From the NCBI GenBank assembly GCA_964489145.1, contig CAZAXL010000001.1, positions 1 through 50,909 of the forward strand: 50,909 nucleotides of DNA, written 5' to 3'. The stretch's first letter is position 1, and every line of letters starts with the position of its first letter. A program made the position numbers and the translations under genes. Below are positions 1 to 50,909 of the stretch, in pieces. The DNA comes from an uncultured Gammaproteobacteria bacterium. GTDB taxonomy: Bacteria; Patescibacteriota; Microgenomatia; UBA8517. The notes under the pieces are model-generated. The model had not been told where the DNA came from, ran no database searches, and worked only from the letters and a program-made list of their open reading frames with translations.

Positions 1-76
1 GGGTGGTTGAGGAGACTTGAACTCCCGACCTTCCCCTCCACAGGGGGACGCTCTAACCAACTGAGCTACAACCACC
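1..76 (-). tRNA. tRNA-His(GTG); 3' CCA runs off the window edge
   Basis: The reverse complement folds as a cloverleaf: G-1 + GTGGTTG/CAACCAC acceptor, C73, D arm GCTC/GAGC, anticodon stem TCCCC/GGGGA with loop CT-GTG-GA (anticodon at 39-41), T loop TTCAAGT. Confidence 0.95.
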
Positions 77-114
77 ATGTATAATTTAAAACTATGTCTC
101 TAAAATAATCCCAC

Positions 115-591
115 CTAACTTTCTTCAGTATTTTTATCGTGGTGAATCAAGAAATGACAATTATAACAAACCCAGACTAAATTCGATTCTTTGTTGTTTC
201 GTCTGTTGTGATCCAAATGATGAACGCTCAAAATTCTCTCATCTGTCAATCCGCATCGTTCACAAACTGGAACTTTTCCCAGTCCTTTTAATATTTCTCT
301 ATAGACACTAATTCCACCCATCCAATTTGGATGTTTTTCCCCGATAAAATATCCATTTCTCCACTTGGTTTGACATGATTTACTACAGAAAAACTTTCCA
401 CTAACCGAGTTCTTCTGTCTGGTAAGCGATCTGTATGTTTTTTTACCACAAATATAGCAATCAACAACCTTACCGTTACATTGTGCCTTACTTCTACAAA
501 ACGCTGAGCAATATTTACCCCACCCCATTTTTTGATGGCTAGGTTTTGCATAAAAATTCCTACCACAAATTTCACAAAGTGCATTTGGCAT
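115..591 (-). CDS. HNH endonuclease with two N-terminal zinc-finger (CxxC...CSxxC) repeats
   Basis: CEIC..YCSAFC and CYIC..FCSKSC repeats, then CERC...VHHLDHNRRNNKESNLVWVCYNCHFLIH (HNH core). Confidence 0.85.
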   Translation of the reverse strand: MPNALCEICGRNFYAKPSHQKMGWGKYCSAFCRSKAQCNGKVVDCYICGKKTYRSLTRQKNSVSGKFFCSKSCQTKWRNGYFIGEKHPNWMGGISVYREILKGLGKVPVCERCGLTDERILSVHHLDHNRRNNKESNLVWVCYNCHFLIHHDKNTEES

Positions 592-599
592 CTAGATTA

Positions 600-605
600 A
601 TTATA
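600..605 (-). promoter_or_regulatory. -10 box TATAAT 8 nt upstream of the HNH ATG (near-leaderless)
   Basis: Minus strand reads TATAAT-TAATCTAG-ATG; no SD. Confidence 0.55.
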
Positions 606-610
606 ATGTC

Positions 611-670
611 AAAGGGCATCATTCAGCAAGAACAGGCGATCTAACCACACCGTTCCTCCGATCCCCCTTT
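611..670 (-). ncRNA. Putative structured RNA (60-nt hairpin) of unknown class
   Basis: Minus-strand stems AAAGGG/CCCUUU, AUC/GAU, AGGAACGG/CUGUUCUU and GUGGU/AUCGC; TG-g-TAAAAT lies upstream at 706-714. Confidence 0.3.
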
Positions 671-774
671 CAGTATTACTGTCTAATTTTACGGAGAACA
701 TCTATATTTTACCACGAGGCATGCTATTTTGCCGAATGGTAAGTCACCTGTTATAATTTACTCTACTCAAAAAA

Positions 775-1464
775 ATGAAGGAGTTTTTTCAAAGAAATAA
801 AGTCTTCATAATAGTAGTTCTGGCTACTCTCGCCGTGATTGTGGGAGGAATATTTCTTATGGATGGTGGAAGCTCTCCCCAGACAAATTTTACTGCTGTT
901 AATTCCTCAATTCTGGTTCCAACAGGTGTTTATGAAACGTCGGGCTTTGTTGATGGAAAATATCTTGCCGCAAGCCCTTCAGCCACCGTTACTCTGGTTG
1001 AATTTGGGGATTACGAGTGTCCCGCTTGTGCCGTTTACGCTCCCTTTGTCAAACAAGTTTTAACCGAATTTGCCGGCAAAGTAACTTATGTATTCAGAAA
1101 CTATCCCCTGCCTCAACACAAAAATGCTTCCATTTCATCGTATGCGGTAGAAGCAGCCGGAGTTCAGGGTAAATATTGGGAAATGCAGGAAAAAGTATAT
1201 GCGACCCAAAACGATTGGGTAAAGTCATCCGATCCGACAAGTCTTTTTGTTGAATATGCCAAGGGTTTGGGGTTAAACACGGATCAATTTCTTTCGGACA
1301 TGGGTTCTCAAAAAGTAAAAAATATTGTACAAAGAGACACGAATGACGGAAACACAGTGAGACTGAACGAAACCCCCACTTTTTATATTAACGGCAAGAA
1401 AGTTACTCTTTCGGGAGATCCAAACCAGCTTAAAAACTTAATTCGGACGGAGCTTGGTATATAA
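775..1464 (+). CDS. DsbA-family thioredoxin-fold protein, membrane anchored
   Basis: N-terminal TM helix, EFGDYECPAC (CxxC), ETPTFYING cis-Pro loop. Confidence 0.9.
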   Translation: MKEFFQRNKVFIIVVLATLAVIVGGIFLMDGGSSPQTNFTAVNSSILVPTGVYETSGFVDGKYLAASPSATVTLVEFGDYECPACAVYAPFVKQVLTEFAGKVTYVFRNYPLPQHKNASISSYAVEAAGVQGKYWEMQEKVYATQNDWVKSSDPTSLFVEYAKGLGLNTDQFLSDMGSQKVKNIVQRDTNDGNTVRLNETPTFYINGKKVTLSGDPNQLKNLIRTELGI

Positions 1465-2790
1465 CTATTTTCTGGAGATCGAATAAATTGTCGGATAGTA
1501 TAGAAACGCAGCCGGAGAATCTTCCACCAAAAACCTTTGAAAATCCAAATAAATTTTCTTTCGTGATTCCAAGTCAATCTGGCTTCTCCCGTCCTCCAAA
1601 AGTTTATCAACTCTGGGATCCTCGTACCGGGTAATGTTGGTCGATGTCTGGGTCGAATGCCAAATGGAATATTGATCGGGATCATCCGGTATGTCAAAAA
1701 TTGCCAAAAAAGCCTGAAAATCGGTAGGTATGGTAGAAATAACTTGCAAGTTTATGTTTACACCCACTGCCCGCCAATCGTTTGCTATCAATTCTGCTTT
1801 ACTTAAAAGCAGTGGCGAAGTTGATAAATTTATTGAAATCTCATCGAGTTTGTTTGTCTTTTTATAATCATCAATCATCTGTTTAGCTTTGGCCGGATCA
1901 TAATCATAGGGTTTAACCTGGGGGTTATAGGCCCATGAATCCATTGAAATGGGACTTGTAGCACGCACTCCGCCGAGTTTTGTTTTATCTATTGCGTAGG
2001 ATAATGCCTGGCGCAGGTTTTTTTCCTGCAAAGTATTGTCCTTTGTGTTGAAAAATACAGCCACAAATTCACCGGTATCTGTGATGCTATCTATTTTAAC
2101 CTTCGGCCAGGCGTCAAAAGGTGAGATACTAAACAAATCCTCAAGTTTGTCTACCTGTCCAAGCTCAAAAGCGGTCTTGGTACGTTCCTCTGTGGGATAA
2201 AATTTATAAACTATTTTTTCTTTATCTTTTGAAATAAGATCTATCTGCTCAACAATGGAGCCATTCAATGAAATTTTGGAAACTTTCCACTCGCCTGTTC
2301 CCAAAAGACCGGATTTAAAAGTCGGGCGCGAAACCACAGCAGGAAAAGCAGAGTAGGCATTTTGGAGCTTAAATATAATTGTTTTGTTATCCGGCTGCTC
2401 GATGGTTACATCAGAGAATTGGTAATTAATATTTTTACTTGTTAGCTTTTCTCCGTCCTGCCAATAAATATTATCCTTTAGCGTAAATGTCCAGGTTTTT
2501 CCTTTGTCCGTTGTTTCCCATGAAGAGGCTAAATTGGGAATAACGCTTCCGTCAGAGTCGATTTTTGTCAAACCGTCACCGATTAATCTTAAAATTGAAG
2601 CAGGTAAGTTGCTCACGACATATCTCCCTGTTTCCCCGATTCTTATTGTTTGGTTCAACCCGATGGCAGGAAGTAAAAAATTTAATAAAAAGAAGAAAAC
2701 AACACCCAACCCTATTCCTAGAAAAATTAAAATTTTGAATCTGGAAAAAAATGCTCCAATTAACCTAAAAATATAGCGGAGATTTAACAT
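1465..2790 (-). CDS. Peptide/nickel ABC transporter substrate-binding protein (family 5)
   Basis: N-terminal TM, LAxSWE..DGKTWTFTL...WQDG, C-terminal DPRVDKLLEDGR...R..IY..FQ motifs. Confidence 0.85.
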   Translation of the reverse strand: MLNLRYIFRLIGAFFSRFKILIFLGIGLGVVFFFLLNFLLPAIGLNQTIRIGETGRYVVSNLPASILRLIGDGLTKIDSDGSVIPNLASSWETTDKGKTWTFTLKDNIYWQDGEKLTSKNINYQFSDVTIEQPDNKTIIFKLQNAYSAFPAVVSRPTFKSGLLGTGEWKVSKISLNGSIVEQIDLISKDKEKIVYKFYPTEERTKTAFELGQVDKLEDLFSISPFDAWPKVKIDSITDTGEFVAVFFNTKDNTLQEKNLRQALSYAIDKTKLGGVRATSPISMDSWAYNPQVKPYDYDPAKAKQMIDDYKKTNKLDEISINLSTSPLLLSKAELIANDWRAVGVNINLQVISTIPTDFQAFLAIFDIPDDPDQYSIWHSTQTSTNITRYEDPRVDKLLEDGRSQIDLESRKKIYLDFQRFLVEDSPAAFLYYPTIYSISRK

Positions 2791-2796
2791 TAATAA

Positions 2797-3009
2797 TTAA
2801 AAAACAAGCTGCAGGATGGATACGGCAATAAACAAAAAGACAACGACAAAAGTTAAGCGGAAAACCAGTTTTTCCAACCCCCTTCTTGTAAAAGAAGCGC
2901 CACCTATACCACTCGACCTGCCAAAACCGGTTCCTCTGGCTTGAATTAACACCAAACCAATCAGTGCTACTGATACGATTATCTGTACAATAGTTAAAAT
3001 TTGCTTCAT
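2797..3009 (-). CDS. secG: Preprotein translocase subunit SecG
   Basis: Two TM segments with LIQARGTGFG...TRRGLEKLVFRLT. Confidence 0.9.
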   Translation of the reverse strand: MKQILTIVQIIVSVALIGLVLIQARGTGFGRSSGIGGASFTRRGLEKLVFRLTFVVVFLFIAVSILQLVF

Positions 3010-3036
3010 TCCAAGTCTAATTATAACACCCCACCC

Positions 3037-3441
3037 TTATTTTAGTAACCAATCGATGAACGAAGATATTATAGAAATAATAAATGAAAACGCAATGAAG
3101 GCTGCTACCCCGCCCAAGGAAATCTGCGGGATTGATATCCAATAAGAGGAAAAACCCTTAAACGCAAAGTCCACAATTTTAAATCCGGGTACAACTAGGG
3201 TGACAATATAGAGGGTGATCGCGTACCCCACCCACCTAAAAAGCCCAAATGTTATTAAATTTATAGGCAGAAGAAGAATATTAATGATGGGTTTTACAAC
3301 AAGAGATGCCAGGGTTAAAGCAACCCCTGTCAAAAGAACCGTGTTTGTTCCGTTGGTAAACACCATTCCCGAAACTGCCAATGAAATAAGATATAAAGAT
3401 ACGGCGTTAATGAGGAAGTGTTTCAAAGCATGTCGTATCAT
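3037..3441 (-). CDS. 4-TM membrane protein, 'phage holin family' (YvlD-like)
   Basis: VKPIINILLLPINLITFGLF signature of the holin superfamily IV/YvlD family. Confidence 0.8.
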   Translation of the reverse strand: MIRHALKHFLINAVSLYLISLAVSGMVFTNGTNTVLLTGVALTLASLVVKPIINILLLPINLITFGLFRWVGYAITLYIVTLVVPGFKIVDFAFKGFSSYWISIPQISLGGVAAFIAFSFIISIISSFIDWLLK

Positions 3442-3465
3442 AAGTTAAGTATATGACATGTAGTT

Positions 3466-4812
3466 TTAGCTTTCAAATAATGATCTTGAAAAAAGCCTGT
3501 GATGATATGATTGTGCAAATCGATGGGCTTCGTCGCGGATCCTCTGCATTAGGTTTAAGGTGGGACCTTTTGAGAATTTATGTTCTTTGATATTAGCCGT
3601 TCCTGAATTTTTAACCGGTATGATCAGTGTTTCGAACCTTTTTGCCAAACCAACAACAGGTATCTTGTCTTTTTCAAACTCTTTCAAAAAGACCGAGAGC
3701 TGTCCCCATCCCCCGTCAACTACTATTAAGTCGGGTCTACCCCAGTCGGACAGGTGTTTCTTTCGTCTTCTTGCCACCTCCCGCATTGATTCGTAATCAT
3801 CATTGCCCTTTTTTTGAATAATTCGGAAGTGACGATATAAACTTTTTTCAGCGGCGCCTTCAATGAATGTGACCATGGAAGCAGTAGCATTTGAACCGGA
3901 AATGTGGGCAACATCAAAACACTCAATCCTTTTTAAAGAACCGACAGACATCTTGTACAAATTCAGGATCTTTTTAAAGTCGGTTAACTCTTTATTTCTG
4001 ATATCTTCATACAGATTAGGATTTTCTATGTAGTACTCAACCGGAGTTTTTGATTTTGTGATGTACTCCAATTTTTGTATTTTATCGCGCAATGTCGCCG
4101 CCTCCTCAAAATTCTGATTATCGGAAAGACTCTTCATTTCTTTTTCTAAATCTTTTTTGAGAGAGTCGATATTTCCGTTCAGAAGCGACTTAATATTTTT
4201 TATGTTTTTGTGGTACTGTTTTTTAAATTTTAATTTTAAATCTTCGTTTTTTATTCCCTCTATCCTATTCGGACACGGATCACAAAGTCCTATTTGTGAA
4301 TATAGACATGCTCTTTTTCCGATTTTGTGTTCGGAGTATGGGAAAATACGTCTTAGCATTTTTAAAACTCCCCTAACGTTGCCTGAAGAAGGAAAAGGAC
4401 CGTATGTTGCAATATCGGGGGTATTTTTCAAGTTTGATTTTCGGGCGGTTATGACTCTGGGATACCCTTCATCCGTTATTTGGATATACAAAGGATGTTT
4501 ATCATCCTTGGCAATAATATTATATTTGGGTAGGTATAGTTTAATAAGTTTTGCCTCCAGGAGAAGCGCTTCAAGTTCACTTGAAACTTTAATATAAGAA
4601 ATATATTCTGCATCGTCCATCAGCCTTTTTGTTTTTGGTTCAAGGTTTAAGCCAAAATATGAAGAGATCCTCCTTTTTAAGTTAATAGCCTTTCCAACAT
4701 AAATCGGTAAATGATTTTTGAAGTATATATAAACTCCGGGACTTTCGGGAAGATCCAGATAAATCTTAGGTGTTATTCTTATTTTCGGGAGTTTGGTCAA
4801 TAGGTTTTGCAT
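3466..4812 (-). CDS. uvrC: Excinuclease ABC subunit C, short form without the C-terminal HhH domain
   Basis: GIY-YIG PGVY...IYVGKAINLKRR, Cys cluster, UVR domain, RNase H-like IECFDVAH...PDLIVVDGG...RDEAHRFA. The start codon is uncertain. Confidence 0.9.
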   Translation of the reverse strand: MQNLLTKLPKIRITPKIYLDLPESPGVYIYFKNHLPIYVGKAINLKRRISSYFGLNLEPKTKRLMDDAEYISYIKVSSELEALLLEAKLIKLYLPKYNIIAKDDKHPLYIQITDEGYPRVITARKSNLKNTPDIATYGPFPSSGNVRGVLKMLRRIFPYSEHKIGKRACLYSQIGLCDPCPNRIEGIKNEDLKLKFKKQYHKNIKNIKSLLNGNIDSLKKDLEKEMKSLSDNQNFEEAATLRDKIQKLEYITKSKTPVEYYIENPNLYEDIRNKELTDFKKILNLYKMSVGSLKRIECFDVAHISGSNATASMVTFIEGAAEKSLYRHFRIIQKKGNDDYESMREVARRRKKHLSDWGRPDLIVVDGGWGQLSVFLKEFEKDKIPVVGLAKRFETLIIPVKNSGTANIKEHKFSKGPTLNLMQRIRDEAHRFAQSYHHRLFSRSLFES

Positions 4813-6664
4813 TATTTTTATTTATAGAAGCTCTTATTTTAGCAAATACAGAAAATATTTTAATTTTTTTGACCTTAACAAGAATAAAAACAGTAATAAA
4901 TATCAAAAAGGCGGTGACCACCAGCAGGCTGTCGACGACAATCTGCTTTTTGTTTGTCATTATTTCTGCCTGACTGGAATTAACTTGCACCTTGATTACA
5001 TTCGGCATATCTTTTCCAAGGAAACTGTGGGGAAGAGTGATCTGAATTTGCTTATTCGAATACGGAGGCAGTACTTCTATGACATCTCTGGTTTTTTCAG
5101 AAGAGTCGTAATAAATTGTTGGGTATACCGAATAAAGAGCCGCCGGTCCGGGGTTTGATATTGTTGTCGTATAGATTGAACTGAAAAATGGCAGAACTCT
5201 GTAGGATTTAATGGAAACAGTCGGGACGCTAATTCGGGTAGAAGGAAGTTGACCGAAAGAAACAAAAACATCTTTTTGCGGATTTGGTCCGAGTTTATAT
5301 GATCCCGGAGGATAAGGTAGGGTTGAACTTTTTCCGTGTATTACGAATGCAAAATGCCTTAGGTCGAGTTTGTTGAAATAGTCCACGCCCCCCGTAGTTG
5401 ATCCCCAAGTCGGGTCAACAGGAATCCAAATACCCTTTTCTTTATCGTAATATTCCGGCCATGCATGCAAAACATCGGCTACCAAACTAAGAGGCTGGAG
5501 TTCGGGATTTTCCGTATAGGCAAATCCATTTACTTCACGGGCAGGAATACCTGCAGCCCTGGCAATGGCAATGAAAAGGTCCGTAAACTCCATGCATATC
5601 GCCTGGGTTGAATTTTGCAACGCCTTTACCGCACCCAACCTTTGTACATTGGGCTGGACACGACTGAAATCGTATTTTAGGGTTTGCGAAACATAATCAT
5701 ATATGGCTTTGGGCGTCTTAAGCTCTCTGGCCAATTCTTGGATTTTTGGATCACTCACCTGCCAATATCCATCTTCTTTTAAGCTGTCGTTAAGTTCCTG
5801 ATTTGTTGCCTTCGGGAAAGATCTGTAACTTGCAAAAATTTGAACGGCTCCGGAGACTGCAATGTCGATTCTTTGTCTTGGGTCAAGATCATATGTTGCA
5901 AGCCAGTTTCCGTCCGAATCCACGCTGACATTTGTTGGTTTGGGATCAATTTTTTGTATGTAAACCTTTTGAAAAGCGGTATCGGGGGGAAGTGCGATTT
6001 GAGTACTTGAGGGTCTGGAAAGAGGGTTTTCCAGATGGTACAAAAGGTTAAAAGAAAAAATTTGAAATTGTCCATAGCCGGCACTAACCCCTGTTTGTAT
6101 CAAACTATTTCGTCCAAAAGAATAAACATATCCCGACTCCCCCAGCTCACTTGAATCAGGTTTTGGCGAAATATAGGCCTCAAGCCCAAAACTTTTTGGT
6201 ATTTTGAGTATTAATTGATAGTTTCTGAAATTAGTCTGATCTCCCAGTCTTGGAATTGAAATTTCCCAGACCTCACCTGTCCTTACGGCAAAGCTGGAAT
6301 TTTCATAAGTAATAGTAAAATGTCTTTGGGTTCCTTTTCCAACGCTCGAATCAGGAAAAGTTATTTTTATATTGGTTACGTCTCCATCTTTTGAAATTTC
6401 CGTGGGGAATCCTACCCCTTTATCGCTTTCTGCTTTAACATTTGTTGCGTCAATGTTTTCAAGACCGAGCGTATAGGTGGTGGCATATAAATTGGAAAAG
6501 TTATTTTCCAAAGTTACATTGTGTGTGACAAGTGTTTTTCCGGATTCCTGGACACTGTAGATAACATTTGCATCAACAAAAAATTCATCCTGCGCCGATA
6601 CGGAAGATGGTAAAAAATAAAAAGCAGAGAGCAAAAGAAAAACGAGAAACTTCCAAAACTTCAT
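4766..6664 (-). CDS. Exported transglutaminase-like domain protein with C-terminal TM anchor
   Basis: Signal peptide; intact Cys-His-Asp triad (AICMEF, HAWPEYY, PVDPTW). Confidence 0.85.
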   Translation of the reverse strand: MKFWKFLVFLLLSAFYFLPSSVSAQDEFFVDANVIYSVQESGKTLVTHNVTLENNFSNLYATTYTLGLENIDATNVKAESDKGVGFPTEISKDGDVTNIKITFPDSSVGKGTQRHFTITYENSSFAVRTGEVWEISIPRLGDQTNFRNYQLILKIPKSFGLEAYISPKPDSSELGESGYVYSFGRNSLIQTGVSAGYGQFQIFSFNLLYHLENPLSRPSSTQIALPPDTAFQKVYIQKIDPKPTNVSVDSDGNWLATYDLDPRQRIDIAVSGAVQIFASYRSFPKATNQELNDSLKEDGYWQVSDPKIQELARELKTPKAIYDYVSQTLKYDFSRVQPNVQRLGAVKALQNSTQAICMEFTDLFIAIARAAGIPAREVNGFAYTENPELQPLSLVADVLHAWPEYYDKEKGIWIPVDPTWGSTTGGVDYFNKLDLRHFAFVIHGKSSTLPYPPGSYKLGPNPQKDVFVSFGQLPSTRISVPTVSIKSYRVLPFFSSIYTTTISNPGPAALYSVYPTIYYDSSEKTRDVIEVLPPYSNKQIQITLPHSFLGKDMPNVIKVQVNSSQAEIMTNKKQIVVDSLLVVTAFLIFITVFILVKVKKIKIFSVFAKIRASINKNNAKPIDQTPENKNNT

Positions 6665-6683
6665 GTAATTAGTATAACTGAAA

Positions 6684-9605
6684 TTATCTCAAATATTCTC
6701 CTGTATATGAAGCCTTAACCTTGGCTATATCGCTTGGTTTTCCTGTTGTTACAATTTTTCCTCCTGCGTCTCCCCCCTCGGGTCCCAAATCGATAACCCA
6801 GTCGCTGTTTCTAATAACATCTAAATTATGCTCTATTACAAAAACTGAATTACCTTTTTGAACAAGTAGTTTTAACACCCGCATTAATTTCTCAACATCG
6901 GCAAAATGGAGTCCTGTGGTCGGTTCATCCAAGATGTAAACTGTTCTGCCGGTTGCCCTTTTGGAAAGCTCCGTTGCCAGCTTTACCCTTTGTGCTTCCC
7001 CTCCCGAGAGAGTTGTTGCGGGCTGTCCCAGCTCCATGTACCCAAGACCGACCAACGACAATGTTTCAAGTTTCTGTTCAATTTGAGAGTGTGCGTGGAA
7101 AAATTCCAATGCTTCGTCCACAGTCATATCTAAAATTTCTGCGATATTTTTACCCCGATATACAACCTCCAGAGTTTGGGCATTGTAGCGTTTTCCGTGG
7201 CATACATCGCAAGTAACCCAGATATCGCTCATAAATTGCATTTCAATCTTTATCTGCCCCTGGCCTTCACAAGATTCACATCTGCCGCCCCTGACATTAA
7301 AAGAAAATCTTCCTTTTTTAAACCCCGCGGCTTTAGCATCGTGGGTAGCTGTAAAAACGTCACGGATTGGATCAAAAAGTCCCGTATACGTCGCCGGATT
7401 ACTTCTGGGAGTTCTACCTATCGGGCTCTGATCGATTAAAATTGCCTTATCAATATTTTCCAATCCCTCAATTCTTTTATATCCGCCGGATTCCCCACGG
7501 TAATTTGAATTCAACTCTTTCTGAAGGGCCGGAAACAGTGTTTCAACCAGGAGCGTGGACTTGCCCGATCCCGAAACTCCGGTAATGGAAATAAGTTTTC
7601 CCAAAGGAAATTCTACATCAATATTTTTTAGATTGTATTGATTTGCGCCGTAAATTTTTAGTTTTGAGGCTTCACTTTGTAATTTCAGGTTTGAAATCTG
7701 AGACGGCAACTCAACTTTCTTTTTGCCCGATAAATATTTACCTGTGATTGATTTTGCACTTTTCTCAATTTCTTCGGGAGTTCCCGTGGCGATAACCTCT
7801 CCGCCGTGCTTGCCTGCACCCGGACCGAAATCGGCAATCCAGTCGCTTTGCTTCATCATGGTTGCGTCATGCTCAACGACAACTACGGTATTCCCCAAAT
7901 CTCTGAGATTTTTGAGCGTGTCAATAAGTTTCTGATCATCTCTGGGGTGAAGGCCAATTGTCGGTTCATCAAGAACATACAGCACTCCGGTCAAACCCGA
8001 TCCGATTTGACTGGCAAGTCTGATTCTCTGAGCCTCACCTCCAGAAAGAGATCCCGCAACGCGATTCAAAGTCAGATATTCAAGTCCTACGGAAAGTAAA
8101 AATTTCAACCGTCCTTGAGTTTCTTTAATAATCAACCTGCTGATTTCTTTTTCCCTACCATTCACTTCATTGATATATATTAATGAAGTAACCCACTCGA
8201 GAGCTTTGACGATAGACATTTCAGTTACCTGGGCGATAGACAGACCCCCGATTGTTATGGAAAGCGCCTCTTTTTTAAGCCTTAAGCCGTTGCATTCAGG
8301 ACAAAGCTTTTCTCTCATATACTTTTTGATCTCCTCTTTTACCCAGTCACTTTCGGATTCTGCGTATCTTCTTTCCAGCTCCGCAATAAATCCATAGAAA
8401 TCCTGCCAGATATAAGTTTCCCTGCCAAATCTATTTGTTCCGTAAACATGGTATTTTTTATCTCCCGTACCGTTTAATAAAATATCTTTTTCTTTTTCAC
8501 TAAAATCTTTAATGGCTTTATGCATATCGATTGAGTTTTCCTCACACATTTTCTTAATTACACGTCCGTACCAGGTTTCATGTTCAAACATGTTTGAGAA
8601 AGGCAGGATTCCACCCTCCATGATCGAAAGTTCCTCTGAAAATATAAGTTCAGGTTCGGCTTTTAGGATTTTTCCTAAACCCGTACATGTTGGGCAAGCT
8701 CCTTGAGGAGAGTTAAAAGAGAAACTTCGGGGTTCGATTTCAGGAAGGCTAATATTGTCTACCGGACAGGCAAATCTTTCCGAGAAAAGATGGTCCTCAA
8801 ACTTTTTAGGATTTGTCGGCATAGTGAACTCTTTATCCTGGACATGTGCCAGAATAACCATTCCTTCGGACAAATTAAGAGACTGTTGGATAGAATCTGC
8901 AAGTCTGTTCTTTAGCTCCGTTTTGGAGGACTGTCCCTTGAGGCTGTCTGTCGAAAGCGCAATCCTATCGGTAACGGCTTCAATGGTGTGTTTGTTTGTT
9001 TTGATAAGGATAAGGTCCTCAGACAAATCGTGAATAAATCCGTCGATTCTTACTTGTCTGTAGCCCTTGCTTTTTAAATTTTCAAAAAGCTGCGAGAATT
9101 CACCTTTTCTGGCTACAACCATCGGAGAAAGAACCAAAAACCAGGCTTTTTTATCTGCTTTGGCGGTGGTTTCAATCAAATTCATTGTCTGGTCTACAAT
9201 TTGGTCGAGGGTCTGATGGGAAATCTCTCTGCCGCAAACCGGACAGTGCGGGTGTCCGATTCTGGCAAAAAGAAGTCTCAAATAGTCATAAATTTCAGTT
9301 ACCGTTCCCACTGTGCTTCTGGGGTTGTGGGATGTTGTTTTTTGGTCAATGGAAATTGCGGGAGACAGGCCTTCAATAGAGTCCACGTCAGGCTTTTCCA
9401 TAATACCCAGGAATTGTCTTGCGTAGGAAGAAAGGGACTCAACATATCTTCTTTGTCCCTCGGCATAAAGCGTGTCAAAGGCCAATGAGCTTTTTCCTGA
9501 CCCCGAAACTCCTGTTAAAACAACAAGTTTGTTTTTGGGGATATCAAGATCAACATTTTTAAGATTGTGCTGTCTGGCGCCCCTGATTTTGATGACGTTT
9601 TCCAT
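6684..9605 (-). CDS. uvrA: Excinuclease ABC subunit A
   Basis: GVSGSGKSS and GVSGSGKST Walker A motifs, two LSGGEAQR signatures, zinc fingers. Confidence 0.98.
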
Positions 9606-9642
9606 ACAAAGTACCCGCCGGTTTTATCCGGTGGACGCTGAA

Positions 9643-9651
9643 ATTATAACA
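9643..9651 (-). promoter_or_regulatory. Extended -10 promoter (TG-t-TATAAT) of uvrA
   Basis: Minus strand CGTATGTTATAAT, matching CGTATGTTAAAAT upstream of uvrB. Confidence 0.6.
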
Positions 9652-9675
9652 TACGGGTTCGGGGGGATAAATTTG

Positions 9676-11700
9676 TTATTCCTGAAGAGACCTTACCTTG
9701 TCTCTAATCTCTGCAGCAAGTTCAAAATTCAGATCCTGAGCTGCTATGCGCATTTCGGTTGTTAAATTTTTAATCAGACGTTTCTTTTCCATAGGCGTCA
9801 TTGCGTCAACTTCCAAATGAGGAAGGCTATCATAAACCGGCTCTTTTGATCCAAATACCCAGGAACCCCGTTCGCCTTGTTGGTTCTCAATTATGCGCTC
9901 CCGAATTGGTTTACTAATGCTCACGGGCGTAATGTTGTGTTTTTTGTTGTATTCAAGCTGGTAGGCACGCCTTCTTTTAACTTCGGAGAGAGCCCTTTCC
10001 ATTGACCCTGTTATCTTATCGGCATACATAATAACGCGGCCCTCAACGTGTCTGGCGGCCCTACCCATCGTTTGAATAAGGGTTACATCACTTCGAAGGA
10101 ATCCTTCTTTGTCCGCATCAAGTATGGCTACCAGGCTCACTTCGGGTAGATCCAGGCCTTCTCTGAGGAGGTTAATTCCCACCAGGACATCATATTTTCC
10201 GTTCCTAAGATCATCCAGAATGTCGGTTCTATCGAGTGTAGCTACATCTGAATGCAGATATTGAACCTTTAGTCCTTGTTCATTCAAATATGTAGTCAAG
10301 TCCTCCGCGGTCTTTTTAGTTAAAGTTGTGACCAAAGTACGCTGTTTTTTTGAAGTAACTTTCTTGATTTCTTCGATAACGTCGGCTACCTGATTTTTTA
10401 CGGGTTTTATTTCAACTAACGGATCCGGAATTCCGGTGGGCCTAACCAAAATCTCCGTGATTTTGCCGCCACTCATGCTGACTTCCCAATCCTTGGGTGT
10501 TGCCGAACTGGCTATAAAATTCGGAATTCTTCTCATAAATTCTTCAAATTTCAATGGTCTGTTGTCCAAGGCAGAGGGAAGCCTGAAACCATAGTCAATC
10601 AAAGTTTGTTTTCTTGCCAGGTCTCCGTTAAACATTCCCCTTATCTGCGAAAAAGTCATGTGAGACTCGTCAACAAGAAGCAGCCACTTATCTTTGTATG
10701 GTTCATTAAAATAGTCGAGGAGAGAAAAAGGAGGATCTCCAGGGCTCCTGCCGTCAAAATATCTTGAGTAATTCTCGATACCTTTGACATAGCCCACTTC
10801 CTTAATCATCTCCATGTCATAGGTAACTTTTTGGGCAATTCTGTGTGCTTCCAGTTCTTTTCCTTCGGATTTTAGTTCTCTCACTCTTTTATCAAGGTCG
10901 AACATTATTTTTGCAAAAACCTCGCTATAGTTATCCGGATTGGTCATAAAATGCTTAGCAGGATAAAGAACAAAGGTTGTTGGGTCGAATTCATTTTTGC
11001 TTTTGGTTACAGTTCCCGTAACAGGGTTAATCATTTCTATTTTCTGAATTTTATCTTCACCAAATTCAATATGGATTCCCTCATCCAGATAGGCCGGATA
11101 AATGTCGATTGCGTTGCCTCTAACTCTAAAAGTTCCGCGGTTGAATCCGAAGTCGCTTCTTTCATATTGTAAATCCACGATTCTGTCGATAATCTGTTCT
11201 CTTCCTACTTTCATTCCTTCAGTAATTTCAAGAACAAAATGACCGTATTCACGGGGAGAACCAATGTTGTAAATACAGGATACGGAAGCAACCACTATAG
11301 TATCGGATCTGGTCAGTAAGTTTGTTGTTGCGGCAAGACGAAGCTTGTCTATTGTTTCGTTTATATCGGCATCCTTTTCAATGTAGGTATCTGTTGAGGG
11401 AATATATGCCTCCGGCTGATAATAATCATAGTACGAAACGAAATATGAAACTGCATTTTTCGGAAAGAGATCGCGCATTTCCTGATAGAGCTGAGCTGCC
11501 AGGGTTTTGTTGTGCGAAATAATGAGAGTCGGCCTTTGAACTTTTTCAATAACGTTGGCCATTGTAAAAGTTTTTCCGCTTCCCGTTACCCCGAGCAATG
11601 TTTGATATTTTTCGCCGGAGAGAATTCCCTCGCTAAGAGAGTTAACAGCAGTTTCTTGATCAGGAATCGGTTTATAATTTGAATTAAGCTTGAATTTCAT
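9676..11700 (-). CDS. uvrB: Excinuclease ABC subunit B
   Basis: LLGVTGSGKT, SYYDYYQPEAY, DESH, GINLLREGLDLPEV, C-terminal UVR domain. Confidence 0.98.
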   Translation of the reverse strand: MKFKLNSNYKPIPDQETAVNSLSEGILSGEKYQTLLGVTGSGKTFTMANVIEKVQRPTLIISHNKTLAAQLYQEMRDLFPKNAVSYFVSYYDYYQPEAYIPSTDTYIEKDADINETIDKLRLAATTNLLTRSDTIVVASVSCIYNIGSPREYGHFVLEITEGMKVGREQIIDRIVDLQYERSDFGFNRGTFRVRGNAIDIYPAYLDEGIHIEFGEDKIQKIEMINPVTGTVTKSKNEFDPTTFVLYPAKHFMTNPDNYSEVFAKIMFDLDKRVRELKSEGKELEAHRIAQKVTYDMEMIKEVGYVKGIENYSRYFDGRSPGDPPFSLLDYFNEPYKDKWLLLVDESHMTFSQIRGMFNGDLARKQTLIDYGFRLPSALDNRPLKFEEFMRRIPNFIASSATPKDWEVSMSGGKITEILVRPTGIPDPLVEIKPVKNQVADVIEEIKKVTSKKQRTLVTTLTKKTAEDLTTYLNEQGLKVQYLHSDVATLDRTDILDDLRNGKYDVLVGINLLREGLDLPEVSLVAILDADKEGFLRSDVTLIQTMGRAARHVEGRVIMYADKITGSMERALSEVKRRRAYQLEYNKKHNITPVSISKPIRERIIENQQGERGSWVFGSKEPVYDSLPHLEVDAMTPMEKKRLIKNLTTEMRIAAQDLNFELAAEIRDKVRSLQE

Positions 11701-11706
11701 TTAGTT

Positions 11707-11715
11707 ATTTTAACA
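11707..11715 (-). promoter_or_regulatory. Extended -10 promoter (TG-t-TAAAAT) 6 nt before the uvrB ATG (leaderless type)
   Basis: Minus strand TGTTAAAAT-AACTAA-ATG. Confidence 0.6.
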
Positions 11716-11718
11716 TAC

Positions 11719-11736
11719 GTTTGGGATATGTTTGGG
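11719..11736. promoter_or_regulatory. Candidate LexA operator 1 (direct repeat, 11-bp period)
   Basis: GTTTGGG at 11719 and again at 11730, immediately upstream of the uvrB extended -10. Confidence 0.5.
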
Positions 11737-11763
11737 TTTGAACAAGAAAGATCCAGTTGCAAT

Positions 11764-11780
11764 GTTCGGGTAATGTTTGT
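11764..11780. promoter_or_regulatory. Candidate LexA operator 2 (direct repeat, 11-bp period)
   Basis: GTTCGGGTAATGTTTG matches GTTTGGGATATGTTTG of site 1 at 13/16 positions; it lies just upstream of lexA. Confidence 0.5.
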
Positions 11781-11795
11781 AAATTAATCTAAGGT

Positions 11796-12419
11796 ATGGC
11801 ACTAATAGTTTACAGAAAACAAAGGCAAATTTTAGGCTTTATAAAACAGTATATTGAATTAAATGGGTCAGCCCCCACTCTCAAACAAATTGCGGAGGCT
11901 ATCGGTGTTTCTTCACTGGCCACGGTCCACGAACATCTTCAGTCGCTTGAGGCAAAAGGACTTATTAAAAGAAAACAGGGAAAAGTCCGTTCGATTGAGT
12001 TGGTTGAGGGGGATACCAGTCTTGAAAAGGGTGAAAACTTTAACGCTCCTATTTTAGGTTATATTGCGGCCGGTTTACCCATCGAGGCATATACCGATCC
12101 CAATGCTTCAATGAATATTCCGGCATCGTTTGTAAGCGGAAGCAAAAGAACATATGTGTTGCAAGTAAGAGGCGAAAGTATGATAGAAGACGGAATTAGG
12201 GACGGAGATAATGTTATTGTTGAACAAACGGAACATGCCAAAGATGGAGATGTTGTTGTTGCCCTGCTTGATAACGGCATGGCAACTCTGAAAAGATTTT
12301 ATAAAGAGGCAACACGCATCAGACTTCAGCCGGCCAATTCTACAATGCAGCCGATTTTTGTTAAAAATGTTCGCATTCAAGGGCGGGTCGTTGGGTTGAT
12401 ACGGAGATATAAAAACTAA
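11796..12419 (+). CDS. lexA: SOS repressor LexA
   Basis: wHTH PTLKQIA...SLATVHEHL, Ala-Gly cleavage site (IAAG), catalytic Ser (GESM) and Lys (TLKRF). Confidence 0.96.
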   Translation: MALIVYRKQRQILGFIKQYIELNGSAPTLKQIAEAIGVSSLATVHEHLQSLEAKGLIKRKQGKVRSIELVEGDTSLEKGENFNAPILGYIAAGLPIEAYTDPNASMNIPASFVSGSKRTYVLQVRGESMIEDGIRDGDNVIVEQTEHAKDGDVVVALLDNGMATLKRFYKEATRIRLQPANSTMQPIFVKNVRIQGRVVGLIRRYKN

Positions 12420-12446
12420 AGTTTTTGCATCAGTCCAAAAAACTAA

Positions 12447-13076
12447 CTACTCCTTTTTGTTCTTTCTAAGGTGGTTCCAGATGTAAAGAACTGCTAAGGC
12501 AAAAAAGACTCCAACTATTAAGTACTGGAATTTTCGAAAGATCGGCTCAATTGCATGCCAGTTTTGACCGAGCTCAAGACCAATAAAGGCTAAAATTGCA
12601 GACCAAATAAAAGAACCGATAAAAGTAAGCAAGCTGAAAAGTTTAATATCCATGTTGGCAATTCCCGCGGGGAGTGAAATAAAAGTTCTGACGATCGGAA
12701 GGAGGCGTGACCCGAAAGTTATACCCTGACCATATTTACCAAACCAGGCGAGTGCTTTATCAAAGTCTTTTTCATGAATGAGAACCCACCTCCCCCATTT
12801 TCTGATAGCTATCCTTATCCATTCTTCACCCATTTTTTGTCCCAGCCAAAAAGCAAGAAGAGAACCGACAAGATTTCCAAAAGCGCCGATTAGTATTACA
12901 ACCCAGATATTCATTATTCCGATTCCGCTCAAAAACCCCGCAAAAGTCATTGTTACCTCAGACGGGATGGGAATTAGGGCGCTCTCCGCGGTCATAAAAA
13001 TAAATACAGCAAAATATCCATAGGAGGAGATGAAAGATGTCAAAAACTCTGCAAGCACTCGCATAATGTTATCCAT
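12447..13076 (-). CDS. DedA-family membrane protein
   Basis: ESALIPIPSE and SRLLPIVRTFISLPAG DedA motifs. Confidence 0.92.
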   Translation of the reverse strand: MDNIMRVLAEFLTSFISSYGYFAVFIFMTAESALIPIPSEVTMTFAGFLSGIGIMNIWVVILIGAFGNLVGSLLAFWLGQKMGEEWIRIAIRKWGRWVLIHEKDFDKALAWFGKYGQGITFGSRLLPIVRTFISLPAGIANMDIKLFSLLTFIGSFIWSAILAFIGLELGQNWHAIEPIFRKFQYLIVGVFFALAVLYIWNHLRKNKKE

Positions 13077-13095
13077 GATTTAAAAAGTATACAGG

Positions 13096-14763
13096 CTAGA
13101 ATTTAAATTGTGAATCCAGTAAATTATGACCCGTCATGTTGGAGGGAACGGTAATTCCCATGATATTTAAAATAGTTGGTGCTATGTCTGCAAGAATTCC
13201 CGAGGTAAGAGTGACGGGCTTTCCCATCAATTTTTGTGAAACAATTATGAAAGGAACAGGACTGGCGCTATGTTCGGTTTCTATGGTTCCCGTTGCCTGA
13301 TCAATCATTTCTTCTACGTTTCCGTGGTCGGCTGTTATAATCATGTATCCCCCATAAGCCATTACCCAATCCCCCAGTTTACCTATACATTCGTCTACAA
13401 CCTCACACGCTTTAACTGCAGCTCCGATATTACCGGTGTGTCCTACCATATCCGGATTAGCGAAATTAATAAGAACAAATCTATATTGACCCTGAATTTT
13501 TAGTTTTTCCAAAACATTCTCCGTAATTTCTTTGGCACTCATTTCGGGTTTAAGATCATAAGTATTTACTTTCGGAGAAGGAATAATTAAACGTTCTTCA
13601 CCATCGAATGCCACTTCCTGCTGACCGTTAAAATAGAACGTTACAAACCTTTCCTTTTCGCTTTCGGATACGCGAAGTTGTTTATAGCCTGCGCTGGAAA
13701 TAACTGCACCAAGAGGTAATTTTACAGCTTCGGGTGGAAATGCAACTTTAGCACCGGATTCTTCAATGGATTTTTCGTACTGCGTCATTGTCGCAAAATA
13801 AAGATTATCAAGTTTCGGACCTCTGATGAAAGGTTCTGTGGAACCGGCGATTTGAGTTGCAAGGTGGGACTTTTGATATTTAACCAGGTAGGGATCAAAT
13901 CCGACAGGTAAATTTGCTTTAGAAAAATCCTGAAAAGTAAAGGCTCTCGAAAGCTGTCTGGGCCGGTCAATTCTAAAATTAAAAAATATTACAGCATCGT
14001 TGGGTTTTATAGTTCCTACCGGTTTGCCCTCCTGAGTAGTCATTATGCAGGGCTCAATAAATTCATCCGTTTTTCCCTCGGCATAGGATGTATCGATTGC
14101 CTCTTCAGGGGTTTTAAAAAGATGTCCTTCTCCTTTGGTCAAGGCAAAATATGCTTTGGCAGTCCTGTCCCAGCGCATATCCCTGTCCATTGCCCAATAT
14201 CTGCCCGTAATTGAGGCAATTTGACCAATACCACGTTTGTTAAGGACCCCTCTAAGTTGGCTTATATAAGTTTTGGCTGCAGTAGGAGGGGAATCTCTGC
14301 CGTCGGTGAACAAATGCAGAAAAAGCCGATTAAATTGATGCCGCTTGGCAAGTTCAATCAGGGAATAAAGGTGCTCAATATTGCTGTGAACTCCTCCTGC
14401 ACCAATAAGCCCCATCAAGTGAAGGTTGCTGTTAAAAGTTTTGGCATGGTCTACCGCACCGATTAGTATCGGGCTATCGTAAAAGCTTCCGTCAGCAATG
14501 CTCATATTAATTCTTAGAAGATCCTGGTAAACGATTTTGCCGGCACCTAGGTTAAGATGTCCCGTTTCCGTATTTCCGACTTCTCCCCTGGGAAGTCCAA
14601 CCGCCTCACCCGACGCTTGGAGCTGTGTATGTGGGAATGCTGTCATGAACTTTCTCATGTTGGGTAAATCTGCTTGAGAAATAGGATTTCCCGGCCCGGG
14701 AGCCGCAAGTCCCCAGCCATCCAAAACAACTAAGAGCACAGTCTTTGAAGATTCATCTTGCAT
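13096..14763 (-). CDS. gpmI: 2,3-bisphosphoglycerate-independent phosphoglycerate mutase
   Basis: LDGWG, GNTETGH, DGRD, GRYWAMDRD, NPDMVGH, TADHGN. Confidence 0.95.
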   Translation of the reverse strand: MQDESSKTVLLVVLDGWGLAAPGPGNPISQADLPNMRKFMTAFPHTQLQASGEAVGLPRGEVGNTETGHLNLGAGKIVYQDLLRINMSIADGSFYDSPILIGAVDHAKTFNSNLHLMGLIGAGGVHSNIEHLYSLIELAKRHQFNRLFLHLFTDGRDSPPTAAKTYISQLRGVLNKRGIGQIASITGRYWAMDRDMRWDRTAKAYFALTKGEGHLFKTPEEAIDTSYAEGKTDEFIEPCIMTTQEGKPVGTIKPNDAVIFFNFRIDRPRQLSRAFTFQDFSKANLPVGFDPYLVKYQKSHLATQIAGSTEPFIRGPKLDNLYFATMTQYEKSIEESGAKVAFPPEAVKLPLGAVISSAGYKQLRVSESEKERFVTFYFNGQQEVAFDGEERLIIPSPKVNTYDLKPEMSAKEITENVLEKLKIQGQYRFVLINFANPDMVGHTGNIGAAVKACEVVDECIGKLGDWVMAYGGYMIITADHGNVEEMIDQATGTIETEHSASPVPFIIVSQKLMGKPVTLTSGILADIAPTILNIMGITVPSNMTGHNLLDSQFKF

Positions 14764-16031
14764 TATTTAATTCTACCTAATTCTATTTCAATAGTAGAGA
14801 GGCGGTTATATTTGGCTACTCTCTCACCTCTTGCGGGAGCGCCAAACTTAACATAATCAGCAGAAACACCAACTCCAAAATCTGCGATAAAGCTGTCGTT
14901 TGTCTCTCCTGACCTGTGAGAAACAACTATTTTCCAATTTGCTTCTCTAGCCATCTTGATAACCTGCAAAGTCTCCGTAATGGTGCCAATTTGGTTTGGT
15001 TTGATGAGAATCGAGTTACAGGATTTTTCTTTGATGGCTCTCTCTACGCGCTTTGGATTGGTAGCCAAAAGGTCATCACCAACAACTAGGGTCGATTGAG
15101 AAACCTGACCGGTAAAAGCTGTCCAAGTCTCCCAGGCGTCTTCATGAAAAGGATCCTCCATTATGGCCAGTTTGTATTGTTCAATAAGCGATTTATAATA
15201 ATCCGAAAGCTGTAAGTCGCTCATAGCGGAGGAATGATCCTTGATGAAATATTCTCCGTCCTTATAGAAACTGTTTGAGGCAAGATCCAGTCCCAAAAGA
15301 GCATCGCGGCCAAGCGAGTAGTTGGTTTGGTGGATGGATTCTACAAAAACCTCCAGCGCGTCCGCGTTGGTAAAAAGATCCGGCGCATAGCCACCCTCAT
15401 CTCCGACAGAATGAATTGCACCGCGATGTTTTAAATTTTTTCCTATGGTTTGGTATATTTCAACTCCGATTTGAAGACCCTCGGAAAAATTCTTTGAGCT
15501 GGTGGGGATTACCCAAAATTCCTGAAAATCCAGATTGCCCGCGCCGTGTCTGCCTCCATTGATCATATTAAAAAGCGGTGTTGGAATTTTTACACTTTGG
15601 CAAATACTGTATTTTGTGGCCAATGCAAAAATCCACGAATATAAAGGTTGGTGTGTGACCATTGCACCGCATTTTGCAACTGCCTCAGAAATAGAAAGAA
15701 TAGCGTTCGCACCATATTTAGTTTTGTTTTCCGTCCCGTCGAGTTCTATTAACTTTTTATCTATAGATTCCTGATCGGTCGGATCCATTCCTACAAGTGC
15801 CGGTCCAAGAATTGTATTTACATTGTTTACGGCTTGAAGTACGCCCAAACCCAAATACCTTGGATTTTGTGTATCCCTAAGTTCCAGTGCTTCATGGGTT
15901 CCGGTTGAGGCGCCTGCGGGAACTGAGGATACGGAAACTTCACCGGATTCAAGCAAGCATGCTGCTTCAATCGTCGGTATACCCCTGGAATCCAAAATTT
16001 CCCTTGCCCAAATATGTTTAATCTTACTCAT
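14763..16031 (-). CDS. eno: Enolase
   Basis: REILDSRG, GASTG, GDEGG, VGDDL, KPNQIG, SHRSGET. Confidence 0.97.
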   Translation of the reverse strand: MSKIKHIWAREILDSRGIPTIEAACLLESGEVSVSSVPAGASTGTHEALELRDTQNPRYLGLGVLQAVNNVNTILGPALVGMDPTDQESIDKKLIELDGTENKTKYGANAILSISEAVAKCGAMVTHQPLYSWIFALATKYSICQSVKIPTPLFNMINGGRHGAGNLDFQEFWVIPTSSKNFSEGLQIGVEIYQTIGKNLKHRGAIHSVGDEGGYAPDLFTNADALEVFVESIHQTNYSLGRDALLGLDLASNSFYKDGEYFIKDHSSAMSDLQLSDYYKSLIEQYKLAIMEDPFHEDAWETWTAFTGQVSQSTLVVGDDLLATNPKRVERAIKEKSCNSILIKPNQIGTITETLQVIKMAREANWKIVVSHRSGETNDSFIADFGVGVSADYVKFGAPARGERVAKYNRLSTIEIELGRIK

Positions 16032-16090
16032 CTGTTTTTTATATAAATAGCGTATGAAAAGCTTTGCTTATCTTACTCATTTTAAAATTA

Positions 16091-18358
16091 TTATATTTCT
16101 TTTTCCGCTTCAGCGACAATACCACGAACTCTATCGACAGAGTCGGGGTTAATCGAAACACTAGTTATTCCCCAACGAACCAACTTTTTAACTAAATCTT
16201 CATATTCACTGGGTGCTTGACCGCAGATCGAAGATGTAACACCGGCTTCATCGCATTTTGTAATTACTCGCTTTAGAGCCCACAAGACAGCGGGGGTCAT
16301 TTCGTTGAATTCACTGGCAACTTCAGAGTTATCTCTATCCGTTCCCTCAATAAGCATTGTCAAATCATTGCTTCCAATAGAAACTCCGTCAATTCCAACT
16401 TTTATAAAATCCTCAATTTGAATAACGTTCACAGGAATTTCGACCATCATCCAAAACTTAAAAGTGGGTTTTTCAAAAAGTCCGCCGCTTGCAACCAAAC
16501 GCCTTACGCGCGACAACTCCTCGGGAGACCTGACAAAAGGAACCATCAAATGTAAATTTTCATATTTTTCCCTGACATTTTTAATAGCCTGAAGTTCAAG
16601 GTTGAAAACTTCAGGGTTTGCAACATACCTGAATGCCCCTCTAAAACCAAGCATTGGATTAGGTTCCACAGGTTCCCAAAACTTTCCACCCGCAAGGCTT
16701 CTATATTCATTGGTTTTAAAGTCAGTTGCTCTATAGATAATGGGTCTTGGATAAAAAGCTTTACAAAATGCCGAAAGGTCGTTTGATAATTTTGTAATAA
16801 ATTTACCTTGTTCCTTTCTCTTAATTGCCTCTTTAGGATGAATTCCGATGTTGGCGATCATAAATTCGGCCCTGAGAAGTCCGACTCCGTCGACATTCAT
16901 TTTAGCTATTTCCCCCGCCCTTTCGGGTTGAGCCAAATTTACATACACTTTTGTTGCTGTTTTAACTTTTGAGAATTTTGGCTTTACCGCCTCGGCTTTT
17001 TCCTCTTCCGTTTTCTTTATGCCCGCTCCCAAAAAGACCTTACCCGCCTCTCCATCAACCGTTACTATTTGGCCATCTTTTAAAGTTTTAGTTGCGTTTT
17101 CGGTTCCTACCACGCAAGGAATTCCCAGTTCTCTTGAAACAATGGCGGCATGGGACGTTTGTCCGCCCTGGTCGGTTACAATCGCGGCAGATTTTTTCAT
17201 GGCAGGAACATAATCCGGAGAGGTCATGGGAGCTACCAATACGTCACCCTTTTTAATTTTATCGATTTCTTTGGGAGATTTGAGAATCCTCACAGGACCG
17301 GTTCCCGTACCCGGAGAGGCCGGACTTCCGCTTAAGATTGGGGCCTCTGCTATCTTAATATTTCCTTTATTTAATTTTACAGACTTGGCGGTTTGTGCGA
17401 CTGTAGTTACCGGTCTGGTTTGAACTATGTAAAGCTTTCCACCCTCCAGGGCCCACTCGGTATCCTGTGGAAAATAATAATGTTTTTGAAGTTTATCGGA
17501 AAACTTTGCCAAAGCGACTATTTCTTTATCCGTAATTTTTTGTTTGTCTTTTAGACGTTTTGGCACTTCAACCTCTTTGGTTTTATTTTTTACCTTGACG
17601 AGCCGAATGGATTGATCTGAAATTTCTTTGGAAAGGATTGCAAAAGTATCCTTTTGAACCACGTATGTGTCAGGTACGACCGAGCCCTGTACTATCATTT
17701 CACCAAGTCCCCAAACCGACTCGATAATTATTCTGTCTTTGTCGTTTTTAACAGGATCTATAGAAAACATAACACCGGAAACTTCACTTTGAACCATTTT
17801 CTGGATAACCACGGATATTTTGACTTTCTCGTGTGGAATTTTGTTTTCGACACGATAATATATGGAACGGCCTAAAAATAGAGATGCCCAACAACCCCTT
17901 ACCGCATTAAGGAGGTTTGCCTCTCCTTTGATGTCAAGAAAAGTTTCCTGCTGACCAGCAAAGCTTGTGCCGGCCATGTCTTCAGCCGTTGCCGATGATC
18001 TGACCGCAACCAGAGAGTTTTTCATAAAACCGGATAGTTTTTTATAGGCAGATATTGTTTTTTGGGCAACTTCATCCGGAATTTTCCCGTTAAGAATTAG
18101 TTTGCGGATTTTCCCGGCAGCTTGTTCGAGCTGTGCCGGATCATTGACATCAAGAGGCTTCAAGGTACCGTAGATTTTGTTGATTAAGTCGTTTTCTTTC
18201 AAAAACAAGTCGTATCCGACGACTGTGATGGCAAACCCGGGTGGAACGGGAAAACCTGCATTATAAATTTCTCCCAAATTAGCACCTTTTCCACCGACAA
18301 GAGGGGTATCGGTTTTACCAATATCGCGGAAGTTTACAACAATAGGCAGCTTGGACAT
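16091..18358 (-). CDS. ppsA: Phosphoenolpyruvate synthase (pyruvate, water dikinase)
   Basis: GGKGANLGE, AVRSSATAED, TSHAAIVSRE phospho-His motif, NPMLGFRG, SIGSNDLT. Confidence 0.95.
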   Translation of the reverse strand: MSKLPIVVNFRDIGKTDTPLVGGKGANLGEIYNAGFPVPPGFAITVVGYDLFLKENDLINKIYGTLKPLDVNDPAQLEQAAGKIRKLILNGKIPDEVAQKTISAYKKLSGFMKNSLVAVRSSATAEDMAGTSFAGQQETFLDIKGEANLLNAVRGCWASLFLGRSIYYRVENKIPHEKVKISVVIQKMVQSEVSGVMFSIDPVKNDKDRIIIESVWGLGEMIVQGSVVPDTYVVQKDTFAILSKEISDQSIRLVKVKNKTKEVEVPKRLKDKQKITDKEIVALAKFSDKLQKHYYFPQDTEWALEGGKLYIVQTRPVTTVAQTAKSVKLNKGNIKIAEAPILSGSPASPGTGTGPVRILKSPKEIDKIKKGDVLVAPMTSPDYVPAMKKSAAIVTDQGGQTSHAAIVSRELGIPCVVGTENATKTLKDGQIVTVDGEAGKVFLGAGIKKTEEEKAEAVKPKFSKVKTATKVYVNLAQPERAGEIAKMNVDGVGLLRAEFMIANIGIHPKEAIKRKEQGKFITKLSNDLSAFCKAFYPRPIIYRATDFKTNEYRSLAGGKFWEPVEPNPMLGFRGAFRYVANPEVFNLELQAIKNVREKYENLHLMVPFVRSPEELSRVRRLVASGGLFEKPTFKFWMMVEIPVNVIQIEDFIKVGIDGVSIGSNDLTMLIEGTDRDNSEVASEFNEMTPAVLWALKRVITKCDEAGVTSSICGQAPSEYEDLVKKLVRWGITSVSINPDSVDRVRGIVAEAEKEI

Positions 18359-18364
18359 ACTACA

Positions 18365-18399
18365 TACATGGTAAAAGGTAAACGCTAAAAGGTAAAGAG
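18365..18399. repeat. Degenerate 7-nt-period tandem array
   Basis: TACATGG TAAAAGG TAAACGC TAAAAGG TAAAGAG. Confidence 0.6.
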
Positions 18400-18403
18400 G
18401 TGC

Positions 18404-19417
18404 TTAATGTACAGGTTGAGAAAGTTCACTCTTAAGTTTTAAAATCCAGGGTTCGGGGCCGGGATCCTCCCCGTTCAGTTCGGAAATGTAAAACGCCAAC
18501 CAGGCGCAATAATGGGGTATCTCAAGAGCCTGGGTTAAAGAATTCGAACCGGCAAGTTTTATTTCACCGAAATTTAGTTCCTGTTCCATAAATAAATCTT
18601 TGGTAATTTTGATTCTGGTTTTGATTCTTTCAGAATATAAATCGCTTACAAAAAATAAATAATAAATATCTTTGAATAAATTTTTGGGAAACATTGTCGC
18701 CTCAACCAAATGATGATCAAGTTCGGGTAGGTCAAAGAAAGATGCAAATGTACGGCCTATCTCATTTATCACATTTCTTCCTGCATGAAGAGAACCCAGC
18801 AGGGGTCGTGCGGCAATAAGCGCAGGAATTTTTTGATTCATTTTTTGAGCCACCGACTTTACATCCCAATTTTCCCTAATCTGTACCAGTTCCTCAATCG
18901 ATTTTTGAAATTCTTCGTCATTTAAGTTAATCACACCTGCCTTAGACATAAGGCCAAGAAGGCCGCCCAGTGAAATTCCCAACGCTGATTTAGGATAATT
19001 GGACGGATTTGTGGTGGGATAAAGAATTGCTCCGTAAATCTCACCGGATTTAATCATTTCTCCAATCTTGCCACCGGTTGATACACCGTAAATTTTTACT
19101 CCGCGGGATTTAGCTACATCGATTGCCGAGAGAGTCTCTTCGGTATTACCCGAATAACTATTAGCGATAAGTGTCCAGGAAGAATCAACATAACCGGGAA
19201 GTCCGTAATCATTAAAAACAACCATTTCGGTATTACCCCCACCTTCATTAATGGAAGAAATGATCCTTCCGGCGAGTGAAGAGCCACCCATTCCACTAAT
19301 TATTATCTTTTGGGAGGTAATTTTTGGCAGCTCACCCGAGGTTGTCTGGCCCCACGCCTCTTTCAACTGTTCAGGAAACAATTCCAGTGCCTTTTTAATT
19401 CCAAGAGAATCCTTCAT
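18404..19417 (-). CDS. Bifunctional phosphoglucose/phosphomannose isomerase (SIS domain)
   Basis: SGMGGS and SYSGNTEETL motifs; C-terminal PELDHH region; glycolytic context. Confidence 0.85.
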   Translation of the reverse strand: MKDSLGIKKALELFPEQLKEAWGQTTSGELPKITSQKIIISGMGGSSLAGRIISSINEGGGNTEMVVFNDYGLPGYVDSSWTLIANSYSGNTEETLSAIDVAKSRGVKIYGVSTGGKIGEMIKSGEIYGAILYPTTNPSNYPKSALGISLGGLLGLMSKAGVINLNDEEFQKSIEELVQIRENWDVKSVAQKMNQKIPALIAARPLLGSLHAGRNVINEIGRTFASFFDLPELDHHLVEATMFPKNLFKDIYYLFFVSDLYSERIKTRIKITKDLFMEQELNFGEIKLAGSNSLTQALEIPHYCAWLAFYISELNGEDPGPEPWILKLKSELSQPVH

Positions 19418-19418
19418 A

Positions 19419-20786
19419 TTAACTTCTGATTATTGCTAAAACTTCGTCTCTTTTTTGTTCCATCAATTCTTTTGATTTAGCTTCTAAAGTCAGACGTAAA
19501 AGAGATTCTGTATTGCTTGGCCTCACGCAAAAACGATAGTCTGAATATTCAACGGCCACTCCATCCAACCTGGAAACTTCGGCATCTGAATACTTCTGGG
19601 CTATTTCGTTCATTTTTCCCTCTTTATCGGATACGTCACTGTTAATTTCACCGGATATAAAATATTTGGAAAGTACCGGCGCCATAATATTCGACAATTT
19701 CTCTCCTGTTTCACTTAAATACTCCAAAACCTGCATCGGAGGGATCATGCCGCAATCCGAATACCAATAATCACGATAGTATGTATGCCCGCTACTTTCT
19801 GCCCCAAAAAGTGCATTTTGTCCCTTTAAAATCTCCTTAATGTAGGAATGGCCAACCCTACTAATGGTGGGTGTACCTCCATTTTCTTTGATTGCATCCA
19901 GAAGTGCCCATGTATATCTGGGGTCATAGACAATCTTTTCATTAGGATGCTTTTTCAACATTTGTTTGATAAGTATTGTGTTCAAAAAATACGGCTCAAC
20001 GAAAAGACCGCCATCCGCACAGAAGAATACTCGGTCGGAATCGGCATCCCAAGTGATTCCCAAATCAGCACCGCTAGTTTTGACAAGTTCTGAAAATTCC
20101 ACTCTGTTTTCAGGGATGAAAGGATCAGGGCGTCCTTTAGGAAAATTACCATCGGGCTCAAAGTTTAGTTTGATTAGTTCTAGAGGAAGTTTCCCCATTT
20201 CAACAATTTTTTCAAATATTTTTCCTCCCAATCCAAAATTGGGATTTAATACAACTTTCATGGGTTTTATCTTAGCTACATCGATCCAACTTAAAATGTG
20301 CTTGCAGTAGTCTTCCCAGATGTCCATTTTTCTGACACTGCCTTTTTTATCGGAGTTTAATTTTTTGCCGGAAAGCACAAAGTCGCGAACCTGTCCGATT
20401 CCGTGCTCCAGTGTCATTGGTGTAGGGCCTTTTTCAACCATTTTTAAGCCGTGCCACTCGGGAGGATTGTGTGAAGCAGTAGATTGAAGTCCCCCTCCGA
20501 ATTTATAGTTTCCGACGCCGAAATAAAGCATATCGGTTGACATAAAGCCCACATCCACCACATCGATGCCGGCATCTGTAAGCCCCTTGATGACGCTATC
20601 TTTGAGAGCCTCGGAATGAAGTCTTATATCCATACCGATCATTACTTCCCCTTCAGGTTTGGCAAAATCGGCGTAGCCCTGGCCAATGGCGTAAGCAATG
20701 TCTTCGTTAATGGAGCCGGGATAAATTCCTCTAATATCGTATGCTTTAAAAATTGAAGAATCGATTGTCATTTCAGATGCTATCAT
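19419..20786 (-). CDS. Phosphomannomutase/phosphoglucomutase
   Basis: FKAYDIRG, TASHNP (phospho-Ser), DADSDR metal loop, GAESSGH, RPSNTE. Confidence 0.95.
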   Translation of the reverse strand: MIASEMTIDSSIFKAYDIRGIYPGSINEDIAYAIGQGYADFAKPEGEVMIGMDIRLHSEALKDSVIKGLTDAGIDVVDVGFMSTDMLYFGVGNYKFGGGLQSTASHNPPEWHGLKMVEKGPTPMTLEHGIGQVRDFVLSGKKLNSDKKGSVRKMDIWEDYCKHILSWIDVAKIKPMKVVLNPNFGLGGKIFEKIVEMGKLPLELIKLNFEPDGNFPKGRPDPFIPENRVEFSELVKTSGADLGITWDADSDRVFFCADGGLFVEPYFLNTILIKQMLKKHPNEKIVYDPRYTWALLDAIKENGGTPTISRVGHSYIKEILKGQNALFGAESSGHTYYRDYWYSDCGMIPPMQVLEYLSETGEKLSNIMAPVLSKYFISGEINSDVSDKEGKMNEIAQKYSDAEVSRLDGVAVEYSDYRFCVRPSNTESLLRLTLEAKSKELMEQKRDEVLAIIRS

Positions 20787-21457
20787 TCTAATTGTTTAAT
20801 AATGAGTAGGTCAAGTTCATCTTCAAGATTTGCCTTTGAAGTTTTTACCTCGATATCCATTTTACTCAAAAGGTCAATGAACTGTCGTAACTTTTCCGAG
20901 GTAAATTTTGATGCTTGGGATTTTAGCTTATTCATTTTCCAAAAAGGGAATCCGGTTGAGGCAGCATCTACCTTTACCCAGTAAAGATCTTTAAAATGCC
21001 TCGCAATTAGGGAAAAAACAAATTCAACCGGTTCTTTTTCCAGAATTTTGTGTAGAGTTTTAACTGAGTATTCCGATCTTCCCGGAATAAGATTATCAAG
21101 AAAATTCCAAAGAAGTACCGGAAGTTTAAACTCCTCAATTTTTGAATCATTCGGAAAACTTTTAAGTATGGTGGCATTTAGCGTGCCCTCAAAATAAATT
21201 ATTAAATTTCCCGGAAGTTCTTTATATTTTTTGTTTAGCCAAACAAATTCTTTTTTACCAAGTTTTTTTATGTCTTTCAAAATAAAAAACTGTTCAGATC
21301 CAAAAAGCGATGATGCCGATAAAACCTCTTCAAAGTTTTGATTGGATTCGTCGATGTAGGAGACCTCCCAGGATCTCTCTCTTGCCACATCGATAAACTT
21401 TTTAAGGCGCAGATAACTTTTTCCGATATCATCCCCATGTAAAATAATTATTTTCAT
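20783..21457 (-). CDS. holA: DNA polymerase III delta subunit-like protein (short)
   Basis: LHGDD N-terminus, SSLFG motif, C-terminal helical domain with K+ +QA +F and L +MD EVKTS. Confidence 0.65.
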   Translation of the reverse strand: MKIIILHGDDIGKSYLRLKKFIDVARERSWEVSYIDESNQNFEEVLSASSLFGSEQFFILKDIKKLGKKEFVWLNKKYKELPGNLIIYFEGTLNATILKSFPNDSKIEEFKLPVLLWNFLDNLIPGRSEYSVKTLHKILEKEPVEFVFSLIARHFKDLYWVKVDAASTGFPFWKMNKLKSQASKFTSEKLRQFIDLLSKMDIEVKTSKANLEDELDLLIIKQLE

Positions 21458-21874
21458 TTAGTGATAACTTTCAAAATATTTATCAATTAAAATTTCAAGT
21501 TTACCTTTGAAACTTCCTTTCCCGTGTCTGGTGTGAGGAACCAAAGCCCCTGAAAAATTTTTCGGGATATGGCTTATTTCGTGAAGAAGTACTTTATCTT
21601 GCTCTTTTGGAGAAAGTTTATCAAAATACCCCGAAATTACCTCAATTATATAAGCAGGCTCTGTTCCTAACGCATGTTGCCAGATTTTAGGCAAACCCCA
21701 AATCCTGGCATACGCTCTGGCTTTTGATCCTTGAGAACGGTAAAAAAACAGTCTCTCTCCGAGAAGATAATCAAGCTGAAGCCCCTCCATTAAGGTTAAA
21801 ACACGCGCTTTAATATCAGGAGCTTCCTGCCAATTAAATTTTGAAAACCTCGACCCCTTCTTTGACCTCCTCAT
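21458..21874 (-). CDS. Putative small zinc metallopeptidase
   Basis: LLHEISHIP HExxH motif; RAYARIWGL. Confidence 0.75.
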   Translation of the reverse strand: MRRSKKGSRFSKFNWQEAPDIKARVLTLMEGLQLDYLLGERLFFYRSQGSKARAYARIWGLPKIWQHALGTEPAYIIEVISGYFDKLSPKEQDKVLLHEISHIPKNFSGALVPHTRHGKGSFKGKLEILIDKYFESYH

Positions 21875-21938
21875 TAGTCTTCAATCCTACCACAAGATTT
21901 AGCAACTTCCTATATAAATTCTTGTGGAGGACTCGAAA

Positions 21939-22184
21939 TCACACCTTAAAAATTTCCGTTCCTTCCCTTACGACTTCTTGTGTTTTGAGGCCTACCACAT
22001 CTCCTTTCCCTGCGGAATCCTTTTTTTCATGTTCAATCTGGATAGAATCGACATTTTGCTCAAACAAATCTTCCCCTTCTCGGCTAAATTTAATTTTGTC
22101 TCCTACAGCAAGAGTGCCATCAAGCTCAACTATGGCTACACCGATTTTATCGTAAAAATGGACTACGTGACCGATTTTAAACAG
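21939..22184 (-). CDS. Small beta-barrel protein ('translation elongation factor-like'/U32 peptidase C-terminal-like); probable CTG start; absent from the ORF track
   Basis: Hand translation: (M)FKIGHVVHFYDKIGVAIVELDGTLAVGDKIKFSREGEDLFEQNVDSIQIEHEKKDSAGKGDVVGLKTQEVVREGTEIFKV*, 81 aa. SD GGGGGTGA at 22191-22198 lies 6 nt before the CTG. Confidence 0.85.
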   Translation of the reverse strand: MFKIGHVVHFYDKIGVAIVELDGTLAVGDKIKFSREGEDLFEQNVDSIQIEHEKKDSAGKGDVVGLKTQEVVREGTEIFKV

Positions 22185-22692
22185 CTTTACTCACCCCCTT
22201 TCCTTCACCAATTTTAAATGCATGAGTTAGGGCAATGGCTAGTGCATCGGCGGCATCGTCAAAATGAGTTTTTTTGTGCTTCTCACTTTTAACACGATTT
22301 CCCAAAATCTTTCTGATTGAAGCTTGGACATCCTTTTTGTTTGCACGGCCGCTTCCCGTAATCATTTTTTTAATTGTACCGGGTGCATATTCTTCAACTC
22401 TAACCTTGGTTTTTGAGGCTGCCAAAAGCATTACACCCTGGGCCTGTCCCACAGCAATTGCAGTTTTGGCATTATTGGAGAAAAAGATTTTTTCAAAGAC
22501 AAAAACATCGGGTTTGTGTCTGTTAATAAGGCTTATTGTTTCTTCAAAAATAAAGTCAAGGCGTGTCTCTTTGAGGAGACTTTTATCTGTTTCGATGAGT
22601 CCCCACTCAACCACTTCATTTCCGTTTCCGTTAAGTCTGACAAGCCCAAAACCGGTTGTAGCTGTACCGGGATCAATCCCTAAAATTAACAT
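22177..22692 (-). CDS. ruvC: Holliday junction resolvase RuvC
   Basis: ILGIDPG, EKIFF, GQAQG, DDAADALAIA. Confidence 0.96.
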   Translation of the reverse strand: MLILGIDPGTATTGFGLVRLNGNGNEVVEWGLIETDKSLLKETRLDFIFEETISLINRHKPDVFVFEKIFFSNNAKTAIAVGQAQGVMLLAASKTKVRVEEYAPGTIKKMITGSGRANKKDVQASIRKILGNRVKSEKHKKTHFDDAADALAIALTHAFKIGEGKGVSKAV

Positions 22693-22726
22693 TAGCTACA
22701 TTATAACAGGATTAGAAGAAATAGAA

Positions 22727-22787
22727 CGGGCAGGCACTCATCACAATTAAACTAAAAATCAGTTTAAAGTGACAGTAATCCTGCCCG
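22727..22787. other. 61-nt intergenic hairpin (inverted repeat) of unknown function
   Basis: CGGGCAGG (22727-34)/CCTGCCCG (22780-87); inner TCAC/GTGA and TTAAACT/AGTTTAA stems. Confidence 0.6.
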
Positions 22788-22811
22788 ATCGAAAAAACGT
22801 CCAATAAAGGG

Positions 22812-23075
22812 TTATTTTGATTTTTTACTAAGCTTTGGTTTAGCCTCACCCATTTTGGAAAACACAAAAATATAAAGAATATCCAAAATTCCCAATGTAT
22901 GTACCAAGAGTAAAACTACAAACCAAGCTTTACTTCCGTTTCTGGCAGCTTTCCAAAGTGCCATACCCATCCAAAAAAGACTCCAGATTGCAATTGGAAT
23001 TACAAACATACTGAGCCAGCCTGCCAAAACCCCGGGAACAAAAGCACCTGTATATCCATTCCAGTATGAATTCAT
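22812..23075 (-). CDS. Small membrane protein, DUF5652-like
   Basis: WSLFWMGMALWKAARN..KAWFVVLLLVHTLGILDILYIF pattern; SD GGGGGTGA upstream. Confidence 0.8.
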   Translation of the reverse strand: MNSYWNGYTGAFVPGVLAGWLSMFVIPIAIWSLFWMGMALWKAARNGSKAWFVVLLLVHTLGILDILYIFVFSKMGEAKPKLSKKSK

Positions 23076-23113
23076 TATCTAGTGTCACCCCCTTTTAAAA
23101 GCTTCATATATCC

Positions 23114-23142
23114 AATGTAGACGATCTGGAACATGTGTGCAA
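23114..23142 (-). promoter_or_regulatory. sigma70-type promoter TTGCAC-N17-TACATT
   Basis: Exact 17-nt spacing upstream of an SD-led gene. Confidence 0.55.
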
Positions 23143-23148
23143 GAAGAT

Positions 23149-23508
23149 TTAATCAACTAAGATAATTCTTGATTCTGTTAAGTTGCCGTCTTTGATTAGC
23201 AAAGCCACAACTTCAATCTTTAATTTTTTGGGTAGCTCCGGATGTAAGAGTGAATAATATTCTGCCGTTTTGGTAATTTTCCAGATTTTTCCCGGAGTGA
23301 CAGCTTCTTCGGGTCTTCCGAATTTAGTACTCCAGCGGGTCTTAACCTCAATAAAAATCAAAAAATCATCCTTGGTAGCAATAATATCAATTTCGCCAAA
23401 TCTACTTCTGAAGTTTCTGTCTATTATTTTATAGCCCTTTGATGATAGAAGATGTACCGCGAAGTCCTCTCCACTTTGACCGGTCTTACTTGTTGTTTTT
23501 GGAACCAC
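23149..23508 (-). CDS. YraN-family (UPF0102) nuclease-like protein
   Basis: G..GED.A...L..KGY.I..RNFRSRFGEIDII...FIEVKTR. Confidence 0.92.
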   Translation of the reverse strand: MVPKTTSKTGQSGEDFAVHLLSSKGYKIIDRNFRSRFGEIDIIATKDDFLIFIEVKTRWSTKFGRPEEAVTPGKIWKITKTAEYYSLLHPELPKKLKIEVVALLIKDGNLTESRIILVD

Positions 23509-23854
23509 TCTTAATTCTACTACCGGCTTTTTTGTAAATCATCTCAATCTCAGTCGGAGACTTAGACCTTGTAAAGTAAAGTTTGGATCTTTTAACCCCT
23601 TCTGTCCCTCTTTTAACTACGGTAATTTTGTCTATGGAGGGAAGGTTAACAGGAAAAATACGTTCAATTCCAATTCCGGCTTCACCAACTCTCCTGACCA
23701 AAAAAGTCTTTCCGGGTTCTCGACCTTTTATAGAAATAACCATCCCTTCAAAAATAGATTCACGGAATTTATCTCCGTCTTTTACTTTTTGAACAACACG
23801 AATTCTATCTCCAACACCAAACTCTGTCTCTTTAATCGAAATTTTTAATGCCAT
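23486..23854 (-). CDS. rplS: 50S ribosomal protein L19
   Basis: FGVGDRIRV, FEGMVI, GIGIERIFP, VKRSKLYF. Confidence 0.95.
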   Translation of the reverse strand: MALKISIKETEFGVGDRIRVVQKVKDGDKFRESIFEGMVISIKGREPGKTFLVRRVGEAGIGIERIFPVNLPSIDKITVVKRGTEGVKRSKLYFTRSKSPTEIEMIYKKAGSRIKSGSKNNK

Positions 23855-23887
23855 AGATTGATATTGTACAAGAAATCGGCTTTATCT

Positions 23888-26800
23888 TCAAGAAGACTTG
23901 TTTTCAAGGATGTCGCTAATTTTTTGAGCAAGAGATTCGTTCCAGTTTATTTTGAAAGGCAACTTAACGTTTCGCCCTCCGTCAAAAACAAGGTAGGCGT
24001 CTTTATCCCCAATATTTTCAGTCAGCAACAGTTTTAACCTTTTGAGACTATTTATATCAGTATCCTTTGGAATATTTATATATACTTCTCTGAATTTTTT
24101 CTCACCGATGCTGCCTATCGTTTCAATTGCGTCAACTATAATTCCCGGGGTCTCGTCACGAACATCAATCTTACCGGTTACCAAAAGCGGCTGCCCCTCA
24201 TTCCAAAAATCTCTTGTTTCTTTGAAAGTTTTAGGGAAAATAACAACCTCAATAGTTCCGGTTCCGTCATCCAGCTTTGCAAAAGCCATTTCAGCACCTG
24301 TTTTTTTAGTCGTAATAACTCTAACGCCTGCAACAACAGCAGCAACCCGAACAGTATCCACGTGTGTCTCAGTGCCCATGATTTCAATTATTTTATGGGT
24401 AGATTGGAACTCCAAAGGACCGATAATCTCACTAATCGGCTTAGCACTCAGGGAAAATCCTAGAAGTTGCCTTTCAAGAGTCTCAAGCTCCTCATCCGGA
24501 AACTCCTGAATGTTTGCGATTGTTATAACTGTCGAGGCCTCGGTTTTTTTAAGTTCCCCTGTTGCAAAAAGACCTTGCTGTAAGTCATCGTTTTTAGGTA
24601 CGCTAACTTTGTCACGAATTGAGTCCATTGCCGAAAGAAGTGCTGCTCTGCCGCCGAAAGCGGACATTGCACCGACCTTGATCAAGCTTTCCAATACCCG
24701 TTTGTTAATTTTTCTTCCATCAACTCTTGCCAAAAAACCGGCAAAAGATTCAAACCTGCCTTCAGCTCTGGCAGAAAGAATTGAGGAAATTGCAGCCTGA
24801 CCCACATTTTTGATAGCAGAAAGTCCGAACCTTATGGCTTTTCCGTTCAATGAATCTTTATCGTTTGTAATGGTAAATCCTATATCGGATTCGTTTATAT
24901 CCGGCGGAAGCACCTTTACCTTCATGCGCCTGCATTCGTTAATCGCAGCCGAAACTTTTTCTTTGTCGTCAGACTCTGCCGTAAGAAGGGCTGTCATGTA
25001 CTCAACAGGATAATTTGCTTTCATATATGCGGTTTCGTAGGCAATCATTCCATATGAAGCTGCATGAGCCTTGTTAAAACCATACGATTGGAAAGGTTCA
25101 AAAAGTTTCCAAAGGTTTTCTGCAAAACTCTCCGTTTGACCGTTGGAAATAATACCTTTAATAAATTTCTCCTTTTGTGCGGCCATTTCTTCAGGAATTT
25201 TTTTACCGACTGCTTTTCTGAATTTATCAGCCTCTTCCCAGGTATATCCGGCTAAATCAAGGGCACAGAAAAGTAAATCATCCTGATAGACGATGAGTCC
25301 ATAAGACATTCCAAGGAATTTTTCCATTCTAGGATCCAAATATTTAACCAATTTGGAATTATGTTTTCTTTTGATGTATTCGGGAATTTGAGAAATCGGA
25401 CCCGGTCTATAAAGCGCAACCATAGCCATGAGATCCTCTATCCTTGTGGGTTTAAGCTCAACCAAGTACTTAGTCATTCCACCGCTGGCAAGTTGAAAAA
25501 CACCCATTGTCTCACCGCTTGCGAGCATGTCAAAGGTTTTTTTATCATCAAGAGGAATACTATGCAGATCAACACTGACTCCGACCTCTTTTTTAACAAT
25601 ATCTACGGCTGCGCCAAGTATGGATAAATTTCTGATTCCAAGAATGTCAAATTTAATTAAACCAACATCTTCACAGGCATGCATTTCGTATTGAGTAATT
25701 ATCTTGTCTCCCGAAGGTTCTTTTTGCACTGGAGAAAAATCGGTAATTTCACTCGGTGAAACGACAACTCCGGCAGCATGAACCGAAACATGTCTGGCAT
25801 TGCCCTCAATCTGTATCGCCAAATCCAGAACCTTTTTGGTATCAGAATCTGTGTCATACATGGTCCGCAATTCAGGAACTTCCTCAAGTGCTTTGTCTAT
25901 TGTTATCGGAAAACCTTGCTTGGGCGGAGGAATCATTTTTGATATCTTGTCTCCCACAGAATATGGATAACCTAAAACTCTCGAGACATCTCTTACGGCG
26001 GCGCGGCTTAACATTCTTCCGAAAGTGCAAATTTGGGCAACTTTTTCCTTACCGTATTTATCCGTTATATATCCAATAATGTCGCTTCTGCGATCGTCAG
26101 CCACATCAAAGTCTATATCCGGCGGAGATGGCCTGAAAGGATTTAGAAACCTTTCAAAAGGCAAGTAGTATTTAAGAGGATCAACCGTAGTAATACCCAA
26201 AACATAAGAAACCAAACTTCCGGCGGCAGACCCTCTTGTATTGGTAATAATTCCTTTGCTGTTTGCCCAATGAACAATGTCGCGAACTATCAAAAAATAC
26301 GGGGCGTATCCCTTTTTGCAAATGATGTCCAGTTCATATTCCAGTCTTTCTTTTCCTTCTTTACCCGTATCCGGAGCTTTTTCGGACAAAAAATTTCTCG
26401 CCAGTTTTCTTAGTTCTTCATCGGCGGTCACTCCTTGTGGGAGCTCAAATTTTGGAAAATACCATTTACCAAGCGTAATCTCTAAATTACACTTTTCAGC
26501 TATTTTTACCGTATTTTCCAATGCATCGGGAACATCAGGGAAAAGATTTTTCATTTCATCGGGAGTTCTTAGATAAAAAGTGGGGGCATCTATATACCTC
26601 ATTCTTTTTGTATCATTCATTGTTTTGCCTGTAGAAATACAAACAAGAGCGTCCTGTGCAGTAGCGTCCGCAGGCTTTATATAGTGGGCATCGTTTGTAG
26701 CCATAAGCGGTATCCCCAGGTTTCTGCTTAACTTGATAATTCCATCGTTCCATTTTTTCTCACTATCCCTCATTTCGGTAAGATACGTTTTAATTTCCTG

Positions 26801-27364
26801 GTTTCCCGCCTTATCAATCCATTTTTCATATTCATGCCTTTGAATTTCCAGATAATAATCATCTTTAAAAACATCTGAATACCAGGAAACGATTTTCTTA
26901 GCTTCATCAAAATTATCCTCCAAAAGAGCTTGCCCGACCTCTCCCATGGGGCACGCTGAAGAACAGATTATTCCTTTAGAGTATTTTTTAAGAAGATCTC
27001 TGTCCATTCGCGGCCGGTAGTAATAACCGTCGATGTGAGCAACCGAAGAAATTTTCATTAAATTTTGATATCCTTCATGGTCTTTTGCCAAAAGTATGAC
27101 GTGATAATTTTTAACCCGTCCTCTTGCGGGTCTATCTTTCAAGTCTCCCGATGTAATATAGCCTTCCATTCCGATTATCGGCTTGACGCCCTGTTTCTGT
27201 GCCTCTTTGTAAAACTCAATTTCGCCGTACATTACTCCATGATCGGTAATTGCCACAGAATCCATATCGTTTTCCTTTACATACGCCAAGAGTTTGGGAA
27301 TGTTGCTTAAGCCATCAAGGAGAGAATATTCTGTGTGAACATGGAGATGTGTAAATTTAGGCAT
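23888..27364 (-). CDS. dnaE: DNA polymerase III alpha subunit
   Basis: PHP HLHVHTEYSLLDG, RGSAAGS, PDIDFD catalytic motif, FNKAH, C-terminal OB fold; no intein-sized insertion. Confidence 0.97.
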   Translation of the reverse strand: MPKFTHLHVHTEYSLLDGLSNIPKLLAYVKENDMDSVAITDHGVMYGEIEFYKEAQKQGVKPIIGMEGYITSGDLKDRPARGRVKNYHVILLAKDHEGYQNLMKISSVAHIDGYYYRPRMDRDLLKKYSKGIICSSACPMGEVGQALLEDNFDEAKKIVSWYSDVFKDDYYLEIQRHEYEKWIDKAGNQEIKTYLTEMRDSEKKWNDGIIKLSRNLGIPLMATNDAHYIKPADATAQDALVCISTGKTMNDTKRMRYIDAPTFYLRTPDEMKNLFPDVPDALENTVKIAEKCNLEITLGKWYFPKFELPQGVTADEELRKLARNFLSEKAPDTGKEGKERLEYELDIICKKGYAPYFLIVRDIVHWANSKGIITNTRGSAAGSLVSYVLGITTVDPLKYYLPFERFLNPFRPSPPDIDFDVADDRRSDIIGYITDKYGKEKVAQICTFGRMLSRAAVRDVSRVLGYPYSVGDKISKMIPPPKQGFPITIDKALEEVPELRTMYDTDSDTKKVLDLAIQIEGNARHVSVHAAGVVVSPSEITDFSPVQKEPSGDKIITQYEMHACEDVGLIKFDILGIRNLSILGAAVDIVKKEVGVSVDLHSIPLDDKKTFDMLASGETMGVFQLASGGMTKYLVELKPTRIEDLMAMVALYRPGPISQIPEYIKRKHNSKLVKYLDPRMEKFLGMSYGLIVYQDDLLFCALDLAGYTWEEADKFRKAVGKKIPEEMAAQKEKFIKGIISNGQTESFAENLWKLFEPFQSYGFNKAHAASYGMIAYETAYMKANYPVEYMTALLTAESDDKEKVSAAINECRRMKVKVLPPDINESDIGFTITNDKDSLNGKAIRFGLSAIKNVGQAAISSILSARAEGRFESFAGFLARVDGRKINKRVLESLIKVGAMSAFGGRAALLSAMDSIRDKVSVPKNDDLQQGLFATGELKKTEASTVITIANIQEFPDEELETLERQLLGFSLSAKPISEIIGPLEFQSTHKIIEIMGTETHVDTVRVAAVVAGVRVITTKKTGAEMAFAKLDDGTGTIEVVIFPKTFKETRDFWNEGQPLLVTGKIDVRDETPGIIVDAIETIGSIGEKKFREVYINIPKDTDINSLKRLKLLLTENIGDKDAYLVFDGGRNVKLPFKINWNESLAQKISDILENKSS

Positions 27365-27370
27365 ACATAA

Positions 27371-28054
27371 TTAAACTGGCTCTGTCTCAACACGATTACG
27401 TCCATTGTCTTTTGCTATATATAAAGCTTTATCTGCCCTGACCACTAGATTTTCAGGGGTATCAGTATCTCTGCTGACTGCCACCCCCATGCTTACTGTT
27501 TTTTCGACTTTTGTTTTTTCATCGATATTAAATTTCAAGTTAGCGATCATTTGCCTAAGATTTTCGGCCACGTTTTCGGCTATATCCGGATCATTTAGAT
27601 TGGACAGTATTATTGCAAATTCTTCTCCCCCATAGCGGGCTATGAAATCCTTTTCTCCGTTCAGGCGGGTAAGCCTTAAGCGGGCGGATAAAGTTCTCAC
27701 AAGTTCAATTAGGAGCCTATCGCCGTTTTTATGGCCGTAGGTATCGTTAAATTCTTTAAAATGATCTACATCCACCATAATTAAAGAAATCTTTTGTCCG
27801 CTTTGAAGTTTATGCTCCAGCTGCTGGTCAAGGAAGCGCCTGTTAAAGGCACCCGTGAGGGGGTCTCTGACATTCTCCGCTTTTAATTCTTCTGCTTTTT
27901 CGTACTTTGTAAGAATCTCGGCACCCAAGTCCGGGTTTGACAAAACAGCAGTTCCGCCGGGGATACTCGCTATTGTTTCATTAGCTTCCTTAGCCGCTTC
28001 CCGCTGGAAAGGCTTCTCTATCTGAATCGGGATCTCAGTTATTTTATCGCTCAT
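27371..28054 (-). CDS. Diguanylate cyclase (GGDEF domain, no sensor domain)
   Basis: DPLTG, DVDHFKEFND, RYGGEEF, RAD.ALY.AK..GRN. Confidence 0.92.
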   Translation of the reverse strand: MSDKITEIPIQIEKPFQREAAKEANETIASIPGGTAVLSNPDLGAEILTKYEKAEELKAENVRDPLTGAFNRRFLDQQLEHKLQSGQKISLIMVDVDHFKEFNDTYGHKNGDRLLIELVRTLSARLRLTRLNGEKDFIARYGGEEFAIILSNLNDPDIAENVAENLRQMIANLKFNIDEKTKVEKTVSMGVAVSRDTDTPENLVVRADKALYIAKDNGRNRVETEPV

Positions 28055-29366
28055 TTAATTTATTTAAGAGTTTTTCGCGTACCATGGACGGATTTCCCTT
28101 GCCTTTCAGCTTTTTCTGAACCATGCCCATTAAAAATCCGACAACTTCCCCTTTGCCATTATTATAGTCTTTCACCGCTTTTGATTCCTCTGCCACCACT
28201 TTATTTACGGCCATCTCAACATCACTGCCGCCTGAATATTCCACTTTGATAATTTCTACGACTCTTCTAATGAGTCCCGCAGGTTCAGGGTACTGTAAAT
28301 CAAGCTTTTTATTTATCATTAGGTCCGCAATCAGCTTTGCCGACAGATTCCAATTTTTTCCAAGGCCAACTGCCTCTTCAAAATAGGAAGATCTTCCGGG
28401 GTCGGAAATAAGGATCTCAATATAGTCGTTGGGTAGTGAATATTTATCAGCAAACCTTTTCCTTTTATCCTTGGGAAGTTCCGGAAGAGAGTTTTTTATT
28501 TCCTCTATTTCCCCATCGGTAAATCTCATTGGGGGAAGGTCCGGCTCCGGGAAATATCTATAATCTTTAGCATCCTCTTTGCTTCTCTGCGAGTATGTGG
28601 TTTGCTTCACTTCGTCATAGCCCCGGGTTTCCGAATGTATAGTCCCTCCGTCAGTCAAAGTTTCTTCCTGTCTTTCAATCTCAGCGTTTATTGCTTTTTC
28701 CAAGAACTTGAATGAATTAATATTTTTCAGCTCCACTTTATAGTTGGGAAGCTCTCCTTTTTTAATACCCTCTTCTCCACTTAAAGATATGTTTGCTTCA
28801 AGCCTCATGGAACCTTTTTCCATATCGGTATTACTAATCCCCAAGTACCTCGCCACCATCTGAGCCTCCTTCAAAAATCTGATAATTGAAACCGTGTCGT
28901 GGAAATCAGGCTCAGTTACCATTTCCATTAGAGGAACTGAACTTCTGTTAAAGTCTATCAGTGTCGATTTTTCTCCATTTATGGTTTCGTGAACCAGCTT
29001 GCCGGTGTCCTCTTCGAGATGAACCCGTCTTATCCTTTTATCTTCAAAGACTCCGCCGACGCAAAGCGGCAGGTCGTATTGCGAAATTTGGTAGCTTTTT
29101 GATAAATCGGGGTAGAAATAGTGTTTTCTGTCAAATTTACTGAAGTTGCCTATTCGGGATCCGAAAGCCTGACCGAATTTAATGGTAGCGGTGACTGCCT
29201 CTTTGTTTGCGAAAGGAAGCGCTCCGGGTAACCCCAGGCATACTGGACAAACCTGCGTGTTTGGAGTTTTTCCAAAATGATCGGAGGAACATCCGCAAAA
29301 CATTTTACTTTTCGTTGAAAGTTCAATGTGCACTTCGAGACCAATTATTGGTGTGTATTTATTCAT
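28044..29366 (-). CDS. gatB: Asp/Glu-tRNA amidotransferase subunit B
   Basis: IGLEVHIEL, RKHYFYPDL, HLEEDTG, DYRYFPEPDL. Confidence 0.97.
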   Translation of the reverse strand: MNKYTPIIGLEVHIELSTKSKMFCGCSSDHFGKTPNTQVCPVCLGLPGALPFANKEAVTATIKFGQAFGSRIGNFSKFDRKHYFYPDLSKSYQISQYDLPLCVGGVFEDKRIRRVHLEEDTGKLVHETINGEKSTLIDFNRSSVPLMEMVTEPDFHDTVSIIRFLKEAQMVARYLGISNTDMEKGSMRLEANISLSGEEGIKKGELPNYKVELKNINSFKFLEKAINAEIERQEETLTDGGTIHSETRGYDEVKQTTYSQRSKEDAKDYRYFPEPDLPPMRFTDGEIEEIKNSLPELPKDKRKRFADKYSLPNDYIEILISDPGRSSYFEEAVGLGKNWNLSAKLIADLMINKKLDLQYPEPAGLIRRVVEIIKVEYSGGSDVEMAVNKVVAEESKAVKDYNNGKGEVVGFLMGMVQKKLKGKGNPSMVREKLLNKLNER

Positions 29367-29381
29367 ATATTATTTATTCTT

Positions 29382-30626
29382 TTATCCTGCTAAAAATCTA
29401 TCACCAAACCTTTTGGAAAATCCGTAAACCGTAAAAATAAAAACGGATAGTAAAAGCAGCAGGGACTTAATGCCGAATATTTCAACTATCGATCCGGAAA
29501 ATACAACCGGCAATACGGATATTGTTATGACTAGGAAAGAAAAATTGCCGAAAACCCTGCCCCTAAGGCCAGGCGGGGTTGATTCCTGCAAGAATGTCTG
29601 TGAAGGAACCAGTATTGCAACAAAGCCGAATCCTATAGCTACGAGCGTAAGGAACGAAAGTATAAATCTGAAAATGTATGCAAAAAGTGGAACAATAAAA
29701 GTCAAAAACAGAAGTGATATGGCCATTGTCAATAAGGCGGCATCGATGAGTGTTTTCTTTCTTACATCTCTTTTCAAAATTTTGGGTATAAAAAGAGCGC
29801 CAAAAACCGCTCCAATTCCGGCAGGCACCAGCATGTATATTCCGGCGCTGTTTAGAGGAATATTCAAAATATTTTTTGCCAAGGTTGGGAATTGAACAAT
29901 CACAACCTGCAGTGCAACCTGAAACCCGATGAGAAGGAGTACTGGAGTTAGTACTTTTCTTTCACTTTTTATAAAAGCGTAGCCGTCGCCTATATGTTTA
30001 AAGAAACCGAAAACGGCGGTTTCAAATCCTTTGGGGATTTCATTCTCGGATTTTAAGCTCGGTAAAAACAACGTGCTAATAAAAGCTATAAAAAGGAATG
30101 CGGAACATAAAAATATGGTGTTATTGAACCCCAAAAGTGCGTTGAGTAGTCCCGCCAGGGCAAAGCCTGCAACTAAAGAGCCCTGCTGAGTTATGAAGAA
30201 AAGGCTGTTGCCATGAACTAATTTGTCCTTTTTCAAAACGAATGCCAGAGTGGACGTTTCGGACGGGACATAAAACTGGTTCAATAAGGAATAAAGGAAA
30301 ACTACTTCATATAGAAAGAAAATGCTGGAATTTGCGGCAAAGCCAAAAATTAGTATTATCAGGGCCTGGAAAAGATTTGTAAAAATAAGCACTTTTCTTT
30401 TATCAACGAGATCAACCACGGCTGAGGCAAAAGGCCCCACCAGAATTGCGGGAAGCGCGTAAGCTACCCATAAAAGCGATGTTGAGATTGCCGAACCCGT
30501 AACTTCAAAAAGCCGGATTAAAAGCACAAAGTTCATAATGTTTATAGTCAGCTGAGAAAAAATCTGAGAAATCCAGATATATTTGAATTTTTTATTTTTA
30601 ATTACAGATTTGTAATCGCGTAGCAT
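29382..30626 (-). CDS. MFS transporter
   Basis: About 12 TM segments; D...K motif in loop 2-3 (VVDLVDKRK); RGRVFG in the C-terminal half. Confidence 0.9.
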   Translation of the reverse strand: MLRDYKSVIKNKKFKYIWISQIFSQLTINIMNFVLLIRLFEVTGSAISTSLLWVAYALPAILVGPFASAVVDLVDKRKVLIFTNLFQALIILIFGFAANSSIFFLYEVVFLYSLLNQFYVPSETSTLAFVLKKDKLVHGNSLFFITQQGSLVAGFALAGLLNALLGFNNTIFLCSAFLFIAFISTLFLPSLKSENEIPKGFETAVFGFFKHIGDGYAFIKSERKVLTPVLLLIGFQVALQVVIVQFPTLAKNILNIPLNSAGIYMLVPAGIGAVFGALFIPKILKRDVRKKTLIDAALLTMAISLLFLTFIVPLFAYIFRFILSFLTLVAIGFGFVAILVPSQTFLQESTPPGLRGRVFGNFSFLVITISVLPVVFSGSIVEIFGIKSLLLLLSVFIFTVYGFSKRFGDRFLAG

Positions 30627-30628
30627 AT

Positions 30629-32041
30629 TTAAAGATTTGGCAATATCGCTTTATAATCAATTTCCTTCTCGTATAGTTTTCCCAACTCGAATAGAACAGG
30701 TTCTGAAAATCTGGGACCCAAAAGCTGAAATCCTAATGGAAGTCCTTCTTCATTAAAACCCGAGGGAATGGAAAGCCCCGGAATTCCGGCAAGGTTGGCT
30801 GGTGCCGTAAAAATATCGGCCAAATACATTTTAAGAGGATCCGAGGCCTTTTCTCCGAGCTTAAATGCCGGGGTGGGCGAAACGGGCGCCAAAATTGCAT
30901 CAACTGTTTCAAAAACGGCTTCAAAATCCCCGATCAGCTTAGACCTGACTTTCTGAGCCTTAAGATAAAAGGCATCGTAATAGCCTGCAGATAAAACATA
31001 AGTTCCAAGCATAATTCTTCTTTTTGCCTCGGCTCCGAAATCCGCACGGGGATTTCCGTATCTTATTCCGTCATATCTTCCAAGATTCGAGGAAACCTCT
31101 GCGGGTTGAACGATGTAATAAACAGATATGGCATATTTGGTATGAGGAAGGCTGATCTCAGTCAGTTCAATTCCTGCTTTTTCAAAAACTTTGGATGCTC
31201 TAATTACGCTTTCGGCAACCTCTTTATCCACTCCTTCTACAAAATATTCTTTAGGGATGCCTATCTTTATTTTAGCCTTGGGTTTGACAAACTCTGCATT
31301 TTTGACGGTGCTGTCTCGTCCATCCTCTCCTTTGGTTACGTTAAAAACCGTTTCAACATCATCCACACTCTTACCGAAATTCCCAACCGAGTCAAGGGAA
31401 GAGGCCATAGCAATTATTCCATACCTTGAAACGGCTCCGTAAGTAGGCTTGAGGCCAACCACTCCGCAAAAGTTAGCAGGCTGTCTGATGGAGCCTCCTG
31501 TATCCGTTCCTGTGGCAATCAGAGAAAGACCTGCTGCAACGGAGACTGCCGAGCCACTGCTGGATCCTCCCGGAACAAACTTTTTATTCCACGGGTTCTT
31601 GGTTGGTCCGAAATCGGAATTTTCTCCGCTTGCTCCATGCGCCCAGGCATCGCAATTTGTTTTCCCTAAAATTATCCCCCCCGCTTTTTCCATTCTGGCA
31701 ACGGCGGTTGCGGAATAGGCAGGAACATAACTCTCAAGCACTTTGGAGGCTGCTGTTGTTCTTATTCCTTTAGTTAAAAATAAATCTTTATGGCCTATCG
31801 TCGCACCGAAAAGAGGAAAGTTTTCCGAAAGAGCTAAAGAGTCATTCGCAATAAGTTTATCTACCTCTCCGGCTTTTTTATAAGCTTCATCATCACAAAC
31901 TGTTATGTACGCGTTCAGGTCTTTCTCTTCGTTTATTTTTCCAAGATAGGTATCAACCAGCTCCGTTGCCGAGAACTTTTTCTTTAAAAGGCCTTCCTGT
32001 GTTTCCTTAATTGTCAGCGGGATGTCTTTCATATTTTTCAT
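30629..32041 (-). CDS. gatA: Asp/Glu-tRNA amidotransferase subunit A
   Basis: GGSSSGSA and GTDTGGSIRQPA amidase signature; EAKRRIMLGT. Confidence 0.97.
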   Translation of the reverse strand: MKNMKDIPLTIKETQEGLLKKKFSATELVDTYLGKINEEKDLNAYITVCDDEAYKKAGEVDKLIANDSLALSENFPLFGATIGHKDLFLTKGIRTTAASKVLESYVPAYSATAVARMEKAGGIILGKTNCDAWAHGASGENSDFGPTKNPWNKKFVPGGSSSGSAVSVAAGLSLIATGTDTGGSIRQPANFCGVVGLKPTYGAVSRYGIIAMASSLDSVGNFGKSVDDVETVFNVTKGEDGRDSTVKNAEFVKPKAKIKIGIPKEYFVEGVDKEVAESVIRASKVFEKAGIELTEISLPHTKYAISVYYIVQPAEVSSNLGRYDGIRYGNPRADFGAEAKRRIMLGTYVLSAGYYDAFYLKAQKVRSKLIGDFEAVFETVDAILAPVSPTPAFKLGEKASDPLKMYLADIFTAPANLAGIPGLSIPSGFNEEGLPLGFQLLGPRFSEPVLFELGKLYEKEIDYKAILPNL

Positions 32042-32050
32042 AAATAAAAT

Positions 32051-32362
32051 CTATTTATCCGTTCTTCCCTCCAAAATAGCTTTGACTTTAAAATAACCGT
32101 TGTGAATTTTGTCGGATCCTGAAATTGCTTCCTCAGCGCTTAAGGACCCTTCAACAGTTACTTTATCCTCACGGTAAACATTCTCAAGTCCTGTTGTCTG
32201 GCTTGTCGGTTCGGTGTCTACTGTGTCAACTTCCGAAAGTTCGCTGAAGTGATTAATTACATTTGAAAGTTGCGGCGTAAATCTTTCAACTTCTGCCTCT
32301 ACTAAGTCTAATTTTGCGAGTTTGGCAACATGTAAAACGTCCTCTTTTGTGAGCTTTACCAT
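32051..32362 (-). CDS. gatC: Asp/Glu-tRNA amidotransferase subunit C
   Basis: V.HVAKLAKL, NVYRED, YFKVKAIL; adjacent to gatA. Confidence 0.95.
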   Translation of the reverse strand: MVKLTKEDVLHVAKLAKLDLVEAEVERFTPQLSNVINHFSELSEVDTVDTEPTSQTTGLENVYREDKVTVEGSLSAEEAISGSDKIHNGYFKVKAILEGRTDK

Positions 32363-32404
32363 ACTCTCGTAATAATATCGCCAAATAGAATTTTTAACAA
32401 GAAG

Positions 32405-33334
32405 TTAAGCCATCCCTTTCAAGATTTTTATGCGCTCTGCAATCGGCGGGTGTGTGTTAAAAAGATTTGCAAACCATGAAACGCCCCCTTGTTTTTTACC
32501 TTTAAAAGGATTGGAAATATAAAGATGTGCTGTGGCTTTATTTGCAACCTCCAAAGGTTCGCTATCAGCTGAAATTTTGGTTAACGCAGAGATTAAACCG
32601 CTAGGTTGCCTTGTTAGCTCAACTGATCCCGCATCTGCAAAAAATTCACGACGCCTGGAAATTGCTAATTGAATGAGTTGTCCGATAATCGGGGACAGAA
32701 TGGCAAAAACTATCCCCAAAACCAGAAAAATTGAGCTTCCGCTATCCCTATCGTTATTGTTTCTTCTTCCACCAAACCAAGTTGCCCTTAAAAGCCAGTC
32801 GCCCAGAAGTGCTACAAGACCGACCATTACAGAAACAACCGACATCAGCCTTGTGTCATAATTTCTGACATGGGTTATTTCATGGGCAACTACCCCTTCC
32901 AGTTCAGTTCGGTTTAATTTTTCCAAAAGCCCGGATGTTGCGCAAACCGCAGCGTGAGCCGGGTCTCTACCTGTCGCAAAAGCATTCGGCGCAGAATCAG
33001 CTATCACGTAAAGCTTGGGAACCGGAATCCCGGCTCCTATGGCGATATTCTCGGCAACTGTATAAAAAAGAAAGTCCTTTTTCCTGTCTGCGGGTCTTGC
33101 TCCTGAAATTCCCAAAACAATCTGATCGGAAAAATAATAACCGACAAAACTGGAAATTCCCGAAACAATCAAGGCAACGCCCACAAATCCCAGCTGGCCC
33201 GGTTCATATCCAAAATAAATACTCATAGCTTTGGCCAAAACGTAGGTGGCTAAAGCAACAAACACGACAAAAAGAGCGACGACAGCCGCACTCTTGATCT
33301 TATTGGACTTTTGAACTTCGTAAATATTTCTCAC
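32405..33334 (-). CDS. htpX: M48 zinc metalloprotease HtpX
   Basis: PNAFATG, VAHEITH, SRRREFFADA, THPP..ERI. Confidence 0.93.
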   Translation of the reverse strand: MRNIYEVQKSNKIKSAAVVALFVVFVALATYVLAKAMSIYFGYEPGQLGFVGVALIVSGISSFVGYYFSDQIVLGISGARPADRKKDFLFYTVAENIAIGAGIPVPKLYVIADSAPNAFATGRDPAHAAVCATSGLLEKLNRTELEGVVAHEITHVRNYDTRLMSVVSVMVGLVALLGDWLLRATWFGGRRNNNDRDSGSSIFLVLGIVFAILSPIIGQLIQLAISRRREFFADAGSVELTRQPSGLISALTKISADSEPLEVANKATAHLYISNPFKGKKQGGVSWFANLFNTHPPIAERIKILKGMA

Positions 33335-33359
33335 AGATCAATTAGAATTTCAAAATTAA

Positions 33360-33941
33360 TCAAAGATTAATTTTTGGGGTTTTCATTTCCTCTTTTCCAA
33401 CTTTTAACTCATCCCCGTCAACAGGTGTTTCCAATCCTTTTAATTTTTCAAAGCGGAAAATGCCTGCAATTACGTTACTTGGAAATGAAACCATTTTGAC
33501 ATTATAATCTGCCGTCAAATCTATAAGAAGACGCCTTGCATACATGACTTTATCCGACGTGTCCCTTAGCTCATCCATTAAGTTTTTGACCACCTCGCTG
33601 GCTTTTATCTCAGGATTATCTTCAACCACCACCTGAATTCTAGGTAAGAGGTCAGAAAGCATCTTTCCGGCATCAGTCATTTTTTTCAAGTCACCCGAGT
33701 TCATCGCAGAAGAAATTGCTTTTCTCGCGTTTGTTAATTCGTCAAAAATACCTTTTTCGTGGGTCAAATACCCTTTAGCGGAAGATTCCAAATTCGGAAT
33801 AAGTTCAAATTGTCTTTTAAGTTGATTGCCAATTTCCTGAATTGCCGCACCGACTCTAGTTTTTGTGCTGACAAAAAAGTTGTAAACAGAGATTACCCAA
33901 AAAACTAATATTATTAAAATTGCTACAGGTACATACATCAT
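33360..33941 (-). CDS. lemA: LemA-family protein
   Basis: N-terminal TM, LKRQFELIPNL, E..P..KAS, YN.....FPSN.IA; SD GGAGGTGA upstream; paired with htpX. Confidence 0.92.
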   Translation of the reverse strand: MMYVPVAILIILVFWVISVYNFFVSTKTRVGAAIQEIGNQLKRQFELIPNLESSAKGYLTHEKGIFDELTNARKAISSAMNSGDLKKMTDAGKMLSDLLPRIQVVVEDNPEIKASEVVKNLMDELRDTSDKVMYARRLLIDLTADYNVKMVSFPSNVIAGIFRFEKLKGLETPVDGDELKVGKEEMKTPKINL

Positions 33942-33961
33942 CGTTTATTCACCTCCCTTCG

Positions 33962-34024
33962 CCCTTCCGTAGCTTCATGCGAAGGAGGGTTTCAATCCTC
34001 ATTCAGGCTTCGGAGAGGCAAGCC
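33962..34024. repeat. Pair of REP-like palindromes in inverted orientation (REPIN-like)
   Basis: CCCTTCC-GTAG-CTTC-ATGC-GAAG-GAGGG (33962-33989) plus a degenerate opposite-strand copy CCTCTCCGAAGCC inside the GGCTT...AAGCC hairpin (34006-34024). Confidence 0.5.
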
Positions 34025-34027
34025 TTC

Positions 34028-35746
34028 TTAGAATTGTTTTAACAACAATTCAAAATCCTTAAGGCTTCGAGTATTTATTATATCACGGGCCCCACACCAA
34101 CCCCGTCTCGCAACAGAAACTCCAAAAGTTATGTTATTCATTCCGTCTTTATGATGAGCATCGGTACCAAAAGTCATTTTCACACCAAGTTTCACAGCCT
34201 CACGAACTAGATTATCCGGCAGATCCAGTCTCATCGGATCGCAGTTTATTTCTATCCATTTATTGTTTTTGAGGCAAAAGTCAAAAATTTCAGGCCAATT
34301 AAGCTCAACTCCTTCCCTCTCGTTAAGCTTTCTGGCTGTTGGATGGGCAAATATGCGTACTTTAGGATGAGTAAGAGCAGTTAAAACCCTCTTTGTCATC
34401 AGGTCTTTTTCCAAATTGAAATTTGAGTGAATGGAAACAAGGGCAAAATCTAAAAGTTCCAATCCTTGTTCGGGAACAGGTAGGCTACCGTCTGACAGGA
34501 TATCAATTTCAAGGCTATTGAATACTTTTTGTATACTACCTACATGCCTATTCTTTAATGAGTAATTAATTTCATCAATGTTTTCACGCTTTCTTTTAAG
34601 TATTTCCACGGTCTGGGAGTCGTTATGTCCTTTCTGGCTGGGGTTGTGTTCCGTAAAAGCAATATATTCATACCCTAACTCATTAGCCTTCTTTATAATT
34701 TCCTCCATGCTGCTTTCGCCCAGATCATGGCTTGTTTCTATATCAAAACTTGAGTGAATTTGAAGATCGCTTTTGACTTCCCCTAATTCAACTAAGTTTG
34801 GTAATTTATGCTCCTTGGCTGATTCAATTTCCCCTGTATCTTCCCTCAATTCCGGCTCGATATAATCCAATCCCAAATAATTATAAAAACTTTTTTCGTC
34901 TTCAAAATTTTTAATTTTTATTTTTAAATTTTTAATTGTTTTTATGCCGTATTCGGAAAGGCTCAACCCTTTTTTGAGAGCCAGTTCACGTAGGGCTATG
35001 TTGTGATGTTTTGATCCTGTAAAATGCTGTAATAGTGAGCCGTAAGATTCAATTGGTTGGATCATTAAATCAACCTGAATCCCTCCCGGAAGGAGAATTG
35101 AAGCTGTGTGCTCACCTTTTTCTATTATTTTTTGAGATTTTGGATATTTAGTAAAATAATCAATCACCGCTACAGGATCATTAGTGGCTACGGCAATATC
35201 AATGTCACCAATGGTAGATGCCTGACGTCTGAGGCTTCCTAGAGGGTCTACATGCACAGTGGCTGGGTTTTCTGATAAATACTCCATTACTTCATGGGCT
35301 ACCATGGCGGCGTAGGGCAAAAGGTGACGCTTTCCCTTTTTCTCCTTTTCGGCAATTTCTTTTAATTTTCCCCTAACTTCTTTAGGGTTTCCCTCTTTAA
35401 TCATTTTCATGGCTGTTTTGATTCCAATTCCGGGTAGTTCCATGAGCTTAAAGGCATCGGTGGGAATATCTTTCATCAGACTGTCAAAATGTTTGGAGCG
35501 TCCTGTTTTGAAGAGTTCACCCAAATGTTCAGCTATGCTCGGCCCAATGCCGGGAACATCTTCAAGTTTCCCATCATCCCAAAGGTCTTTAAGCTCGGAA
35601 CTGGCGTGTTCAACTGCGTCGGCCGCTCGTTCGTAGGCAATTATCTGAAATTTATACTTATCTTTATCTCTCAACTGATATGATGCGGCCACATCTCTTA
35701 GAAGCTCCGCAATTTGGAGGTTGGTGTAGATTTTTTTCGATTCCAC
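34028..35746 (-). CDS. polX: Family X DNA polymerase with C-terminal PHP domain
   Basis: GSLRR...GDIDIAV, QVDL, HFTGSK.HN, PELRED; PHP DLQIHS, HP..R, TDAH; GTG start. Confidence 0.93.
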   Translation of the reverse strand: MESKKIYTNLQIAELLRDVAASYQLRDKDKYKFQIIAYERAADAVEHASSELKDLWDDGKLEDVPGIGPSIAEHLGELFKTGRSKHFDSLMKDIPTDAFKLMELPGIGIKTAMKMIKEGNPKEVRGKLKEIAEKEKKGKRHLLPYAAMVAHEVMEYLSENPATVHVDPLGSLRRQASTIGDIDIAVATNDPVAVIDYFTKYPKSQKIIEKGEHTASILLPGGIQVDLMIQPIESYGSLLQHFTGSKHHNIALRELALKKGLSLSEYGIKTIKNLKIKIKNFEDEKSFYNYLGLDYIEPELREDTGEIESAKEHKLPNLVELGEVKSDLQIHSSFDIETSHDLGESSMEEIIKKANELGYEYIAFTEHNPSQKGHNDSQTVEILKRKRENIDEINYSLKNRHVGSIQKVFNSLEIDILSDGSLPVPEQGLELLDFALVSIHSNFNLEKDLMTKRVLTALTHPKVRIFAHPTARKLNEREGVELNWPEIFDFCLKNNKWIEINCDPMRLDLPDNLVREAVKLGVKMTFGTDAHHKDGMNNITFGVSVARRGWCGARDIINTRSLKDFELLLKQF

Positions 35747-35787
35747 AGCTAGATTAATCTTAACATAATTGATATAATTACGTTTCT

Positions 35788-36051
35788 GGGGTCGTAGCTC
35801 AACTGGCTAGAGCGCTTCCCTGTCGATTGTGGCAGCGTTCCAGAGTAATTTGGAATGTAAAACCAGGCTAATTCGGGGAAACCTTTAAAATGGCAATCCC
35901 GAGCTAAAGCTGCGTTCAGTTTATGTGAACGTAGTAAATGTGTAGAGACTATATACCTGGCTCCTATTTTTAGGATGATGAGATAGTCCAAACTTTTTGA
36001 AAACAAAAAGGTGCACGGAAGAGGTTGCGAGTCCGAATCTCGTCGATCCCG
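35788..36051 (+). tRNA. tRNA-Asp(GTC), interrupted by a group I intron; exons 35788-35823 and 36014-36051
   Basis: The joined exons fold as acceptor GGGGTCG/CGATCCC + G73, D arm GCTC/GAGC, anticodon stem CTTCC/GGAAG with loop CT-GT|C-AC, T arm GCGAG/CTCGT; TG-a-TATAAT lies upstream (35770-35778). Confidence 0.92.
35824..36013 (+). ncRNA. Self-splicing group I intron (IC3-like, 190 nt, no ORF)
   Basis: P1 CUGU/GCAG with U.G at the splice site; P10 GUG/CAC; P2 closed by GUAA; P3 CCAGG/CCUGG; P4 UUCGGG/CCCGAG; P7 GACUA/UAGUC; P8 UCCUA/UAGGA; P9 CUUUUUG/CAAAAAG; terminal G at 36013. Confidence 0.92.
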
Positions 36052-36075
36052 CCCAATAATATTATTATTTTCCTA

Positions 36076-36104
36076 TTGACTTCATTCGTTTCTTCCTCTA
36101 CATT
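36076..36104 (+). promoter_or_regulatory. sigma70-type promoter TTGACT-N17-TACATT for the LysM gene
   Basis: Exact 17-nt spacing; SD AAGGTGA before the TTG start. Confidence 0.6.
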
Positions 36105-36142
36105 CAGCCTAACTCTGCCCTTCGGAAAGAAGGTGAATAAAT

Positions 36143-36703
36143 TTGAAATTTGATCAAAATAACAGTTTTCAACTAAAAAAACTTCTCAAACAAATAAAAC
36201 TTAACGAGGAAAATATTAGCATGATTTTAGGGGCAATAGTCCTTGTTATAGTTGGAGTCTTGGTTGTAAATTACTTTAAAGACAAGGGAAACGGCAGTAT
36301 TACGATAGACTCAACTCAAACATCAGCTATTAACGAACACACTGTGGTAAAAGGTGAAACATTATGGTCGATTGCAGAAAATTCATATGGTTCCGGATAT
36401 AACTGGGTAGACATAAAAAGTGCCAATAATTTAGAGACAGATAATATTGAGGTTGGACAAAAATTAATCTTACCTGATGATGTCGCACCAAACGAACCTA
36501 CAACAACAGAGGAATCTCAAACTGTTTTACAAGAATCGCCTATAACAAGCGAGACCTACACAGTAGTTAAAGGAGACAGCCTGTGGAATATAGCAGTCAG
36601 AGCCTATGGCGATGGTTTCAGATGGACTGAAATTGCAGAGGTAAACGAATTAGATAACCCAAATATAATTCATACGGGAAACATTCTAATTTTACCCAGA
36701 TAA
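36143..36703 (+). CDS. Membrane-anchored protein with two LysM domains
   Basis: HTVVKGETLWSIAE..YG.G..W..I..AN and YTVVKGDSLWNIA..AYGDG..W..IA..N. Confidence 0.93.
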   Translation: MKFDQNNSFQLKKLLKQIKLNEENISMILGAIVLVIVGVLVVNYFKDKGNGSITIDSTQTSAINEHTVVKGETLWSIAENSYGSGYNWVDIKSANNLETDNIEVGQKLILPDDVAPNEPTTTEESQTVLQESPITSETYTVVKGDSLWNIAVRAYGDGFRWTEIAEVNELDNPNIIHTGNILILPR

Positions 36704-36767
36704 TGAAGCCTTGGAAGGCGGATATGCTGAATCAATGATATAATTCGTGTGTCTTTGTTGTGCCGAT

Positions 36768-36838
36768 GCGGGTGTAGTTGATCGGCTCAACGCCACCTTC
36801 CCAAGGTGGAAAGGGCGGTTCGACTCCGCTCACCCGCT
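36768..36838 (+). tRNA. tRNA-Gly(CCC), atypical D arm, CCA not encoded
   Basis: GCGGGTG/CACCCGC acceptor, GTTG/CAAC D stem, CCACC-TTCCCAA-GGTGG, TTCGACT T loop, U73. Confidence 0.9.
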
Positions 36839-36870
36839 CACGCCCAGAAATGCTATAATTGAGCACATAA

Positions 36871-36943
36871 GCCGAGGTAGCTCAGTTGGCAGAGCGGCGG
36901 TATCGTAAACCGCAGGTCGTGGGTTCGATCCCCACTCTCGGCT
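36871..36943 (+). tRNA. tRNA-Thr(CGT), CCA not encoded
   Basis: GCCGAGG/TCTCGGC acceptor, GCTC/GAGC D stem, GCGGT-ATCGTAA-ACCGC, TTCGATC T loop; TG-c-TATAAT upstream. Confidence 0.93.
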
Positions 36944-36953
36944 CAAAAATAAA

Positions 36954-37670
36954 ATGAAAAAGTTTACAAGAAGGTTTATAAATTCCGAGGAGAGAAAAAA
37001 CACAAGAAGCGCTACTTTTTATATATTGCTGACAATTGCCGCCATTGCGATACTCTATTTTGTCGGGATACCGGCTCTTGGCAGGCTTGCTTCTCTTGTT
37101 TCCAGCCTTAGAGGTAATAACAATAAAATCAGCAGCTCCGACATTACCCCACCTCCACCCCCCAAATTTAAATATTTTTCGGAATTCACCAACCAACAAA
37201 CCCTGACATTAGCAGGTAACACAGAGTCGGGAGCCTCGGTAAAACTTACTTTTAATGGAAATCCCCAAGAGGTCTTGGCTGACAACGATGGACAATTTTC
37301 GTTTGGCGTCACCCTACAGGACGGAGTAAACACTTTTGCGGCAACCGCAACCGACCAATCGGGAAACCAAAGCCAAAAATCGGATGACCATCAAATAACT
37401 TTTGACAAGAAAACACCTGATTTGGAAATAACCTCACCCTCAGACGGTTCCAGTTATTTTGGATCCAACCAAAGACAGATCACAATTACAGGAAAAACCG
37501 AAACTGACGCCAAAGTTACAATTAATGACAGAATTATTTCAGTTGACGATTCCGGAATTTTTCAATATACAACAACCCTAAATGAAGGCTCGAATACCTT
37601 TAATGTAAAGTCCACTGATCAGGCAGGAAACACCACTGAAAAAAATATAAGCCTCAACTTTACTCCTTAA
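36954..37670 (+). CDS. Membrane-anchored protein with two bacterial Ig-like domains
   Basis: TM helix, Pro-rich linker, repeated ITG.TE..A.V..N / G.F.....L.EG.N.F...ATDQAGN pattern. Confidence 0.8.
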   Translation: MKKFTRRFINSEERKNTRSATFYILLTIAAIAILYFVGIPALGRLASLVSSLRGNNNKISSSDITPPPPPKFKYFSEFTNQQTLTLAGNTESGASVKLTFNGNPQEVLADNDGQFSFGVTLQDGVNTFAATATDQSGNQSQKSDDHQITFDKKTPDLEITSPSDGSSYFGSNQRQITITGKTETDAKVTINDRIISVDDSGIFQYTTTLNEGSNTFNVKSTDQAGNTTEKNISLNFTP

Positions 37671-38862
37671 CGCTAACTGCAAGAAGAATTACAACATATC
37701 CCATTATCCAAGGGAAAAACAGAGAATTGGAAAACAGACTATGAATAAATAGTGCCATAGATACCGCAATTACGGTTTGTGCTTCACGGCTTTTGGGTAG
37801 AGATTTGAATACTCCAAGGATGCTTCCCGCGAATACCATCAGACCGATCGTGCCGGTTGTTGCAAGGATCAAAAGCAAACTTGAGTCGGACCCCGAACAT
37901 GCATGAGAGGTAAAAGATTCCACTCCTATATATTTATTTCTTGCGATACAAAGATTATTAAACCCGACTCCAAATACTGGGAATTTTTTAAACACCTCAA
38001 TGGTCTCCTTATAATTGTCCAACCTGGCAATAATACTAAATGAACGTGTCAGCTCTATGCTATGGTTTTTTGCCGTCGGCAAGAGTAAAGCAAAAATCAA
38101 AAAAGTAACCGCCAAAACCATCATTTTTCTAAACTTCTTTTCCGCAAAAGCGATAACAAAGATACCCCCTAAAAATGCCAGATAGCTGGCTCTTGAATAG
38201 GTAAATGCCAGAGACACCAAAAGAAACACTGTAATTAATAAATACTTTTTTTCTCTACTATCAATGAATCGATTGATCGATAGCAACAATCCGAAAACTA
38301 TAATTAGGCCCAAAAATGTGGGATCCAGGAAAGTACCCACCAGACGGAACAAGTGCATATCCCAACCGTAAACAAAAAATGGTTTAATATCCGGAAAAGC
38401 AAAAAGTTGAATCCAACCAAAAACTGCTGAAATAACCGAGATCGTCAAAAGACTGCTTGAAAGTAAATGGCCGTTGGTAGGACTTTTTTTAGCAAAATTC
38501 CAAACATAATTTAAAAAGAATGTATAAGCGACAATACGGACCAGATAAAATAGACCGTAAAGAACTTGGTACTTAAAAATGAATACCGATAAAATGAATG
38601 AGAAACCCGCGGCTACCAAAAAATATTTAAGGTATTTGTAAACTTTTGGTTTTTCTTTTTCAAATAAAATCGAGTAAAGCGCCCCTAATCCAACCACAAC
38701 GTCGATAGGCTGAAGAGGCATATTTAAACTGCCAATACCAAAACTCAATCTGATAATTTGTCCGAAAGGAAAAAGGACCAAAAACAAAAAAAGAAATACG
38801 CTTTGCAGCGAAAATAAACTATCTAATTTGATTTTCTTTGTAATTCCCATTGTTTTGACCAT
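37660..38862 (-). CDS. O-antigen ligase/Wzy_C family protein
   Basis: Multi-TM; RLVGTFLDP, TYSRASYLA, PVFGVG, HSLFSN. The start may be a few codons downstream. Confidence 0.85.
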   Translation of the reverse strand: MVKTMGITKKIKLDSLFSLQSVFLFLFLVLFPFGQIIRLSFGIGSLNMPLQPIDVVVGLGALYSILFEKEKPKVYKYLKYFLVAAGFSFILSVFIFKYQVLYGLFYLVRIVAYTFFLNYVWNFAKKSPTNGHLLSSSLLTISVISAVFGWIQLFAFPDIKPFFVYGWDMHLFRLVGTFLDPTFLGLIIVFGLLLSINRFIDSREKKYLLITVFLLVSLAFTYSRASYLAFLGGIFVIAFAEKKFRKMMVLAVTFLIFALLLPTAKNHSIELTRSFSIIARLDNYKETIEVFKKFPVFGVGFNNLCIARNKYIGVESFTSHACSGSDSSLLLILATTGTIGLMVFAGSILGVFKSLPKSREAQTVIAVSMALFIHSLFSNSLFFPWIMGYVVILLAVSVKE

Positions 38863-39401
38863 CCCAAAAACGAATGAAACGATTGTAACATACTGAAAAC
38901 AAAGCCCCGTCCTTGAAATAGATTTTGAATAAACTTTGCTTTAGGATAGAAAATTATTTTTAAAATATTGGATCTTTTACCTTCACGCATATTTTCTTCT
39001 GCGTGTATATCGGAATACCGATTTATTTTTTCAATATACTCATGTAGATTATCGGCAGTATGGTGAATAATATAATTCTTAAGACGGCCTGTTTTACCTT
39101 TTATATTCCAGGTTTCGTGAACTCTCCTTTTCCATTTTCCCGAGTTTCTCCTACCCAATCTTAAAACCACATCTTCCCCAATTTCCCTGCCCAAAAATAT
39201 AATTTTCCTTTTTATAAAAAATCCGGAATAACCTGATGCATCCAAATCCGATATTTCTTTTATCAGTTCCTTTGATAATTTCTCATCCGAATCCAAAAAC
39301 AAAACCCAATCAGATTTTGACTTTCCCAAAAGAATATTCCGTTCTTTCGCAAAATCTGCAATGTTCTTTTTATTTAAAGTAACTAACGAGAAATTTACCA
39401 T
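38823..39401 (-). CDS. Short GT2 glycosyltransferase (WaaE/KdtX-like)
   Basis: FA..RN, WVLFLDSDE, W..RVHE, K.NRYS. Confidence 0.8.
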   Translation of the reverse strand: MVNFSLVTLNKKNIADFAKERNILLGKSKSDWVLFLDSDEKLSKELIKEISDLDASGYSGFFIKRKIIFLGREIGEDVVLRLGRRNSGKWKRRVHETWNIKGKTGRLKNYIIHHTADNLHEYIEKINRYSDIHAEENMREGKRSNILKIIFYPKAKFIQNLFQGRGFVFSMLQSFHSFLGWSKQWELQRKSN

Positions 39402-41650
39402 TTTGTAAGCTTAAATATCTGCAACCCACCACTCGTCCAAATTTCTTTTCCCAACGCCGTTTTCCCGGCACTACCATCTTCCACTATTGTATATTGTATT
39501 TTCGCGCCGCTTTTCACTTTTGCTCCGCGGATTGTAAGAAGATAAATGTAATTATTTGCAAAATTATTATCAAACTGGTCATACATCCCGATTCTGGCAA
39601 CCGAAAATTCCGCGCCCTTTGAATTTAGTAAAATTTCATTTACGGCCGCGATCTGGACAGTATAGGGAGGTAGGCTTTCGGAATAACTACTGAGGGGTTT
39701 GTCCTGATAAAACCAATTAGTGACACCTAAATTCCAAATTCCCAAACCACCAAGTAATAAAGTAAAAAGAATCAAGACGGAAGTCTTTTTGAAAGTCTTG
39801 GCCAAGACGTATCCGACAAGGATCAAGGGAATCGGAAAAATCACTAAATAGTAATGCGGAGGAGGATCCCCGTGAACAAACAACCCCAAATACGAAACAG
39901 CCAGATTTATAAAAACTAAAATGAAAGCCATTTCTTTGTTTTTATTCTTTAGCGATTTTGTAAACCAAACAACTGACCCAATTATGACAAAGGTAAATAT
40001 TATTATTGATACGAATACGGAACTCGGCACAAATGTTTCTTCAAAAAAATTATAAATCGAGAGAATGTTTTGCGATAGAACCTGCGAGCTGACGGTATTT
40101 TTGTGATATAAGCCAAAAAACCCCAATATCCTGTATGGAATCCAGCTCAAAATTTGAGTAGTAATTGCAAATTTATCAGATATTTCATACAGGACAAATG
40201 CTATATTTGGAATCAGGAATCCTGCGAATGAATATAAAATATATTTAAAGCGCGGTTTAACTTTAAAAAAAACAAAACACACAATTGCCGCCGGAATTAA
40301 CAAAAACGGACTTGGGAAAAAGCTCATGGAGAGCCCCAATATAAATCCAAGAATGCCCAGACTTTTTCCATTATCTTTTATTGATTTTGCAAGGTAGTAA
40401 AGGTAAGGGAAAAATATTATCCCTGCAGGGGCGTTGTATCGGGATGCCCTTGTGTAATAGATCCAAGCAGGGGAAACGGCCAATAAAAATGATGTAATTA
40501 GTGCAATTTTTTCACCAAAAAGCTTTTTAATGTAGTAATAGCAAACCAAAATTGCCGAAGATCCGACAAAAGCCCAGAAAGTATTAACTATTACCGGATT
40601 ATATCTTCCGAGAAAAAGAAGAACCGTATAAATCCAATAAGATATCGGGGGGATAAAAAACCATTCGTGAGAAGTACGGGGACCTATCAAAAATGTCCGT
40701 GTCCCGTGAATAATATTCCAAATATTCATATAATCCGTCCCCATTTCGCCATTTAAAATTAAGTTTGGCAAAAATCTATAAAATCGTAAAAATATACCTA
40801 TGAGAAAAATTAGGAAAATAAGAGATGACTCTTTTGAAATATTTGTGAAAAATTCGACCAATAAACTTAACAAAATTCCGTAATGCTTTCTAAAATAGTA
40901 AAATCTACTTTTTCTAAAAATTTTTTTGATTTCACTTGTCGTTTTTGGTGTCCCCTTTGATTCTAAATGAGTTACGGTAGCACCAGGTAAAATAAATAGT
41001 TGCCACTTTTTCTCTTTTAGATTCATTGACAAATCGTTTTCTTCAAAATATAAAAAAATATTTTCATCAAAACCACCCACAGATGTAAGTGCTTTCCTAC
41101 GGATCAGAAATGTCCCAAGCTGCGCCACATCAACCTCTTTCGTGGTTTTTCTGTCCCAATCCATCATCAAATATTTTTGAATTACTGGGAATTTATACAA
41201 AAATTTATTGATAAAAGAAAGATAACAAATTCCACGGAATGGTGTAAGCTCCAGTGTTGCACTTGGAGCAAATTTCCCTGAAATGTTTATCATTTTAGGT
41301 GCAACAAGACCAACTTTTTTATTCTTCTTAATAAAGTCGTAAAGTCTTGCAAAAGATTTACAATCAATTACCATATCGGAGTCTAAAAACAAACAATATT
41401 CTCCTCCTGCATACTTTAACCCCAAATTTCTTCCTCCGCCCCAGCCCAGATTCCTGGGTGATTTTACATATTTAATCCATTTATATTTTTTCTCAAGCTT
41501 TTTAGATTTATCCTCGTTATTATCAATTAAAATAAATTCTGTGTCTTTATATTTTTTTTTGATATCTTTCAAACTGTTCAGACATTTATAGATTTCGTTT
41601 CCATGGCCGTAATGCACCACTATCACAGATAATTTATTGTTTTTTTGCAT
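39395..41650 (-). CDS. Fusion of an N-terminal GT2 domain and a C-terminal multi-TM ArnT/PMT-like (GT-C) glycosyltransferase
   Basis: GT2 motifs N.G...GRN, FLDSD, GGFDE.IFLYFEE.D; from about aa 270, E...D loop, GP.TS, LAVSP..I.Y.R and many TM helices. Confidence 0.75.
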   Translation of the reverse strand: MQKNNKLSVIVVHYGHGNEIYKCLNSLKDIKKKYKDTEFILIDNNEDKSKKLEKKYKWIKYVKSPRNLGWGGGRNLGLKYAGGEYCLFLDSDMVIDCKSFARLYDFIKKNKKVGLVAPKMINISGKFAPSATLELTPFRGICYLSFINKFLYKFPVIQKYLMMDWDRKTTKEVDVAQLGTFLIRRKALTSVGGFDENIFLYFEENDLSMNLKEKKWQLFILPGATVTHLESKGTPKTTSEIKKIFRKSRFYYFRKHYGILLSLLVEFFTNISKESSLIFLIFLIGIFLRFYRFLPNLILNGEMGTDYMNIWNIIHGTRTFLIGPRTSHEWFFIPPISYWIYTVLLFLGRYNPVIVNTFWAFVGSSAILVCYYYIKKLFGEKIALITSFLLAVSPAWIYYTRASRYNAPAGIIFFPYLYYLAKSIKDNGKSLGILGFILGLSMSFFPSPFLLIPAAIVCFVFFKVKPRFKYILYSFAGFLIPNIAFVLYEISDKFAITTQILSWIPYRILGFFGLYHKNTVSSQVLSQNILSIYNFFEETFVPSSVFVSIIIFTFVIIGSVVWFTKSLKNKNKEMAFILVFINLAVSYLGLFVHGDPPPHYYLVIFPIPLILVGYVLAKTFKKTSVLILFTLLLGGLGIWNLGVTNWFYQDKPLSSYSESLPPYTVQIAAVNEILLNSKGAEFSVARIGMYDQFDNNFANNYIYLLTIRGAKVKSGAKIQYTIVEDGSAGKTALGKEIWTSGGLQIFKLTKW

Positions 41651-41652
41651 AT

Positions 41653-42897
41653 TTATGGAAAAATTGAAACTTTTGGAAATGGTACTATAAACTTTCCTCC
41701 CTTATTTATATATTTTTGTTCCTTATTTATTATTTCCTCTTTATAGTTCCAGGCAAGAAGCAATACATACTTTGCATTTTTGTCCTTTCTAAAAAACTCA
41801 GGGTTAATTATTGGAATGTGTGTACCGGGTGTAAATTTCCCATATCTTTCCGGAGACTCGTCAACAATGTAGTCGATTTGTTTTTTCCCTAACTTACAAT
41901 AATTCAAAAGAGTATTCGCACGCCCTGAAGCGCCATAGCCCACAATTTTAATATCCCCCGATTTTATATTGTTTATTTTATTCAGAAATACCTTTTTATG
42001 GCACTCAACTTTTCTTGAAAAGTTTAAAATATTTTTAGCCAACAAACGATTTACATCTTTCTCCTTATTCAAAAATCTCTTTAATCTATTTGTTTTCCCA
42101 TGTTTACGATTTCCAATAAATTTCGCATACACACGTATTGATCCTGAGTGAATTGGAATCTTTTTTACGTCAAAAGGAACGATTCCAAACCGCTTCATTA
42201 ATCTTGAAAGAGTTGTTAGTGTGTAATAAGTCAAATGCTCGTTATAAAAGAAGTCATATTGAAGTTTTTTAATCAAATCTGGTAAATAATGTAATTCAAT
42301 TACCAGAACTCCGTCTTCCTTAAGTAAAATTTTAATTCCTCTAAAAACAGTTTTTACATCATCTATGTGTGCCAAAACGTTATTTGCAAAGATTGCATCC
42401 ACCTTACCTGAAGTTTTGACAATTTTTTCGGCTATACTTTTCCCAAATTCACCCACCATTGTCTCGATACCTTTCTTGGCTGCTACATCGGCAACGCTTT
42501 TTGAAGCATCTACTCCTAAAACCTTGACCCCCATTTTCTTTAGTGGATAGAGTAAAACACCATCGTTGCTGCCTATATCTACCACAAACGATTTGTCACG
42601 TAGATACTTTCGATACATTTCTTTCGCGTACTCGGTGAAATGTTTTGTTAAAGTTACAGAGGACAAATAATGATAGTTTCTAAATAGAACTCTGGGGGGT
42701 ATAACATCCAAAATCTGAACAAGACCGCATTTTTTACATTGCCATATTTTTAGTGGATAATACAGTTCCTTTCCGATTTCTTTTTTTGTCAAAAAATCTC
42801 CGGCATGAGGCATAAAACCCATATCAATAACAAGTTTAAATGAAGAGGTACCACAGATGCGGCAGGTTGTTTTTGTTTTAAATTTGCCAATTTTCAT
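41653..42897 (-). CDS. NDP-sugar C-methyltransferase (TylCIII/TcaB9-like); start corrected to the ATG at 42897
   Basis: Zn site CRICG...CKKCGLVQ, SAM motif DIGSNDG, EH..YY, C-terminal GYGAS..ANTLLNY...GKFTPGTHIPI. Confidence 0.88.
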   Translation of the reverse strand: MKIGKFKTKTTCRICGTSSFKLVIDMGFMPHAGDFLTKKEIGKELYYPLKIWQCKKCGLVQILDVIPPRVLFRNYHYLSSVTLTKHFTEYAKEMYRKYLRDKSFVVDIGSNDGVLLYPLKKMGVKVLGVDASKSVADVAAKKGIETMVGEFGKSIAEKIVKTSGKVDAIFANNVLAHIDDVKTVFRGIKILLKEDGVLVIELHYLPDLIKKLQYDFFYNEHLTYYTLTTLSRLMKRFGIVPFDVKKIPIHSGSIRVYAKFIGNRKHGKTNRLKRFLNKEKDVNRLLAKNILNFSRKVECHKKVFLNKINNIKSGDIKIVGYGASGRANTLLNYCKLGKKQIDYIVDESPERYGKFTPGTHIPIINPEFFRKDKNAKYVLLLAWNYKEEIINKEQKYINKGGKFIVPFPKVSIFP

Positions 42898-42942
42898 TCT
42901 AGTACCGCCAAGTTTACCAAAGATTAATATATAATCACAGTT

Positions 42943-43701
42943 ATGAAAGAATTTCTGATACTGGGCGGGGGTTCGCGACTCGCAAAAACATTTCAAAAGA
43001 TGCATCCCACTAGTTGTATTTCTTTAGAAAAAGTTTCCTGCGACATAAAAAATAGGAATCAAGTGATGTCGGTTCTTTCTTCAAATAGGGTAAAATACGT
43101 ACTTAATTGTGCAGCAATTACGGACATCGAGTGGTGCGAAAAAAATCCCAAAGAATGTATGAAGGTAAACACCGAAGCAGTCAAAGATTTAGAAAATATA
43201 TGTTTCGCAGTAGGTAAAAAGCTAATTCAGATTTCATCTAACTATGCATGTTTTCCTACAAATGTTTACGGAAAATCTAAGAGATTAATGGAAGAATCTT
43301 TCAATCACAAAAGGTCTTTAATAATTAGAACAAGCTTTTATTACGAAGGGTATGATCTTTTCAAAAATCTGATTAACTATAAAAAAGTGGACGCTTTTTC
43401 CAACTCTTATTTCAATCCTATATCCATCTATCGATTGGCTGAGGAAATTAATAGACACAAAGATGATGTTGGACTGTTAGATGTGTTTTCATCCAAAAAA
43501 ATATCTAAATACGATTTTGCTCTTTTGTTTTGCAAGGTTTTTAATTTAAATAGTAGATTAATTAAAAGTACACTTTTTAAAAATTCCAAGAATAAAGCAA
43601 AAAGACCTTTTAATTCATTTGTGCCTTCCGACGTAAATATAAATTTGGAGGAAGATATGGCTTACTTTAAAAGATGTTCTGACTTCTCAAAAGACTTTTA
43701 A
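42943..43701 (+). CDS. RmlD-like NDP-4-keto-sugar reductase (SDR), degenerate
   Basis: GGGSRLA Rossmann loop, NCAAIT....CE.NP....VN, SSNY, YGKSK. Confidence 0.75.
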   Translation: MKEFLILGGGSRLAKTFQKMHPTSCISLEKVSCDIKNRNQVMSVLSSNRVKYVLNCAAITDIEWCEKNPKECMKVNTEAVKDLENICFAVGKKLIQISSNYACFPTNVYGKSKRLMEESFNHKRSLIIRTSFYYEGYDLFKNLINYKKVDAFSNSYFNPISIYRLAEEINRHKDDVGLLDVFSSKKISKYDFALLFCKVFNLNSRLIKSTLFKNSKNKAKRPFNSFVPSDVNINLEEDMAYFKRCSDFSKDF

Positions 43702-44689
43702 TTTCTTTTATTGCCATTAATACTCCAAGATCCGAAGAATATCTAAATTCTTTTGCTTTGTGGGTCAGCGCCTTATAGCTAAAACCAATGTCAGATAGAT
43801 CAATTTGGGGAAGTATAATAAAGTAATCTTTCTTTTCAATTGTCCTTATTGATTCAATTGGAGAAATTAAAGTCTCGTGCAGTTTTTCACCAGGACGTAT
43901 GCCGATTTCTAAAATCTTTTTATTTTTGGGTTTTAGTTCGTCAACCATAGCAACTGCTAAGTCGTATACATTTAGTGGTTTTATATTGGGTACAAAAATC
44001 TCCCCTCCCCTCATCTTTTCCAGTGCTGTAAATACAAGCTTTGTTGCCTGATCAAGAGTCAATATAAACCTTGTCATTCTTTTGTCCGTAACTGTTAGTG
44101 GACGCCCAAGGGCAATTTGCTTTAGAAACAGAGGAATTATTGACCCCCTTGAGGCAACTACATTACCGTATCTCACCGACGCAAAGCTGGTACCGCTTTT
44201 CTTACCAGCTTTGTTACCGAGAGTAAAAATTCTTTCCTGAAGGCCTTTTGTCATACCCATAACATTTATCGGCTCAACAGCCTTGTCCGTACTTATAGAT
44301 AACACTCTGGAAACACCATTTGCGATAGCTGCATCTACAACATTTTGAGCGCCAATTACATTTGTTTTAACTATTTCAAAAACATTGTATTCGGAACTGG
44401 GGATCTGTTTCAACGCAGCCGCATGAATAAGATAATCTGTTTTTTCAGATAAGGCTTTTTCTAAGGAAATTTTATCCCTAACATCCCCGATTACAAATTT
44501 AAGTTTATTTTTGTACTTGGACAAGTCATATTGCATCGAATACTGTTTATCCTCATCGCGGGAAAAAACTGTAACCATCTGCGGATCTTGTTTTAAAATC
44601 TCTTTTACGAAGTATCCACCAAAGGAACCCGTTCCTCCGGTAATTAGAATTGTTTTGTTTTTAAATAGGTTTGTCTTTACTTTTTTCAT
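43667..44689 (-). CDS. UDP-GlcNAc 4,6-dehydratase/epimerase, FnlA/CapE/WbjB-like
   Basis: GGTGSFG, SRDEDKQ, HAAALKQIP, STDKAVEPINVMGMTK (MxxxK), RYGNV..SRGS, GEKLHE. Confidence 0.88.
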   Translation of the reverse strand: MKKVKTNLFKNKTILITGGTGSFGGYFVKEILKQDPQMVTVFSRDEDKQYSMQYDLSKYKNKLKFVIGDVRDKISLEKALSEKTDYLIHAAALKQIPSSEYNVFEIVKTNVIGAQNVVDAAIANGVSRVLSISTDKAVEPINVMGMTKGLQERIFTLGNKAGKKSGTSFASVRYGNVVASRGSIIPLFLKQIALGRPLTVTDKRMTRFILTLDQATKLVFTALEKMRGGEIFVPNIKPLNVYDLAVAMVDELKPKNKKILEIGIRPGEKLHETLISPIESIRTIEKKDYFIILPQIDLSDIGFSYKALTHKAKEFRYSSDLGVLMAIKEIKSLLRSQNIF

Positions 44690-45902
44690 TGAGTGTTTTT
44701 CTTACAAAATAGATTGTCAGGGGCAAGGATATTAGTGTTCCAATAATCGCAGATAATCCGGCTCCAATAATACCATAAGTTTTGGTCAAAGGCACGATTG
44801 TTGTTAAAAGACCCAGGGCGCTAACCAAGGTAACAATGGCTGAGTATTTCTGCTTCTTCTTTGCTACCAACAAAGAGTTCGTTGAAGCGGCAATTCCTCG
44901 AGTAACCCCCAAAATTGATAATAGTTTAACTGCCGGTATGGCAGCTTCCCATCCTTGACCAAAAAGTATCTTTACAATTGGAGAGGCAAAAAGATAAACC
45001 AATACCCCAGCAGCTATCATTAGTGAACCGTTAATGGCAAGCGTTTTAAAAAATGCCCTTTTCAATCTATCGGCCTCTTCGGAAATTTTAGAAAAAATGG
45101 GGAACGTTACCCTAAAGAAAATATCACCAACTTCAGAAAGTGGTATCGTTGATATTTTATATGCGTTTTGATAAATTCCCAAAGAAGTCACTCCGAGAAT
45201 TCGCCCCACTATAATATTGTCGCTTTGTGTGTAAATATAATCAAAGATGCCAAAGGCGGTAACCCACACACCTCTTTTTATTACTTTTTTGACTTTTTCA
45301 AAATCTATTACAAAACGTGGTAATGGTCTGACTACAATAAATGTGTATACGACCTCATAAAGAGCACCGCCCCACAGACCGAAAATCAATCCCAATGGAT
45401 TTCTTAGAATTAATGCTCCAGCAATCGAAAAAATGGTTTCTGCCAAATACATTGAGACTCTATAGAAAAATTCCTTATTAAAGTTAAGATCTTTTTGAAA
45501 TTTAACTATTGCCGGATTAATAAAACCGCGGATCAATGGTACTACTGCCACTAAGTAAAGCAAAATTCGCGATTCTGGAGATTTGAAGAAACTCGAAACC
45601 GCATCAGCTGTAGCCAGAATTACCGCTGAAATCAAAAAACCCCTGAAAATAGACACTACCCACGCAGAATCGATATATTTTTCAACACCACCCTTTTCCT
45701 GAACCAAAAATATATTAATACCAGTCTCGGTAATAATTTCTAAAAATCCAAGAGAAATGGTAGCTATTCCAAATACCCCAAGATTATAAGGGGAAAGAAT
45801 ATGTGCAATGATTGAAATCCTGACAATTCCCAGAAGCCTATGTGCCACACGAAAAGCGGTCATCCAGGAAATTCCCTTTAAGGCATCTTTAAAGTATCCC
45901 AT
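44661..45902 (-). CDS. Wzx-type polysaccharide flippase
   Basis: Multi-TM; L.P...G.F, QSDNIIVGRILG...LGIY..AY. Confidence 0.88.
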   Translation of the reverse strand: MGYFKDALKGISWMTAFRVAHRLLGIVRISIIAHILSPYNLGVFGIATISLGFLEIITETGINIFLVQEKGGVEKYIDSAWVVSIFRGFLISAVILATADAVSSFFKSPESRILLYLVAVVPLIRGFINPAIVKFQKDLNFNKEFFYRVSMYLAETIFSIAGALILRNPLGLIFGLWGGALYEVVYTFIVVRPLPRFVIDFEKVKKVIKRGVWVTAFGIFDYIYTQSDNIIVGRILGVTSLGIYQNAYKISTIPLSEVGDIFFRVTFPIFSKISEEADRLKRAFFKTLAINGSLMIAAGVLVYLFASPIVKILFGQGWEAAIPAVKLLSILGVTRGIAASTNSLLVAKKKQKYSAIVTLVSALGLLTTIVPLTKTYGIIGAGLSAIIGTLISLPLTIYFVRKTLNEKSKDKPI

Positions 45903-46844
45903 TTATCTGATTATACCTGACAAAAATCCAGCCATCACAGCCATATCCGAAGTTATTTGAAGAATTGGTCCCCAGAGAGAAATCTTCCAATCTCCAAACT
46001 CCAAATATATTTTTCTGTAAGCCCAAAAAAAATAAACTAAAAATAAAATTAATGGATAGATGGGGGAGATAAAACCAATTAACCCCAGGGTCAAAACCAA
46101 AATACCCAGGGCATACCTTCCAAAGACAGAAAGTACCTTAATATTGTGCGACATTAAACCTTGACTGGGATGCCACCAGATTCCATATCTAATATCCCAC
46201 TTTGCATACTCGCGGATTTTATAACTGAATTCTTTCAGGTCTTCAGGCATCCCCCACTCTACTGTTGCATTTTTCACGCGTGAATACTTTAAGCCAAGCT
46301 TAACTGCTTTGTAATTAAAGTCCGTATCTTCGGCAGAATTGACCTTGCTTTCGGGAAATCCCCCCACTGTTTCCCAAGCGCTCTTGGTAAATGCCATAGA
46401 CCGAGTGGAAGGTAAGAAATTCATATCAAACTTTCGTGGTGTTACACCTAGAAAAACAGATTCCGCTTTTTGAAACCTGGAATTACCGACCATGTGGTAA
46501 AAACCTGCCGAAATATCAACTTTACCTGTGGCAAACGGGGCTGAAATATTTTTTATCCAGTCTCTATCCGCAACACAACCTCCATCGGTTATGGCTACGA
46601 CTTCATTTTTGGCTAGTTCAATGCTTAGATTTCTTCCGTGCGCCCTGGAACATTTTTCAGAAATAGATTTTATATATGGATATTTCTTTTGATAATGGCG
46701 GATTATCTCAAGCGTCTTGTCGGTAGAACCTCCGTCAACAATAATAATTTCGTCCGCTTTTTTTCTTTGGTTAACCAAAGAATCAAGAAGCCTCGAAATC
46801 GTTCTTTCTTCGTTAAATACTGTTATACAAATCGAGATATTCAT
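45903..46844 (-). CDS. GT2 glycosyltransferase
   Basis: VFNEE, VDGGSTD, TDGGC, VGGF, EDT.F. Confidence 0.9.
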   Translation of the reverse strand: MNISICITVFNEERTISRLLDSLVNQRKKADEIIIVDGGSTDKTLEIIRHYQKKYPYIKSISEKCSRAHGRNLSIELAKNEVVAITDGGCVADRDWIKNISAPFATGKVDISAGFYHMVGNSRFQKAESVFLGVTPRKFDMNFLPSTRSMAFTKSAWETVGGFPESKVNSAEDTDFNYKAVKLGLKYSRVKNATVEWGMPEDLKEFSYKIREYAKWDIRYGIWWHPSQGLMSHNIKVLSVFGRYALGILVLTLGLIGFISPIYPLILFLVYFFWAYRKIYLEFGDWKISLWGPILQITSDMAVMAGFLSGIIR

Positions 46845-47727
46845 TGGTTAATTTGTCCCAAGTCTGCTTTTTTGCCCAAATCTTAACGTCTTTCCTTCCA
46901 AACGGCGACATTTTCCAATAGTCTTCTTTTACTTTATTGTTCCAAAATAATTTTAACTCACAATTTGCAGCCAATGCCTCCAGTGCTGCTAAATAGCCAC
47001 CAGGAACACAGTACTTGGCTCTTTTGTAAAAAGGAATGGGATCCACAAAACCGTGAACAATACCATAGTTTTCGCATACTTTTCTAAATTTTCCATCTCC
47101 GCAAAAGTCTACCTTATAGCCATGGTGCACATTTAACCAGTCTATAAATTTAAGTAGTCCCGTATTTTCCTCAAGTCTCCCTACATAAACAATTTTCTTA
47201 TTATCTTTAGCTAGTCTTAGATTCAATTTGCTGGCGGCGCCATAAATAATCAAGCTAAAATCAATGTTCAAATATTTCTCCAAAAACTTTCCTACTCCAA
47301 CCGAGCCGGTAGATAATTTTACCGCCAGACGTTTCTGCCAAAGAGATATTTTGGATAAGGGATTATCCCATTCAAATCCGTGAACTGTAATGAACACTTT
47401 TTTATGAGGATAAAGAATACGAAAAGGCAAATACCAAATAAAAACATCATGACAATGGACTATGTCTACATTTTTAATAAGTTTGCGGTTTTTGAAAGAC
47501 CATAACCAAATAGACATAAGCCCAATGTACTTAACTTTAGGGTATGGTAATCTAATGATCTTTATACTCTCAATCTCTTCAGTTTTCTTTAATTTTTTAT
47601 TGTATTTTTCTGTAATAACCGTTACGTCATTACCCTTTTTAATCAAGCTTTTACTTATTTCTAAAACGTGCTTCTCCACCCCGCCCACATGGGGATAAAA
47701 AAGTCGGGCGATAAATAGTATTTTCAT
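46813..47727 (-). CDS. GT4 glycosyltransferase
   Basis: GGVEKH, HCHD, TVHG, YVGRL, LEALA. Confidence 0.85.
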   Translation of the reverse strand: MKILFIARLFYPHVGGVEKHVLEISKSLIKKGNDVTVITEKYNKKLKKTEEIESIKIIRLPYPKVKYIGLMSIWLWSFKNRKLIKNVDIVHCHDVFIWYLPFRILYPHKKVFITVHGFEWDNPLSKISLWQKRLAVKLSTGSVGVGKFLEKYLNIDFSLIIYGAASKLNLRLAKDNKKIVYVGRLEENTGLLKFIDWLNVHHGYKVDFCGDGKFRKVCENYGIVHGFVDPIPFYKRAKYCVPGGYLAALEALAANCELKLFWNNKVKEDYWKMSPFGRKDVKIWAKKQTWDKLTNEYLDLYNSI

Positions 47728-48476
47728 TTTCGAGCAAACACAATCATTAAATTGGGTTTTTTCATCTCAAATGGTAGTAATCGTAAAAAAAAGGACTTCA
47801 ACCAATAGTTATTTTGAAACGCATAAAGGTAGGATTCTTTTATGATCTTAAATCCAAATAATTTCAATTCTGCTTTTAATATTGCTGGCGTATAATTCCG
47901 CATGTGTGAATTTGGATTTTTACCATGTTTAATCATCTCCTCCAGCCCTTCATTTAAAGGAATCGAAACAACTAAAATTCCGTTTTTTTTCATAACCCGA
48001 ACTATTTCCCCATAGGCCTTTAGAGTTTTATCTGTTTGAATATGTTCGATTACATCCAAAATTAAAACAATGTCAAAAAATGAAGACTTGTAGGGTATTT
48101 TGAAAATTCCAGCAACCCTATATTCTCCTCTCAATGTTTTTTGTGCTTTATCAACTGCCACCTCTGAAATGTCTATTCCAAAAAGTGACAATTTTAAACA
48201 CCCAGTGAGTTTTTTTTCTAAATATCCCAACCCAAAACCAACATCTAGCAACTTTCCATTCTTTGTTTTTAAGAAATTCGAGATTATGCAAATTTTATCC
48301 TTATAAATGGGACTTCTTGTCAAATCTTTTTGGTCTTTTTTTGTCTTTGTGTTCCAAAATGAAGTAGAATTTAGATTCTTCAACTCTTCTTTAAATTCAT
48401 AAGTTTTTTTAAACCTCCTCAAGTTACCAAAAATCGCAAGTTCATGTCGCAATTTCTCTGCTTCAAAAAGTTTCAT
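47724..48476 (-). CDS. Class I SAM-dependent methyltransferase
   Basis: LLDVGFGLG, GIDIS, FDIV...DVIEH. Confidence 0.88.
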   Translation of the reverse strand: MKLFEAEKLRHELAIFGNLRRFKKTYEFKEELKNLNSTSFWNTKTKKDQKDLTRSPIYKDKICIISNFLKTKNGKLLDVGFGLGYLEKKLTGCLKLSLFGIDISEVAVDKAQKTLRGEYRVAGIFKIPYKSSFFDIVLILDVIEHIQTDKTLKAYGEIVRVMKKNGILVVSIPLNEGLEEMIKHGKNPNSHMRNYTPAILKAELKLFGFKIIKESYLYAFQNNYWLKSFFLRLLPFEMKKPNLMIVFARK

Positions 48477-48534
48477 ATGGGAAGTTTATCAATTTCCTAC
48501 TTGACAAACAATCATATAAATTATTAAGTAAATT

Positions 48535-50433
48535 GTGGACAAAATATTCTCCACTTCGAAACTCTTTATATCTGTAATTATCTTATTCTTGTCTTTTACA
48601 AAAACAGTTACAGCTCAATCTATTCTTTTTCAAGACAATTTCGAACAAGACAGTGGTTTACAATGGAATATAGTTTCCGGAAACTGGGCAAGACAATATG
48701 TTCAAAACAGCTATCGGTATGGCATGATTCTTAATACAGGATCTACCATAACAGAGTCACAAGCTGGTAGCTTCAACTGGACAAATTATGAATTTTCATT
48801 CGACATGTTACCTGTATCCGGAGCTGATAGGAATGTTTTCTTCAGGGTTAATAATCAAAAATCAACTTGTTGCTCATGGTATGACTACTCGGTTAGCTAT
48901 GGGCTACACATGTATCCAAACCATTTGTGGTTAGAGAAAAGGACAGCAACAGGCGGTTCTGAACTCATCAGTACATCAATTACTCTCAGCGACAATGAAG
49001 TAACCCACTTTAGAATCAGGTTAGAGGATAATCATATTCAGGTATTTTTGAATAATGAAACAATTCCAGCAGTTAATTATTTCGATAATGAGAATGCCAT
49101 ACTAACAGGGCGAATTGCACTCTCGGTTGGAACCGGGGCTTCTTATCCAACAGAGGTTTGGTTTGATAATGTCAAGGTTATTTCGATCGACCCACCACAG
49201 CCTCCTGTATCAAAAGTTGTTTTTGTTCCGGGTTTTGGGGCCAGCTGGAATGCAGACGCATTCGCCAGCTGCTCTTTTGATAACGATCCGACACGTTGGT
49301 CACTAGCTTCCTACGCCGAAGATGTTTATAACCCTATTCTTACAACCCTATCTGAATCAAACTGGCAAGTTATACCATTTTACTATGACTGGCGACAACA
49401 AATTCCCTCTAACTCGAATACGTTATCAGACAAAATAAATAGTTCCACTGTATCTGATGAAAAAGTTAATATCGTCAGTCACAGTATGGGAGGTCTCGTT
49501 GCATCAGACTATTTGGCCAACCACGATCAAGGAACAAAGACCAATAGTCTTCTCGCGGTTGGTTCCCCTCTGAAAGGTGCCGTCCAGGCATACCCTGCGT
49601 GGGCAGGAGGAGATATCTGGGAAGATAACTTCATATCCAAAGTGGCAACGACACTCTACCTCAAACATTGTGGTCTTTTATTAAGCAACCGAGAAGCAAT
49701 CCATCAATTCGTTCCATCCGTACAAAATTTACTACCAACATTTGATTACCTTAGAGATTCAAAAACAGGTATCCTTAAATCCACACCTTCACTTCTGTCG
49801 CAAAATCGATGGCTACCATTAATTTTTGTGAATGATTTTTGGGGAGTAAAATTCGGAACACTTACCGGAAACGGCCAAGATACGCTTTCGGAAATATTAA
49901 CAAAGGGTAAAACCAAAAAAGATTTATTGGCAAATTGGTCAGACGGAAAACCCCAGGAAAAAATTTATTCCAATGAAGGGGATGGTACTGTACTACTTGA
50001 AAGTAGCAAGTTTGATGACGAACATAATACAACAATCGCACAAACACATTCCGGCCTCGTAAATTCAGCTGATGGCATGGCCGAAATCCTAAAGTTTCTT
50101 GAAACCCCATTGTCAGATATCGGCAGCTCCGCCTCAGCAGATCCACAGTCAGCATTGGTTATTATCAGCTATCCTTCGAATCTTTTGGTAACAGATCAAG
50201 ATGGCAACACGAAGAAAGATAAAGACGGCATGGTAGCCTTTACAAATCCAAAATCCGGATCATACAAGTTGAAACTTTTACCAAAATCAAACAATTCACT
50301 TTTAATCGTAGCCCAATTTTTACCAAATGGGGATGTAAAATATAAAGAATACAATTTCAAGGGTTTTGGGCCAAAATTCAAGACACTCAAATTTGATCTC
50401 CAAAATCCACAGGAAGATATTTTAATCCCGTAA
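48535..50433 (+). CDS. Secreted protein: ConA/lectin-like domain plus alpha/beta hydrolase (PGAP1/LCAT-like lipase)
   Basis: Signal peptide; FQDNFE..W...GNW beta-sandwich; VFVPGFGAS, SHSMGG nucleophile elbow, GDGTV, TH. Confidence 0.8.
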   Translation: MDKIFSTSKLFISVIILFLSFTKTVTAQSILFQDNFEQDSGLQWNIVSGNWARQYVQNSYRYGMILNTGSTITESQAGSFNWTNYEFSFDMLPVSGADRNVFFRVNNQKSTCCSWYDYSVSYGLHMYPNHLWLEKRTATGGSELISTSITLSDNEVTHFRIRLEDNHIQVFLNNETIPAVNYFDNENAILTGRIALSVGTGASYPTEVWFDNVKVISIDPPQPPVSKVVFVPGFGASWNADAFASCSFDNDPTRWSLASYAEDVYNPILTTLSESNWQVIPFYYDWRQQIPSNSNTLSDKINSSTVSDEKVNIVSHSMGGLVASDYLANHDQGTKTNSLLAVGSPLKGAVQAYPAWAGGDIWEDNFISKVATTLYLKHCGLLLSNREAIHQFVPSVQNLLPTFDYLRDSKTGILKSTPSLLSQNRWLPLIFVNDFWGVKFGTLTGNGQDTLSEILTKGKTKKDLLANWSDGKPQEKIYSNEGDGTVLLESSKFDDEHNTTIAQTHSGLVNSADGMAEILKFLETPLSDIGSSASADPQSALVIISYPSNLLVTDQDGNTKKDKDGMVAFTNPKSGSYKLKLLPKSNNSLLIVAQFLPNGDVKYKEYNFKGFGPKFKTLKFDLQNPQEDILIP

Positions 50434-50448
50434 GGTCTCTCCCTACGG
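50428..50448 (-). repeat. REP-like hairpin immediately upstream of the HUH transposase
   Basis: Minus strand CCGTAGGG-AGAGA-CCTTACGG (8-bp stem containing GTAG). Confidence 0.55.
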
Positions 50449-50454
50449 AATCAA

Positions 50455-50909
50455 ATGCCAGCAAAAAACTCTATTAAAAGATATGTTCAAAACGGGTACT
50501 ACCACATATACAATAGGGGCGTAGAAAAAAGACTAATTTTTCAAGATGAACAGGATTATGGCGTTTTTCTATCTTATCTTAAGGAATATCTTCTTCCTAA
50601 GGATATTTATTCACTTCAAGAACGTCTATCATCATCAATAAATTGGTGCGAAAAAGACAAAATATTAAACACTATTCACCGTAATAACTTTTCTGAAAAT
50701 ATTCAACTACTTGTCTACTGTCTTATGCCTAATCATTTCCATATGCTTATTAAACAGTCCGAGCCAAATTCCATAGATTCATTTATTAGCTCTCTATGTA
50801 CAAGATACGTCATGTATTTTAATAAAAAGTATAAAAGAGTTGGCTCATTATTTCAGGGTGTATATAAAGCAGTTTTAGTAGAATCAGATGAACAACTTCT
50901 ATGTCTTTC
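50455..50909 (+). mobile_element. REP-associated tyrosine (HUH/Y1, RAYT-like) transposase, truncated by the window end; absent from the ORF track
   Basis: Hand translation: MPAKNSIKRYVQNGYYHIYNRGVEKRLIFQDEQDY...YCLMPNHFHMLIKQ...YFNKKYKRVGSLFQGVYKAVLVESDEQLL. Confidence 0.9.

Follow-up and report, generated by a model that had tools for sequence, protein, structure and literature searches.

A compact 190-nt candidate group I ribozyme in the anticodon of a Woesebacteria tRNA-Asp(GUC) gene

An interrupted tRNA-Asp gene and its splice junction

In a Candidatus Woesebacteria (Patescibacteria) genome, the gene for tRNA-Asp(GUC) is very probably split at position 35/36 by a genuine, compact group I ribozyme intron of 190 nt that carries no open reading frame (ORF). 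This is the best explanation, mechanism and evolution included, of what we found in the 50,909-nt stretch of DNA analysed here (the window). All features described below lie on its plus strand unless stated otherwise. Exon 1, at 35788-35823 (GGGGTCGTAGCTCAACTGGCTAGAGCGCTTCCCTGT), holds the 5′ strand of the acceptor stem, the D arm, the 5′ strand of the anticodon stem, and C32, U33, G34 and U35. It ends CTTCC-CT-GT at 35823, and 12 other genomes have the same or nearly the same sequence. The intron occupies 35824-36013, starting with CGATTGTGGCAG and finishing with AAAAAGGTG, and its last base is G36013. Exon 2 (36014-36051; CACGGAAGAGGTTGCGAGTCCGAATCTCGTCGATCCCG) begins C-AC-GGAAG at 36014 and supplies C36, A37 and C38, the 3′ strand of the anticodon stem, the variable loop, a T arm with the loop UCCGAAU, the 3′ strand of the acceptor stem, and the discriminator G73. 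The insertion point thus lies between the anticodon nucleotides U35 and C36. When the exons are joined, ARAGORN reads the product as tRNA-Asp(gtc), in agreement with an earlier note on this DNA, which had held that joining restores the GUC anticodon. CCA is absent from the gene, the bases directly after exon 2 being CCCA, so 3′ maturation would need a CCA-adding enzyme.

The earlier note had also warned that standard tRNA finders may miss this gene, and two of them did. Default ARAGORN returned only tRNA-His, tRNA-Gly and tRNA-Thr from the window, and the Rfam tRNA model gave the same three. The proposed group I identity was borne out by the Rfam group I model RF00028, which matched 35807-36010 over the full model (1-253) with 77.1 bits (gathering threshold 50; E = 6e-18). 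This score is far beyond chance, and the match is the only one to group I in the window. A custom covariance model built from Asp introns (R1) gave the intron 214 bits. As a guide to the boundaries we dropped the RF00028 alignment: it starts at 35807 within the tRNA body, pairs AGCGCUUCC with GGCAGCG-U as its “P1”, and ends 3 nt short of the terminal G. Four other indications fixed the boundaries: the U.G wobble, the G at the end of the intron, the reading of the tRNA and an intron-free allele.

At the DNA level the insertion is ambiguous by 1 nt, as intron and exon 2 both begin with C, and the terminal-G rule resolves this. The intron-free allele comes from a metagenome contig, L108, in which an uninterrupted tRNA-Asp reading CTGTCAC stands in the same gene order as in the window. 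The two are ~90 to 93% identical in DNA over window positions 30001-37812 and 91.8% identical in their PolX proteins, and the alignment is interrupted exactly at 35824/36014. This alignment establishes CUGU/CAC as the junction. The ends at 35823 and 36014, the 190-nt length and the split at 35/36 claimed in the earlier note all hold to the base. Its suggestion to survey relatives for intron-less alleles also bore fruit: the uninterrupted anticodon arm reads CTGTCAC in at least 120 metagenome contigs, the syntenic L108 among them.

In its intron mode (-i), ARAGORN calls a different junction, 35821/36012, and a different product, “tRNA-Ala(tgc)”. The host would then be tRNA-Ala(UGC) and the intron would lie two bases upstream, at 35822-36011, with exon 1 ending at U35821 and exon 2 starting UGCAC. 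This is an exact program call, and here too the 5′ site is preceded by a U and the 3′ site by a G (G36011). However, U35821 forms a Watson-Crick pair with A35834 and no wobble, and neither P1 nor P10 can be drawn in this register. The tRNA body carries G3:C70 and G73, whereas by established identity rules tRNA-Ala normally has G3:U70 and A73; the body therefore fits Asp and is not Ala-like. The uninterrupted metagenome alleles, L108 among them, do not read CTTGCAC. We give a tRNA-Ala host practically no chance, the call being refuted by the intron-less L108 allele, and treat the gene as tRNA-Asp(GUC).

Upstream of exon 1, a promoter scan found TCCACA-16-CATAAT at 35742-35769. An extended -10, TGATATAAT, was picked out by eye at 35770-35778 and is kept as TGGTATAAT in intron-less L108. 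Since the numbers of sites in the promoter and terminator scan were not above shuffle expectation, we offer 35742-35778 as the tRNA-Asp promoter only as a low-confidence guess. No ORF of 60 aa or more was found on the plus strand of the intron (35824-36013). Only one ORF overlaps the intron, a minus-strand TTG frame of 85 aa (35749-36006) that extends across exon 1 into the promoter region. This frame is in all likelihood spurious, and annotation programs might call it instead of tRNA-Asp.

Fold of the intron and the proposed splicing pathway

The fold we propose has 56 pairs, every one of them canonical in the window sequence, and all core helices from P1 to P9, as well as P10, can be drawn. 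The P1 hairpin (35820-35835) pairs CUGUC at 35820-35824 with GGCAG at 35831-35835. Inside P1, U35823 forms a U.G wobble with G35832, and the 5′ splice site lies directly after this U. The wobble is flanked by three exon pairs (C-G, U-A and G-C) and, within the intron, by C35824-G35831. P10 joins GUG at 35829-35831 to CAC at 36014-36016. Through these two pairings, the internal guide sequence GUGGCAG (35829-35835) complements every base of the ligated loop CUGUCAC of the anticodon arm, the U.G wobble excepted. The 3-bp P10 with GUG recurs in 6 of the 12 other Asp introns (L029, L014, L032, L012, L004 and L025). The terminal guanosine (omega-G) is G36013, with the 3′ splice site directly after it, and this position is G in 13 of 13 Asp introns.

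The remaining helices follow in order. P2 (35837-35856) has 8 bp, 35837-35844 with 35849-35856, closed by a GUAA (GNRA) tetraloop at 35845-35848. P3 is formed by CCAGG at 35863-35867 and CCUGG at 35956-35960. Within 35873-35902 lie P4 (35873-35878 with 35897-35902), J4/5 (AAA), P5 and J5/4, P5 consisting of two G-C pairs only (CC 35882-35883 with GG 35892-35893). The segment 35903-35941 contains P6, GC at 35903-35904 with GU at 35940-35941, and the 10-bp hairpin P6a, 35909-35918 with 35926-35935. The 5′ strand of P7 (35945-35951) is made up of G35945, a bulged A35946 and GACUA at 35947-35951, and it pairs with UAGUCC at 35984-35989; from general knowledge of group I introns, we take P7 to be the guanosine-binding helix. 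P8 (35962-35975) pairs UCCUA at 35962-35966 with UAGGA at 35971-35975, and P9 (35993-36010) pairs 35993-35999 with 36004-36010 in 7 bp around the loop AAAA at 36000-36003. An unconstrained minimum-free-energy fold recovers P2, P3, P4, P5, P6a, P8 and P9. The segment folds with a stability of z = -4.79, and none of 200 shuffles was equally stable. The structural marks listed in the earlier note (the U.G pair at the 5′ splice site, P10, P3, P4, P6 to P9, the terminal G) are thus all present, and its description of a minimal intron with a very short P5 and no ORF was accurate.

An RF00028 score above threshold, the P1 wobble, omega-G and a conserved core with the bulged A of P7 together place the insert among group I introns. 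Bulge-helix-bulge introns of archaea and eukaryotes are short, usually lie at 37/38, have the motif for which they are named and lack a ribozyme core; the window insert sits at 35/36 of a bacterial gene and has the full group I core. Nor does it have the endonuclease ORF in a peripheral loop that marks a homing intron.

To obtain homologues, we searched for a pattern covering P1 and P4 in a genome set with one representative of each GTDB species, and obtained 40 loci. All but one also match the covariance model built from Asp introns; L026, on a Cyanobium contig, fits the DNA pattern but not the model and was set aside as a chance match. After splicing, the hosts are tRNA-Asp(GUC) at 12 loci plus the window, tRNA-Asn(GUU) at 24 and tRNA-Tyr(GUA) at 1, with two further Asn-like genes cut by contig ends. 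The insertion is at 35/36 in every homologous locus. The 37 complete introns measure 179 to 293 nt (two more are cut by contig ends), the Asp introns of the 12 other species genomes, all at the same site, 183 to 203 nt. None of the 39 homologous introns has an ORF or is long enough for an endonuclease. Viral contigs scanned with the same pattern yielded no match.

A MAFFT alignment (A1) misaligned P2 wherever J2/3 was longer and was therefore replaced by a covariance-model alignment (A2). In the resulting 40-sequence alignment, which is fitted to the structure of the model and so leans towards it, 92.3% of pair cells are standard versus 77.3% in column shuffles, and 32 to 47% when partners are slid. 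Both sides are altered in 32 of the 56 pairs, and the covariation score is 0.347 versus 0.119. Compensatory changes are located in P2 (8 of 8 pairs altered on both sides), P6a (10 of 10), P9 (6 of 7), P8, whose length varies, and P3, where 3 of 5 pairs are affected (e.g., CCGGG/CCCGG, CUAGG/CCUAG and UCAGG/CCUGA). P1, P4, P5, P6 and P7 are unbroken throughout, and P6, like P4, P5 and P7, shows no change of sequence. The five P1 pairs are unchanged in 40 of 40 homologues, though their bases were fixed by the search pattern, and P4 and P5 are paired in all 40. As the pattern also fixed the 5′ strand of P4 and the CC of P5, the conservation of these elements is partly imposed. P7 and the 3′ strand of P4 lay outside the pattern and are nevertheless invariant, and the 3′ strand of P5 was likewise unselected. 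The six P7 pairs are formed wherever letters exist (39, 39, 39, 39, 39 and 37 of 40).

The closest relative of the window intron is in L029 (Ca. Woesebacteria bacterium UBA8517), whose identity to the window is 95 to 97% across 35440-36953 and reaches 98.3% in the 197-nt intron segment. The two introns differ in L2 (GUAA to GUGA), in P2 (G.U to G-C), in the P5 loop (A/G) and in L9 (AAAA in the window versus GAAA). The first three differences keep pairing or loop class, a pattern suggestive of purifying selection. As for the fourth, GAAA in L029 indicates that the leading G of a GNRA tetraloop has become A in the window. GAAA is found in 9 of the 13 Asp introns and the variants GUAA and AGAA, grouped with GNRA, in two others; L014 shares AAAA with the window. 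The change could weaken a tertiary contact, and its presence in L014 as well means that the loop has been tolerated over evolutionary time.

From the pairings and geometry described above, we infer catalysis by the canonical two-step group I pathway, the best-supported reading. The gene would be transcribed as a pre-tRNA of ~265 nt, in which the guide GUGGCAG would pair with CUGU of exon 1 to form P1, placing the U35.G wobble at the 5′ splice site. In the first step, attack after U35 would come from an external guanosine bound by P7. The guide would then hold CAC of exon 2 in P10 while the terminal G36013 occupied the G-site, and the 3′-OH of U35 would attack after G36013. Such guanosine-dependent self-splicing would ligate CUGU to CAC and restore the GUC anticodon loop, and RNase P, 3′ trimming and CCA addition would finish the tRNA. 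Searching the literature, we came across no splicing experiment on any tRNA intron at 35/36.

Could the insert instead be a decayed, non-splicing relic and the interrupted gene a pseudogene, with Asp decoded by another copy elsewhere? P5 is minimal, L9 is AAAA and not GNRA, a homing endonuclease is missing, and the genome is in view over 51 kb, within which there is no second tRNA-Asp. Against decay, the exons and all core helices are intact, and the helices have been kept through compensatory changes in thirteen species. No change occurs in P7 or the 3′ strand of P4, which the search did not select, the differences from L029 in L2, P2 and the P5 loop preserve structure, and the AAAA loop occurs also in L014. 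Patescibacteria, moreover, have small genomes with usually one copy of each tRNA gene. We consider decay very improbable. With a splicing intron as the preferred reading, it is plausible, on the 51-kb view of the genome, that Asp decoding in this cell depends on splicing.

Relation to known tRNA introns

Williams (2020, bioRxiv 10.1101/2020.01.27.920355) expanded the four classical settings of tRNA introns (Leu at position 3, fMet at position 2, Arg and Ile2 at position 5) to 21. Position 4 in that numbering is 35/36, and the seed alignment of the same work contains Wba81.Asp.4Ug, Pam37.Asn.4Ug, Mba143.Tyr.4Ug and Mpe6.Lys.4Ug. The earlier note had qualified its claim by pointing to reports of 35/36 introns in tRNA-Asp and tRNA-Asn of Patescibacteria, and the Asp and Asn seeds bear this caution out. 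The novelty that it implied for a 35/36 tRNA-Asp intron falls, because the same intron type at the same site is already catalogued there. In later literature on tRNA introns of Patescibacteria we found only a general remark, by Lui et al. (2021, PMC8172020), that group I introns in tRNAs of such genomes hamper detection.

The Wba81.Asp.4Ug seed agrees with our locus L016 at every stretch compared (P1-P2 directly, the rest by eye), which would identify it with the intron of Ca. Woesebacteria bacterium GW2011_GWF1_31_35 (CP011214.1). The window intron has the properties that define Asp.4Ug: a tRNA-Asp host, position 4, U at -1 and G at omega. At 75% identity over a 197-column segment, it is by sequence clearly related to the L016 intron. 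Both interrupt an Asp GUC gene at 35/36 after a U, end in G and form P1 from CUGUC/GGCAG; the P4-P5 block (CUAAUUCGGGGAAACCUUUAAAAUGG) and the J6/7-P7-J7/3 block (GUGUAGAGACUAUAUACCU) are identical, and PolX is the upstream neighbour gene of each. They differ in the sequences of P2, P6a, P8 and P9, with compensatory changes, and in length (190 nt in the window, 196 nt in L016). P10 is a perfect 3 bp in the window (GUG/CAC) and GAG/CAC in L016, L9 is AAAA rather than GAAA, and the host T loop is UCCGAAU rather than UUCGAGU. The site and host were thus catalogued in 2020 in a related Woesebacteria genome, and the window intron is a further case of that class; it opens no new category.

The Asn.4Ug and Tyr.4Ug introns, in tRNA-Asn(GUU) and tRNA-Tyr(GUA) of Patescibacteria, share with the window intron the 35/36 site, P1, the guide, the core and the lack of an ORF, and they score 62 to 164 bits on the Asp-derived covariance model. 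Unlike in the window, their 3′ exon starts UAA or AAA, which leaves P10 weak or missing. Many exceed the window intron in length, reaching 293 nt, and their range of hosts is wider: Parcubacteria, Saccharibacteria-labelled MAGs, and Yanofsky-, Nomura-, Kaiser-, Gottesman- and Roizmanbacteria.

The introns of Azoarcus pre-tRNA-Ile(CAU), Leu(UAA) at 34/35, fMet at 33/34 and Arg(CCU) at 36/37 all belong to subgroup IC3. Like the window intron, these classical introns are ~200 nt long, free of ORFs and located in the anticodon loop, with tetraloop-capped P2 and P9 and no P5abc extension. Their P4 (AAUUCGGxGAAA) and P7 (GUAGAGACUA ... AUAGUCC) are very similar to those of the window. They differ from it in the host tRNA and in the phosphodiester interrupted (positions 2, 3 or 5 versus 4). 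J3/4 is CUAA in the window and AAA in the classical introns, and the window P6 has 2 bp followed by an internal loop. The resemblance to IC3 seeds thus extends to P4 and P7 sequence, size and the missing P5abc, and J3/4 and P6 depart from it. Classical introns have been shown to self-splice and Azoarcus structures have been solved (PMC13168695); for the window intron, self-splicing is predicted from its structure.

New here are the base-exact boundary, taken from an intron-free relative ~90% identical in sequence; the covariation that backs the fold; the ruling out of a tRNA-Ala host; the finding that Asp introns form a single clade nested in Asn introns; and the pattern of presence and absence among close relatives. 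The main untapped value of the window intron is as a small, 190-nt candidate ribozyme for the first experimental test of 35/36 splicing.

Neighbourhood, evolution and consequences

The other Asp loci have in common an upstream gene for a PolX-type polymerase (Pfam DNA_pol_B_thumb, HHH_8 and PHP) and often have a downstream LysM gene and tRNA-Gly. Several local rearrangements were seen around the gene. L029 has ~465 extra bases between its PolX gene and tRNA-Asp (L029 7189-7704 versus window 35737-35787), which hold a 136-aa ORF (L029 7201-7611) absent from the window. The window and L029 share gene order only until just past tRNA-Thr(CGU) (window 36944-36954; L029 1-6012). The interval from tRNA-Gly to tRNA-Thr is longer than in the window by ~1.6 kb in L108 (8054-9641) and by ~1.2 kb in L014. 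This tRNA cluster appears to be a hotspot of insertion and rearrangement.

The T loop of the window tRNA-Asp, UCCGAAU at 36033-36039, has C at position 55, and so do those of L012, L014, L029, L032 and L108. Among tRNAs, U at this position (pseudouridine 55) is almost universal. The C55 variant is common to a subclade of five intron-bearing species and the intron-free L108, and the same loop occurs in the Asn genes of L037 and L040. The normal T loop, UUCxAxU, is found in the remaining Asp genes and in the window tRNAs for His, Gly and Thr.

Eight of the loci (L001, L004, L012, L014, L018, L024, L034 and L040) come from TPA MAG records labelled “uncultured Gammaproteobacteria bacterium”. The tRNA-Asp loci among them have the Woesebacteria gene order PolX / tRNA-Asp / LysM, and all eight records carry the Patescibacteria-type intron. 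On these grounds the labels look wrong. By this gene order and its closeness to L029, the window belongs to Ca. Woesebacteria (Microgenomates, Patescibacteria).

In a neighbour-joining tree of the PolX protein, the intron-bearing loci all fall within one subclade, and all deeper branches are intron-free. Inside that subclade are at least six sister pairs of opposite intron state, among them window/L108, L016/L095, L024/L092, L012/L139, L014/L121 and L032/L079. By this tree, Asp introns appear restricted to one Woesebacteria subclade, in which interrupted and uninterrupted genes are interspersed even between near relatives. Intron and host trees agree in broad outline, with a window-L029-L014 group and an L004-L009-L024-L025 group; an L001-L032 grouping and the placement of L012 conflict with PolX. 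When all 40 introns are placed in one tree, those of tRNA-Asp group as a single clade within the tRNA-Asn introns. One MAG, JAGVAE01 (Ca. Woesebacteria DeMMO6_57), has 35/36 introns in both tRNA-Asp (L032) and tRNA-Asn (L037), and the two are not each other's closest relatives. All of these are neighbour-joining trees from short alignments, drawn without support values. They fit a single switch from tRNA-Asn to tRNA-Asp, which share C32-U33-G34-U35 at the insertion site, then inheritance that was mainly vertical, perhaps with occasional lateral transfer, and precise loss on repeated occasions.

The patchy distribution might also be read as ongoing lateral mobility, either by reverse splicing into the CUGU anticodon loops of Asp, Asn and Tyr or through a homing enzyme acting in trans. 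The sister pairs of opposite state would suit this, as would the two conflicts with PolX, and one P1 and guide sequence serves three tRNA species that share C32-U33-G34-U35. These conflicts come from trees as limited as those just described, however, and otherwise intron and host trees are broadly congruent. The Asp introns form one clade, the two introns within JAGVAE01 are not closest relatives, none of the 39 homologous introns has an ORF, and the viral contigs gave no match. We regard ongoing mobility as unlikely, though not negligibly so, and favour vertical descent with repeated loss after one switch.

The interrupted gene has consequences for how these genomes are read. Default tRNA finders skip the interrupted tRNA-Asp, and the intron mode of ARAGORN mislabels it tRNA-Ala. 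Genomes of this Woesebacteria subclade will therefore seem to be without tRNA-Asp, and this apparent absence affects inferences about genome completeness and codon usage. For the intron family itself, it is rather improbable, but conceivable, that the lineage is still moving without an endonuclease, by reverse splicing: hops from Asn to Asp and Tyr and re-entry into intron-free alleles, together with precise loss, would keep the polymorphism among ~90%-identical relatives. The guide is complementary to the C32-U33-G34-U35 loop of tRNAs with GUN anticodons, namely Asp, Asn, Tyr and possibly His. Speculatively, GTP-dependent splicing may gate the supply of these tRNAs in nucleotide-scavenging Patescibacteria.
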